A DNA stretch of 64,000 nucleotides from Lophium mytilinum (taxonomy: Eukaryota). A program made the translations under genes and the position numbers. Positions 1 to 64,000 of this stretch are shown piece by piece. Numbering within the stretch: the stretch's first letter is position 1; every line of letters starts with the position of its first letter. The notes beneath the pieces are model-generated. The model ran no database searches, was not told the origin of the DNA, and was given only the letters and a program-made list of their open reading frames with translations. Where the stretch lies: NCBI GenBank assembly GCA_010093605.1, contig MU004181.1, positions 744,001-808,000 on the forward strand, in the 5' to 3' direction.

Positions 1-986
1 CCTCTCTACGATGTTATCTACTGAGATATTCGAGGGACCGCAGACCAGCAACCGTAGCCCCTGCTTCAGCATCTGCAGTATCAACTCGATGAGCGTATGC
101 GTTTTCCCGGTCCCAGGAGGGCCGTGAATGAGCGCGACCTCCCTTGACTCGAGGGCGAAGCGAATGGCGTCTTTCTGGGAGTCGTTGAGCGAAGGGTCTA
201 TCCACTCAACATTTACGGTAGAGAGGTCTGAGGGAACAGGTGTGGGAGAGGAGTGGCCAAAGAGAGTCGAGATGAAAGGCGTCATCTCCGAAGAAGTCAT
301 CTTGAGAAGCTTGTTCATGTTCTGGTTCATCCTACCATAGTATTAGCACACCATACCGACATCCAACCACCTCAAGGCCCCTCTGGCCCACCTCCGGGTT
401 TCGAAAACACACCGTTTATACGTGACATCGTTCGCCAACTTGACCCTGTGTCACAAATCAGCCCTACTCCCACCAAATATCCTCCTCACGGGTGTACATA
501 CACCCAACACCGCCCCCCCAACCCCTCCAACCTCTCCTCCTCCTTCCCATCCCCGGACCCCTTCCCCAACACCACCTCCACCCTCTCCGTCCCCACCTTC
601 CCCACAACCCCCTCAACCCCCCTCTCCTTCAACCCCGTTTTCTCGTTCTTCTTCGCCGCCCCCGCCGGCTGCTCGGAGACGGCTACGATGTCTCCGACCC
701 TGATCCCATGCTCAGGTAAATCCTGACTACCACTACCTTTACCACTACCACTGCTTTTTGTGACAAAGGCGGGGTCGAGGGTTAATTCTACAACGGTTTT
801 GCCGCCGAGCCCGGTGCGTTGGGACGATAGATTTAAGTTGAGGATGGCGAGGCCTGCACGGGCTAGGGTTGACGGCGAGGTGGAGGAGAGGAGGAGTTGG
901 GTTTCGGCGAGTTCGGCATTGAGCTCGGTGGTGAGTAGGGCGAGTTGGGTTGTTGCGAAGGAGGGGATGTCGGTTGGTTCTGGCAT
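1..986 (-). CDS. HCS1: Superfamily-1 helicase Hcs1/IGHMBP2 (SMUBP-2), 5' part; runs off the window start. Exons 986-502, 445-413, 331-<1
   Basis: N-terminus with RTGLGGKTVVEL and LPEHGIRVGDIV. Splicing at GTATGT..CAG and GTGTGT..TAG gives KLANDVTYKRM then LNDSQKDAI..ALIHGPPGTGKT (Q motif and Walker A). Confidence 0.93.
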
Positions 987-1492
987 TTTGGGTAAGTGGA
1001 TGTGGGTAGAGGAGGCAAGGTGTGGTTGTGGTTGAGGTTTGGGAGAGCTTTCGAGGGGAGATGGGAGCTTGGGGAGGAGCGATGCGGGGTGGTGGGGGAT
1101 GTGGATTTTATGGAAGGGGTGGTTTAGAGGGTTTATTCGTGAATAATATTGTCTTGAACCTTTGGAGCTGGGATAGGTTACTATCCGTTTCGTTTCGCTC
1201 CAGCTTCAAAGGAATCTCTCTGCTACAAAAATAGGTTCCTCACCTCTCCCCCGCGTCCCGATCGCCAGGCACCGCCGCACGTCCCCTCCACAAAATCTCG
1301 AGCTCCGAACGTCATCACCCCTGACTAACCATTCACATCCGCTCCATTACACCTCGAGTCCCACCTCACTACCCCTAGAACCATGATCTAAAACCGCGAG
1401 CTTCGCATTCTCAAACTTTCCTCCGCTCACACCCCTTCCCGTCCACACGCATCCTCACACAACTCGGCGCCGAAAAGCCCCAGGGAATCGCC

Positions 1493-2905
1493 ATGCGCAC
1501 CTCGCGCATCGCCCGCGACACCTCCGCCGCGCTGGCTGCGCGCCAATCGCGTCCCCAACCCCAGCCCCGGCAAACGACCCGACAACAGCGGAAGGAGAAG
1601 TTCTACACGGCGGCGCGGGATGCGATGTTGACGGGGTATGTGGAAGGATCAGATTCGGATCCGTATCTGTCTTCGTCTTCGGATGGGGATGAGCTATCGG
1701 AGTTCGAGGAAGAAACATATGGGCACAGGTCTGGGGATGAGGAAGACGAGGACGATCCGGAGGAGAGGGAGGGACGGTGGACAATCGTCGACCCCGCGGA
1801 GCTGGATGGAGGGAGCAAGAAGCGGAAGCGCGGCGAGCAGGCTGAGAGGATTGCGCCGGCGAGGAAGAGAGCGGGAGGTGCTGCGAGCGTGAAAGTTGAG
1901 GTCAAGGAAGACCCGGATATGGGGAAAGAGAACACTACGCCTAAGAGCAAAAACAAGAGCCCACCGAAACCCAAGACCCCCCGCGCGAAGAAACCACCCA
2001 CCAGCGTCCCCACCTTCCCTCCCGCAGATTGGGAAGAGATATACTCTCTCGTGCAAGAGATGCGGGCCACAAAACTCGCCCCCGTCGACACAATGGGCTG
2101 CGAAACCCTCGCCGACCCCACCGTCACCCCGCGCGACCAGCGCTTCCAAACCCTCACCGCGCTGATGCTGTCCAGCCAGACGAAAGACACCGTCACGTCT
2201 GTCGCGATCAAGAACCTGCAGGGCAATCTCCCAGGCGGTTTTAATCTCGAGTCTGTCCTCGCTGTCGAGCCGGAGGTCCTCAACGACTTGATCGGGAAAG
2301 TAGGGTTCCATAATCTGAAGACGAAGTATATTAAGAACACCGCCGAGATACTGAAAGAGGAATGGGGGAGCGATGTCCCGGATAGTATATCGGGTCTTGT
2401 GAGCTTACCGGGGGTCGGACCCAAGATGGCGTATCTTTGTCTTTCTGCGGCGTGGGGTCGCACGGAGGGGATTGGGGTTGATGTGCATGTGCATCGTATC
2501 ACGAACTTGTGGGGGTGGCATAAGACGAATAATCCGGAAGAGACGAGGGCGTGTTTGGAGGCGTGGTTGCCGCAGGAGAAGTGGCATGAGATTAACACGC
2601 TGTTGGTGGGGTTTGGGCAGACGGTGTGTTTGCCGGTGGGGAGGAAGTGTGGGGAGTGTACGCTTGCCGAGAGGGGGTTGTGTAAGAGTGCGGTGGTGGG
2701 GAAGAAGGTGGTGAAGAGGGTGAAGAAGGAGGTGGTGGTGAAGGGTGAGGATGGGGAGGAGGGGGTTGTGGTTAAGGAGGAAGAAGAGGTTGAGGAGAAG
2801 GAGATTACGGCAGAGGAGGTCGAGATCAAGGCTGAGGAGGTCGATGTAGGGGTTGCGGATATCGAAGATCTGGGAAGGGTGCGCAGTACGAGGAGTCGAC
2901 GGTAG
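1493..2905 (+). CDS. NTH1: Endonuclease III-like DNA glycosylase/AP lyase (HhH-GPD, 4Fe-4S)
   Basis: LMLSSQTKD, HhH motif [19 protein letters not shown], Fe-S motif C-x6-C-x2-C-x7-C ([19 protein letters not shown]); single 470-aa ORF. Confidence 0.95.
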
Positions 2906-2949
2906 GTAGTAATGTAAGATACTGTTCATTCTGCTTTCTCTCGTCCAGT

Positions 2950-3245
2950 CTCAGGCAATTGAAATCAGAGTGCTGTTTGACTAATTCCCTCCTGAATAGC
3001 TGAGCTACTCCTTGCAGTGGTGTTGAGTGAGCAAGCTTGAAGCCGATCGGTAACAAGTCTGGGTGCCTAGACTCAGGGCCTGGTACTATCTAGATGTCCA
3101 CTTTCAGACAGTGCAAATCGGACTGCTGTTCGACTCACTACCTCCTGGCTAGCTGGGCTACTCCTCTCAGTGGTGTTGAGTGGGCAAGCTTGAAGCCGAT
3201 CGGTGATGAGTCTGGGCGCCTCGGCTTAGGGCCTGGTACTATGCA
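2950..3245 (+). repeat. Two tandem diverged copies of a 153-bp unit
   Basis: GTGGTGTTGAGT at 3017 and 3170; shared GCAAGCTTGAAGCCGATCGGT and AGGGCCTGGTACTAT; many differences are transitions. Confidence 0.9.
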
Positions 3246-3860
3246 GTGTTTGGAAACCGCATTAGACAAGGTGTTTCTGCGGCGTGTGGGGGGTATGCCA
3301 CAACGTGAAAGATTGTGGCTTGACAGCATCTGTGAGTCGGAATATATTCCAATTCATTCTGCTATCTCCCAACTAATTCGAACAGCAGCTCAGTTGGCTC
3401 AGCGCCACCAACATCCCCTCCAACAGCTATCTTTCATTCAGTGTACGCCCATCTTCCTATCTACTAGTGCTTTCCACTCGTGTTCTTCGTGGAGGAAGTC
3501 GCGACCACATCACCGAAAACGCGCTAGCGTCTTCCTTAACCTCACCTCACAACTTCAACCTGCCCTCTACACTCTCACCCAAACACTTCACAGCGCATCC
3601 GACGACTATCACTGGTGTCACAGAGACGTGTACGGCGGCGTACCCTGCAGCGCCGCAGGCGTGCCAGCAGAACCTCAACTCCATCCCTCTCATTCTGACC
3701 TCCTCGCCCACCACTTCACCAAACCTCCGCCATTCGCAGCCTCCAAACAAGACTATTCACATCGGGCTTGCTGCCGTGAGCCGCTGCTCGTGGGACGCCG
3801 CTGTTAGACTGTCCTCAAGGCAGCGACTAGGCCGGAAATCGCTAGGCCAGATACGTCAAG

Positions 3861-4730
3861 ATGGTGTACGGTCCTGATGGGAAGGTCTTAGAGTAGGTCT
3901 AATCCGGACTCCATTCTCCAACTTTAGTCGGCTAACCCAAGATTAGCCTAGGAACCAAGGTCATCACAATGCGCGTGTGCAGGGAGCTGGATGACTACAA
4001 GGACTTTACTGTGCACGAAAACCTTATCCGCGCACACTCTCCCTTCGTCGACGCCGCGATGCGAGGTGACTGGAAGGAGGCCAGTGAACGGATGGTCAAG
4101 ATGCGGGGGGATCCTGCCTGCTTCCAGCTCTACGTCCAATGGCTATATTCGCGGCAAGTCATCCCCTACCGGAGCAGCACGCCTTGGATGAAAGGGAGTG
4201 ATCGAAGCAGTCCCGCATTCAAGGCATTTGATGAACCATTCACAACTGCATTCGGGTTACTTGTGCGCTCTTGGATCCTCGGCGACTTACTGCAGGATAT
4301 CAACTTCCAAGACGCTACCATGGATGCCTGCGCGGAAATGTGCGATGATAGGACACGGGGCTCCTGGTCTGTACGAATACCTGGTGCACTTGTCAATCAC
4401 GTCTATGCCTATACTACAGAAACATCTCCACTGCGCCTCCTGTTAGTTCACCACGCTATCGTTAACCGCGACACCTGCATCAAAGCCTTCAAAACCGAAG
4501 ACTATCCCAGCCAGTTTCTTACAGATATGGTTGTAGCTAGCTTGAGTCCTGAGATTCTCGATGAATCGGTCAGCTTCGATAACGATATCGTGAATGTTTG
4601 CGAGATGCGGCACTTGCACCGACGGCGGGCATTGGACTGCTACAAGACGAACACCCCGAAGCCGACGGGATGGGGCCTGAAATATGGAGGAGACCCGGAC
4701 CCGGAGGACGGCGAAGGCGGCGTTGCGTAG
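3861..4730 (+). CDS. BTB/POZ-domain protein (expanded fungal family). Exons 3861-3892, 3947-4730
   Basis: FTVHENLIRAHSPFVDAAMRGDWKEA..DPACFQLYVQWLYS is the fungal BTB signature; intron GTAGGT..GCTAAC..TAG joins ATG 3861 in frame. Confidence 0.85.
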
Positions 4731-4858
4731 CATAGGCGTTGTACACTGATCTTCACAAATTCTGAACAATCAGGCATCCTAGCCTCTAGATTGCAACCAT
4801 ATCAATGAACACAATTTATAACCCTTCCTAACTACCTTCAATATACAGTGACAAGCCA

Positions 4859-5056
4859 CAAGTCTGGGTACACGGGTACGCCACTGCTTGGGGTCCCCCG
4901 CATGGATTCGAAGACTCAGGGGTGATGTCAAGCTTCAAACAGTGCAGATTAGACTGCCTCTTGACTAATTGCCTGCTTAGTAGCCAGGGTTCCCCCAACA
5001 GTGGTGTTGGGTTGGCAAGTTGGTGGCATTTCTGTCTTGATCTGAATGCCTAGATC
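4859..5056 (+). repeat. Further, more diverged copy (plus tail of another) of the 153-bp unit
   Basis: CAAGTCTGGGT (4859), AGACTCAGGG, ACAGTGCAGATTAGACTGC, TTGACTAATT, CAGTGGTGTTG (~5000), GCAAG, TGCCTAGA are colinear with 2950-3245. Confidence 0.75.
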
Positions 5057-5304
5057 GTGTCCGATGGCTCATACGCCCGACATTAGGGCTCTAGATTCAG
5101 CGTTCTGCGTACACTACCAATCTACTGAAGTACCCCTGCACAGTTATAAGCCGACCAAACGCTGGAGTAGCAGACGGTGATTCTACTCTCGATATTCTAT
5201 CATATTCCACCAACCTGAAAATTAGCTCAACATATAGGTCTGCGGTAGTATGACTTCAATTCAGGCATGTCTTCTTTTGGATCCCATCTTAGTCTATGCA
5301 GAGG

Positions 5305-5540
5305 TTTTGAGGCGCCCCAAACAGCGGTAAACAGGCCGACTACATGCGCGTGAGCTCTTGCTGATTCGCGCTCTTGAGGCCTTCGAATACCAACGGAAAT
5401 TTTATAATATGCTAAAGCACCTCAAGCAGCGGCAACTAGGCTGACTACATGCACATCAAATCTGTCTGATTTAGGCTCCCACGGCTTGTGAATATTAGCG
5501 GGATTTTTAAAAGGTGTTGAAGTACCTCAAACGGTGGTGA
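5305..5540 (+). repeat. Diverged ~105-bp tandem repeat, about 2.2 copies
   Basis: GACTACATGC at 5338 and 5443; colinear CAGCGG, CTGATT, GAATA blocks; third partial ACCTCAAACGG near 5525. Confidence 0.7.
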
Positions 5541-5865
5541 GCGCGTATGCCCGAACTTCTGGCAAAGCATCCTATCACCGCACTCCATGAATCACCACTA
5601 CAGCATTCGCATCTTGGATATCCTTTTTGTCGTATCGAAGCACTTTTGTATTATTACAGTCTCCCCAGCGCTCACGCTCTAGTGTTACAATTCCCAGTCC
5701 GCAGACCTCTCATCCCCTCACCACATTCCCACACCCATCACCCCCACCGCACCCCCCAGATCTAGCCGCACGCATCTACCACCTCCCCGCAACCGGAACC
5801 TCCCACCACCGCCCCCCAGCCAGCGCCACCCACCCCCCAAAACCCCCCTCCTCCACGCCCAATCC

Positions 5866-7175
5866 TCACGCCCCCCTCACCCTCTTCCTCGCCGGACTCC
5901 TGGGTGGGTCCTTTCCCTCCCCATCTTCCCCTTCTTCCTCCCCCTCCTCCTCCACCCCAGCCAACCCCCCAAACCCCTCAACCTCTCTCTCCCCAAACCC
6001 CCGCTTCCCCGCCGTCCCACCCGGCGTCAACGACCGCTCGCGCGCCAATCTCTGCTTCTCAAGCCGTTGAGTTACTTCATCCGATATATCTTCATATTCT
6101 GCTTGTTCAGCGCTACCACTCACCTCTGCTTCCGGCTCCTGGGTGCGCGCACGTTTCGTGCTGGGGCCACGCTCTGGGGAGTTGTTCTCGATGTCGTTCA
6201 CGTAGCCGGCGGAAGGAGGGGGGCGAGAGGGGGAGCGGGCCTCGACGCTGCGTTTGCTCCCAGTGGCTGGCGGGGGCGTCGGCGTGGTCTTTGGGAGGGG
6301 TTTCGAGGCCGCGACATGCTTGGTGCCGAGGAGTTTGCCGTTCACGACGGCCATGGCGGCGTCGACGGCGGCGGGGGTTTTCATGGTTACGTAGACGAAG
6401 AAGTGGGCGTTGATGGGGGTGGGGGCGGTGACGTAGACGCTGTGGTGAGGTTTAGTGAGGGTTTGGGGGTATTTGCAGAGTTTTAGGGTAAAGAGGGTGT
6501 AGGCATAGTGGAGAAGAAGTAGAAAGAGGGGATCTTACACGGCGGACGGGTCTGGGCAGAGGGCACGGATCTCTCTCGGCGTGACATCGCTGGGGACGCC
6601 CCATACTGCCATCTGGCGCAGCTCACGCAGAGCGAGGTCTTGGCCCTCTGCGGTCCAGTACTCTTCTTCGCTCGGAGGTGGGTTGTTCTCGAAGTACCCG
6701 TTCTGAGCCATATTGTTAGTGAAGGGTGTTTTGGTAGGCGTGAGGTGGAGGTGAGGTTGAAGATGTGGTTGAAGATGAAATGGGTCCTTTGAAAGCTCTA
6801 CATAATGATGAGAAAGAAAGATCAGAAAGCTTACCCACGCGGTCTCCAGCTTCATGAGAGACGTCCTCTGGGACCTCGCAGCTTTCAGGGCATTCTTGGC
6901 CTGCGCGTACACCTCGCCCAGGGCCGGGTCACTAACGTCCCCCTCTGGCTGGGCTTGTTCTTCCAGAAAGGCGATCTGTGCGTCTAGCTCCGCGGCGTAG
7001 TGTTGGATGCGCTGTAGAAGGGGCGTTATGTTAGCTATATCCGCTGTAAGGTCCTGCTAGGAGCAGCGGCGCCATGCAGGGGCAGATTTCCACCGCGAGC
7101 AACAAAACGCGTGCACGAAGCATGAACAGTGGGTAGGCTTACGGGAATAACAGCGGGAACGAGTCTAGGTGCCAT
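5866..7175 (-). CDS. Hypothetical protein with a degenerate RRM and a disordered C-terminus. Exons 7175-7143, 7011-6835, 6702-6539, 6439-5866
   Basis: Three GTAAG..CAG introns (GCTAAC, ACTAAC, ACTAAA branch candidates) keep one frame; RNP2-like MAVWGV and RNP1-like FFVYVTM followed by AAVDAAMAVVNGKLLG. Confidence 0.65.
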
Positions 7176-7763
7176 CTTGCCGCAGATTGTTGATCAAGTG
7201 GAACAAGCAGGAAATTTGCGCGGTTGTTGTAAGACAAAGGGCTGTATCAACACAAGCGCGCCAGAAAAGTCGCGAAATCGGTCCGACTGCTCTAGCGTCG
7301 TCGATCTCCCGTTAGTGCAAAGCTTGATCTTTAAGCGAGAGCACGTGGTGGACCCTTGACCTCTACCTACCTGATATATTCTTGTAACCGGCTTCCAGGT
7401 AGGCTGAATCGGACATCTCGAGATCTCCATTTGACCACTGGTAGAAGGCTTCGAGACCAGTCTGACCCATTCATCAACGTCGCAATCAGAAAGAGAAAGT
7501 GATGCAATTCATACAACCTATAAGCACCAGCTTCACATCGTGATCCTAAATCGCCCATTTTGCCATCTCGATACCATCATAGAATCTACTCACGCATCGC
7601 TAACACGCTGGAACAAGCCAACCCACTCCACTCTAAACTCGCGTCTCCGACCGGGGCAAGATTAACCCACACGCCATATCATCGCTTCTGCTCTATGCTC
7701 ATTTCCAACACCCCTCGTTCCACCTCCCCCGTCTCATGTCCCATATGTGCCACCTTTGTGGCT

Positions 7764-9779
7764 CTATTGCGCCTGGTTCAGCTTGCTAATCCCAACCGTC
7801 ACCCTCTCAACCCCATCCTCTACAAGCGCCAACTCCCCCACGGCCTTCTCCCTGCCCTCGCCCTCGCCCTCTTCGGCTGCTAACTCGCCTCCCTGTTTCA
7901 GCCCCTCCCGAAACACCGCCACGGCTTGTCTTAAAGGCCCTAGAAAGCTGCCACCTACGTCCGCCGTCTCTGTTAAGCCGGCGATGTCCAACGCCTCATG
8001 CAAGAAGGTCGCGCTAAGGAGTAGGTAATAGAAGTTCAGTGTCGCTAAGTAGAAGCCGAGCTCGTTACGGAAGGTAGCCCATGCCTCGCTGATAGGAACA
8101 GGGGGAAGCAGGGTGTGCGAGAGGTCTGGAAACAGGAAGGGTGAGAGGGATGTCAGGGCGATGGGAGTAGCGAAAATGGAGGTTTCGGAGTCTTTCGACT
8201 CTTCGGTCTCTTGGTGTGGATGGGGGTGAGAGTGAGCGGAAGGCGGCATGTTGGCTTCGAGCGTTTCGCCCTTCAGCCACCCAACGGCGGAGGCTTTGAG
8301 GTTCTCGTAGGGGCAGTGCTCGAGGGTGTCGCGGATGAAGGAGAGCCGGACGAGGTCCTCTGGGTGGGAGCGGAGGATGGTCGAGGCGAGGTAGTGGGCG
8401 TGGTAGCGGATCGTCGGGGAGGGCGAATTGGCGGAGATGAGAGTAATGGTTTGAAGGTATTGTGCGAATTCCTCGTCGTCTGATGGCTCGCCGATAGCGT
8501 TTTCTTCGAGTGCGAGTAGACCAAGGCAGAGGACGGCATCCAAGAGGGCTTCAGATTCCAACCCAACATTCGCGGTCCCCGCGGTACCGACGAAGTTCCT
8601 CAGGATCTTTGCGTGCTCCGGGAAGATAGAAATGTCATCCCTCGGCGGTGGTCGTCCATAAAGCACTCTGCCCACGCTCCTAGCGGTAAACAGGTACAGC
8701 GACCCAATCCTTGACAGCGGAATTTCGTTCGCAGAAGCCGGTGGATCACTCTCCTCCCCTGGACTCCCCACCTCCTCCGTCGACTCATCCGTGAAAGTCT
8801 GAAACAGATCCCGCGAATCCAGTCCCAGATCTTGCGCAACTGCGACGAGCTGCCCCACAACCGAACTCCTCCCCTTCAACCCCTCGTCTTTCGAAAACTG
8901 CTCCGCAAAGGTCGGCTTCCCAGGAACGACCTTCCCCGGCTCCAGCTTCTCCATCAACCGACTCGACCACGCAAGCCCCGGCACATCATCCGCCGAGCTC
9001 AACGAAACCACATAATCCTCAATCACATGCGTGACCAGGCTCTGCAGCAGCCGTTCGCTCAGCTTCGTTTCGTCCAACGAGGGGCCCTCACTCTGCGCCT
9101 CCGGATCCGGCTCCGTCTGCTGCGAAGCCGTGCGTTGCAGGATATTCCCACTGCTGACCCGCGGCGGAAGATGCGGCCGCTTCGTCCCCGAAAGCGTCTT
9201 AATGAACTTAACCACCGCAGCCGTAAGCTCATCCATATGCGATTCCGCATTCGAGTAGCTCGCGAGCACGGCTTGCAAGCTAGTCGAGAGAAAGCGGCTG
9301 GGATACTTCGTCTTGACGCGGCGATGCAGCGTCGCGAGCATCGAGAGCAGCGTCTCAAACTGCAGGACTGGCAACGGCAGCTCCTTTTCACCATCTCCAT
9401 CCTCGAGCTTGGTCTTCCTCAGCACCTCTTCCACCGCTATCTCCCCCTCATCTTCCTCTTCGCTTTCTTCTTCTGCTTCTGGGTTTGCGTACTGCATCAA
9501 CCGCAACGCCTCCGTAACCTTCAGGATCACCTCCCGCGGATTCCCTTTCAGCGCAACATCTTGCAAACACTCCTCTGCCGCCGGCAGCAGCGGCAACAGT
9601 AGGTGCACGAGATCCCAGCCGATGTTAGTAGTCAGCGTGGCATCCTGCAGCACCTGGTGCAGCGTTGGCAGTTGCTCGGCAGTCAGATTATACTCGATGA
9701 TAGTGAGATACGTGATGTAGTCTGTAGCGGGTGGCAGGGCCGCCAGAAGCGGATTCGGGGTTGCTTCTTCGCCCGACAT
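7764..9779 (-). CDS. YBP1: Yap1-binding protein Ybp1 / DUF1760 (glomulin/ALF4-like)
   Basis: LPPATDYITYLTI, IGWDLV, GNPREVILKV, IRDTLEHCPYENLK motifs; start placed at MSGEE (9779) rather than the ORF-track start 9947. Confidence 0.85.
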   Translation of the reverse strand: MSGEEATPNPLLAALPPATDYITYLTIIEYNLTAEQLPTLHQVLQDATLTTNIGWDLVHLLLPLLPAAEECLQDVALKGNPREVILKVTEALRLMQYANPEAEEESEEEDEGEIAVEEVLRKTKLEDGDGEKELPLPVLQFETLLSMLATLHRRVKTKYPSRFLSTSLQAVLASYSNAESHMDELTAAVVKFIKTLSGTKRPHLPPRVSSGNILQRTASQQTEPDPEAQSEGPSLDETKLSERLLQSLVTHVIEDYVVSLSSADDVPGLAWSSRLMEKLEPGKVVPGKPTFAEQFSKDEGLKGRSSVVGQLVAVAQDLGLDSRDLFQTFTDESTEEVGSPGEESDPPASANEIPLSRIGSLYLFTARSVGRVLYGRPPPRDDISIFPEHAKILRNFVGTAGTANVGLESEALLDAVLCLGLLALEENAIGEPSDDEEFAQYLQTITLISANSPSPTIRYHAHYLASTILRSHPEDLVRLSFIRDTLEHCPYENLKASAVGWLKGETLEANMPPSAHSHPHPHQETEESKDSETSIFATPIALTSLSPFLFPDLSHTLLPPVPISEAWATFRNELGFYLATLNFYYLLLSATFLHEALDIAGLTETADVGGSFLGPLRQAVAVFREGLKQGGELAAEEGEGEGREKAVGELALVEDGVERVTVGISKLNQAQ

Positions 9780-10309
9780 TGTAACGTGTGGAAGTAGCGA
9801 ACGTGGTGTTTTAGAAGCGCAGGTTTGCCGGGCTGTTCTTAGCAGGCGTGGTTGGGATTTGTTTGGTTGATGTGTCGGGTGATGGGTAGCGGAGTAGTTC
9901 GTTCGTGGGGCAGGCCGCCCACGTGCAACGTCATTGTTGCCAAGCATTGTGGGGATCGGTGCCAGGGATGGTTTTTGAAGTTTCGATGAATATCAGTACA
10001 AGTCGTAGACCAAGGCAGTGTTTAGGGGAGCATTGGTATGTGGAGTATAATGGTGAGGTCTATGATCGGGACAGTCGTCGCCCTTTTAATATTGTACAAG
10101 CCCGCCCAATACTAAATACATCATCAACATCATGGCTGCCAGACCGCTATATGCAAGACATGTGAATATACAAACTTGAAACAGACAAGAAAGTCTAGTT
10201 CTCCTATGAGACATGATGAAGAGCTTGCCCCGAGCTGCACCGCGCCGAAATGAGTATTGTATCCTCAATGGCAATGAGTCCCACAGTTCCAGTGAAGACG
10301 AGTGTCCAA

Positions 10310-12406
10310 TCAAACGCTCGTCCGACTCAGCTCTTCTTCAATCGGGTCATAATCCCCTACGTCCTCTAGAATCCTCTCAATAAGCGTCCTATTTTTCAGC
10401 GCCTGCGCTCTATACCACTCAAACCGCTGTTCGTCCGAAAGATGATGCTCCGGCTCCCTGACCGAAAACTCAATCGTGCCAACATCCTCAATTGTATACT
10501 TGATATGGTCCGGCACACACCACTCCAGCTGGCTGATCAACCTCGGTATCTCGTTGTAGTCACTTTTGAAATTGCGGCGGAGAAACAGGTCGACCCACTT
10601 CCGGACTGTTTTGTGATTGCGTCGTCGCAGCAGCTCAAGCACCTCGACTCTGCGTTCCAGATTTCGGAGACTGAAGGGGTATTTGCCCCTCTTAGCGAGG
10701 TCTTCTGCTTTGGTGAGTTCGAGTAACGCGCCTAGTAGGGCAACCCGTTGGGGACCGAGGAGCTGAGCGCCTTCGACCATATAGTGCACCATGTAGTCCG
10801 TCCATGCACTGCCGTGACGGCCATATTGCTTAACGATGAAGTCATACATGGGGATCGTAGGGGTGATGTTGTAAGGAGGAGAGATCATCGTGTTCCATAT
10901 CTCGGTCACGGTGCCCTCGCGCATCTGCCCCTCTCTTGCTCCAACCTGTTTTCCTTCCCGGTGATGCCGTCCCTTCGAGAGAATGAAAGCCCACTCTAGG
11001 AACAGTGCCCAGATCTTCGCGGAAATTTCGATGCCGTAGCCTCGCGAGATGAGATCTACTAGTTGCATGGCCTGTGGAACGCGGTTGTTGATTCCGAATA
11101 CATGTGCTACCGCGCCAAGAAGCCGCCCGCTTGGATAAATAGGGGAGTCTTTAGGCAGCTGTTTCACTCCGCTATAATCTGCTGGCAAAATTTTCGGAAC
11201 GTTCCATAAGTTCTGAAGGATTTGGAACACACCATCCATATCACCCTCTCTCCCGTATCCCTCGATAAGACGGACAAAAGTTTCCTCGTTGGGGAGGGAT
11301 TCGGTAAACAGCATTTCGCGGAATACAGCATTGACCTGATCTGTGATCCCACCAGGTCCAACTCTGAAGCTTTGAGAAGGGATGTATTGGTTTCTGATGG
11401 CTTTCTCAGAGAGCCCAGTAGAAGCTCTAAGTTTCCTCCACTTTAGAGTGAAAGGCAGCACACGTTCGCGACGTCGGCTTTCGGGTAAATAATGTCGATT
11501 CAGTACTGTGGCTTCCAACAAGTAGTTGTAGCACTGAGTGTCCAGTATTGTGTTGCTGCTTTTCATCTTTACCCATATCGATCTTGCAAGACCTATGCTT
11601 CCCACGGCGGCAGCGCACTTCAACCTTATCCTGTAGTCGTTCAGACTGAGTTCCTGGCCAGTTTGCCTGCGTGCCATGATGATTTTCTCGAACGTGTATG
11701 AAAAATCATTCAGAATCTGCTTAAGTGGTGCAAGCCCCAGCCATTGTTGTGTATTTTCGCTGATTTTCTGATGAATATCCCGGAGGTCAGCGATGAAGAG
11801 TTCGGGGTCAAGGAGGGTAAGGATTTCGGTGAAGGTCGGCCCAGGTATGGAGTGTATGTAGTCGAGATCCGTCAATGCATCCACCATGGCCTGAAGTAGC
11901 AGCTCAGGGTCCTTCGTACGGAGAGCTGTCTCCACACCAACTTGATAATCCATCTTCGGACGATCTGGGAGGTAATGGCGTGGAGGCTTCCGAGCTTCAG
12001 CAAGTTCATCGATTTCGTTTGTGCCGCCCGGGTTGAGCCCGTCTTGCCCAATGCTTCCCATCATCCCATCCCATTTCTCTGGTGCCTGCGAAGCCAGTTG
12101 TGAGTCGGAGGGTCTGCTCGGTTTAGCGGCGTTCTTCAATTCGACCCAATCCTTCACCGCACCATCCGCTGGCAGGTGCTCATCGAACGGAGACAGGGTC
12201 GCCTTGGTCCGCAGCGACTTCCTACGATCCGGTTTCCTGAATTGCTGTTTCGTCGAGTCCAGCGCGACAACGCCGCGGCGCTGCTGAACCCCTTTCAACT
12301 GGCATTGCGGACACGTCCACCTCTTTCTCTTCGCGGACTGGGCAGAGCGGGCTCCAGAGGCAATCCGAGACTCCAGTATCCCGACTCTGGGGAGGAAACT
12401 GCTCAT
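10310..12406 (-). CDS. AEP2: Mitochondrial ATPase expression protein Aep2/Atp13 (PPR-like)
   Basis: PPR-like [11 protein letters not shown] and [21 protein letters not shown]13-like [30 protein letters not shown]; basic N-terminus; first in-frame ATG is 12406. Confidence 0.75.
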
Positions 12407-12595
12407 GGGCGACGATGGGGTGGAGGCATTGCGGTGAGAGTCGTGAGCTCGGAGGAGCAGCCGGCAACTTTTTCTCGCGACTTGCGCCAAGACATTTTTG
12501 GGCCGCTGGCTTTAGCTCCAAACTCCATCTTCACAACACCACGCTTTGCCTTCGCTGCAACCTCCGCCGCTACTGTCAAACTCACGTCTCTCGCA

Positions 12596-13050
12596 ATGTC
12601 TGATACCGAAGAAACAGGCTCTACCGCGGTGTCCGAACCCCTCGATCTGGTGCGCCTCTGTCTCGACGAGGTCGTGAGCGTCAAGCTGCGGGGCGATCGC
12701 GAACTGAAGGGACGCCTTCATGTGGGACTCCCCAGGAAGCATGCGCAAAGATACCAGCTAATCGGCGCGCAGGCCTATGATAGCCATTGCAATCTCGTTC
12801 TCGGAGACGTCGAGGAGACCATCTACATCACAGAGGAAGACGAGCACGAGCAGGAAGTCCAGAGGGTGGGTTGATACTCTGCGACACGCAGACACGCGCA
12901 AGTAGGCAAAGCTGACATATCACTGGTTCAGATAATCAAGAAGCAGTCGGAGATGCTGTTTGTTCGAGGTACGAATTCCGCGCATGAGGATGAGCCTATT
13001 CTGATTATATTGTAGGAGACTCGGTTGTCTTAATATCGCCCTTCCAATGA
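12596..13050 (+). CDS. LSM3: U6 snRNA-associated Sm-like protein Lsm3, 4 exons
   Basis: [25 protein letters not shown] / [17 protein letters not shown] / [12 protein letters not shown] / GDSVVLISP after removing three short introns. Confidence 0.95.
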
Positions 13051-13973
13051 ACGTCACGAACGCGGAGAACACCGTCGCAGTTGCTACACGAAATGAGATT
13101 GGAGCGCATGGACGATACGACATTTTTTGCAAAGCCTGTTCGGCATCAGATACCCCACCAAGTGATATGAAAGGTCCGGGAGGAGATTGACCACGAGGTT
13201 TGGAACTACAGCATGGAATATTGTGGAACCCGCACAGTCTTCACGGCATGCTTGGATTGGGGCCCGTCTGGAGCAGCATTCACACAACTACAGCATCATG
13301 CTAAATCAAGTAGTCTTATAGTCTCAAACAATTGAAGGCTTGATTCTACCCTATTTACTCTTTTGGAGGTGCGCAAGCCAAAAGAAAGACCCACGATTTC
13401 GCTCAAAAACGCAATCAGTCACTCCATCTATGGCGCCATCGGCAAGGAGAGAGGTGGAAAAGGGAATGCCGCTTGATTCGCAGCGACGGGAATTAGCCAG
13501 GTAGTCATCTAATCGTAGCCTCGTGAATGCCCATCCGTGCCGCGCTCGACCATGCAAGAAAATACAAGAAAGAAACCCGATCAATCGGGGGAAGAATGAC
13601 AGAACTACCCAAGAAGAAAGCCAACCAGGTCTTGGACCAAGATGGTGGGTAGGGCCTGTCCTCCGAATTACGACGCAATGGAGCTGATAAACTCCATTGA
13701 GTTTACGCTCCGGTCGAGGCGGTGGATGGCCATTTATTAGTGTAGCGAACGAGGGTTTGGGCACCGGAAGTGAATGCTCCTTGACTCCATCTCTTCCAAG
13801 CATGAGAATCCACCCAGAAGAAAACCAAGAGAGACGGAAGACGCCACTTCGAGCAAATTGAAAGACCAGAGAACCCAACCAATGTTCCAAGTGAATATTC
13901 ACCATCGGGAACTAACACCAGACTGTAAGGTATGTGTGATTATAGTCTTCGAAGACCTGGAGCCTCTCCTAGA

Positions 13974-16171
13974 CTATTTACGTCGCCAGGATGGGCTCTG
14001 CTCAGTCAGGCTGTCCCGTGACATAGGCGGAAGCTCGAAGCCCTTGGCAACTTCAGATTCCACGAATAGGGATGCTCGCTTGTAACGCTTGTCGCAGTAC
14101 TTCTCGTAGACCGCGGAGTGGTGCTTCTGAGGGCTTTCGCAGCACTCCAACATGACTGATATAAGCTGACGGAGCTGATTGTATGTGTGACCAGAATAAT
14201 GCACATGAGCTTGGGACTATTGATGATTAGCACTGAGGGTGGATGAGGCGGACAACAAACTTACCCATTCACCCTTCTTGAGCATTAACCGTGCCAGGCA
14301 GTGCGCACCGGCCGAGGTGAAGCTGGGAGCGCATCCAACGAAGCGCTCGTCCATGACAGTGATCTCAAGGAAGTACTTGGCGAGAGTTCGGGTCTCCAAG
14401 TCGTAGTCGTCAGCCTTGCTGATTCTCCTCAGGAAGCTCATTGGGCCCGGCCATCCCAGCTCAAACTGCAGCAAGCTAAGCATGAAACGTTCGGCCTTGA
14501 GGATCTCGTCAACCGTGTAAGCCCCGTCTACCATGTAGACAATCTCTTGGACAGAGGGACAGTTGATTTCTTCGTATTTCGCGGCGATGAAGAGAGCAGT
14601 GGCACCAACGAGTTGCAATTTGCCCAGAGACACAACCTTGCAGGAGAGGAAGCGGTCGACGTAGTTCACACTGAGGAAGAGCGTCTCCGGAAGAAGAGTG
14701 AACCGATGATGAACTTGGACAAGCCAGTCCATAAGAACAGACCGCATGGACCATTGAATCTCCGCTTGATGATCCATGTAGGAGGGGTTGGGCTTCATTC
14801 GTTCCTAGGCAATCGTTAGTACTAGAAACTGAGCTAGAATCGCACGGCTACTGACCTCGAGTGCGTGCATGTACTCGAAGATCTCCTCGCCATACTCAGC
14901 GACCATAGAAGTATCCCACTGCTCATCTTCGACCTCTTCAGGTGTCTTCATGCTGTCAACAAAGATCTTCGCGGCATCAAGCTCCCTCTCGGTCTTGGCA
15001 GTGATTCGAGGTGCGAGAACCATAGTTACTCCGCCTGTCGTATTGTCTCCACGGGAGCGTAACGATCTCGCGGTCGTATAGCCATCGGCATCGAAGTATT
15101 CCTCCTCTTCATCTTCATCCCAGTATTCCTCGGGCTCGGACCTAGGGACGGGGTGAGACTGCCTCGCTAGTTCCTCGTTGCGTTCTTGCTCCAGAACTCT
15201 AGCCTGCTCCTCAAGCGCCTCGAGATACTCATATTGGTCCTTGCCGTCATCAGACACGGCTTCGTATTTCCGATGGAACTCCGTCGTGGACATTTCCTCC
15301 GCGAGCACGTAGCGTTCTTCGACCTCAGTCACACTGGACTTGGTCTCATGGTGAGAATGGGGTTGAGGTCTGTCGATAGGAAGGTAGACTTTGGAAGTAT
15401 CCACGATAGCGCTGGCGAGGGCTTCATTGATCGATGACTCTTCACGGGCCTCGATGCTGGGAACTTCGCGTCGAGATGGAATTGGTTGATGGACGAGGGC
15501 CGTCGAAGTGGTTGGTCGAGATACCACCGAGGCCGCGGGCAGTAGAGGTTCGACGAGAGGTTCGGGGTCTAGTTCTCTGAAGACGGTTGTTGACTTCTTC
15601 GAGATTGCTTTTCGAGTGGGTGCTTCGACTGTCGGGGGCTTTGGCAACGTTGACGCGGCGGGAATTGGCGCATTGACCTGTGCAGGTTTCAGAGCCAGCG
15701 GCGCCAGTGGCCTCTGAGCTGGTCGGAGCAGCGTGGTCGGCTTAGAGAGCTCCTTCGCTGCGACAACGGCAGAGTCCTTAAGAACATCGTATACGGATTG
15801 CTTCCCGGGGAGGAGCAAATCATCCTTTGCAGGTTGTTGTCTTACGGTATTACTGACATCGGCAAACACTGTGCGCTTAGCAGCAGCTTTGATGCCGCCG
15901 GCGAGGCTCAATGTCGACAGCGCCGGCGTCGACTTGTTTCGTTGATGGATGGTCTTGCCGGCGGGCAGCTGTGGAGGCTGGTTCTCATCACGGATCCGCA
16001 ACGCGCGCATCGGTCGCTGAGGCTAGAAGACAGGACAATCACGTTAGTAAAGTGAGATGAAGGTGAGTTGTTTGTTGATAGTCAAGACCAAACATGGCCT
16101 CAAAAGCGGCCGGTCATCAAACGCGACTCGGAGAAGTAAGGAACAGAAGAACAGCGTACCTTTGCATCCAT
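13974..16171 (-). CDS. B-type cyclin, Clb3/Clb4-like. Exons 16171-16160, 16022-14856, 14804-14265, 14216-13974
   Basis: D-box RTVFADVSN, cyclin box MRSVLMDWLVQVH..ETLFLSVNYVDRFLS..AAKYEEI; canonical introns. Confidence 0.93.
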
Positions 16172-16360
16172 GTTGCGAAGCTGTAGACGTAGAGCCCACG
16201 GTGGTTAGAGGTGGACGGCGGGCTGCTGGGTGCGGTGGTGGTGAGATGTGGAGCTGCGAAGATGGTTCCCAGATTGGAAGAGATCTTGGAAAGGAGACGT
16301 CCGCGCAGTGATGGAAGAATTGAGACGCAGGGAGCGAGCTGGTAGCCGCCTAGAAAACAA

Positions 16361-16972
16361 ACGCGTCAATAAGGAAACATTCCATAAGGTGGTGCCGCGG
16401 AACAATGGTCGTGGGTGAGAGACCAAGAAGATGGGTGTTGTGGTCGGCGCTGGGAACTGGAGGAAGCTTTGTAGCAAGCGCGATGTTGTTCGCTCCTAGG
16501 CAGACCCAAACAAACATTGACCAGCCAGGGTCTAAAGCTTGGCACAGGCTAACCCGTTGCTTCCTGGCAACCGTTTCGGGCATGCAGTGACTCAGCGGAG
16601 CGGGCAGGCCTGCGGGACAGAGACTGGACGAATGCGCTGCCATCACTCTCTCACCCTGCAGTGAGTTTGTTGTTTGATGGCTGTTTGGGTGCATCGCGCC
16701 TCCCGCCGAGTCCCAACCCGTGGCTGCCCCTTGACCCCGCCAATCAGCGGCTAGCGGCGTCGGCAGAACAATTATCCGCTAGCGTTAATACCAACGTCAC
16801 TGTGGCTCGTCACGACTCTCGAATTTCAACTTCTGCACGCCTCTTCGCACCCGCACCGCAACACTGCAATTACTCTCTCAATAAATTTTCCCCAATATGA
16901 AGCCTCCCGTCGGATCACTCTCCGATTAATACCGACCGCTCTTCCGCGTTGTTTGTTCCTGCAGCCACGCGT
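16361..16972. promoter_or_regulatory. MCB elements (ACGCGT) upstream of the cyclin
   Basis: Perfect ACGCGT at 16361-16366 and 16967-16972, plus nearby CGCGT cores. Confidence 0.45.
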
Positions 16973-19129
16973 ATGCCATTCGCGCGTCGTCCGCCAGGGT
17001 CTGCTTTAGCTCGACACGAACCAGCAGCGAGCGCACATGACCGGACCTCGCACCCACTTTTGCCCACGACTCTCAAAATGGCCTCCACCGCCAACTGAAC
17101 AAAGGCCGCCATCAGCTAAACTAACTCCCGAGTCCTTTCGCGCCGCGGTGCATCGGTTGGCGGCCCCAGCTGACGGCACGGCACTGCCACTGCCGCCCGC
17201 GGGCAACCTATCAGTCAAAAGCCCTGCCTCCGGTTTCAAACTGGCCGTCTGCAAGCGACACGAACCTCATCTTTGCGCCGCTGCGTGCGCCTCTCCTCCG
17301 ATGGCGCCCGAGGCTGCGACACGTCTGCGGATGGTTGGGCCCGGCTATCGCGCACCGTTTGGATCTGGCTTTGGCTGTGTGGGAGCCATTATCTCTGGGC
17401 ACGACGGTGTTTCGCCCAGCGCATGACGCCCACTAGATACACAAGACATGCAACCACAAAGCTAAACCGTGCGGCTGCAGTTGCGCACATGGCAGATGAT
17501 CTTCAACGCCCTTCATCCAGATTCGGATTGGGACCCTCGTTGCGCTATTGACAGTTGCGACAGCGGAGCAGACGCTCTCCTTGCCGGACGCCGAGCTGCT
17601 GGAAGAATGCGGGACTGCGCTGGTGACATGCCCTTCTCAGAGTGCCGCTTTGGCTTCATATCCTCACACGATGTGATGCGACTTGCGCCGCTCGACGGTG
17701 ACGACCTGGACGGGCGCTGTCGACTCCGATGGCTGATGTGTGAGGGGATCGAGCGCTCGCGGAGCTCCTCCCAGACGCCGCACACCAATCGGTCTTTCAG
17801 CGCTTGAGAACCTGCGGAATCAATGACTTGCCCCGTCTCCTGATTTTACACCTAAATGCGACCGCGACTGCTGGAGTAAGGCGGCATCAGAGGGCCATGG
17901 TGGCCTTGCGCATCAGGATGCTCCGTCCCCTCCTCAGAGTGGCGATAGAGTCAATTGTGCAGCGCATCACCTCATTGGCTGCGCACGTGGCGGTATAGAA
18001 AGTGCTCCGCTGCTCCAGCGTTTCTTGGAGTGATGGAGCTTGTCTGCGGCATGCATTCATAGCTGGTTTCCCCATTGGCCGCGTAGGCCGAAGAGTATGC
18101 GCTCGGGAGTCTGGCTCCAGTTTCGACCTCAACGGTGTGCGCCAATAGGCAAAGTTGCGCTCTAGGGTTTGTTTTGCGTACTTTTCCGGTTCTAATGCAC
18201 ACGCCGCCCGTGCTTTCGTATCTGAGCACCGGTTTGGTATCGAGTTGCGCCGCCCTTGGGTGACAGCGGCCTGTGTCGCAGGCGTCACGGGGAGCGCTTT
18301 GCCAACTTCCTGTGACCTGTAGATGTGCTCTCTGAATTCGAGCTTTCTGAAACCGATAGTGCCGGCCAGCGTCTCGCGAATTGCACCGTCTCTGCATTTG
18401 CGTCGTGGTTCCTCGTTGTTGAGCGGCACATGCTGGCACGCATGCCAGCTGCGTAGCCTGACAACTGCTCGCTTCGTCCTCACACTCCTCTCCTCCACCT
18501 GAACACCGCCCTCCTTCTCCCCCAACCCACCCACCCCTTCACGTTGCGCCGCCAGTGCTTGAATCCGTTCGCAAAGTGTAAGAGATACTCTCTGCCGACT
18601 TTGATGCTATCGCCTCGAAGCCTCGAACAGATGTGCCGCCCAGACTGCTAACTCGAGCGCAGTAGGGACGAGGAATCGGCGCTTCACGGGAGCACGCCAA
18701 CACCCACCTCGCTGCTCATCTGACCCTTCTTGGTATGTAGAATCTTCCCGCCGTCATATGCGACCGCATCTACACTGCCTCTGCCCTAAAACACCCATCA
18801 TTGTGCGAGTTCCCAGACTCGTCATCGCCCTCCTTCTCCACCCTTGTGGCCTCCGTCGGGTCGAACAGGACCACACTGCCCCGATCCTGCCTCGCTCTCC
18901 CTCATCAAGACCCATCTAGCACCGCCAGACCATCCAAGAGTGAAGCGGAGCTAATATTCGGCATCCAGGGCTGGCATCATTTGCCTCATCCTCCTCTCCT
19001 CCCACCGACCCTTGCGACCCGGATAGGTATCCGTGGCCACCCACCAACAACCTCCTTACACCTATACATTGCTAGAAAGGGGTCAGGAAAGCCCTAGGAA
19101 GACATCCAAGCGCAAATAAATCATTTGCA

Positions 19130-21245
19130 ATGGACCTCTCCAACATGCTTACCGACGCCCATGCTGAGGGTGCTGGACGGCCACACCCGATCAGCGAGGG
19201 GATGCCGCCAACCCGGCAATACATGACACGACAAAGTGTCCCCCCGTATGAAATGCAACACCACAGCAATGGATATGCTGTCCCCAGCTATCAAGAACCA
19301 AACAACTTCACACCCGCCAGCTCCTTATCACCCACCAAGACCGCTGACCCGAAGCATGTTAGCTTTGAGCTACTTCTCCCCCAGTCTCCTCAGGCTCGGG
19401 CGAGACTACCGATGCGTGTGAATATCTTCCCGCACGATACAACCGACTCCATCATTACAACAGTGAAGAACTTCTATGGCTTGTATGAGCGACGAGGCGT
19501 CTGCTTCGAGGACCGCCATGGCGTCACTCTCATCGCTAGATATGAGAACTTCGCCCACAACATGGTCGTATATGTAAGGGTCACGAACGAGGAAGTCGAG
19601 CCAGAAGAATACTCCCCTGCGCCTCGCCAGTCTTTGTCACCGAGACGTCCTCATCTGGACGAGCCATTCCAAATGCTCCCTCCTTCGCTCAGTCACCAAC
19701 TGTCCATGCCAGCTTCCCGTACCGCTCGGCAACGCAGTCACTCCCCTCAATCTGGGCGAGGACGGCGCAGTGCTTCTGCGAGCACCAATTCGAAGCGCAT
19801 TCGACCAGCTGCCAAGAGTCGCACTGGTAGTTCCCACGGCAGTTTCGCAGACCCTCATGGCGACGCTGCCAACGGATACAGTGATAGCGATGGTGGCAAT
19901 GGGTCAGTCACTAGCTCTCGCCGCGGTCGGGCTGAGCAACTGGCAAGCGCCGAGATTTCTCTCGACAATATTGTCGAAGGTGGACGTAGAAAGAGGGCCA
20001 AGTTCGATAGCTCTGTAAGTCTCACCATATACAGCGCACCAACCCACAAGTGCCTCCATTCTAATCAACTTTCGTACATAGGAGCTACCGTTGTTCGTCC
20101 CTCCGCAGGTGCCAATGACAGCGTCGCTCTCCTCGGTCTCCCCACAGCGACGTATCAGCAGTCACAATGGCGCCTCGCCCTTCTCCTACACAAACCAGCA
20201 GACCTTCTCCTACGCACATCCTCTCCCCTCGCCGCAAAGCTATGGTCATGGGGATGTTTCATACTTGCAGGGGCTGAGCACTCCGTTCTCTGCCTCGAAT
20301 GGCCAGCCGCACGGCCACCGGTCGCGTACACGTGGCTCGGCCCAATACGTCCCCAATCGTCTCTCAGGCAACGGAGGGATCTTCCCAACGCCAGATCCCA
20401 CTGTTGGCAGTGTTATCTCGGATGAGGATGTCGCTCTGCAGTTAATGCGACTGGGCGATGCTTCGAATATCTCGGCGCACGGGCGCACATCCACCTCCAC
20501 ACTTGATGACGCTTTAAGCGGCAAAGCAGAAGCTGCTTCATCAAGCGAAGAAAGCGACGAGGGCAGCGATGTCGGCGAAGGCGAACTACCGATGCTGCCA
20601 TACAGCGCAAACCCGATTGCACATGGCCAAGAATTCGACAGTGGAGAGACTAGCGGTGAAGATTACGAGGATGATAGGGACGAATCCTTCAAGGGTGGTA
20701 GTGACGAGATCATGCCCGATGCGGATCTCCAGGGATCTTTGCCGAAGCCAAATGGCTCCATGTCGTCGAAGGGGCGGTCTAGCGTGTCCGGCTCCAAGCA
20801 CTCCAAGTCTGGGAAGCCTCGCGGGCCTTCATCCAAGAAGAACAAGGTTGTCGGCACTGCCAAACCACCCATCTCCCCAACCTCACTCCCTCCACAATCG
20901 CGCAAAGCGTCCAGCGCGTCTCTGAACTTCCAACACCCGCTTGGCGTTGATGAGGAGGATTTGTCTACGAAGCCACGTTGCCAGCGCTGCCGCAAGAGCA
21001 AGAAAGGATGCGATCGTCAACGACCATGCCAGCGATGCAAAGATGCCGGCATTGGGCACGACGGATGCGTCAGCGAAGACGAAGGTAACGGCCGGAAGGG
21101 CCGATATGGACGGCACATGGGAGTCCCGGTCAAGAAGACTTCAGATGATATGTCTGTGACTGATGGAGCCATGTCTGCACCGCCTTCTGCTTACTCACCA
21201 ATGTCCGCCATCTCGCCTGACAAGAGTAAGAAGAGGAAGCGGTAG
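19130..21245 (+). CDS. C6 (Zn2Cys6) finger protein with C-terminal cluster. Exons 19130-20014, 20082-21245
   Basis: CQRCRKSKKGCDRQRPCQRCKDAGIGHDGC; GTAAGT..CTAAT..TAG intron joins the two ORF-track frames; terminal KKRKR NLS-like motif. Confidence 0.9.
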
Positions 21246-23153
21246 GCGATGTCAGTTGCGCGGCATATGGCAGACGTCGAGTATCGCATACGTTTGGCTA
21301 GGACAAAACCAGCACTACTACTTTCACTACAGCACACCAACGAATTTCTTTCTCAGACTTCTAATGGCGGCGAATCAGGGCGGTCCCTCTTCTCTATTAT
21401 GCTTTCTTTGTTATTTTCTATTTCCGTGTCGGTGCATTTGGAGTACTTGCGTTGTCGCACAATGGAGCGAGAGCGGAGAATTTGGGAAGTAGGGGGCGGA
21501 GCACGATGTTACGAACGGCCTTTTTTCTTTTACAGCCAGTTGCTTTGTGTCCAAATTGTAGTTGCTTACCTCACTCCTTCTCACACCGGCGCGTTTGTTC
21601 TGCTTTCTTTGTTGCCTTTTTGAGCTTTTCTCCCGATCAATCTGTGTCACAATCCAAACTCCTTGGTCACAATTGTAGCATCTTTGGATAGTGGGGGAAC
21701 TCTACTCTACCTCACTACTCTACTCCTCAACCCTTAAAAGTTTTAGTACTCTTTCCTTTTGGCGCTATTAGCGTGACGGGCGGTGGTATTCGCAATACTT
21801 CCTCTTCCTTTGCCACCTCCCTCTCTCTCTCCTTCGAAGTTGGCTCTAGGGTTCTCGGTTGGCATGGACGGCAACGGTGGGCGGCGCGGCGGCAAGGTGC
21901 AGTCTTTCGATAGGGCAGGCGGTTAGTGGGCAACGGGTATCTCGGAAACCTCTCTCTAATTCGGGGGCTCGGCTGGAAGCGTGGATGGGAGGCTTTGTGT
22001 TCCTAGCACACTCAGGTGATGGGCGGCGGAACGGTGTTTCGGGTGTGTGTACTTACTGGGACTTGGTTCCCCTCAATTCACGATCTTAGACATGGCTGAT
22101 GCGGATGATTTGTGTGACAGGTTCTAGTCTGGTTCGTGATAAAGGGCCTCCACCTATCCTATTGGTTCTGGGGAGCTGGATTCGTCTCAGCTTGAGCGCG
22201 AGGCGGCTTGTCCCATCTGGGCGACACAGATAGGTAAAGGCTGGTTCTGAGGCCTTGGGCGTGGGGCCTCAGGCGCCGACTGGGGGCAGCGCGCGCTTAG
22301 TGGAATTGCACACAATTGTCGTACAAACTAGATGATGAATCAAGGTATGGGGGACTCATGCCCACTTATCCATCATTCCCTAGACATGTTTATAGCAATA
22401 GCATGTTTACGCTCTTGTCACACGCTATCCTTTCATTGTTTGCTAGCGGTTGACTGCTATCAAGCTTGGCTTTGCAAGCATCGCATCTATCCCGCTCCAT
22501 GTCCGTGTTGCAACCCCATTCACACAATACACTCAAACCATCCTTTATTTACTCCGCACCGAATCAACTATTTACCCCGCTTCGATCCTTACCACGACTC
22601 TCACAATCAATTTTGACTTTCCCCACTCTCCTTCTCCCGACGGCTCGCTCGTGTGGCACGAGCCGATCCCGTGTGCGGTTAGGGCGGGACGATAGCGGGT
22701 CCCGAAATAGATGCGAGCTTGGGCCGCGGAGCAGCTCGTGGGACAGCCTCGCCTTGCAAGGTCGGAGGAAAGATTCGCGGGTGTGCGCCTCCGATCTGCG
22801 TGGTGGAGACTGGAGCCTTGGCGCTGGATATGGGATGGAGAATTGAGGTTCTGTAGTAGAGTTGCGGTTCTGCATGCAAAGTGTAGAGTGCTTGTTGGTA
22901 GCTCCCAATAGTCAAGTTCCCGGTGTTGAAGTTGTGAAACGAATTGGGATGGCTGTGCCGTGGTGATGCATCCGATTCAAGCTTGAATCCTCCATCCAGC
23001 ACAGCCTCATTTACTCACCTTGCACCTCTCTTCAACCACAACTCAGCCTTCTTTTCTGCTGTCTGTCATTATCCCTTCGTGAACCTCCTCATCTCTACTG
23101 CGACGCACAGCTAGACTGAACAAACCTTATTCCAACGTCCAGCTCTGGCCACA

Positions 23154-25133
23154 ATGGCAGACCCCTCCGTGGCCCCAGTCTCCTCCATCAAGTCGCGGAT
23201 AGCAGCCCTCAACCTCGAGAAAGTACACCATCCTGAACCCGGAGCCCCTCCTCCCTATTCCTTCGAGCACGCCGCTGTCAAGAAATCGCGACCGCCCCCG
23301 CCTCCGCCTTCGAAACGCCCCTCGATCGAACCGCGGAGCCAGACGACGAACAATCCTCCGCTTCAGAGCAATGGGACTACCTCTACACGAGCTATCGGGA
23401 ACCAACCCATTAATGGCAGCGATAATGCCCCGAAGAAGCAGCAGCCTGCTCTGCCACCGAGACTGCCCCCGCGAACAAACTCGAACGTAGCCTCGCAGCC
23501 GGCCCCACCCAGCCTTCCTCCGCGCAAGGCTTCGGAGCATAGCATAAGGACAAAGGGTTCTGTGGAATCTATCTCGACAATAGCATCGGGCCGGTCTGCG
23601 GTGTCGGTTGGGTCTACGAGGACGAGTTTCAGTGGCGCGTCTGGAGGCGAAGGGCAACAATACAGGGTCAAGGCACCGCCTTATGATCCGTCGAAACTGC
23701 CTCCTCTGCCGCCAAAGAAGGCAAAGGAAGAGCCAAAGCCTACTCCTTCGAGGACGGCCTTGAAGCCTACACGTTCGTCGCCGAGTGTAGTCGAGAAAAC
23801 TGAGCCCAGAGCTTTTCAACCACCACCAGTCCTTCCATCTCGACCTCCCCTCCCGTCGCGCCAATCTACAACTCCAAACCCCGTCTCAGCACATATAGCA
23901 CCACCCAAGCGATCTGCTCTATCTTTTGGCCTCAACAAGAACCTCGAAACCCCACCGCCGCTCCCTCCAAGCCGTCCCGGCCCCGACTCCGCGGGCTCAC
24001 CACCCCCCATCCCCCTCTCCTCCCGCCCCAACCTAGCGGCCCTACAAGCCTCAAAACCAAAGAGCACCTCCAGCTGTCTCGTCTGCCGCGACTTCTCCGC
24101 CCCCGACGCCCACGCGGCCCGCTTCCCGCGCCAAACCCTCCCCACCCAAGACCTCTCATGGCTCGCGACTCAACTCACCTCCCCCTTCCCCTCCCTCACC
24201 GACAGAGCCCGCACACTCTTCACCTGGCTGCACCACAACATCGACTACAACGTCGCCGACTTCTTCAGCGGCAACCTCAAACCCTCCACCCCGGCCTCAA
24301 CCCTCTCCACCGGCCTCGCCGTCTGCGAAGGCTACGCCGCCCTCTTCACCGCCCTCGCCACCCACTGCGGCCTCGAATCCGTCGTCATCGGCGGCCACGG
24401 CAAAGGCTTCGGCCACTCCGCCCTCACCCCGGGCGCACCGATCCCGCCCTTCAACGCCGGCCACGCATGGAACGCCGTGCGCATCGACGGCGGCGAGTGG
24501 AAGCTCATCGACTGCTGCTGGGGCGCCGGCAACGTCGGCGGCGGCGGGTCCGGGCAGGCCTACGAGCGCAACTTCAAGCCGCAGTTCTTCAGCATGCCGA
24601 ACAATGAGTTCGCCGCGCGGCACTTCCCCGAGGATAATGAACTCCAGTTTAGAACGGATGGCCGCGTGATGGGGTGGGAGGAGTATATGCTCGACGACGC
24701 GGGGGAGCGGGTGCAGGTGTACGGCGGCTGTTTCCCGGAGCATGGGATTGGGGAGAGGACGTTTCAGCCCGAATTTAGGCATGTGAAGGCGGATGCGGGC
24801 GCGGGGGAGCTGGTGAGGTTTCGGTTTGGGAAGGTGTGTGAGCATTGGGAGAATGAGAGGTGTGGCAGGGGGAAGATGTATCCGATGGTGTTGCATGTGC
24901 CTGGAGTGGGTGGGGGGAAGGAGGATTATCTAGCGTTTGAGACGGATGGGAGGGTTTGGTGGGTGGATGTGCCGAGGAGGGAGTTGGGGAGGGCGGGGCA
25001 GAGGGTTAGTGTGTTTGCGGTAACGAGTATGGGGGGGAGGGATGCGAGGGGGGTCAGTGTGGGGGAGTATAAGAGTAAGAAGGGGAGGGTGGGGATGGGG
25101 TTTGGGGGGGTGTGTGCTTGGGATTTGGTCTAG
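23154..25133 (+). CDS. Transglutaminase-like (Cyk3/kyphoscoliosis peptidase family) protein with proline-rich N-terminal half
   Basis: RTLFTWLHHNIDY, AVCEGYA, GHAWNAV, LIDCCWG give an intact Cys-His-Asp triad; many PPxLPxR SH3-ligand motifs. Confidence 0.9.
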   Translation: MADPSVAPVSSIKSRIAALNLEKVHHPEPGAPPPYSFEHAAVKKSRPPPPPPSKRPSIEPRSQTTNNPPLQSNGTTSTRAIGNQPINGSDNAPKKQQPALPPRLPPRTNSNVASQPAPPSLPPRKASEHSIRTKGSVESISTIASGRSAVSVGSTRTSFSGASGGEGQQYRVKAPPYDPSKLPPLPPKKAKEEPKPTPSRTALKPTRSSPSVVEKTEPRAFQPPPVLPSRPPLPSRQSTTPNPVSAHIAPPKRSALSFGLNKNLETPPPLPPSRPGPDSAGSPPPIPLSSRPNLAALQASKPKSTSSCLVCRDFSAPDAHAARFPRQTLPTQDLSWLATQLTSPFPSLTDRARTLFTWLHHNIDYNVADFFSGNLKPSTPASTLSTGLAVCEGYAALFTALATHCGLESVVIGGHGKGFGHSALTPGAPIPPFNAGHAWNAVRIDGGEWKLIDCCWGAGNVGGGGSGQAYERNFKPQFFSMPNNEFAARHFPEDNELQFRTDGRVMGWEEYMLDDAGERVQVYGGCFPEHGIGERTFQPEFRHVKADAGAGELVRFRFGKVCEHWENERCGRGKMYPMVLHVPGVGGGKEDYLAFETDGRVWWVDVPRRELGRAGQRVSVFAVTSMGGRDARGVSVGEYKSKKGRVGMGFGGVCAWDLV

Positions 25134-25977
25134 GGGAGGGGAAAGAGGATGGGTTATTGGTGCGATGTGGATGGGTTGAGGAAGGCATCAAATTTAGTCG
25201 GCTATGGCTAGTTGTTAAACGGGTGGGTTGGGTATACCCTGGTTAATATCTGGATCGTCTAATGGATTGGAGTTTGGGTTGAAGGGGAGTTAGAATACGT
25301 ATCTATTTATCATCACATCATGTCTTTTGCGTAGAAATCGTGTTTTTGAGAATGACTACGTGAGCTGTATAAGTATAGCGGTGAAAATTGCTATATACCC
25401 ATAGCTGATGCAGATGAGGTCCGGGTAATGCTAATGGGACGACTGTAAAACCAGACCTCGAGGCCAGTGAAAGGTGATAAAAGCCTACGAAAACCGCGTA
25501 TCAGAGACAATCATTCTCATTTGAAGTTGGTGAGTCTATGTGTACCAGATGGTAAATCCTTTTCAAAAGTAAGGAGTTCAATGCAGCAAGAGGCTGTCGC
25601 TGCAACTAGGGTTGATAGTTCACATAGCTTTGATGATAGAAAACTTGTGTAGCTAGCGACAGTAGCGATAGTTAAACTGTTGAAATTGCAGGAGTCTTGT
25701 GTGTAAACGTACCCGTATAACTTCGCTGGCCAAGTCCTTCGAGGGTATTTGGAGGGTTTCCATCGTCGGACTCGACATTAGGCGACCCCGGACGACAAAG
25801 TGGTGTCGTGTTGTTGAGCAGTGATGTATAAGAAGAGCGGGAAGCTGAAAGCAAGTGACGAATGTTTTCGAAATATGGAGATCTAAACGGTGAAAGCCCA
25901 TTTTGATGTAGCGGACAGAATTCGAACTTTACATTCTGAAGCTTTGGGTAGCTGCGCTGTGATTTCGGCAGAAGCGT

Positions 25978-26880
25978 TTAGATGTTAGGAAAATATTGGG
26001 ACCAAGATACGGGTTCGTACTTGCCAGCTGGGACAGACTCCAGCGCAACAAAAGCCTTAATGACGGGAAAAGGGTTGAGGAAAAGGTACTTCCCAAGTAT
26101 GAAGTCGTCGAGGCGGTAAGACGAGCAGGAAAAAGATAGAGAAAGCGAGTGTAGCGCTCAAGACTCGCCAGTGCACCCCCCCAAACACCAATCGAGGATT
26201 ATTGTCAATTTTCGCTGATTATTGGCAATCGGGAACGAAATCGACCAATTATTTTGACATCAGCCAATGCTTGATTATTGGGCTAATTAGACCGGTCGCT
26301 TAACGGGGGGCAGCCCTCCAATCGCCAAACGGGGTAGCACAAGCCCCCGATTGCCAAAAATTGAGGTTGTACACGCCCCCGATTGCCAATCGGGAGGGAA
26401 CACAAGCCGATGGAACCCCCCAATTGCTAATCGGGGGGTAGCACAAGATTACCTCAAATTCGCAATTAGGAGGGAAAATAAGATAGCCCCTAATCATAAG
26501 AGGGCTAATTCTTAAGATAAAAGTTACCTTCTAAGATATCTATAAGTAGCGTAAACTTACACCTCTATGCTAGATATACTAAATATTTCTAAGATTTAGG
26601 ATGTAAATCTCCCCTCCCGATTAGCAATTAGGGGCTTGTGCTACCCCCGGTTTGCTAATTATCCTAATTAGCCCAATAATTAAGCATTGGCTGATGTCAA
26701 AATAATTGGTCGATTTCGTTCCCGATTGCCAATAATCAGCGAAAATTGACAATAATCCTCGATTGGTGTTTGGGGGCGCACACCAGCAATAAAATTCCGT
26801 TATTGTCGGAAATGGGAGAAGCCAGACAAGAAAAGAAGCTGCACCAGTTAAAGTTTGAAGGTTTAAGAGTAATATAGCGT
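25978..26880 (-). pseudogene. 3' fragment of a paralogue of the 31682-32947 membrane protein, split by a TIR element
   Basis: GAASFLVWLLPFPTITEFYCW [element] RVLS..; after a frameshift AFVALESVPAGKYEPVSWSQYFPNI* versus GAVSFLAWSFSFFTTTELYCWRVLS..AFVALRSVPAGVYVSVSWSQYFPHI*. Confidence 0.85.
26172..26782. mobile_element. Non-autonomous DNA transposon (MITE-like), ~119-bp TIRs, TG..CA ends, CCAG target-site duplication
   Basis: 26172-26290 is the near-perfect reverse complement of 26664-26782; CCAG at 26168-26171 and 26783-26786; subterminal GGGGTAGCACAAG repeats; TpA-rich core. Confidence 0.92.
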
Positions 26881-26895
26881 TCATCACTATGTAAA

Positions 26896-28578
26896 CTAAG
26901 CTCTGCAAGCAGCCAAGTCTTCAACAGTAAGCGCTAGAAGCTCCCTATCTTCGCTCTTATCCATCTCATCACCATCCCCATGCGACAGACATCGTCTTAC
27001 AACGCCTTGATAGATGCTCCCACACCGGAACCCCAACTCGGCCACTAAAACGTCCAAAGACTCTTTCCGCACCAAAGACTCGACGTTGTACCAGAACCCG
27101 ATCTCCAGCAACATGATCCCTAAAGCATACACGTCACCGGCTGCAGTCTTGCGTTTCTTCGGATCGCGTGGAAGGTACAAGGTAATGTCGTGATCTCCCT
27201 CTGATGGCATTGAGAGATCATTTATAACGTCTTGGGGCCTCGCATACGTGAAGCCGCTGAGGAAGAGCTTCCTATAGCCCGCTTTATGGAAAAAGACGAG
27301 ATTGTGACTATGGAACGCTTTATGCACCCACTCAACAGCGACCAAACTACCCAATGTCTTCGCCAGGCCGAAAGCAAGATCGAAGCGCTCGCTGAGTGAT
27401 GGCGGTGGTTGCTTAGTGCGGCGACAGGTGCGGACATGGTCGTAGAAGGAGAGCGGCGGTCTGGGATCTGCAAAAGGGGCCTTGAAGACGAGGCCGATGC
27501 GGTCTTGCGACAGGGTTGCAATCCACCCGAGTGGTTCGGGGATGCTGAAGTCTATCGCGCGCGCTCGGTCGTCGTCGTCGCTCCTGTTTGAGGACTCGGT
27601 GGACATGATTTTGAGCATTGCGATGAGGGAGTCGAGGCAGTATTCGGTGGCTGCGTTGGTCGTTTGCGATGCGAACTTCTCACGCCATTCTACTAGGATT
27701 GGTGTCTCGGCGCCGTTGACAGTGTTTTGTGGAGGAACATACACGCCATAAGTACGGGGCCTGTATGTATCTTCGGACTGTTCGCTATTTGACCATTGAA
27801 TGCACTTTGTCACCAGACCAAATCTTTGTAGAGGTGGGTCGTTAGAGGCCGGCTATGTCACTTTCTTAGTAACAGAGTAGAATAACAAAATAGCCGATAT
27901 TGTTCGTCTTACCGGAAGGTCATCTATTATTCTCACGCCCATCTCCTTGATCTTCGCACCGCGATTCATCGCCGGATACTCATTCTCGGAATCCGCTTGC
28001 ATCATTCTCATATCTCCGACGGTGTCTACAGCTGCCAGCGGGGCTGCAACTAGTCTATACTCTAAACCCACTCTCTTCGCATCCAGTATCAGATCTTCAA
28101 GATTATCATTCAGTTCCCTTAGTCTTTCAATCGACTCTTTGATCTGCTGCTTGTCGCTTGCCACCCACGATGTCTTCCTGACGCCTTTATGCAAGAACGT
28201 TGGCTTGAAACTCCTTGCAGTCAGTGATCTCTTGACCTTCAGCTGTGCGGGCGGCGGCGGAGAGGAACCTTGAGGCATAGATTCGCCTTCAGTCTTGTCG
28301 TGCCGTATGATAAGATCATTCAACTTCGTTAAGGTGTTTTCAATCACCGGCAACGTCTTGACGATCTAGTTGTCCGTACGACATCGCTTCGAGTGCAAAA
28401 CTATCTCTTTCAGTTGGTCTAGCTTGTACTTCTCACGGTCGAGAGATAGGACGAAGTACTGGATGTCCGCATCAAAATTTTTCCAGGTGTTCTGGTCGTA
28501 CAGCGAGAGACATGGTTGAAATTGCGCGATGATCTGAGCGGCTCCGAGAGCGAGACCCACGGCCTCCGTTGTAGACAA
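26896..28578 (-). pseudogene. HeLo (prion-inhibition) domain + kinase-like domain gene with TTG start and one in-frame TAG (28368-28366); intron 27912-27853
   Basis: EAVGLALGAAQII, DIQYFVLSLDREKYKL and SWVASDKQQIKESIERLRELNDNLEDL resemble HeLo; C-terminal WVHKAFHSHNLVFF, LSGFTYARP, GDVYALGIMLLEIGFW; three ORF-track pieces join in one frame. Confidence 0.75.
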
Positions 28579-28878
28579 GCACTATTGAAATGAGGAATAG
28601 TCGAAAAATTGTACGTAAGGCTTTGTGGCGGGTAGAGTTGATTATATGCGAGTGGAAAAGGCGCAGTTCTGAAGGCCGCCCCGGCGGCAGCCTTGCGATT
28701 GCACTGCCTCATCTCGGCAACTTTGATGAACCCACGTACCAAAGCGTGGCCACAGAAGTCGAAAAGTCGTTGTGAGAATGACCGAGGTTCTGTGTTTCGA
28801 TCCCCGTACTAAATAAAGCGATGAGTGGCCTGAAGGGCGTATTAATGTTTCCGGTGATTTATAAAAAATTGAAAAAAA

Positions 28879-29002
28879 GGGTCGCAGCGAGATTCGAACT
28901 CAAAAACAAAAACTTCGAAGAAGGCGAGCCACTCGCAAGCTTACTTGTCAACAACGGACACCGCTAGCAGTACCACGACTTTCGTCTAGTTACCACACGA
29001 CC
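28879..29002 (-). ncRNA. tRNA-like Pol III element or tRNA pseudogene, identity undetermined
   Basis: Acceptor stem GGTCGTG/TGCGACC, T-arm and B-box GAGTTCGAATCTC, T7 run directly downstream; non-canonical 124-nt body. Confidence 0.6.
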
Positions 29003-29221
29003 ATTGGAGCTTTTCAGAGATTGAGCGTTTGGTGCAAACCTCGCTTGGAAGATGGAATACTGCCAGAATATTCTAGTATATAAGGCCTTAAAGATAGTTT
29101 ACTCTCACATTTTAAGTTATGACAGGTTATGTCAAGATCTTGGCTCAGTGCACATAACGCATAAGCTGCCCATCTCAGCCATCGGTCCTGACAACGGACC
29201 GCCTTGTGGCCGGACCTATAA

Positions 29222-30525
29222 CTAATGGATCCACCAAAACCAAAGGACCTCATCTTCCGACGAAGGGCCTACACTTATCCAGCATAATGCGAAATACGTC
29301 GCAAACATGGAAACTAAGGCGATCAAGATTGCGACAGTAACCAATTTGGGTATGTACCAAAACCAGAAGAATGGAAGCTTCACCCAAGTATAGATCGTCA
29401 GCGCAAGCCAAAAACCGGCTGCTATTCCACCGGAGATGAAAGCATGCCGTATGCTGACCGACCATCCGTGATTAAATAAGTTGGATTTTCGCATGCCGCG
29501 GATGGTCATGAGATCTAGCGGTGAACCTTGGAAGAACTCGAGGAGACTTTGCTTGGGAAAGCCGCTCCGGCGTTTCTTGTTGTTCGAGAAGGTATCCAGG
29601 GTTGCGCCAAGTGTCTCGAAGCCTTTGTAGGACGTCGGAACGATGATTTCCCAGTGAGTGAATGGGAGAAGAAATCCCTGCAGCGAAAGAGCGTATAGAA
29701 GAGAGCGAAAGTCTGCATGAAGTCGCATTGACTGCTCAAGGATCGAAAGCTTCCTGTACGGTATGCCAAACCAGACTCCAATCGGTGAGTTTTCTGCCTC
29801 GGGAAAGATATCAAGCAGACATTGCCATGCGGACTGAACATCTTTGCAAGCGCGTTTTAACAGCTCTCCCCCACCCTCAGATCCGCGGCGATCGTAGAGG
29901 CTGCTCACCTGGGCGAACTTGTCGTTCGGGTTCCACAAAGCTGATGAGAATAGACTAAAATCTCCGCCAGTAGTGGAACTGTACAGCAGCCGGTACGCAT
30001 AATATCCGCCTGCTTCTCTAAGCTTACCGGGAATATAGCTGCCTCCTCGAGGGAGTTCACCTGTGAGCAGTGAGCTGTTGCTAGCGCCAAAGAAGAACTA
30101 TATAATTTCTGGGTGCACAAAATCAATGGACATTGCTTGATCCAAAACAGTGGTGTAGGGGCTTGTCTTTTCCATCAGCGAAGCAACATGGTCGTATCTT
30201 AGCAGGAACAACGAGAAGCCCCAGAAGCGGCGGTACACGGCATGGAGCAGGGGCGGAAAATAGAACTTTCCCATCATCTGGCGACAGTCAACACTGGAAG
30301 TGTCCGAGTACGGCGAATGGCCGTGTGGATGGTACGATTGGACGCCCATTTGCTTCAATTGGTATCTTAGACTTGTATCAGCTACGCCATTCAAACTCAC
30401 TGATTGGGAACTCACGCAAACCAAAGATCACGGTGCTCCGCATACGCTAGGATGGTATATCCATTTGCTTGATCTGGCGGTCCAGGAGGTGTTCGCCTCA
30501 TGTCCTCCAGGTGTAGAGGCTGCAT
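29222..30525 (-). pseudogene. Hypothetical ~415-aa protein with two C-terminal TM helices, interrupted by one in-frame TAG (30100-30098). Exons 30525-30416, 30365-29222
   Basis: GCCATG start, GTGAGT..GCTGAT..AAG intron; ORFs 30098-30424 and 29222-29938 share a frame with 53 open codons between them. Confidence 0.6.
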
Positions 30526-30684
30526 GGCGCTTTGGGGGCCAAACGAGGCTGCGCTATTCTACATCTACTTCTTCCTGCATGGGTCCAACGGCTGGCCAAG
30601 GCTTCATCATGCCCTCTGTGGCGCCAGAAGCGCTCTTTCCCCCGTCTTCTTGCGTGGTCCATAATTCCATCGCTGGCCGCGAAC

Positions 30685-31227
30685 ATGTTCCCACGACGCG
30701 TCTTCAACAGGGAGGACTCCGCCGCGGATGCCGTGTCGCTGCATAGCTTTGTTGGCGATGGGGCAGATCAGTCGGACGACGAACAAGGGATGCGCTCGAG
30801 GAATACTGCGACTCTAGACCTGGACCTGTACCTGGACGTTGACGACGGTGATGAAGGGGACCGAGGGGACGAGCCCGCCCCGGACGGCTACTTCGTCCTC
30901 GCTTGCCAGCTCTTCTCGACTGGATCGTATGCCGTGACCTCAAAAGGTCCGCTACCCCCAGGATTTGACCGTGGAGACTACGCAAAGGCCCACCATGACC
31001 TTTATCAAGACCGAGATTCCCCGTCTCATTCCTGGCAACCGTGGCTGTCTGGTCGACCTACAAGATTCGCACTTCCCATCACCATATGGCTCGTAGTCCT
31101 ATTTCATCTAGCGGTTTCACACACGTCAGTCACAAAAGTACGCCTCTACGGGCCATGTGCTATTGCATCTGCTTTTGCGTATATTACCAACTTGATCATC
31201 ACTCGCCAAGGTCTCTGCAGTGCATAA
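30685..31227 (+). CDS. Hypothetical small acidic protein with one hydrophobic segment
   Basis: Open frame from MFPRRVF, acidic tract, FALPITIWLVVLFHLAV; possible GTACGC..CAG intron makes the 3' end uncertain. Confidence 0.35.
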   Translation: MFPRRVFNREDSAADAVSLHSFVGDGADQSDDEQGMRSRNTATLDLDLYLDVDDGDEGDRGDEPAPDGYFVLACQLFSTGSYAVTSKGPLPPGFDRGDYAKAHHDLYQDRDSPSHSWQPWLSGRPTRFALPITIWLVVLFHLAVSHTSVTKVRLYGPCAIASAFAYITNLIITRQGLCSA

Positions 31228-31681
31228 CCACGGTTTGCGATTGAGCATACCGGGAAAGAGCGAGTACTTTGAGATTGCCGATGACGATGAGGAGGAAGAT
31301 GGTATGGTTATGGTGAGCCCGGATTGAAAGTAACGTTGTAGATCTAGTCACGCGGTACCATCACGCGATTGCAATGCCATGGAGTAGTTTGAATGTGCGC
31401 GCTCGCTGGGGGAACGAGTAGAACTGCTGGTTAGTCAGTAGTAAGTAGGTATTTGCTTAATTTAAAAACGAATCAGTAGATTAGATACAAATGAAATAGA
31501 TAAGTAAGTACCAATGGGCAGATTTAGTTACATATACGAAATTATGGTACTTGTGTCACTCGAGCTGAGGAAAAGAAGAGGAAACAAGATGTAGAAACGA
31601 ACGGTATATTACTTCCCGGCTTAGTTAATTGGTTGTGGACACCTTTTGCGTTGGTGCGCTACCTTATGGTGGAAGAAGCTA

Positions 31682-32947
31682 TTAAATGTGAGGGAAATAT
31701 TGTGACCAAGAAACGCTAACGTATACTCCCGCTGGAACAGACCTTAGAGCAACAAAAGCCTCAATGGCGAAAAAGGCTCTAAGAAAACAGTATCCTAGAA
31801 ATAGACTGGTGGCGAACATGTTTTCCTTAGGATTCATCAATACTAGCAAAAGCAAAACGATTGAGATAGCGGTTGCAACGCATGAGAGGACTCGCCAGCA
31901 ATACAACTCCGTTGTTGTAAAGAATGAGAAACTCCAGGCAAGGAAAGATACTGCACCAATTAAAATAAATGAGGAAACAACCACGAGCTTTCCTGACAAA
32001 ATTAAATTATCCTCTCGTCTAATATCGTCTTCGACTTTTGCTCTCACGGCGTCAACTTCGTCCTGTTCACCAGGTACAGTGAGCACCAAAGATCTCGTGA
32101 TGTCTTTTGGCTTATCCCACCAGCTAAGGGACGCTATCACAGTACACCCAATGTTGGTGAGGGTAAAGATTTCGAGGGTGCTGATTGGAAGATGCTGTGA
32201 GGCCCTCCCGATCGTGGTGGCCAAGAACCAGGTGAGCTGCAATAAAGTGATAGTCTTAGCAAAGCTATCGGCTTTGCTCCAGTCCGCTCTATCTCCTCTT
32301 GAAAACTCGGGTACCTCGACGAGGCCAGCTTGTGCGAGGTCCATGAATAAGGCTACATTCAGCTGATGAATTTGGCCGCCCTCGAGTTTAATCGTCATTC
32401 CTTCCATACAGACGAAGTGTGCGTGGACCCTGTTGGTGTAGACAGACTGAAGTATTCGGGTGTTTCGTTCCTGGAGGCTTAGATGTCTCTCCAGAGGCGG
32501 CAGGTTGCCCTCTTCTACGTCACCCTACTTGGTCAATCAGCAGCCGTGCTTCTCGTTTGACCTATATTGCCACGCATCGTCGTAACTTGATATAAGCGAT
32601 GTTTTGCCGTTGTCAGGGCCTGCAAATGGACTACTGAATGGCAGCCTTACGCTGATTTGCGGGCTCAGTGCATGAATCCTCTGTATCAGTCGCTTCGTTG
32701 CTACGGAGTCTGCAGCAGCTATCAGCACTACAGACTCCGGAAAAAGAAGAATCATCACTGTAAGCCAGAACCTATATCTGAAGTTGGTCCAAGAAGACCA
32801 ATAGGGCGGCGGAATTTCAGGGTGATATGCGGTCCACGTGCAGAGAAAGATGGTGAATAGGCAACTGTATAGCAACTCCGCAGTGCCGCGCCCTTCAGGA
32901 CTTGAGACCCAGCCAACTCGGGTAGAGTTCAATGTGTTGTTGTGCAT
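31682..32947 (-). CDS. Multi-pass membrane protein of a common uncharacterised fungal family. Exons 32947-32651, 32524-31682
   Basis: VGWVSSPEGRGT..SCLFTIFLCTWTAYHP, DWSKADSFAKTITLLQLTWF, LPISTLEIFT, WWDKPKDI; GTAAGG..TAG phase-0 intron. Confidence 0.8.
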
Positions 32948-33733
32948 GTTGATAGTTTGTGCGAGGAAAGATCGGATGGATGGCTAATTGCTTCCGAATA
33001 GCGAGCTTATACGTTCCTAACCGCCACTTTGGCCAATCCGGCTCCAGATGGGTGATTTGAGTCTTGCTTTGATATCAGGAGTGCTGCTGCAGTAGGGGCC
33101 AGAAGGATGCGAGGATGGACTGCGTGAGAGGTGATCGATCATGTATGTGAAAAGTTGCAACAAGGCTCAACATAGAGTAGGAATAAAAGGAACGGGTTCC
33201 TACGTGGATATATATGTTGAGACGGGACAAGGCGGAGGCTGAGTCAAAAGCGAGATGTATGGTGGGCGTGGCGGGGGAAAGTAGCAAATCATATGGGCAT
33301 ACGAGCCGACCCCATCATGCCTCATATGGAACGTCCTACCCATGTGACTAGTACATAACAATTAACCCGGAATGACGCTGGCATTGCTGGGTGTGAGTGT
33401 TATGACAATTAATTTGTCGAGGAGTCGTTGAAGGGCGGCCTTATTGAGGGAAACGATATCTCTATAGAGATGAGCAATCTAATTTTCGTTGCATAGAGTT
33501 GCTCGACACAGAGAATTCTTGACTGCGATTTAATGCATTGGTGGTGTTTAACTGAAGTCGCTGTTGCCGTGTGCCACGGATGAAGTAATGTCTTGGCGCT
33601 TTCATATTCGATAATACGAGGGTCCAGATTATTGCCCGTACAACGAACCTCACTCTCGCAATTACAACCTCTCTCACTTTTCATCCTTCTCAAGATATGT
33701 GCAATCCCTCGGCCTGAAAAGCTTCTCGCAATC

Positions 33734-36261
33734 ATGGCCTCCAGTCTCATCGGCATTTCTGTCATCCTCGCTCTCAGGAATCCACCAAACACCGTCGTTC
33801 AAGGTCGTGTGGCTCATGTCAATCCAGAGACGGCGACGCTGACACTGCAAAATGGTATTTGATCCCTATATGCTCACAAGGACCTCACGGACTAATGCGC
33901 ACAGTTCTATTTCCTGCGACCGGCCACCGCCTAGACAACTACACCGTTGAGGGCGCATCTATCGCTGACATCAAGATCCAAGAACCACCACCATCCCAAC
34001 ACCATATTCCACCTCCTCCGCAGGTGCAACACCAGAATGGTCCTCCTCCCCAGAATGCTGCCACATTCCCTCAGTACCAGCAATACAACGCGCAGCCAGT
34101 ACCTACTCCGCCGGTGCAGCAAAAGCAAACCTTTGTGGATCCAGCAATTCTCAGCGTTGGTAGACGACCCTCGAATCCACCACCTCCAAGCCAGCCCGTA
34201 TCCTCTATTCCCCAGGAAGCACCTGCTACGCCTATCAAGCCAATTAACACGGCGACAGCAGCTCAGATGCCCTCGAACACTTCCCCTTTCATCGGCAATG
34301 CCAAAGATCGCAGCTCGAGGAAGCCAAGTGCGGCCACGTTGAATGCGCCATTCTCTACAATAGATATTGCTGAAGCTGGAGAACCGGACTCGGACGAGCC
34401 TACAGTTAAGGATGGGTCAGTGCGGAGGGCTAGCATAACAAAAACGAGGAATGGGAAGCCCATGGACGACCCTGTCTCAAGCCAGAAACAGGCGGAGGCC
34501 GCCGCAAAACAGGAGGAGACTTGGAAGCGTACTAGGCGAGGTGGTAAGGCGCGAAGGAAGGAGCTTGCTGCTCAGGAGAGGCGCAATGGAGCTGACATTT
34601 CCTCTCCAGAAGCCGTTCGCAAAGGGTCAGTGCAGCTTTTCTTTGACCTTCCGTATCTTCCAAGAACCATTATACTGAACATGCATGAAACGTCCAGTCG
34701 AGGAACCGGCTGGCGACAGACACCACTTCTCCAAGCCCCGAATCAAGAAAATGTCCCCACACGAGATGGGCAGCAAGAGCGAACACCTGGTGTCATCGGT
34801 GGCAGAGTCGGACAAGAAGCAGCGAACGCCTCGAATCGGAAGAATAGACGCCAAAAGGCTCTCGAGGCTACAAATGGATGGGCTACGGAGGATGCTACAG
34901 ACATTCAGGAGCTTCCGGAATTCGACTTCGCCGGAAATTTGTCTAAGTTCGACAAACGCTCCGTCTTCAATCAAATACGCAATGAAGACACCACGGCTGA
35001 CGAAGATAGACTTGTCAGCCATAACCGCTTGCCTGCTAGGCCAGGAACACATGGTGGCAAGAACCTTCATCCTACAGAGAACGTCCTCGACAACAGGCGA
35101 GCCAGGACTGCCTCGGAATCTGATACTGAGGAGCTATCCGACTTCGGCAGCGGACAAAACTCACGACGGGCCATGTCCCGAGCCTCCGCCAAACGCCAAC
35201 CTACCCGTCAAGGAAGCGGTGTCCAGCCAGATATTGACACTCCCAGCCACTCTGGCGCACCACCGAGTCTCCTATCTCGTGGTACCCGCTCCTTGATCTC
35301 CCGCCCCTATGCCACTTCCTCCCACGCCACTGGCAGCCCTAAACCTGGCCGCGGTTCTAGTCCCCCAGGCTCACCTTTCCCAGATACCAGCTCGACACGC
35401 GCCTCCTGCCTCCGCATCGTCTCCAGCAACCGCAAATGCAACACCATCACCCCCGGCGGCATGCTCGCCGTCGAAGAGAGCGCCGAAGTTGATTTCGGTC
35501 TGACCGAAGACATCATGGCCGAGAACGCCGGCCGTGGCATCGCCGAAGTCGCCCTCTCCGCCATCAACCCGGGCGGCCGCCGCCTCGCACGGGAGAACCC
35601 CAACGCCCGTCCCGTCATCGTTGTCCTGGCTGGTAACCACCGCGGAGGCTCTCGCGCCATCGCAGCGGCTCGCCACCTCCACGAACGCGGCATCCGTGTC
35701 ATGGTTGCTCTCCTCGGTGCCGATCGCCCAGCAGACTGGGACAAGGATGTCCGGCGACAGGTCGATCTCTTTCGCAAATTCGGCGGTTGGGTCCGCACGT
35801 GGGGCGAAGTCGAGACCGCGCTAAAGAAACTCGAGGCTCCACCTGAACTTATAGTAGACGCACTCCTAGGCCGGCATCGCGAGTTCGATGCCCTCGGAGA
35901 CGGAGACCGCGGCACCGTCCTCTCAACCGTCGGCTGGGCGAACAAATCCCGCGCCGCCGTCCTCGCTGTCGAAACGCCCTCCGGCGTCGCGGGCAGCACG
36001 GGCGAAGTCGCGATCCTGGAAGGCGAGCCGCTGGAAGTCCGCGCGAAGTATATCGTCTGTCTCGGCGGGCCGCGCACTGGCCTTCTTCGCGCATTGCAGA
36101 ATGGCGCCGGGCGGGAGCCGGAGTGGCTGATCTGGATCGTGGATATCGGCGTTAACAAACCCTGGCGGGCGGCTGGGGGGAAGGGCGCTAAAGGGGTGCA
36201 GTTTGGGGGCGAGTGGGTTGTGCAGGTTGCGTTTGTGGAGGGGGAGGAGGTGGGGGTGTGA
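33734..36261 (+). CDS. EDC3: Enhancer of mRNA decapping Edc3 (LSm, FDF, YjeF_N). Introns 33855-33904 and 34626-34697
   Basis: N-terminal LSm-like strand pattern, GWATEDATDIQELPEFDFAGNLSKFDK, MAENAGRGIA and VLAGNH of YjeF_N. Confidence 0.93.
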
Positions 36262-37184
36262 TGCTTGAACTGTACTGTTTCTTGCTCTTTCTCTTTGCTG
36301 ACTCGCGATTAGGGTCGTAGCAGGAGGGGTAGGAGGCTTAAGAGGGATAGCGTTCGGGGTGGCAGAGATCGAAAGGCGAGTTGAGTCTATGAGTCGGCTT
36401 TTTGTCCTGATGCTTTTAGCGGGCTGGTGTTTTTGGGCTTGCTTTGGAAAAGGATGGGGCCACGGCAAAAGGGTTGACTTGGAATTGGATCGGATGCGCA
36501 CTGGCTGCACTGAGTCTGTGAGGAGCGAGGCCTGTGCTTGCTGGTGTGCGTGTATAGATATTAGGAATGAACTTTTTAGCAAACACTCGAAATGCTTGGG
36601 TATGGGGGGCGTGTGGTTGATTCGTGGGTCTAGGTGCTTGCGGCCAAAGCTGGGATTGGTATATATAGCACAGCACTTGCATTGCTCTCAATTATGCGTA
36701 AGGTTAGTCGAACTCTTAGGACAAGTTTACATTCGAAAAGCATCTGCGGCGAGATTGGTGGCTTTGAATGCCGAGGCGAGGAGCGTGTAGAGGAGCAATT
36801 ATACTGTGGGACGCTGATTATAGTCTAATGCACATGTAATTGAGTAGACAACTTGACGAGTTTCTCTTATAGATCGGTAAGCGCAAATGATCACTTGAAG
36901 TTAGCGTAGGAGGTGAAGCAGGAGTACTGGTAATTTGGAGAGTGTGTGGTAGTACGAGGTCCGATGTAGCCCTGGAGGGGTGTGTAAATAGCATCGGAGT
37001 AAGAAAAACGATGACGTTGATGGTGGAAGAGAGGAAAAAACAAGAAATTATGTAAGAATAGAAAGGTTTGTTAATGCTTATGTACATTGCGCTGTCACTC
37101 AGTGACTCCGGATATTTGTAGTATAGTAGGGAGATCTACTGCAACGCCGTGAAAGTAGGACGGCTAGGGAGTCTTGAAGACGGT

Positions 37185-39247
37185 TTAAACGAAAGTAAAT
37201 GCGGTCTCCTTACAAGCCTCCTTATAGTCTGCGTACTTGCCTTTATCCAATTGAACACATGCGACTCGTTCATAAGAGGTATCCGCTTCAGATATTCTCT
37301 GTAAGATTAAGCCGACCCCGTATCCCCGCGGCTTCATGCTCACTGTCTCGGGGAGCTTGTCTTCCTCGTAATGAAAGAACGGAAGGAAGTAGTATGGTTG
37401 GTTCATTGGGTTGTACCCATCATGCCACACATCCGCCATAGCGATGAGATCTTCGCCGTTCAGAAACCACTGATCTTCAAGATAGGCGCTGAGTTCTACC
37501 TCACGAAGCCGGCCTGTGACTTTGAGTGAGGCTGCTTTAGGGGTTCCATACGGGTTTAGTTGGTCAGGTTCGAAAAGCACTTCTTTGGTGGAGATATCCC
37601 AGTCGGGCTCGTATCTTGCCGTTAACGACCAGAAAGTCACCAAACCTGTAATGGATGCCCAAGACCATGACGGTGCATATCCGTCGGGTTGTCGCCTGCT
37701 TTCGGTATTTTGTTTACGGCGAAGATAGCGTCTGTTTGGGGTTTTGCTACCAGCCGCCCAAGCGAGACCATGAAACAGGTAGCTGGACCATATGCCAGCA
37801 AGGTATTGTCCTGTCGTGGGTGACTGCACACGTTCTGCGATACCGGAGAACGCAGGAAGCCTGTCAGATGGGAAGCTGAGTTCTCTTCGACTGAACTCTT
37901 GCACAAGCGCTATCCAGATTGAAGAAAACGTAGTGTTGTCCTTGATTGTGCTATTGATGAAACGCTTCGAGTCAACCGAGTTCAAGGTATTAGGAGTGGA
38001 TTTGCATTCGCAAAACGCCGTCTCTAGGCACATCCAGGACATCTCCTCGTCGCTGTACGCGAGAAGTCGACGAGCGAGCATCTCTTCTTGGAACGCCCAG
38101 CCGCGAGTTGATAATGCTGTTCTTTCCTTGGTAAAGCGACAATGACCTCCGTACGTGTCGAAAACCCAAGGGTAACGGCGTACGAAAAAGGAGTTGTCGA
38201 TGCTCTCATTTCTTGAGTCTATCGCTACTCCAGGGTCTCTATTACCACCATTGAGGAATCCACTATAACAGTTCTGCCCTGCGGCGGCTGCAAGGACGAA
38301 AAGAGCTTGCGAATAGACCGGGCCCATCCGGGCAGACTGAGTATGCCAATCATTTGAAGAGTCTTGGACTATGCAAAGAGAGTCGATCCATATATATCGT
38401 ATATTGAATGCTCTCGTTACGATGAGAGCATCTTGAAAGTTTCGAGGTAAATCGTGGAATGGTATGGCACGACGCATGGCTGGTAAGTTCGCCACCGTCG
38501 TTTGCAGCGGCAGCTTTTCGGTACCCCAACAATGGCTTAGAGCAACATACTCGGCGTCTTCTCCAGGAACTGGAATGTGTAGATAAGGGTCGGCTGTATC
38601 AGATCCAACGTCAACTAGCCTCGTTGGAAGAGGGGCTTTTGGTGTACCGGCGCATTTTGAATGATTAGACACACAGTCTTGAAGCCAGCTTCTGGCGACT
38701 TTGAAGGCATCTTCCGAATTGCCCGAGGCCGAGATACGCTTCGCAGCAACAATGGCAGGGAAGGCGGATGGCACACCTTTGAATTACAATACTGTTCAGC
38801 ACTAGCCTTGATTCATTGCAATGTATTGAAGCTTGGGAGAATGAGGAAAAGAAAGGACAATCAATGCTGACCTCCATCGAAACAAAGTTCAAGAAACCGG
38901 GATTCTCCGGCAGCGAGGTCTACGTAAATAAGAAGGCCTTTGGAATCACCGACCATTACATATATCCAAGACACCGGTTCACTCGCGGCAATGGCGGAGA
39001 TAGCAGAATGCATAACGGAGCAGATTGGACATCCTGCCTTGGTAGCTTCGGCCAAGGCGGTCCATTGAGGATTCCATCCGCGTGGTAGCTGTGGATTAGC
39101 TCTATACCCGTGACAAACTGCACAGTCCGATGTTTCGCTAGATATTGGTCGAGAGAGCTGCTGCTCCGAGCCAGCCTGATCAGCTGATCGGCGCTTTCGG
39201 GATCTCCGGCGGCGGAAAGAGGCTCGGAGAGCCCCAAGTACCTCCAT
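37185..39247 (-). CDS. HET-domain (heterokaryon incompatibility) protein. Exons 39247-38872, 38776-37185
   Basis: LPTRLVDV, YVALSHCWG, YIWIDSLCIVQD, MGPVYSQA, RGWAFQE, DRLPAFSGIA, APSWSWAS. Confidence 0.93.
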
Positions 39248-39604
39248 TTTGAACAGACTAGAGAAATGCGGTCTTGCAATCTTGGTAACAAAGTAGTTGA
39301 GAGGTTGTGATGTTGGTGGCTGGAAGCGTGGGAGATAGGCAGCTAAAGCGACAAGGCACGTGATACCCCGGCTTTAGCGTGACGGTAAGTGTCTCATACA
39401 AAATGAGTGAGCCCGCAGTAAATAAAAGACCTTTCAAAACTCTTCAAATTCATTGACCAGTAGGAATGCGATTCATCAGATTTTCTAGCTAGACTTCGAA
39501 TACCTAGAAGCACATAGCCTGGGCAGCCGCCCATATTTCCATCGCCATATCAATGCATAATCATAAAGAAACGAGCAGCCGAGAGAAGGGGTAATAAGGC
39601 TGAT

Positions 39605-40465
39605 CTACTGGGAAGAACCACCTGAGATGGTGATGACTTGGCCTGCAAGAGAGTTAGTACAGGCTGATCTTGGTTGAAGTAGTCGGGAATTCGTACCATT
39701 GACCCATCCACCGTCCTCGCTGGACAAGAAGCCAACCACCCTCGCAACATCCTCTGGTGTTGCGCACCGTCCTAGCGGGCAGTGGTCCGACATCATCTGC
39801 TCGATGGTCGCCGCGGGAATATCCGGAGTGCCACCTGGAATGTAGTGCCATGCGTTCTGAGTGAACATATCGCTTTTGATGCCACCTGGGGCCACACCAT
39901 TTACGGTGATACCGCGCTTGCCGAAGTCCGTCGCGAAAGCCTTGATCATACCAATAACAGCCATCTTCGAAGCATTGTACAGGGCATGGTCCTTGACGCC
40001 CAACAGGCCCGCCGCAATGGAGCTCATGAGGATCACCCGGCCGTTATCCTCGATATACTTGTACGCCGCCTGGCCAACGAAGAACTGCGCGCGTGCGTTG
40101 AGGTTGAAGACGTGGTCGTACTTCTCCTCAGTGACCTCCTCGGTCTTGTCCCAACTCTCGGTGCCCGAGTTGCTCATGACAATGTCGAGCTTTCCAAAGT
40201 GCTTCTTGGCCTCCTCGAACAGGCGGGTGATCTCAGAGACCTTGGACACGTCGGCTTGGATGCTGATGGCCTTGGCGCCGTTGTTGAAGCCCTCGATTAT
40301 CTTGACGACCTCTTCGGCGGGGCCCTTGGAGGAGACGTAGTTCACGACGACGGAGGCACCACGCTTGCCGAGCTCAATGGCACAGCCGCGTCCAATACCG
40401 CGACCGGCACCGGTGATGAGGGCGACCTTGCCTTCAAGGCTGGCGGTGGGGACGTTGATAACCAT
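39605..40465 (-). CDS. 4HNR: 1,3,6,8-tetrahydroxynaphthalene reductase (SDR, DHN melanin). Intron 39696-39643
   Basis: TGAGRGIG, MSNSGTESW, YNASK, NGVAPGGIKSDMF..WHYIPGG; MSNSGxExW and WHYxPGG fit the 4HN rather than the 3HN reductase as I recall them. Confidence 0.85.
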   Translation of the reverse strand: MVINVPTASLEGKVALITGAGRGIGRGCAIELGKRGASVVVNYVSSKGPAEEVVKIIEGFNNGAKAISIQADVSKVSEITRLFEEAKKHFGKLDIVMSNSGTESWDKTEEVTEEKYDHVFNLNARAQFFVGQAAYKYIEDNGRVILMSSIAAGLLGVKDHALYNASKMAVIGMIKAFATDFGKRGITVNGVAPGGIKSDMFTQNAWHYIPGGTPDIPAATIEQMMSDHCPLGRCATPEDVARVVGFLSSEDGGWVNGTNSRLLQPRSACTNSLAGQVITISGGSSQ

Positions 40466-41423
40466 TTTGTAAAGTTCTGGAGTTTTGTGAGCTTTGGGGT
40501 CTGTCGAGGCATGCGAGATGTGATATCGGGACTTACTAGAGGTGTTTGGGGAGCAGAAGTTGGTGGTTCTGGAGAAGAGTGAGGTAGAGGCGAGAAACAG
40601 GTGAATAGTCAGTCTAGATGGGTATGTGAAGAGCAGAAAGCATTTGGTAGCATGACGCGCTGGTAGCTATATAGCTCCTTCCTGTGGCTAGTATTCGGTA
40701 TATATTCGGCGGAGGGCGGGGACCCGACGCCGGAGCCCCTCTGTTCACTGCCACAGCACCGAGCCGTTGAGGGGCCATTTTGTCCCTCTTGTGCCTGAGT
40801 GAGATTTCGGGCAGTGCTGGTGGCCGGAGTGTTGAGTTCGGCTTCGGGGTAGTTTGTGTGGGAAGACGTGGATGGAGGGGGAAACTCGGGCCCCCATCAT
40901 CACTTCTCCAGCTGTTGGTCCTGTGTGTGAGTGGTCTGTTATATTCTAGGTTTTTCTGCCTGCACCAAGATGCATTTCCCTGCAGACTTGTGCATGTCGC
41001 GGGTCGCGCACTGCATCGTTGTTGATGGCAGCAGCCGTGGTGCCTGAGGCGTGAGGCTCTCCATGAATAAATAGATTTAATCCAGGGACCCGGTGTCGGC
41101 CCGCTCCAGAGGTAAAAGCCGAGATCGCCGTCTTTCCCACGTCGCTGAAAGTGGCGTATGAAGAGACTCTGAGGAAGTTCAATCGATGCCAGCTGTATAT
41201 TCTGAGATACACGTCGAACTCTGTCCATATGCAACTTCCGCATGTCCATTGGTTGCACGGGATATGGCGTCAATATTCTAATTGATAGCCACTTCCGTGC
41301 TCCATATCTTCTAGTCTACCTGCCCAGGGTTCGTGCCCCTCTGCTGTCCATCACATCATTTCGCGTTACTTGCGGCACGACAAAACTCCTTTCACGGCTC
41401 CAATAACACCAATTGCCAGCAAA

Positions 41424-42562
41424 ATGCACATCCTCGTAAGCACACCTCGTCTGGATCATAGACCCACTCTTAGCAAACTTGATAGGCCGCTGCTGACCTC
41501 AACTCTTTGGTACCTAGGTCACCAACGATGACGGACCGCCCTCGAACCAATCTTCGCCATACGTCCACTCGCTCGTAACCTCCCTCCAATCTGCCGGCCA
41601 CACCGTCTCCGTCGTCCTCCCACACACTCAGCGTTCTTGGATCGGCAAAGCCCATCTCGTAGGCAAATCCATCAAGCCTACCTATTTCCGCCCGGCGCCT
41701 CTTTCCGAATCCAATGGCCGTCTCTCCAACACTGGCACCACCTCTGCACGACCTTTACCCGAAGACTCAAATGAGGAGGAATGGATACTCGTTGACAGCA
41801 CGCCCGCATCGTGCGTGCAGATTGGATTGCACCACTACTTCAAGTCGCGGGGTCCAATTGACCTCGTCGTGAGCGGGCCGAACTATGGCAGGAACACGAC
41901 TGCGGTATTCAGTCTGTCCAGTGGGACGATTGGTGGCGCGATGGAGGCCGCTGTATGTGGTGTACGCTCCATTGCCCTCTCCTTCGCCTTCTTCGACCGG
42001 AATCATGATCCCGCCATCATCGCTGCCGCTTCTGCCCACTCTGTCAAGGTGATAGACTATCTGGCCAAGAACTGGGACCCCAACGCTCACTTGTATTCGG
42101 TCAACGTACCCCTGGTTGAGAAGGTTGGCGAACACAAGACGCTGTGGACAGAAATGCTACAGAATCGGTGGACGTCGGGGTCGTGCTTCCAGGAGATAGA
42201 AGTGCCGGAGGAGGAGGATGAGGGTGCCGAGGAGGTCGAGATGCAGATGCGGAAAGCAGAGGAGAGAGCGGGCAAGAAAGAACAGGGTGTTGAGGGCGCC
42301 AGTGGATACAATACTCCGACCGGCGCCAGCCATGTGCGGTACACGCACAAGCATTTCAAGTGGGCACCCCGATTCAAGGATGTCTACCAGAGCGTCGAGG
42401 ATGCCGAGCCTGGTAACGACGGATGGGCGGTCAAAGAGGGATATACCAGGTACTTAAGAAATCGCTGTATGAGTTGACTGTTGTACTGACCAACATAGCG
42501 TTACTCCCCTACGAGCGAACTTCATGCATGTCGCTGGCTTCAAGGGAGAATTGGAGCTTTAG
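41424..42562 (+). CDS. SurE-family 5'/3'-nucleotidase. Introns 41436-41517 and 42450-42498
   Basis: MHIL/VTNDDG, QRSWIGKA, TPASCVQ, VVSGPNYGRN, SGTIGGAMEA, SVTPL. Confidence 0.92.
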
Positions 42563-43386
42563 AGCACCTAGCATACGGCGTTACGAGGAAAAACTGCGAT
42601 GTGTCTTGGAGCGAACATAAGGTAACAGCATAGATTGCTGCTGCCACTAGCATGACCTCGGCATGGTTCACTTCATTGAAATACCTGTGGAGTTTGACGT
42701 TAATGAGAAACACGGATTACGAAAGGAAGTTCGGCCAATGACAGAAGGCTAAAGACCTGAATTACTCTCCGAGACATCCGTCTTATTAAATATTCAGGCC
42801 AAAAGAATCGTTTCTCAAATCGACGGGGCTGTGTTGCTCGTGGCGTTGATGCATGAAAGTTATGTGAGAGGCTTGCCCAGCCGAAATCGCGCCTGCCTTC
42901 CCCGATGCCCCACCAGGAACCTCCTCTAAACCTCTCGACACAAGGTTCTCGTTGCGACAGCTAGCTGGCTTATCAATCTCTTAATCACCTGTTGCTTGAT
43001 CTCTTCCTCATTCCCATGTCCTCCGTATCCTAATGTGCCGGTCGCCATCGCATCTTCGCGAGCCTGATATCGACGCCCATCTTTAGCCTCGTTACAGCGG
43101 GCGTCCAACACCCTTTTCACGAGAGCTTTCTCACGAACATCTACTTCTATATCTTCTCATCTGAACTCACGTCTAGTGTATGCAAGCTCTAATTTTCGTT
43201 GCCTTTGAAGACGGCTTCTCAACGCAAGGGATCAATTATCTCTACAGCCTCGTCTCAGCCTAACTTATATCTGGAGCAGGTCACTGTCGCGACAGTTGGG
43301 GAAAGCGTACGAATCGTTGAACCTCATAGCATCTTCTTCGGACACCGGAGTCACTTATCAGAGTCATTGACCAGAGACTCGATCGA

Positions 43387-46332
43387 ATGGACCCACTCAG
43401 CATTGCTGGCACAGCTGCCGGGCTGGCTACCGTCGTCGTTCGCGCTTCCGCCGCCATCTACACCCTACTCGAGTCCACAGCCGCAATCGATATAACGATT
43501 TCAGGCCTTCGCGCCGAGCTTTCCACTCTATCTAGTGCACTTTCCTCCATAACGACCACTTTCCAACGCCCAGACGTTGAACAGCTTCACAAACAGGCCA
43601 TGAAGAAGAAAAACACATATGGGTCACTTTTGAGAATGTGGAGAACATATTGGAGGACTGCGAGTTTACACTCGCAAGGCTAGAAAATGCGCTCCCCGAG
43701 TTCGGGGGCAGGGGCCTTCTAGGCAGAGGCATTTTTCGAAAGCCAATCAGGGCAGTCAAATTGAATCTACACATGGAGGAGATCACCAAGATGAGAAGGG
43801 AGGTCGGGAGCTGTACAACTGCCATGACGATGACGTTGCAAATGATCACTATGTAAGTCCCTCCTCAATTGCTTCCTACACAATCACTCAATCATGGTCA
43901 TGGCCAACAAAATTTGGAGGTGAAAACCTAGCCTTTAGTCAATCATCGGAGCCCGAGAATGACATCGCAGCAAACCTCATCCTTTAGATCGTGCGTTCTG
44001 TTCAATTAGCTTGGTGTTGCGCTTTTCAAACCACGTTGCAGCTCCACCATGCGTGAAAGACAGCTACGGTAGCTCGCTTAGAGTTCAGAGTGCTTACTCC
44101 TTCTTAGATGCGTATCTATGGACTCCGGTAATTCAGTTGATGCAGTAGGAGTGTCGTTGCATGCAGAGCTTGTCGCCCTTCAACGCCAGATTGGGGAAGT
44201 GCAAGCAAGGCTAGCTGAACCCCAATCGTCCCCACAACGTGTCACGGTCGAATCTCGCAGTTTATCGGAGATTGAAACAAAAAGCACAGGAACGCCTCGA
44301 GACAGGAACTCCGGGCCCTCGAGCTCTGCAGAGGGTGATCATGATTCCGCAGTAAAGCTTTCGGGACCGCAAGACAACGAACAGAGAACGGAGCATCTCG
44401 TGGAGCATCTGCGATGTGCTCAAGCAATTTTTTCGGCCGCAAGCAAATACGTCGGAAGTGATGCTGGTACAATTCGACAAGGGTATGTTGAGAGCAATAA
44501 CAGCAGGTATCACGGTGGAGTGCTGCTCGGAAGCGATGGTGCGCAAAACCAGAACGAGGACGTCGTTCTCATGTCACAGGCTTTCGGTTCAGTTGTCGGA
44601 TTGGACGAGACACGGAGAAGGTTCATCCACCGCTGGATTCCTGGCACAGTTGTAGAAGAAGGTATTTGCCCCTCACATTTTCCCTTTGCTATCGTTCCCC
44701 AGTCACTAACTACAAAAGTAGATGCTGCCCAGTACGACGACGACGAAGAAGACTTTGAAACGATTTTATACCAAGTTCGTTACCGGAGAGCGCAGGACGC
44801 TCTACGGCAGAAAAAGTATGCTGATGCAGAATCGCTCTTAACGAATTGCATCACCAAACGGGATGCTATGGATCCTTCACCCTCACACGACGTCGATGTG
44901 ATAGAATTAAAGGTCCAGCTAGCTATCGCAAGTTTAGGACAAGGCAAAGCTATGGAAGCACTACAGATTCTCGGTAGCCTTTCAACGGAAGATGTTAAGG
45001 AAGCTCCTCCCGCATTACACGCCTATCTGCTCCACTCCTCTGCAGAAGTTCACGTTTTCTTGAACGAGATCCCTGAAGCACACCTGCGCTGCTCTAGCTT
45101 GCAAAAAGAAACTCTTCAAACCGCGAGAGAGACCGTTCTTAGAGACTGTTAGCCTTTTGGCCAACGTTCTAGAGCTCATGGGAGACACTAGCGAAGCGGA
45201 TCTCTATCGACATTTCCTTCCTAGCAATATTTCCTAAGAGTCTCTATTCAAGGAAGCCTGGAAGAATGCTGTCACCTGTAGAACCGAGGCCCTCTCCATA
45301 CAAGAAGCGAAAGAGCTGGAAATTGATGCAGAAGTGAAGAGACAACACTATTCGCGAGAACAATTTGAGACCTACAAACCAACTCCTGCGGAGATCAGAT
45401 CTTTGAGCAGATTAGGAGGGGCGCCACTACTCCACCGTGCCGCATGGCTTGGCGAATTTTCGGAAATACAAAGGTGTCTTCGCAACGGTCTCGCTGTCAA
45501 TCTGGCCCACGAACGCAATGGAGCGACAGCACTGCATTACGCGGTCGGTAACGCACATCTCGCAGTTGTGCAGCTGCTGATTTTGCGCGGAGCTTCCGTG
45601 AACAAAGCCGATTTCAGCTAGGCGACTCCGCTTCACTGGTTGGGAGACCGATGGAAAGGCACACCGCTAGATGTTGCTATTGCACAGGCTCTTATCAAGG
45701 CAGGAGCCGATCGTTGTGCGAAAAACAAGGCCGGCCGGACGCCTCTTGCGGAGCTGTGCTCCCATGCAAGGAAGGAAGTGACAGAAGATGACAAGAGCTT
45801 GTTTCGTCCTCCGTTTGAGGCATTCAAAGGCCCCGTCGATCAGCTTGAAGCAGAAATGGCGCGTCGATTTCCCGGTGCCAAGGAGGAGTGCAATAGAGCT
45901 AGGGCCGCATTCCCAATTGAAATTTTCGGCAGTGAGGAAACGCGGATTTTTCATGCAGCATGGCACGGAGATATTAAGAAGGTCAACCAGCTTCTCAGCG
46001 ACATACATCGACCGGGGGGGACCGTAAGAGCCGAGGTACTAAATGGTGCTACGCATGCGAGGGAGCTCGCAATTGTGCAGCTACTGCTTTCAAGAGGCGT
46101 AAATGCAAACGGTGCAGATGAGAGAGGTTGGACTAGTCTTCATGTTCTTGCGTATCATTGGCAACACACTCCTCTTCAGGTTGCCATTGGTCGGCAGCTG
46201 ATCGCATCAGGGGCAGATCGGACTGCGAGAACTGGCGATAGAAGACGTCCTGTTGATCTTTTAAGGGCTAGGCGTCTTGTCGGAAGAGAAACACCACCTT
46301 CTTGGGAAGAAATTGAATTGTTTGGAGGGTAA
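43387..46332 (+). pseudogene. Disabled HeLo-like N-terminal domain + TPR-like + ankyrin gene
   Basis: MDPLSIAGTAAGL start; ankyrin motifs GATALHYAV, TPLHW, GWTSLHVLA; frameshifts near 43600 and 45090, stops TAA 45235 and TAG 45619; introns 43853-44107 and 44662-44721. Confidence 0.8.
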
Positions 46333-48589
46333 TTCAGATGGCCAAGAGGCAAGAACGAACTGTAGAAGAATAGGTCTAGTTGGGAATGTCGCAGGCACGT
46401 ATGATGCGGCGGGCTGTACCTTGGTCCATGAGCTGGGTACCATTCCTCATCACTTGACACTAACGTCTGCGTTTGCGCGGGGACAGTCTTGTGGCTTCAA
46501 CTCAACGAAGAGTCTTTTAAATCGGAATAGTCATGATGGCTGCGCTGAAGATACGAGTCTACCGAAGTGCGCATACTCTCTGAAGTAGTTTGGTCGACAG
46601 ATTGAAGCCGATCGAGTACTGAACCGCATGTGCGAAATAGCAACCACTAACAGATACTTACACAAAGTCAATGCCCATTTTCTTTTGGCATGCAGCTGCT
46701 CGCCGGACCCTCCAAAGCCTCGTTACTGGTCTTATGACAAGTTTGAGGAATCTGCATCCAGCATCCGAACTTTGACAATTAAACTGGTGTTGGCCAGGCC
46801 TCGAGTGCAGCCTCGGCGGTGGTTGAGGGTAGCTCTCGGAAACCAGTATGCCGCCCGGGCGGGTCGAATGCGGCATTCTGCAACGTACGAGCTCGCTCCG
46901 CCTATACTTGGACTGCAGGTACATACTCTTTGGATCAGCTGTTCGCCAAGCTGTGGGTTAAGACTATTCGATCAACGAACGGTAGCTTGGAAGTTTGGAA
47001 GAACTAGCGGCCCGGTCTTAGCACACCTAGCTATCACGGGCCGGGACTTGTGGTTGGCTGCCGGGCAACTATACGTAGAAATCTCCCTAGTTGACATTGG
47101 AATGGTCTGTTCATCATCCGTCCATTCTCATGATTGAGATGCTCGACAGCAGCGCGCACTCATCGAAGCAGAACCACTACTTCAACATCTCACAACGCGC
47201 ACACACAGGAAACGGTACCGCACAATTCTCTTCCGATCTGCTGGCTCGCCCAAACTTACACAAGTCTAAACTGCTCTCGCGTGGTAAATACTCTAGCTTC
47301 CACACACCGTCTCAGCAGACCCAACAACCGGGATCTGTGTTCGGCTAAGCGGGCAAGACTCGGGCGAGTGAAGGAAATGCTACCGAGACATCGGCTGGCA
47401 ACGAATACGCGCGGTGGTGGTACGAGAGGACCCTGAGGCGTGAGAAAGGCGGAAATGCGCACGCCACGTGAAAGCTCTGGATTCGGGAGTCGAGCATTTT
47501 TACTTGCGACACCCGGTATTTGGGCAGCGCAGGATTTCGCGATGGCTATTGAAATCGTGCGCGGTCTTTGCAGGGCGTTCGGGCCGAGTGCTGGCAATGC
47601 TCTTCTTGACTGGACAAGGACGAGACAAACGTCGCATCGCATCGCATTGTTGGCACGGCGTCTGGGGTCGCCGGTTGCAGCAGCTGCATCGAACCACCCC
47701 GGAAAGTTCTTTCGCGACCAATGCCACGGCTCACCTGAGGGGGTTGCAGAAATGCGGAGGAGGGGTAACGAGACGGTCATTGGCAGCAGCGAGGTAAAAG
47801 AAAAGCATGTTCGAGACAACTTGTGATCCGCTGATGGTGGCTGTCAGGCTGTCAATGGCCGTTCGTAAGCGGGCTTCAGGACCCCTCGTCGATGTAACGC
47901 TGCGGCGACAGGGCTGCATCCCGGCTGAAGCTTGGTAGTGTGCCACTCCCGGCAGCCGGAATCCTTGAGCGTGGAAAATCACTTATGGGCACCCACCTGC
48001 AGCGCGCCTGAAAGTGCGGGGAAAGGGGCCAGAAGGTCGACGAGGCAGAAGAGGTCCACGGTGTCGAGTTTCAAAAGAGAATCTCTATTTCAAACATGGC
48101 TGTTCTGAATTTACCGCACAGCGCAAACCTCACGCAAACTGGACGCATGTCGTGCCACCCCAGATTCCCCAGCCGATGGCGCCGCCACTGACGCAGCGCG
48201 ACCTCGGGACGCTCAGCTCACACCTCAACCTCTGCCTTTCGCTTCGCGACCACGATGCGCGCGCAGGGCCAGGATGCGGCCAGGTTCCGAAGCCCGATCC
48301 GCTAGCAGCGACCGTTGGCGGTGGTGGCCGCCGCTAATTGGTGATACCCGCAGCGATCGGCTGAGTGCATGCCTCGAAGAGCTTTCCCCGGAGGTGACAG
48401 CTTGGGGAAAGGGCAGGGTGGCCTCGGGGATGCCTTGTTCGCGTCCTTGTCCAGACGGCCTCTCGTGTGCCAGGTGTGAGCAGCATCCTCCTTTGGAACG
48501 GGACAGGATGGGTCACGCGTTGCAGCGTGTTGGTTCAACCACCCCTCGGGGAGCACTGGCCGCGAACAGCCTGTCGCTGAACCACGGTT

Positions 48590-48596
48590 TATAAAG
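48590..48596 (+). promoter_or_regulatory. TATA box of the sugar transporter
   Basis: TATAAAG ~95 bp upstream of ATG 48685, followed by a CT-rich tract. Confidence 0.5.
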
Positions 48597-48684
48597 GATG
48601 GGCAGCCGCGCTGGCTTTGTGCTCTTCTTCTTCTCGCTACTTCAACCCTAATAAGTCATAGAGCACATACAGAAAAATAAAGAT

Positions 48685-50432
48685 ATGCCTGTTGGGAACA
48701 TCTATCTCATCGCAGCCATCGCCATCATTGGCGGTGGTCTGTTTGGTTTCGATATCTCGTCGATGAGCGCCATGTATGTTCACCACCATCTTCGCTTAGC
48801 TGTTTATGAGTTCCACTGACGCTGCATAGTATCTCTGGCAGCCCATACCGTTGCTACTTCAGCAGTGACCGTCTGCCTGATGGAACGTGCCCGGGCCCCA
48901 ACTCTGATGTCCAGGGTGGCATCACGGCCTCGATGGCTGGTGGGAGTTGGCTGGGCGCGCTCGCGTCGGGCTTCATTACTGATAGACTTGGCCGGAAGAA
49001 GGCCATCATGATCGGCTCTATCCTTTGGTACGACTAGAACCTTACCATTTCGTGTCCTCTCAATTAACACGCGCAGGTGTGTCGGCTGTATTCTTGTCTG
49101 CGCTTCGCAAGACGTCGCCATGTTGATCGTGGGCAGAATTGTCAACGGTCTCTGTGTCGGTATCTGCTCTGCTCAAGTTCCTGTTTACATTTCCGAATTG
49201 GCCGAACCTAGACTTCGTGGTCGCCTCGTTGGTGCTCAGCAATGGGCTATCACTTGGGGAATTATGATTATGTTCTACATCAGCTACGTAAGCATCTTAT
49301 ATCTAACTACCTGTACCTCTCAAGTACAGTACTTACAATACTCTAGGGCTGCTCCTTCATCAAGGGCACTGCCGCCTTCCGTGTCCCCTGGGGCCTCCAA
49401 GCCATCCCAGCCATCATCCTCTTCTTCGGCATGATGCTACTCCCCGAATCCCCCCGCTGGCTCGCCCGCAAAGACCGCTGGGAAGAATGCAAAGACGTCC
49501 TCACCCTCGTGCTGGGCAAAGGCGACGCCAACAGCAAGCTCGTGAAAGAAGAATTCGCCGAAATCCAGGCCTACTGCGAATTCGAGCGCCAAAACGCCGA
49601 CGTGACCTACCTCGAGCTCTTCAAGCCCCACATGATCAACCGCACCCACATCGGCATCTTCACGCAGATCTGGTCGCAGCTCACCGGCATGAACGTCATG
49701 ATGTACTACATCACCTACGTCTTCGCCATGGCTGGGCTGACCGGCAACAACCTGCTCGTCTCGTCGTCCATCCAGTACGTTATCAACGTGTGTATGACGG
49801 TGCCTGCCCTCATCTGGGTCGACAAATGGGGCCGTCGCCCAACGCTGCTCGTCGGCGCGACCCTCATGGGCACCTGGCTCTTCGCCAACGCCGGCATTCT
49901 AGCGACGTACGGCCATCCCGCGCCCCCCGGCGGCGTTGGCGGGATTGCCGCCGCGTCGTGGCAGGTCAGCGGCCACGCCGCCAAAGCGGTCATCGCATGC
50001 TCCTACCTCTTCGTCGCCTCGTTCGCGCCCACCTGGGGCCCCGTGTCGTGGATCTACCCACCAGAACTCTTCCCGCTCCGCGTGCGCGGGAAAGCCGTCG
50101 CGCTCTCTACTTCAGCCAACTGGGCGTTCAATTTCGCGCTCGGCTACTTCGTGCCCCCGAGCTTTGAGAATATTAAGTGGAAGACGTATATCCTGTTTGG
50201 CGTCTTCTGCATCGCGATGTTTGTTCATGTGTTTTTCATGTTTCCGGAGACGGCGGGCAAGCAGTTGGAGGAGGTGGAGGATATGTTTACGGATGTGAAT
50301 GGGCCGCGGAATATTGGGACGTTGGCGTGGAAGACGAGGGTGGGGCAGCGGGCGCCGAAGAATGTGGTGGTTAGTGAGAAGTTGGCGGCGTTGAGGACGA
50401 GTGAGGAGCATGTTAAGTCGGAGACTGTGTGA
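48685..50432 (+). CDS. MFS sugar porter, high-affinity glucose transporter-like. Exons 48685-48773, 48830-49027, 49077-49287, 49347-50432
   Basis: GGGLFGFDISSMS, DRLGRK, PVYISELA, PESPRWL, QLTGMNVMMYY, DKWGRR, PETAGKQLEE. Confidence 0.95.
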
Positions 50433-50983
50433 AGAGAGGAAGAGAGAGTTTGGAGATATACCCCGGCGGAGAGCAGAGTCGAGGTTTGGGAGAGTTAATG
50501 GCAGCAGGGGGTTGGGATTTCGGGTGTGGCGTCTAGCTGCTCTCGTTAGCGTGGCGCTGGCAGTGGGTTAGCGGGTTTGATATCCTGGGTTTGGTAGGAG
50601 TTTGAGTGGGATGAGGGTTGGATGGATCTAGGTGCGAATGAGGTATGCTATGCTACGCGAACAAATGATCTCAATGAATAAATTCAAAATATATTTGATT
50701 GGCTTTTGTGAAGTGTGCGGGAAATGTGGTTCGATCAGCTCGACTACAGCTCGTATGTTGCGTCCAACGGTTCTCAGGCTTCGTGAAAAGTCGGTGTCTA
50801 CTCCGCGTCCCGTGATCGAGAACTTGCGGTGTGTTAGGCTGCTGTCTGCCAATCATTCACGCATACCCGCTCCCCACAACCCAAATCCAAGCTTCAACCT
50901 CACCGTCGCGAATATCTGCCGGACCCCTACGCGGTAATGCTATATTGATGGACTAATTTTCGAGGTTTACTTATTCTGCAGTA

Positions 50984-51081
50984 GACACAGTGCCAGAGTG
51001 GTTAATGGGTATGACTCGAACGATTCATTCTTCAGCTATCATATGACTTCGGTCGCACAGGTTCGAATCCTGTCTGTGTCG
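50984..51081 (+). tRNA. tRNA-Ser(CGA) with a 17-nt intron (51021-51037)
   Basis: Acceptor GACACAG/CTGTGTC, G73, anticodon stem TATGA/TCATA with loop CT-CGA-A, long variable arm GACTTCGGTC, GGTTCGAATCC, T-run at 51092. Confidence 0.95.
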
Positions 51082-51439
51082 CAGAACACGCTTTTTCTTT
51101 TGTCTTTTTTGGCGACTAAGAGAGCGGGGGTGGTGGTGAATATTTTTGCTGCGTGTGGGTCGAATGGGGGAAGGTTGAGGCGGATAGATAGGAGGGAGGT
51201 ATAAGCGAGACGAGGCCGGGGCGCGTCATATATTTTTTGAATCGAGGTCGTGAGCCTCACGATATCTCGACGATCTTTATTCAAGCTTCAAGGAAACGCG
51301 CGCATAATAAGTCAATCACAACCCCACCCCCTTAACAATACCCACGAATACGAATCAAACCCATAAGACTGTCCTCAACGCCCACGCGCCACATCGCGAA
51401 CCCCAATCCATAGCGACCTCTCTCAAACCACACACCACA

Positions 51440-52036
51440 ATGTCCACCTCCACCCCCCAACAACCGCCTTCCCCCTCCTCCATTGCGGACCTCGAAGCCG
51501 CCCGCGCCGCCCAATTCGCAACCCTCACCCGCACCCTCTCCTACACCCTGCTCCTCGCCTGCCCCGCCATCGCCGCCCTCCCGCCGCGGAAACTCGATCT
51601 CTACACCTTCGGCCTCGGCGCGGTTTGGGTGGCCTCCGCGTCGCATATCACGCATCAGCGGACGGGGCAGGGGATATGGCGGAATGTTGCGAGTCGGGTT
51701 GGTCCGCCTGCTGCGTTGCCGACGGAGAGGGCGAGGGAGGTGAAGAGGGAGTTGGAGGAGAGGAGGGTGGCGCTGAGGGGGAACACACCCGCCTACCCAC
51801 CCACCCAGGATAAGGGGAAGGTGATAGAGGAAAGAGGGGTGTTAGAGAGAGTGTGGATGGGGCAGGAGGAGGAGGGGTGGAAGGAGAAGAGGTTGAGGGA
51901 GGAGAGGGAGGCGTTGGAGGAGGGGAGGGGGTATGGGGACTTGATTTTGGAGCAGGTTTGGGAGGTCTGGAATTGGGGGAAGGGGAAGGGGGGAGACGGG
52001 GATGAGAAGGGGGACGGGAAGAAGGGTGGGGAGTAG
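51440..52036 (+). CDS. Conserved hypothetical fungal membrane protein
   Basis: Two hydrophobic segments around LPPRKLDLYT; WMGQEEEGWKEKRLREE..GYGDLILEQVWEVWNW motif; ACAATG start context. Confidence 0.75.
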   Translation: MSTSTPQQPPSPSSIADLEAARAAQFATLTRTLSYTLLLACPAIAALPPRKLDLYTFGLGAVWVASASHITHQRTGQGIWRNVASRVGPPAALPTERAREVKRELEERRVALRGNTPAYPPTQDKGKVIEERGVLERVWMGQEEEGWKEKRLREEREALEEGRGYGDLILEQVWEVWNWGKGKGGDGDEKGDGKKGGE

Positions 52037-52129
52037 GCGGACAGGAGGGTTGGTTTGGGACAACTGGGTGGTTGTATGATCACGCTGGTTGTGTAAAAGC
52101 TTGTATAACATGGTTTTGGTCGAAGCATT

Positions 52130-52808
52130 ACGGGATTGCTGGGGTTCCCTGGCGTAGCATGGGATGGATAGACGGGTCACCACTTTGGTGTCGAAGGCGA
52201 GGAATCGTTCGATCGGGATACCATTAGGATGGAACCATCGCCCAGATGGGCGCAGGGGCGTTCGGCATCTTCCCAGCTACCATATCAATCAATGGTAGAT
52301 ACGAGACCAAATATTCAAGCGCTTCAGACTCGCTGGTCCCGCGCAAAGGAACTAGAAGAGGCACGGTGACATTTTTCTTACTATTCGATGGAAAAACCTG
52401 GCTTCTGACGAATCTCGATGTATTTGGAAATTGCAACATCAATTCCTCTGCTACGTTCAAAGTCTACATTTTCCTTTCAAAATCCTTCTTTCTTCTTTTC
52501 TTTTCCACAGGGTACAACGTATGCTTGATCGAACACGTCACGAATAATTCTCTCTAATTAGCGAATCCATACAAGCATGGGATTCGTCCATGCATAGTCC
52601 TCTCTGAAAGCCGACGGGTTTCTACAGCATCGGAAACCGGACTCATCTGCACCACTGGTACGCGAAGGTGGCTTTCACGCGTTCCAGTCTTAAACGAGGG
52701 ATGCAAGTACGCTAAAACTAGAAGCAAAACATTTCCAATATCTGCGTCCTGTTTGAAGACTTGATGTCTCTCCATCTTTTGACTACTCAAGCCAGCACAT
52801 CGGCTCAA
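52130..52808 (-). pseudogene. Possible decayed ORF of unknown family
   Basis: One frame of ~225 codons with only three internal stops (TAG 52554, TAG 52464, TAA 52224). Confidence 0.3.
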
Positions 52809-53105
52809 CCCTATGGGGAGGTTTCCCTTCAGCGCTACTCACGAATTTGCTTCGCTCATGGTCTTGCTAACCTTGCTCTTTAGACGCTAGGTACCACGGA
52901 CATCCACCATGCAGACAGCCGCTTCTCGGCCATGCTTACCAACGCCCCTTTCATGTAAGGCCGCCGAGCTGAATTGCGTGTCTCGGGTACACGGAACAAA
53001 CACGACCTCTCTTCTACATCTGGAGCCCCTGTCTGTGTAACATAAATCTACTCCTGACTCTTCTCTACCAAACTTCGACACGGGAGGCGCTACCGTAGAA
53101 TCAGA

Positions 53106-54330
53106 ATGTCTCATCAATCGTTCGATGATCAGGCACAGGATCTTTTCCTTCCTCCAATGCAGCAAGACGAGTCATTGGACAGCGTACTTCAGCATCCAAC
53201 GTTTACTTCATACGAGCACGACTCTCTAGAAAGCCTCAGCCTTCCATCTCCGGAGCCATTACCGTTTGATCATAGTGGTCCAACGTCAACAACGGCGCCG
53301 ACGACATCAATCTCTAGTCATCCTCTAGAAGCGTCTGCCAATATCAATCATCACTCTCAGGACTTCCCCGACGTTCTTCAACAGCCAACGTATAACTCCG
53401 AACCCTGTACTCCCCAACTTCAGCACTCGACTCGCTCTGGCAACTACTTCCACCATGCCACCTACAATAATAACCCTGGCTATCCCCTCAGCAACGACCA
53501 CCTAACATACAACCCCGGCATTCACCAACCCAACATATTCCCACCCCAGCACATCCTCCACCAGCGCGCCCACTCCCAGCCGCCCGAAGTCACCTTCTTC
53601 CGCGCACCCCACCAATCCTCTCGCAGCACAACCCGCACTCTGACCGGTGGGATCCCCCTCTCCAACAGCCCTGGTCCAGTCTACAACTCCAACCAAGCCC
53701 ACCCCAACGGCATCCCCCTCTCCAAACACGCCCCCCGCTACCGCGACCACCCCTACCGCGACCACCCCTACCGCAGCTCCAGCCGCAGCAGAAGACACGA
53801 CGGCGGTCCTACATCCGCGCCCCCGTCCCGAATGATGAGCAGCCCGCGCCCCATGTCTTCCCGGGGAGTGCACAGCCCGAACATGCAAGGGATGCTGCAT
53901 CATGGCAACTCGCCAATGTACATGCGGATGCAGACGCCAGAGGAGCAGAGCGCGAGCGCGAATACCGCGCAGATGATGTCGGCGCTGGGGGATGTGCTGG
54001 TGAATGCGGGCGGCACCGTATCGCCGGCGCAGATGGCGGTGGTGTTGGGGTTTGTGGATGAGGTGGAGCGGAAGCAGCGGGAGACGTTGGCGGGGTGTGA
54101 GAGGATTAGGGGGTTGTTTGGGAAAGGGGGGGAGGTGGATGGGGATGTTGAGCCGTGAGTTTAATGATGGGTTGTGTTTGAGATGGTGGAGGCTGACTTT
54201 GATGTGGTGTAGGTTGAAATTGGATGGGGCGAGTGAGGCATTGAGTCAGGTTGTGGGCGCGCAGGAGGGTGGCGAGGCGGTGGCGAAGCGGGAGGGATTG
54301 GTCGGTGGGGATGTGAGTATGGCTGGATAG
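53106..54330 (+). CDS. Hypothetical low-complexity protein. Intron about 54155-54212
   Basis: 350-codon ORF; GTGAGT..GCTGAC..TAG intron extends the frame to TAG at 54330. Confidence 0.7.
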
Positions 54331-57300
54331 GGTTAGGTTGGGGGATGGAAGGTCGAGAAGATTAAGCCTGGAGCGTGAAAGAAGTCTGTACTAGAAGAGA
54401 TATAGTTATAACAAGTCAGCAAGTCAAGGCGTGAGGATTGCGGTAAGCAGGAGGTGTAAATTGGAAAGGAAAAGTTTAACGACGTTACGGCAATCAATCA
54501 AAGTATAATCACGCCTCTACAGTAAGCCTACCATTCTCATATTCTCCCGAGATAATCATCATGGGACGACTCGGGATGGCCTTCGGAACCTTGTCATATG
54601 ATCTACCAATCGCATGTTTTACACGGCGATTGCTACCTAGACTACGAATGACGGTGCCTCGAGGAGTTCTCATCCGCTCTGCAAGCACAATTACACGAAG
54701 CTTTCGCGTTATTCTATCGAGTCTCATGATCAAACACGCTCCATCTTGCGATCTACAGACCAAGTCACACTTTCTTTGATACAGCTTCGAGATTGCTTCG
54801 ATAAGCACATGCTCGAAACCAAGCCCAAGATGGAGTCTCCGTCGGATATAAAAAGACACGTCTTTCGCCTCGTGAAAGGTTGGTATACTCTACAACTTTA
54901 TTTCACTCTCTATATAAGTTCACTACGGGAAGTGAAGAGCAATTATCCTGACGTGGGCAAACATCAATACCCAGACACTCATGAGCAGTTCTCGCTTCAA
55001 AATCTCCAAGGAGACGATTTGATGAGCAGTTCCGGCATCTTCAAACCTGCCATCACGAGTTCCGAATGAGCAGCGTCGGCACTGTAAAACATTCACCACA
55101 CCCTCAAATGAGTGTTTTCGGAGGAGTAGCGCGGTCTTTACTAGTTGGTATTCCGCGACAGACTGCGTATAATGTCGAACACTTGTAAGTTTGAATTTCT
55201 TTTTCTCGACTATCTGATTAGCTAGACGACTGTGCGACATACTGACCCCGTGAGAGACAGGATCATGTTCCAGCACAGCTTTCTAGCCTCCTAGACGCCT
55301 ACATAGCTGGGTCATCGGATTACCTACCGCAATCATATGAGGTCGATCTGAGCGTTAAAACAACCGCGGCTACCTCGTGATGCGAAGCCACGGAAACATC
55401 GAACGCAGGTCTTACCACTCTCGCCGTAAAACACCACAGAAGAACGCGACATGGAAAACTCCGTCTATACCGCCGAGATCTATATCAAACATCCTCGCAA
55501 TTCTTCGCATGAATCCCGGTCCAGTTGCTCCCCGAGACGAAGAAGCCTCGCCGGCCACCTTTTCGAACCCCCAGCAAATGTACTGGATGACCTTTCCTGG
55601 CATCGGCATCCCTCAGAAGTACTTCAATTTAGTTCGACATTGAGGCCCTATGGCATTCCGCACTCTGTAAAGCGCCGATCTGACATAACTTCACGGAAAG
55701 AAATTCGGGCTGCGTTAGTGCTATTTACAGAGTCTTCAAACTCCCTGGCCTACTACATGATGGACTCCAAAGTCGGACTTCGTTGCGAACGGTTACCCTC
55801 TGGAGTCTGACGCCGGAAGTTCGGGGGATCCTGCGACGCTTAAACAACGTGGTCTACTGGGTGCAATGTTTCTCCGGGGTCCGAATCGGGAAGTTCGGAG
55901 AACGCAGCGACGCTCCAACAACGAGGCGTACTGGATACAATGTTGGAAACCGCCAATCTCTCAGTTTCAGCTCGCTGGAGTCATTAAAAACCGCTCACGA
56001 AGCCTTTGCATGGGTCTGGAGGATGCGCAGTTCAAAGGATCTCGGATGACCAATTCATGATTCATCTTTTTCTTCGCTTCAAATAATCTGAGGCGAGAAT
56101 TGATGGAGTTGGAGAGGCGCCGAACCTAGGATAAAACCAGCCCCTCCATCTACTATATGTTTTGATTCGGTTTGCTGCTTGGCAGCACGGGGTATCAAAA
56201 CTACACAGCCGCTACATCTATGTGGCCTTGGAGAAGCGTCCGCTCGATACTACCACCTGTATGAGCGGTCGAATATCATTTCTATATAACAAACCTACTG
56301 GCCGGCACCCTATGGATTCGGAAGGGGGACAGGCTCGACATCAAATCGCGTCTGCCGGACTGTTCTTGCAATCCAAACCACCCGTTTGGTTGTCCGGACA
56401 GCAAAATCGAAGCGAAAAGCACATTATGTGGATTGAGAGGATGCTTTACTCTTACGTCCCACCGCAGCAAGCCCAGCACACCTAACATAGTCAGCGTACG
56501 CCCTAAACTCTCGAGCTCACAACACGGCACCAACATGGCACCAACACGCTCGGCTCAGGCACAGGTGGGGAAGAATCGGCTGCATTCTGTCCCCCTTTTA
56601 TCCTCACCGAGGTCACATTCATCATCATCTGGCTCTGGACGAGTGCAAATGACGGATACCCGGTCAACGTTTCGAAGAAATAGATCGAGCGCTCCCTACC
56701 GCGGAGGAGTTGCATCCACCAGACCCAGCCCGCTTTCGATTCTCGGCGGCAGGATGGAACCTAGTTTACATTGGCATAGTCGTCAAAATCATGCGTCGAC
56801 CAGCAGCGGGACGAGATTCGGCGTCACCGCATCGATCATCTAAAAACCTTCTTTCTTGTCGTTTAAGAGGGTTTAGGAGAGACGTGCGAATGGGACTCTT
56901 TGTCGATCGAAGCTACCCAACCCCTAATACCCGCGCAGGGGAAGCAACAAGAGCGGCCGGAATGAACTCTACAACAACCTGCAGAGCCTCGAACCAACAT
57001 GGGCTTCACTTCAAGATGCCGAACGACTTAATATATATTCGAAAACAACCCGATGTGGAAGCCGGGGCCTGGATACGGAGGCTCCCCAATGGTGACGGGC
57101 GTGTGCCGTACGTAGTGCTTATACATGATGCCATCATCAGCTTGCCGACAGCGAGCGACCGAGGCGTAGGGGGGAAGAGACCGGCTTGGAATCAGTTTGT
57201 GTTTGTTGAGAGGTGCATGGTGCGATCCGTCCTTGCGTCTTGCCTTCTCATCATCAAAAGCGGATGTGGTTGTTCGTGATGCAGTGACCGCTTGAGAAAT

Positions 57301-57840
57301 GCGGACTGGGAGAGTGATCGTCCGAAAAGCTAGGGTTAAGTTTGATAACAATGAAACCTACTCACTGTAAAGTCTGGAAAATTTGACCACTCGAGTGGTC
57401 AAAATCGCAACAAGTAGCGTACGAAGACTTTCAGGTGGTCAATCTCTTGACGATCTAGTCCGCAACGTCTCTGCGCACATAGTCGTCTCGTAGTCGATGA
57501 ATGGTATCATTATTATCACGCCTCGCCTTTAAATGCACTATTCTCTTCCCAGATCAAAGTGGCTGTAGCTGTAATGCAGGCCGTAGCGTCTGATGTTAGG
57601 TGGAAGATGAGCTAATATAGAGGAATGCACCCAAGTTTACTACCGCATTGATTGCTGTAGGTGATTGTCATAATCCAACAGTCGCTCCTCAGCCTTGCAT
57701 CGCTAACTTTAGAACAATAAGACAATCGCTCCAATTCCAGATGAGATGGATGATGGAGGAAGCATGGAGGTCTAAACAAGAAGTACGCTTAGAATAGATC
57801 AACGTAGGCGACCCCTGTCGCTAGGGGAGGTGGGGTCATT

Positions 57841-58635
57841 TTATCTCAGGTGCTCAGCCGCTTCTCCGAGTCATTTTCACAACACCACTACACTCAATAC
57901 AGTATGGACCCCCTACGGCCCCACCACCCCCTTACCTACCGCCCTCAGCCCCCCAGCCCTCCTCCCTCCCGCCCCAAAATTCCTCTGCGAAGCGTCTAAG
58001 GACATTTAGGCGCCCGTTTAGTGCAAACTGGTCCATTTTTAAGAGGTATACCTTTTTCAAATATCAACAACAAGGTAAATTTATTAGCTATGGTCTTAGT
58101 ATTTAATACATTTTAATTACAAGTTCTTTCTCTACTATCTTTTAAGAGTTGTACCTAGCTAGCTATAGTAATAAGGGTTAATATACAGTGTTAAAGTTAA
58201 AAGTATATTTTTTAAAACTGGACCACTCTAGTCCGTTGGCCTTATTTCTCTGTAGGTATTTCTTAGCACGCCTCTATACCTTTTAGCATGGGCTCTGCTT
58301 TCTTAGAATTACGGGCGCGTTATGGCATAGCTAGACTTAGTATTAGATGTAGGAGATAGAGCAGGAGATAGGCTAGCACCTTATAGTTATGGCAGGTTGT
58401 TTGGAGTTGTATTAAGGGTTGATGTACAGCGTTAAATGCAGCTAAAATTTTTATATAAGGCTGACCGCTCGCCCTTGTAAACCGTGCCTAAATGTCCTCA
58501 GACGCTCTACGAGGAATTGCCCCCTTACGTGAACTGCACCGTCCGTGTACAACGTCCACCTGCACCGTGCACAACGTCTAACACCGAACAACGCAGGGGC
58601 AATATTCTCGTAGAGCGTTTGAGCACCTGAGATAA
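57841..58635. mobile_element. Non-autonomous TIR element, 795 bp, with 8-bp TSD GGGTCATT
   Basis: Perfect 16-bp TIR TTATCTCAGGTGCTCA (57841-57856 / 58620-58635); TSD at 57833-57840 and 58636-58643; inner inverted pair 57978-58020 / 58478-58518; AT- and TpA-rich core. Confidence 0.88.
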
Positions 58636-58951
58636 GGGTCATTGGCTAGAAACAACGTCAATTCACGCCCACATGAAGTCCACCAACAACATCCATCTGT
58701 ACCTTAGTAGTCAAGAGTTCCTAGAACCTCCCACTCTTTACATTGAGCCCCAATTAACCGCTTTTAGTGCAGTCTATACGCTGTTAGCGCGGGCTATACG
58801 CTGCCAGTGCAGTCTACGCGCTCATCTCTCGAGCGGAATCTTACCCATCTCACCATCCACTGTTCTCTTCAACATCTTATATATCAGCGCTCTCAGCCTT
58901 TTTCTCAGCTCCTAAACCCGTCGTCACTTACAAAATTCCGCATACCTCACA

Positions 58952-59884
58952 ATGGCCCACCCCGGCACCCTCCACCGCTACACCCCCCGCCTCGTCGCCT
59001 TCGAGCACACCCCCGCCACCCCAGCAACCCACACCCTCCTCTGGATTGGCGGCCTTGGCGATGGCCTCCTCACCGTCCCCTACCCCACCACCCTCTCCTC
59101 CTCCCTCCCCCACTCCTGGTCCCTCGCCGAAGTCCTCCTCTCCTCCTCCTACGGCGGCTGGGCCACCTCCTCCCTCGCCCGTGACGCCCGCGAGCTCGCA
59201 TCCTCCGTATCCTACTTCCGCTCACTCCGCCCCGCCCCAGGCTCCAAGATCGTGCTCATGGGCCACTCAACCGGCTGTCAGGACATCATGGCGTACCTGA
59301 CTACCCCCGGGTTCGAAAAGCGCCCGAAACTCGACGGCGCGATCCTGCAGGCCGGGATCTCGGATCGCGAGGCCCTCGTCGCCGCACTCCCGCTTGGCGT
59401 CTACGAGGAAAGCGTGCAGGTGGCGCGGGAGTGGGTGAAGGAGGGCAGGGGCGAGGATGTGCTGCCGCTCGCCGTGACGACGAAGATCTTTGGGAGTGCG
59501 GCGAGTGCGGAGAGGTGGTTGAGTTTGACGTCGCCGGATAAGAGGGGGGCGGATGATTATTTTAGTAGTGATCTGGAAGATGCGCAGCTTAAGGAGACGT
59601 TTGGGAAGGTGGGGGAGAGTGGGACGCCGTTGTGTTTCATGTTGGGAGGGGCGGATGAGTATATGCCGCCGGAGACGGATAAGGGGGCGTTGCTAGAGAG
59701 GTGGGCGAAGGTGGTGAGGGAAGGGGGAGGGGTCGTGGATGAGGAGGCTGGCGGGGTGGTAGAGGGTGCGAGCCATAATCTGGGTGGGGATCCTGAAGGG
59801 GTGGTTGGGGATTTGGTGGGGAGAGTGGGAGCGTTTTTGGGGAGGGTGGAGAGGGGGGAGTTGGGCGCGGCGGCTCATCTGTAG
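58952..59884 (+). CDS. DUF1749 alpha/beta hydrolase (family includes the SidJ fusarinine C esterase)
   Basis: WIGGLGDGLLTVPY, nucleophile elbow MGHSTGCQD, DDYFSSDL, GADEYMP, GASHN. Confidence 0.88.
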   Translation: MAHPGTLHRYTPRLVAFEHTPATPATHTLLWIGGLGDGLLTVPYPTTLSSSLPHSWSLAEVLLSSSYGGWATSSLARDARELASSVSYFRSLRPAPGSKIVLMGHSTGCQDIMAYLTTPGFEKRPKLDGAILQAGISDREALVAALPLGVYEESVQVAREWVKEGRGEDVLPLAVTTKIFGSAASAERWLSLTSPDKRGADDYFSSDLEDAQLKETFGKVGESGTPLCFMLGGADEYMPPETDKGALLERWAKVVREGGGVVDEEAGGVVEGASHNLGGDPEGVVGDLVGRVGAFLGRVERGELGAAAHL

Positions 59885-60159
59885 GTATCATTAGATATTA
59901 GCACTATGGCAACGAATTTCTTAGATGATGGATTCGTAAGTGGAGAAAATCATAGATGTGTGGGGATATTGATTCCGAGAGCACAGTCGTAGTAAGTAAT
60001 ACTACCTCTCAACCTAATACAAAGACATCCCAGCATGCAAGCAGCACATTTGCGTCGCAAGCCTGACTACGCCGCCGAATGCAAACACTACCCGGACTCC
60101 CTATTGACCTCTCCACTACATAGAGCTCGACATTAGTATATGACCAGAGTAGCAATCGC

Positions 60160-64000: not shown

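Follow-up and report, generated by a model that had tools for sequence, protein, structure and literature searches.

A kinase-ankyrin-membrane gene remnant and an MLKL-like gene with in-frame stop codons in Lophium mytilinum: a gene pair probably inactivated recently

Introduction

Fungal proteins that join a HeLo or HELL domain to a kinase or pseudokinase have been described (PMC12881547). The gene studied here, gene C, resembles them in its N-terminal HeLo domain, in a kinase fold for which the MLKL pseudokinase is among the Foldseek matches listed, and in the absence of the HRD and DFG aspartates across its family alignment (judged by eye). The Lophium copy, however, differs from them in lacking a start codon and carrying a premature TAG. 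Neither an amyloid motif nor an NLR partner was seen for it; its neighbour is instead a kinase-ankyrin-membrane gene, gene B.

In animals, the nearest parallel is RIPK3-MLKL. In one relative, L002, an apparently active kinase gene lies directly upstream of the HeLo-pseudokinase gene. The division of labour may be the same, with a kinase switching on a pseudokinase-guarded membrane killer. No RHIM motif is present, and the fungal kinase carries ankyrin repeats and two transmembrane (TM) helices. Furthermore, the linkage of B and C is seen in one relative only, and the kinase part is gone in Lophium.

The third comparison is with the stop-correction sites known from Fusarium graminearum and from Neurospora, among them those of PUK1 and AMD1 (PMC11156358, PMC5496914). 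According to the Fusarium graminearum report, A-to-I editing corrects premature UAG to UGG in 70 genes besides PUK1 (PMC11156358). The likeness lies in the UAG of the kinase-like gene C, where relatives carry TGG. Against it, no RNA shows a G, the start codon of C is also lost, and the TAG of B does not fall on a Trp position. In addition, Lophium belongs to a different fungal class: the accounts at hand report A-to-I mRNA editing for Sordariomycetes and Pyronema and do not report it for Dothideomycetes, and they describe no editing in Aspergillus nidulans and Botrytis cinerea, where it was looked for. Groups with stage-specific mRNA editing are marked by short TAD2/TAD3 isoforms and AME1. The initial annotation had taken editing in Sordariomycetes as its premise. 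This premise does not apply, because Lophium mytilinum, a wood fungus, is a Dothideomycete.

Organization of the locus

The window is the whole stretch of 64,000 nucleotides that was analysed. On the minus strand, the order is intact gene A, gene B with a TAG, a multi-copy short repeat, gene C with a TAG, and A', a relic split by a MITE-like element. The features are as follows.

31682..32947, minus strand: gene A, intact membrane-protein gene, from open reading frames and an RNA contig joint (exon 1 32947-32650, intron 32649-32524, exon 2 32523-31682)
30529..31681, no strand: A-B spacer without a recognisable gene, in relatives the place of the kinase-ankyrin part of B
29222..30528, minus strand: gene B remnant, from homology and the frame 30427-29222
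30098..30100, minus strand: in-frame TAG of gene B, the single stop in the frame 30427-29222
28872..29150 (about), minus strand: multi-copy short repeat (length about 250-280 nt) in the B-C spacer, from word depth and contig exits
26896..28581, minus strand: gene C, HeLo and kinase-fold domain, from Pfam, AlphaFold/Foldseek and an RNA contig (exon 1 to 27913, intron 27912-27853, exon 2 27852-26896)
28567..28569, minus strand: ACG at the start-codon position of the relatives of gene C (ATG in both L001 and L002)
28366..28368, minus strand: in-frame TAG of gene C, codon 68, inside the HeLo domain, from codon alignment
25943..26852, minus strand: A', relic of the last ~300 nt of a gene A paralogue (26852-26784 and 26171-25943), from local alignment
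26171..26783, no strand: MITE-like element inserted in A', from its inverted repeat and DNA depth

Two relatives, L001 and L002, both metagenomic, supplied DNA for gene C, and the linkage of B and C was testable in L002. There, gene B lies directly upstream of gene C on the same strand, with a spacer of 358 nt compared to 653 nt in the window. Both genes are single-copy by DNA depth, and no other Lophium protein was among the protein matches; neither gene has a second copy. Two public gene models cover the pair. One joins B with the first part of C, avoiding the stop by a splice; the other (P0003, partial) begins C at an internal Met. Both are artefacts.

Gene A has no Pfam domain match. Its 30 ESM Atlas matches are Ascomycota clusters annotated as hypothetical proteins (score 0.96), and its family, likewise lacking a Pfam domain, is widespread in Ascomycota. 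Its 126-nt intron, with CT..AC ends, is skipped at the joint 32523->32650 of an RNA contig from the run X3, the sole source for this joint. A repeat search bore out the observation that the 3' end of A occurs twice, about 5.7 kb apart and in the same orientation: 25967-26088 matches 31671-31792 with 72% identity over 122 nt at a distance of 5704 nt. By local alignment, A' is about 70-75% identical to A, with indels, and the match runs ~25 nt past the stop codon. The relic begins ~45 nt beyond the stop of gene C.

Gene B lacks its kinase-ankyrin part

The B remnant corresponds to the C-terminal ~400 residues of a Pkinase-ankyrin-TM protein family. In all three family proteins scanned, of 900 to 1500 residues, the B part is C-terminal: P0021 (1482 aa) and P0026 (1397 aa) are Pkinase-ankyrin-B proteins, and P0031 is an ankyrin-B protein. 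In L002, a Pkinase ORF (E 9.1e-28) and ankyrin ORFs are joined to the B part through GT..AG introns. A tblastn search of the 64-kb window with these kinase and ankyrin ORFs gave no match at E<=1e-3. Homology to B begins inside an exon, near 30516, and the adjoining A-B spacer has an RNA depth of 0-1.2; its plus-strand ORF 30517-31227 (236 aa) has no Pfam match. Lophium B is thus without the kinase-ankyrin two-thirds of the protein. What remains is the main exon, preceded by a short exon with homology at 30516-30418 and by a putative 50-nt intron at 30415-30366 with an AAG acceptor.

Alignment with the homologues P0014 (59% identity) and L002 continues across the TAG with no change of frame, and neither a frameshift nor a further stop was found in ~375 codons. 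Two C-terminal TM helices are predicted from a model of P0014. The initial description of a two-TM gene with a single in-frame TAG and no frameshift therefore holds. P0014 and L002, the two closest of the relatives compared, carry Arg opposite the TAG (CGC in L002). Among the 13 rows of the family alignment with a residue in this column, four have R, three E, three S, and one each K, A and Q, with W in 0/13; the rows of P0017 and L002 look like the same protein. Since Trp does not occur at this position, a UAG-to-UGG change would not restore the ancestral residue. Amino acid change in B showed no acceleration, with 36 unique changes in the window versus 31 in P0014 (chi2 0.37).

Gene C encodes a HeLo domain and a predicted pseudokinase

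In the read-through translation of gene C, the HeLo domain (PF14479) matched residues 9-169, spanning the TAG, with 45.3 bits compared to a cut-off of 23.2 (E 1.1e-11); a weak DUF7580 match (E 0.043) was also obtained. The AlphaFold model of exon 2 had a pLDDT of 79.7 and a pTM of 0.82. Foldseek searches of this model against the PDB returned at least 500 matches at E<=0.001 (best E 1.3e-8, TM 0.48-0.56). Among the matches listed, all were protein kinases, with the human MLKL pseudokinase (7jxu) at rank 29. The family alignment shows H-K-x5-N in place of the kinase HRDxxxxN and G-F in place of DFG, so the catalytic Asp is absent as mapped by eye. The C-terminal domain is accordingly modelled as a kinase fold without the catalytic Asp, a pseudokinase, and the predicted architecture is MLKL-like.

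In Lophium, this two-domain frame is broken at two places. The TAG at codon 68 occupies a position that is TGG in both relatives and L or F in distant homologues, and the start codon of the relatives is replaced by ACG, with A at -3 and G at +4. Gene C contains no in-frame ATG, a point that the initial annotation had missed, and a stop lies just upstream at 28584-28582. A second in-frame TAG (27855-27853) lies inside the 60-nt GT..AG intron and is removed in the RNA contig. The HeLo-pseudokinase gene hence has one in-frame TAG and, compared to L001 and L002, no frameshift, in agreement with the initial annotation; no further stop was found in ~537 codons.

The RNA evidence comes from contigs of the RNA-like run X3, from a second sample whose growth stage is unspecified, and such contigs hide minority variants. 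Record 19 spans 27090-27852 and 27913-28632, indicating that C is transcribed and spliced, and the contig depth (35-41) is similar to that of intact A (38-48). This contig keeps the genomic letters at the TAG, with A at 28367, minority variants being hidden in it, and no other letter at the ACG (28569-28567).

Amino acid change in C was not accelerated either, with 39 unique changes in the window versus 45 in L001 (chi2 0.43). The part before the TAG was no more changed than the rest. In the kinase-fold domain, the window was the sole deviant at two otherwise invariant columns, the same number as L002.

Recent pseudogenisation and its alternatives

We consider it likely that a gene pair intact in related fungi was recently pseudogenised in Lophium by ordinary point mutations and a rearrangement. 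The ancestral module would have comprised the Pkinase-ankyrin-membrane gene B and, downstream on the same strand, the HeLo-pseudokinase gene C. The full-length killer protein would no longer be made, and the lesions, all ordinary point substitutions apart from one rearrangement, would be too recent for additional decay to be visible. This reading draws on two independent knock-out type changes in the HeLo part of C (ACG for ATG, TAG for TGG), on the truncation of B, on the Arg position of the B TAG, on the absence of a second copy, and on the genomic letters in the RNA contig. Mobile-element damage nearby, namely the short repeat between B and C and the MITE-like insertion in A', points the same way. 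The otherwise intact frames, the unaccelerated change and the transcription and splicing of C at an A-like depth speak against it, as does the TGG-to-TAG change at a conserved Trp, which also has the look of an editing-corrected stop. The last point leads to a gated death module, in which the near-cognate ACG start and the UAG would silence the HeLo executioner in translation until read-through or stage-specific A-to-I editing (UAG to UGG, giving back the ancestral Trp) opens it. In its favour, the TAG sits exactly at the TGG of 2/2 close relatives, in a transcribed and spliced frame that is otherwise intact and shows no acceleration of change; the ACG has A at -3 and G at +4; the adenosines of both TAGs fall in predicted hairpin loops; and this type of stop correction is established in Fusarium graminearum. 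These hairpins, however, were no better than shuffles (C: z -1.13, 30/200 shuffles fold as well; B: z 0.52, 134/200). A-to-I editing cannot repair ACG, so no AUG would result from it. Nor are the stop contexts, UAG-AUC-GUC and UAG-UUC-UUC, with A or U at +4, like leaky ones, which have C at +4 and are of the UGA-CUA or UAG-CAR-YYA type. Together with the Arg position in a truncated B, the A in the RNA contig, and the lack of reported editing in Dothideomycetes, these points make gating very unlikely. The fuller version, a fungal RIPK3-to-MLKL counterpart whose executioner is silenced by ACG and UAG and opened by stage-specific editing or read-through, is highly improbable.

It is also conceivable, though unlikely, that the HeLo attack part was lost while the kinase-fold product, or the membrane part of B alone, has been maintained by selection in a role such as that of a decoy or regulator. 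The kinase-fold exon without excess change (23 unique changes versus 26 in L001) and the normal transcript level fit such a product, which the public model P0003 indeed depicts. However, the internal Met at which it begins is Ala in L001, several out-of-frame AUGs precede that Met in the transcript by sequence reading, and a radical Gly-to-Glu change adjoins the catalytic-loop motif. The part before the TAG, with 7 unique changes versus 5, equally fits recent breakage. The initial annotation had preferred decay to recoding, and we share this preference, though not its proposal that the decay was of RIP type. TGG-to-TAG is a TpG-to-TpA change as in RIP, and one 1-kb stretch of the window, 58001-59000, has RIP-like indices (1.52 and 0.87). 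RIP is indicated by TpA/ApT above 0.89 and (CpA+TpG)/(ApC+GpT) below 1.03, and the indices of B (0.66 and 1.35) and C (0.69 and 1.13) are those of normal genes. ATG-to-ACG is a T-to-C change and not a RIP change. Neither B nor C has a duplicate on which RIP could act, both being single-copy, and the sole duplicate, A', at ~300 nt and 70-75% identity, falls below the two limits for RIP of roughly 400 nt and 80%. RIP-driven decay of a duplicated segment is therefore extremely unlikely. As arguments against recoding, the initial annotation had named CAG or TGG at both codons in orthologues, neutral drift, no transcription and no conserved linkage. The outcome was mixed: TGG was found for C and Arg for B, but there was no sign of drift, C yields a spliced transcript, and the adjacency of B and C is kept in the one testable relative (1/1).

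Pseudogenisation, the preferred reading, would make this nothing unusual: two cell-death genes observed shortly after they were inactivated, amid mobile-element debris. The adjacency of a kinase gene and an MLKL-like gene, as read from the sequence of one distant relative, is a lead worth keeping. If it is general, a kinase-triggered route to HeLo-type cell death may exist in fungi beside the known amyloid/NLR route. The TGG-to-TAG change in C also offers a specific site to test stop-correcting RNA editing in Dothideomycetes. Should the gated reading by editing be true, no earlier report would exist of premature-stop-correcting editing outside Sordariomycetes and Pezizomycetes, and the gene under its control would be one for cell death.

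Mobile elements

The MITE-like element is 613 nt long and non-coding, with 120-nt terminal inverted repeats that are 97% complementary and 373 nt between the arms. Its DNA depth reaches 235-330 and contigs break there, indicating a multi-copy element, and homology to A continues on both sides of it. The element resembles the MITEs of filamentous fungi in being non-coding with long inverted ends; it matched no named family, and its target-site duplication was read by eye only.

The short repeat has a DNA depth of 970-1100, compared to ~160 in its flanks, and an RNA depth of ~1040. Several contigs with variant letters exit at 28872-28875 and 29128-29152, and the repeat is probably an insertion in the B-C spacer. 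The initial annotation had called it a tRNA-like element: depth and contig exits confirm a real repeat at about 28872-29150, which is not a tRNA. A T-arm/B-box-like motif was recognised in it by eye, and on the minus strand it ends in a T run. ARAGORN at default settings, with and without introns, found no tRNA gene in it, and none in 14112 in-silico variants with none, one or two GT/GC..AG segments removed. Rfam gave no match at E<=1 in 24000-35000, and the fold was no better than that of shuffles (z-score -0.05). A tRNA gene, including a suppressor tRNA, was therefore rejected. With its length of 250-280 nt, its many copies and its terminal T run, the repeat resembles the Pol III-type SINE-like repeats of filamentous fungi; it differs in that it matched no named family and an A box is not established. 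At relaxed thresholds, ARAGORN proposed a single weak tRNA-Cys at about 28645-28757, which does not lie in the short repeat.

Locus organization

Re-examination of the locus recovered the gene order, the strand and the duplicated 3' end of gene A, and therefore the initial annotation had described the locus correctly at its coordinates. The features are listed below.

Features of the locus
25943-32947, minus strand: whole feature set, with A, B, the repeat, C and A' in that order
32947-31682, minus strand: A, intact membrane-protein gene with a 126-nt intron
~28872-29150, minus strand: multi-copy short repeat, DNA word depth ~1000 vs ~160 in the flanks
from ~45 nt past the C stop, minus strand: A', ~300-nt relic of the 3' end of an A paralogue
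26171-26783, strand not given: MITE-like element with 120-nt terminal inverted repeats (97% complementary)

Gene A belongs to a large Ascomycota family for which there is no Pfam model, and its 126-nt intron was spliced out in an RNA contig. A spacer of 1.15 kb separates it from B. The relic A' showed ~70-75% identity to A with indels, and the match includes ~25 nt past the stop codon. In the downstream DNA of A and A', the homology was a single 90-nt stretch, ending ~25 nt past the stop codon. A' is interrupted by the 613-nt MITE-like element with its 120-nt inverted ends. Inside this element a GGGGTAGCACAAGCCCCCGATTGC-type unit recurs as short repeats, and the depth suggests that the element is multi-copy in the genome. 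Just downstream of A', RNA contigs revealed a spliced transcript at 25331-25713 on the minus strand (depth 54-118) with two GT..AG introns (25544-25484 and 25712-25653); in its three frames, neither an ORF nor a homologue was convincing.

Gene C

The read-through translation of C matched the Pfam HeLo domain over residues 9-169 (E 1.1e-11) and DUF7580 weakly (E 0.043). The AlphaFold model of exon 2 (pLDDT 79.7) gave PDB matches that, among those listed, were all protein kinases, including the MLKL pseudokinase domain. The C family carries H-K-x5-N in place of the kinase HRD..N motif and G-F in place of DFG, as read from the alignment by eye. The HeLo match, the modelled kinase fold and the altered motifs together indicate a predicted HeLo-pseudokinase gene, an architecture that had already been noted in fungi in the accessible portion of a 2025 review (PMC12881547).

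The second in-frame TAG of C lies inside a 60-nt GT..AG intron, which was removed exactly in record 19, the contig of sequencing run X3 that spans C. Relatives have introns of 51 nt and 59 nt at the same place. X3 was taken as RNA, six of the seven listed joints being confined to X3 and having GT..AG or CT..AC ends. C was both transcribed and spliced, with a contig depth similar to that of A, and its RNA contig kept A at the remaining TAG (contigs of one run, growth stage unspecified).

A search aimed at shorter proteins returned two closer relatives, P0015 (65% identity) and P0016 (53%). Their DNA, L001 and L002, came from a metagenome scan with a three-sequence alignment. In the codon alignment, the window had ACG where both relatives had ATG, and TAG where both had TGG. 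A stop lies directly upstream of the ACG, and C thus has no in-frame ATG.

Gene B

At the TAG of B, the homologous protein P0014 (59% identity) and L002 read through with Arg, encoded by CGC in L002. This column held R, K, E, S, A or Q in a 15-row family alignment and never W. The check set in the initial annotation, CAG or TGG at the interrupted codons of orthologues, came out mixed: L001 and L002 have TGG at that of C, and Arg stands at that of B.

HMMER, run against all 1.84 billion representatives, gave just 19 B-family members at E<=0.001. Nine family proteins were scanned; in three of them, which are 926-1482 aa long, the B part was C-terminal and followed ankyrin repeats, and in two of these three a protein kinase domain also preceded it. 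In L002, ORFs encoding a protein kinase domain (E 9.1e-28) and ankyrin repeats likewise lie ahead of the B part; short GT..AG introns connect the kinase, ankyrin and B ORFs, and the downstream ORFs all lack a plausible start of their own. No kinase or ankyrin match was present in the 64 kb of the window, and the homology of B with L002 starts mid-exon near 30516, so B is a 5'-truncated remnant. The spacer replacing its kinase-ankyrin part contains a 236-aa open frame on the plus strand (30517-31227), which matches no Pfam entry and has almost no RNA cover.

The X3 bin depth at the B TAG was 1.15. The model of the B domain, built for P0014, had a pLDDT of 67.8. VIA-align gave it no convincing match, the best Z of 7.3 being confined to a two-helix hairpin; the alignment with an ankyrin-repeat chain reached Z 6.4 over 207 residues. 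P0014 gave no usable match in the ESM Atlas.

Two proteins of the window are recorded under the name Lophium mytilinum, P0003 ('partial') and P0008. The public models at 28581-30528 are artefacts of avoiding stops: P0008 splices out the B TAG and, via an 'intron' of ~680 nt, joins B with the 71 initial codons of C, and the other begins C at a non-conserved internal Met.

The repeat between B and C

The element that had been described as tRNA-like is a real repeat. ARAGORN found no tRNA in it, Rfam gave no match, and its fold was no better than those of shuffles. The idea of a tRNA with spliceosomal introns fared no better: ARAGORN stayed negative when up to two intron-like segments were removed in silico. 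Several contigs supplied variant letters, many contigs exit at both ends of the repeat, and a T run ends every copy seen on the minus strand. Inspection by eye showed a T-arm/B-box-like motif together with a stem resembling an acceptor stem. We interpret the element as a dispersed repeat, Pol III-type or SINE-like, that inserted into the B-C spacer, and as neither a tRNA nor a suppressor.

Linkage of B and C

A fungal contig from a soil metagenome (L002:2-5968) carries a Pkinase-ankyrin-two-TM gene and, immediately downstream of it on the same strand, an intact HeLo-pseudokinase gene. The distance from the end of B to the start of C is 358 nt (before the ATG) in L002 vs 653 nt in the window, a difference of about the size of the multi-copy repeat. 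L001 has 446 nt upstream of C without a B-like frame and is thus uninformative on linkage, so the B-C linkage is kept in the sole testable relative. The remaining neighbourhood of L002 is unlike that of the window and has no A-like gene. The layout of a kinase gene beside a HeLo-pseudokinase gene in L002 recalls RIPK3-MLKL. We found no mention of a kinase-ankyrin/HeLo-pseudokinase pairing in the accessible portion of the fungal HeLo review (PMC12881547).

Decay or recoding of the interrupted genes

The comparisons covered one strain, the RNA contigs of one run and two relatives with DNA. B and C had no frameshifts or further stops. With L002 as the outgroup, the unique amino-acid changes in C numbered 39 in the window and 45 in L001 (chi2 0.43), and those in B numbered 36 in the window and 31 in P0014 (chi2 0.37). 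The window was the sole deviant at two otherwise invariant columns, as was L002 at two; one window-only deviation is a radical Gly-to-Glu change beside the catalytic-loop motif. The intact frames, the lack of excess amino-acid change and the few deviant columns speak against long neutral drift. Synonymous sites were saturated (pS ~0.8), so the change-count tests see only long-lasting relaxation; omega was computed only for the 67 C codons before the TAG (0.05-0.08). Both a recent break and continued function agree with these tests. We consider a shorter product that is disarmed but useful unlikely.

The most economical account, which we consider probable, is that B and C form a still-transcribed pseudogene pair. 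This account combines a recent rearrangement, which would have cut the kinase-ankyrin part off B, with three point-type lesions and the repeat insertion. If the start codon of C was lost earlier, its later nonsense change could have arisen by drift without special pleading. Decay had already been preferred over recoding in the initial annotation, and the lost ATG, the truncated B and the non-Trp position of its TAG uphold that preference; the agreement does not extend to the RIP form of decay. The RIP indices of B and C had normal-gene values, RIP does not produce ATG-to-ACG changes, and we give RIP-driven decay hardly any credence.

Gating of the stops by editing or read-through would agree with the TGG-to-TAG change in C, which has the form of editing-corrected stops in Fusarium (accessible portion of PMC11156358), and with the transcription and splicing of C at a depth comparable to A. 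However, editing could not repair the lost ATG of C, the TAG of B does not stand at a Trp codon, and two-thirds of gene B are missing. The A in the RNA contig (one run, growth stage unspecified) also counts against it, the hairpins at the stops were not significant, and the stop contexts are not of the leaky type. The proposal had leaned on Sordariomycete editing, a premise that fails for Lophium mytilinum, a Dothideomycete. In the portions of the papers accessible to us, mRNA editing was reported for Sordariomycetes and Pyronema and not found in Aspergillus nidulans or Botrytis cinerea, and our search of this literature found no report of A-to-I RNA editing in Dothideomycetes. We regard such gating as very improbable.

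Other features of the window

With the intron option, ARAGORN called a tRNA-Ser(CGA) at 50984-51082 whose intron measures 17 nt; the default run without introns missed it. The sole clearly RIP-like 1-kb stretch of the window was 58001-59000 (GC 0.445, TpA/ApT 1.52, (CpA+TpG)/(ApC+GpT) 0.87). The 3' end of a transglutaminase-like gene (23115-25133) carries three G-rich 36-nt units with 48-nt spacing (24978-25109).
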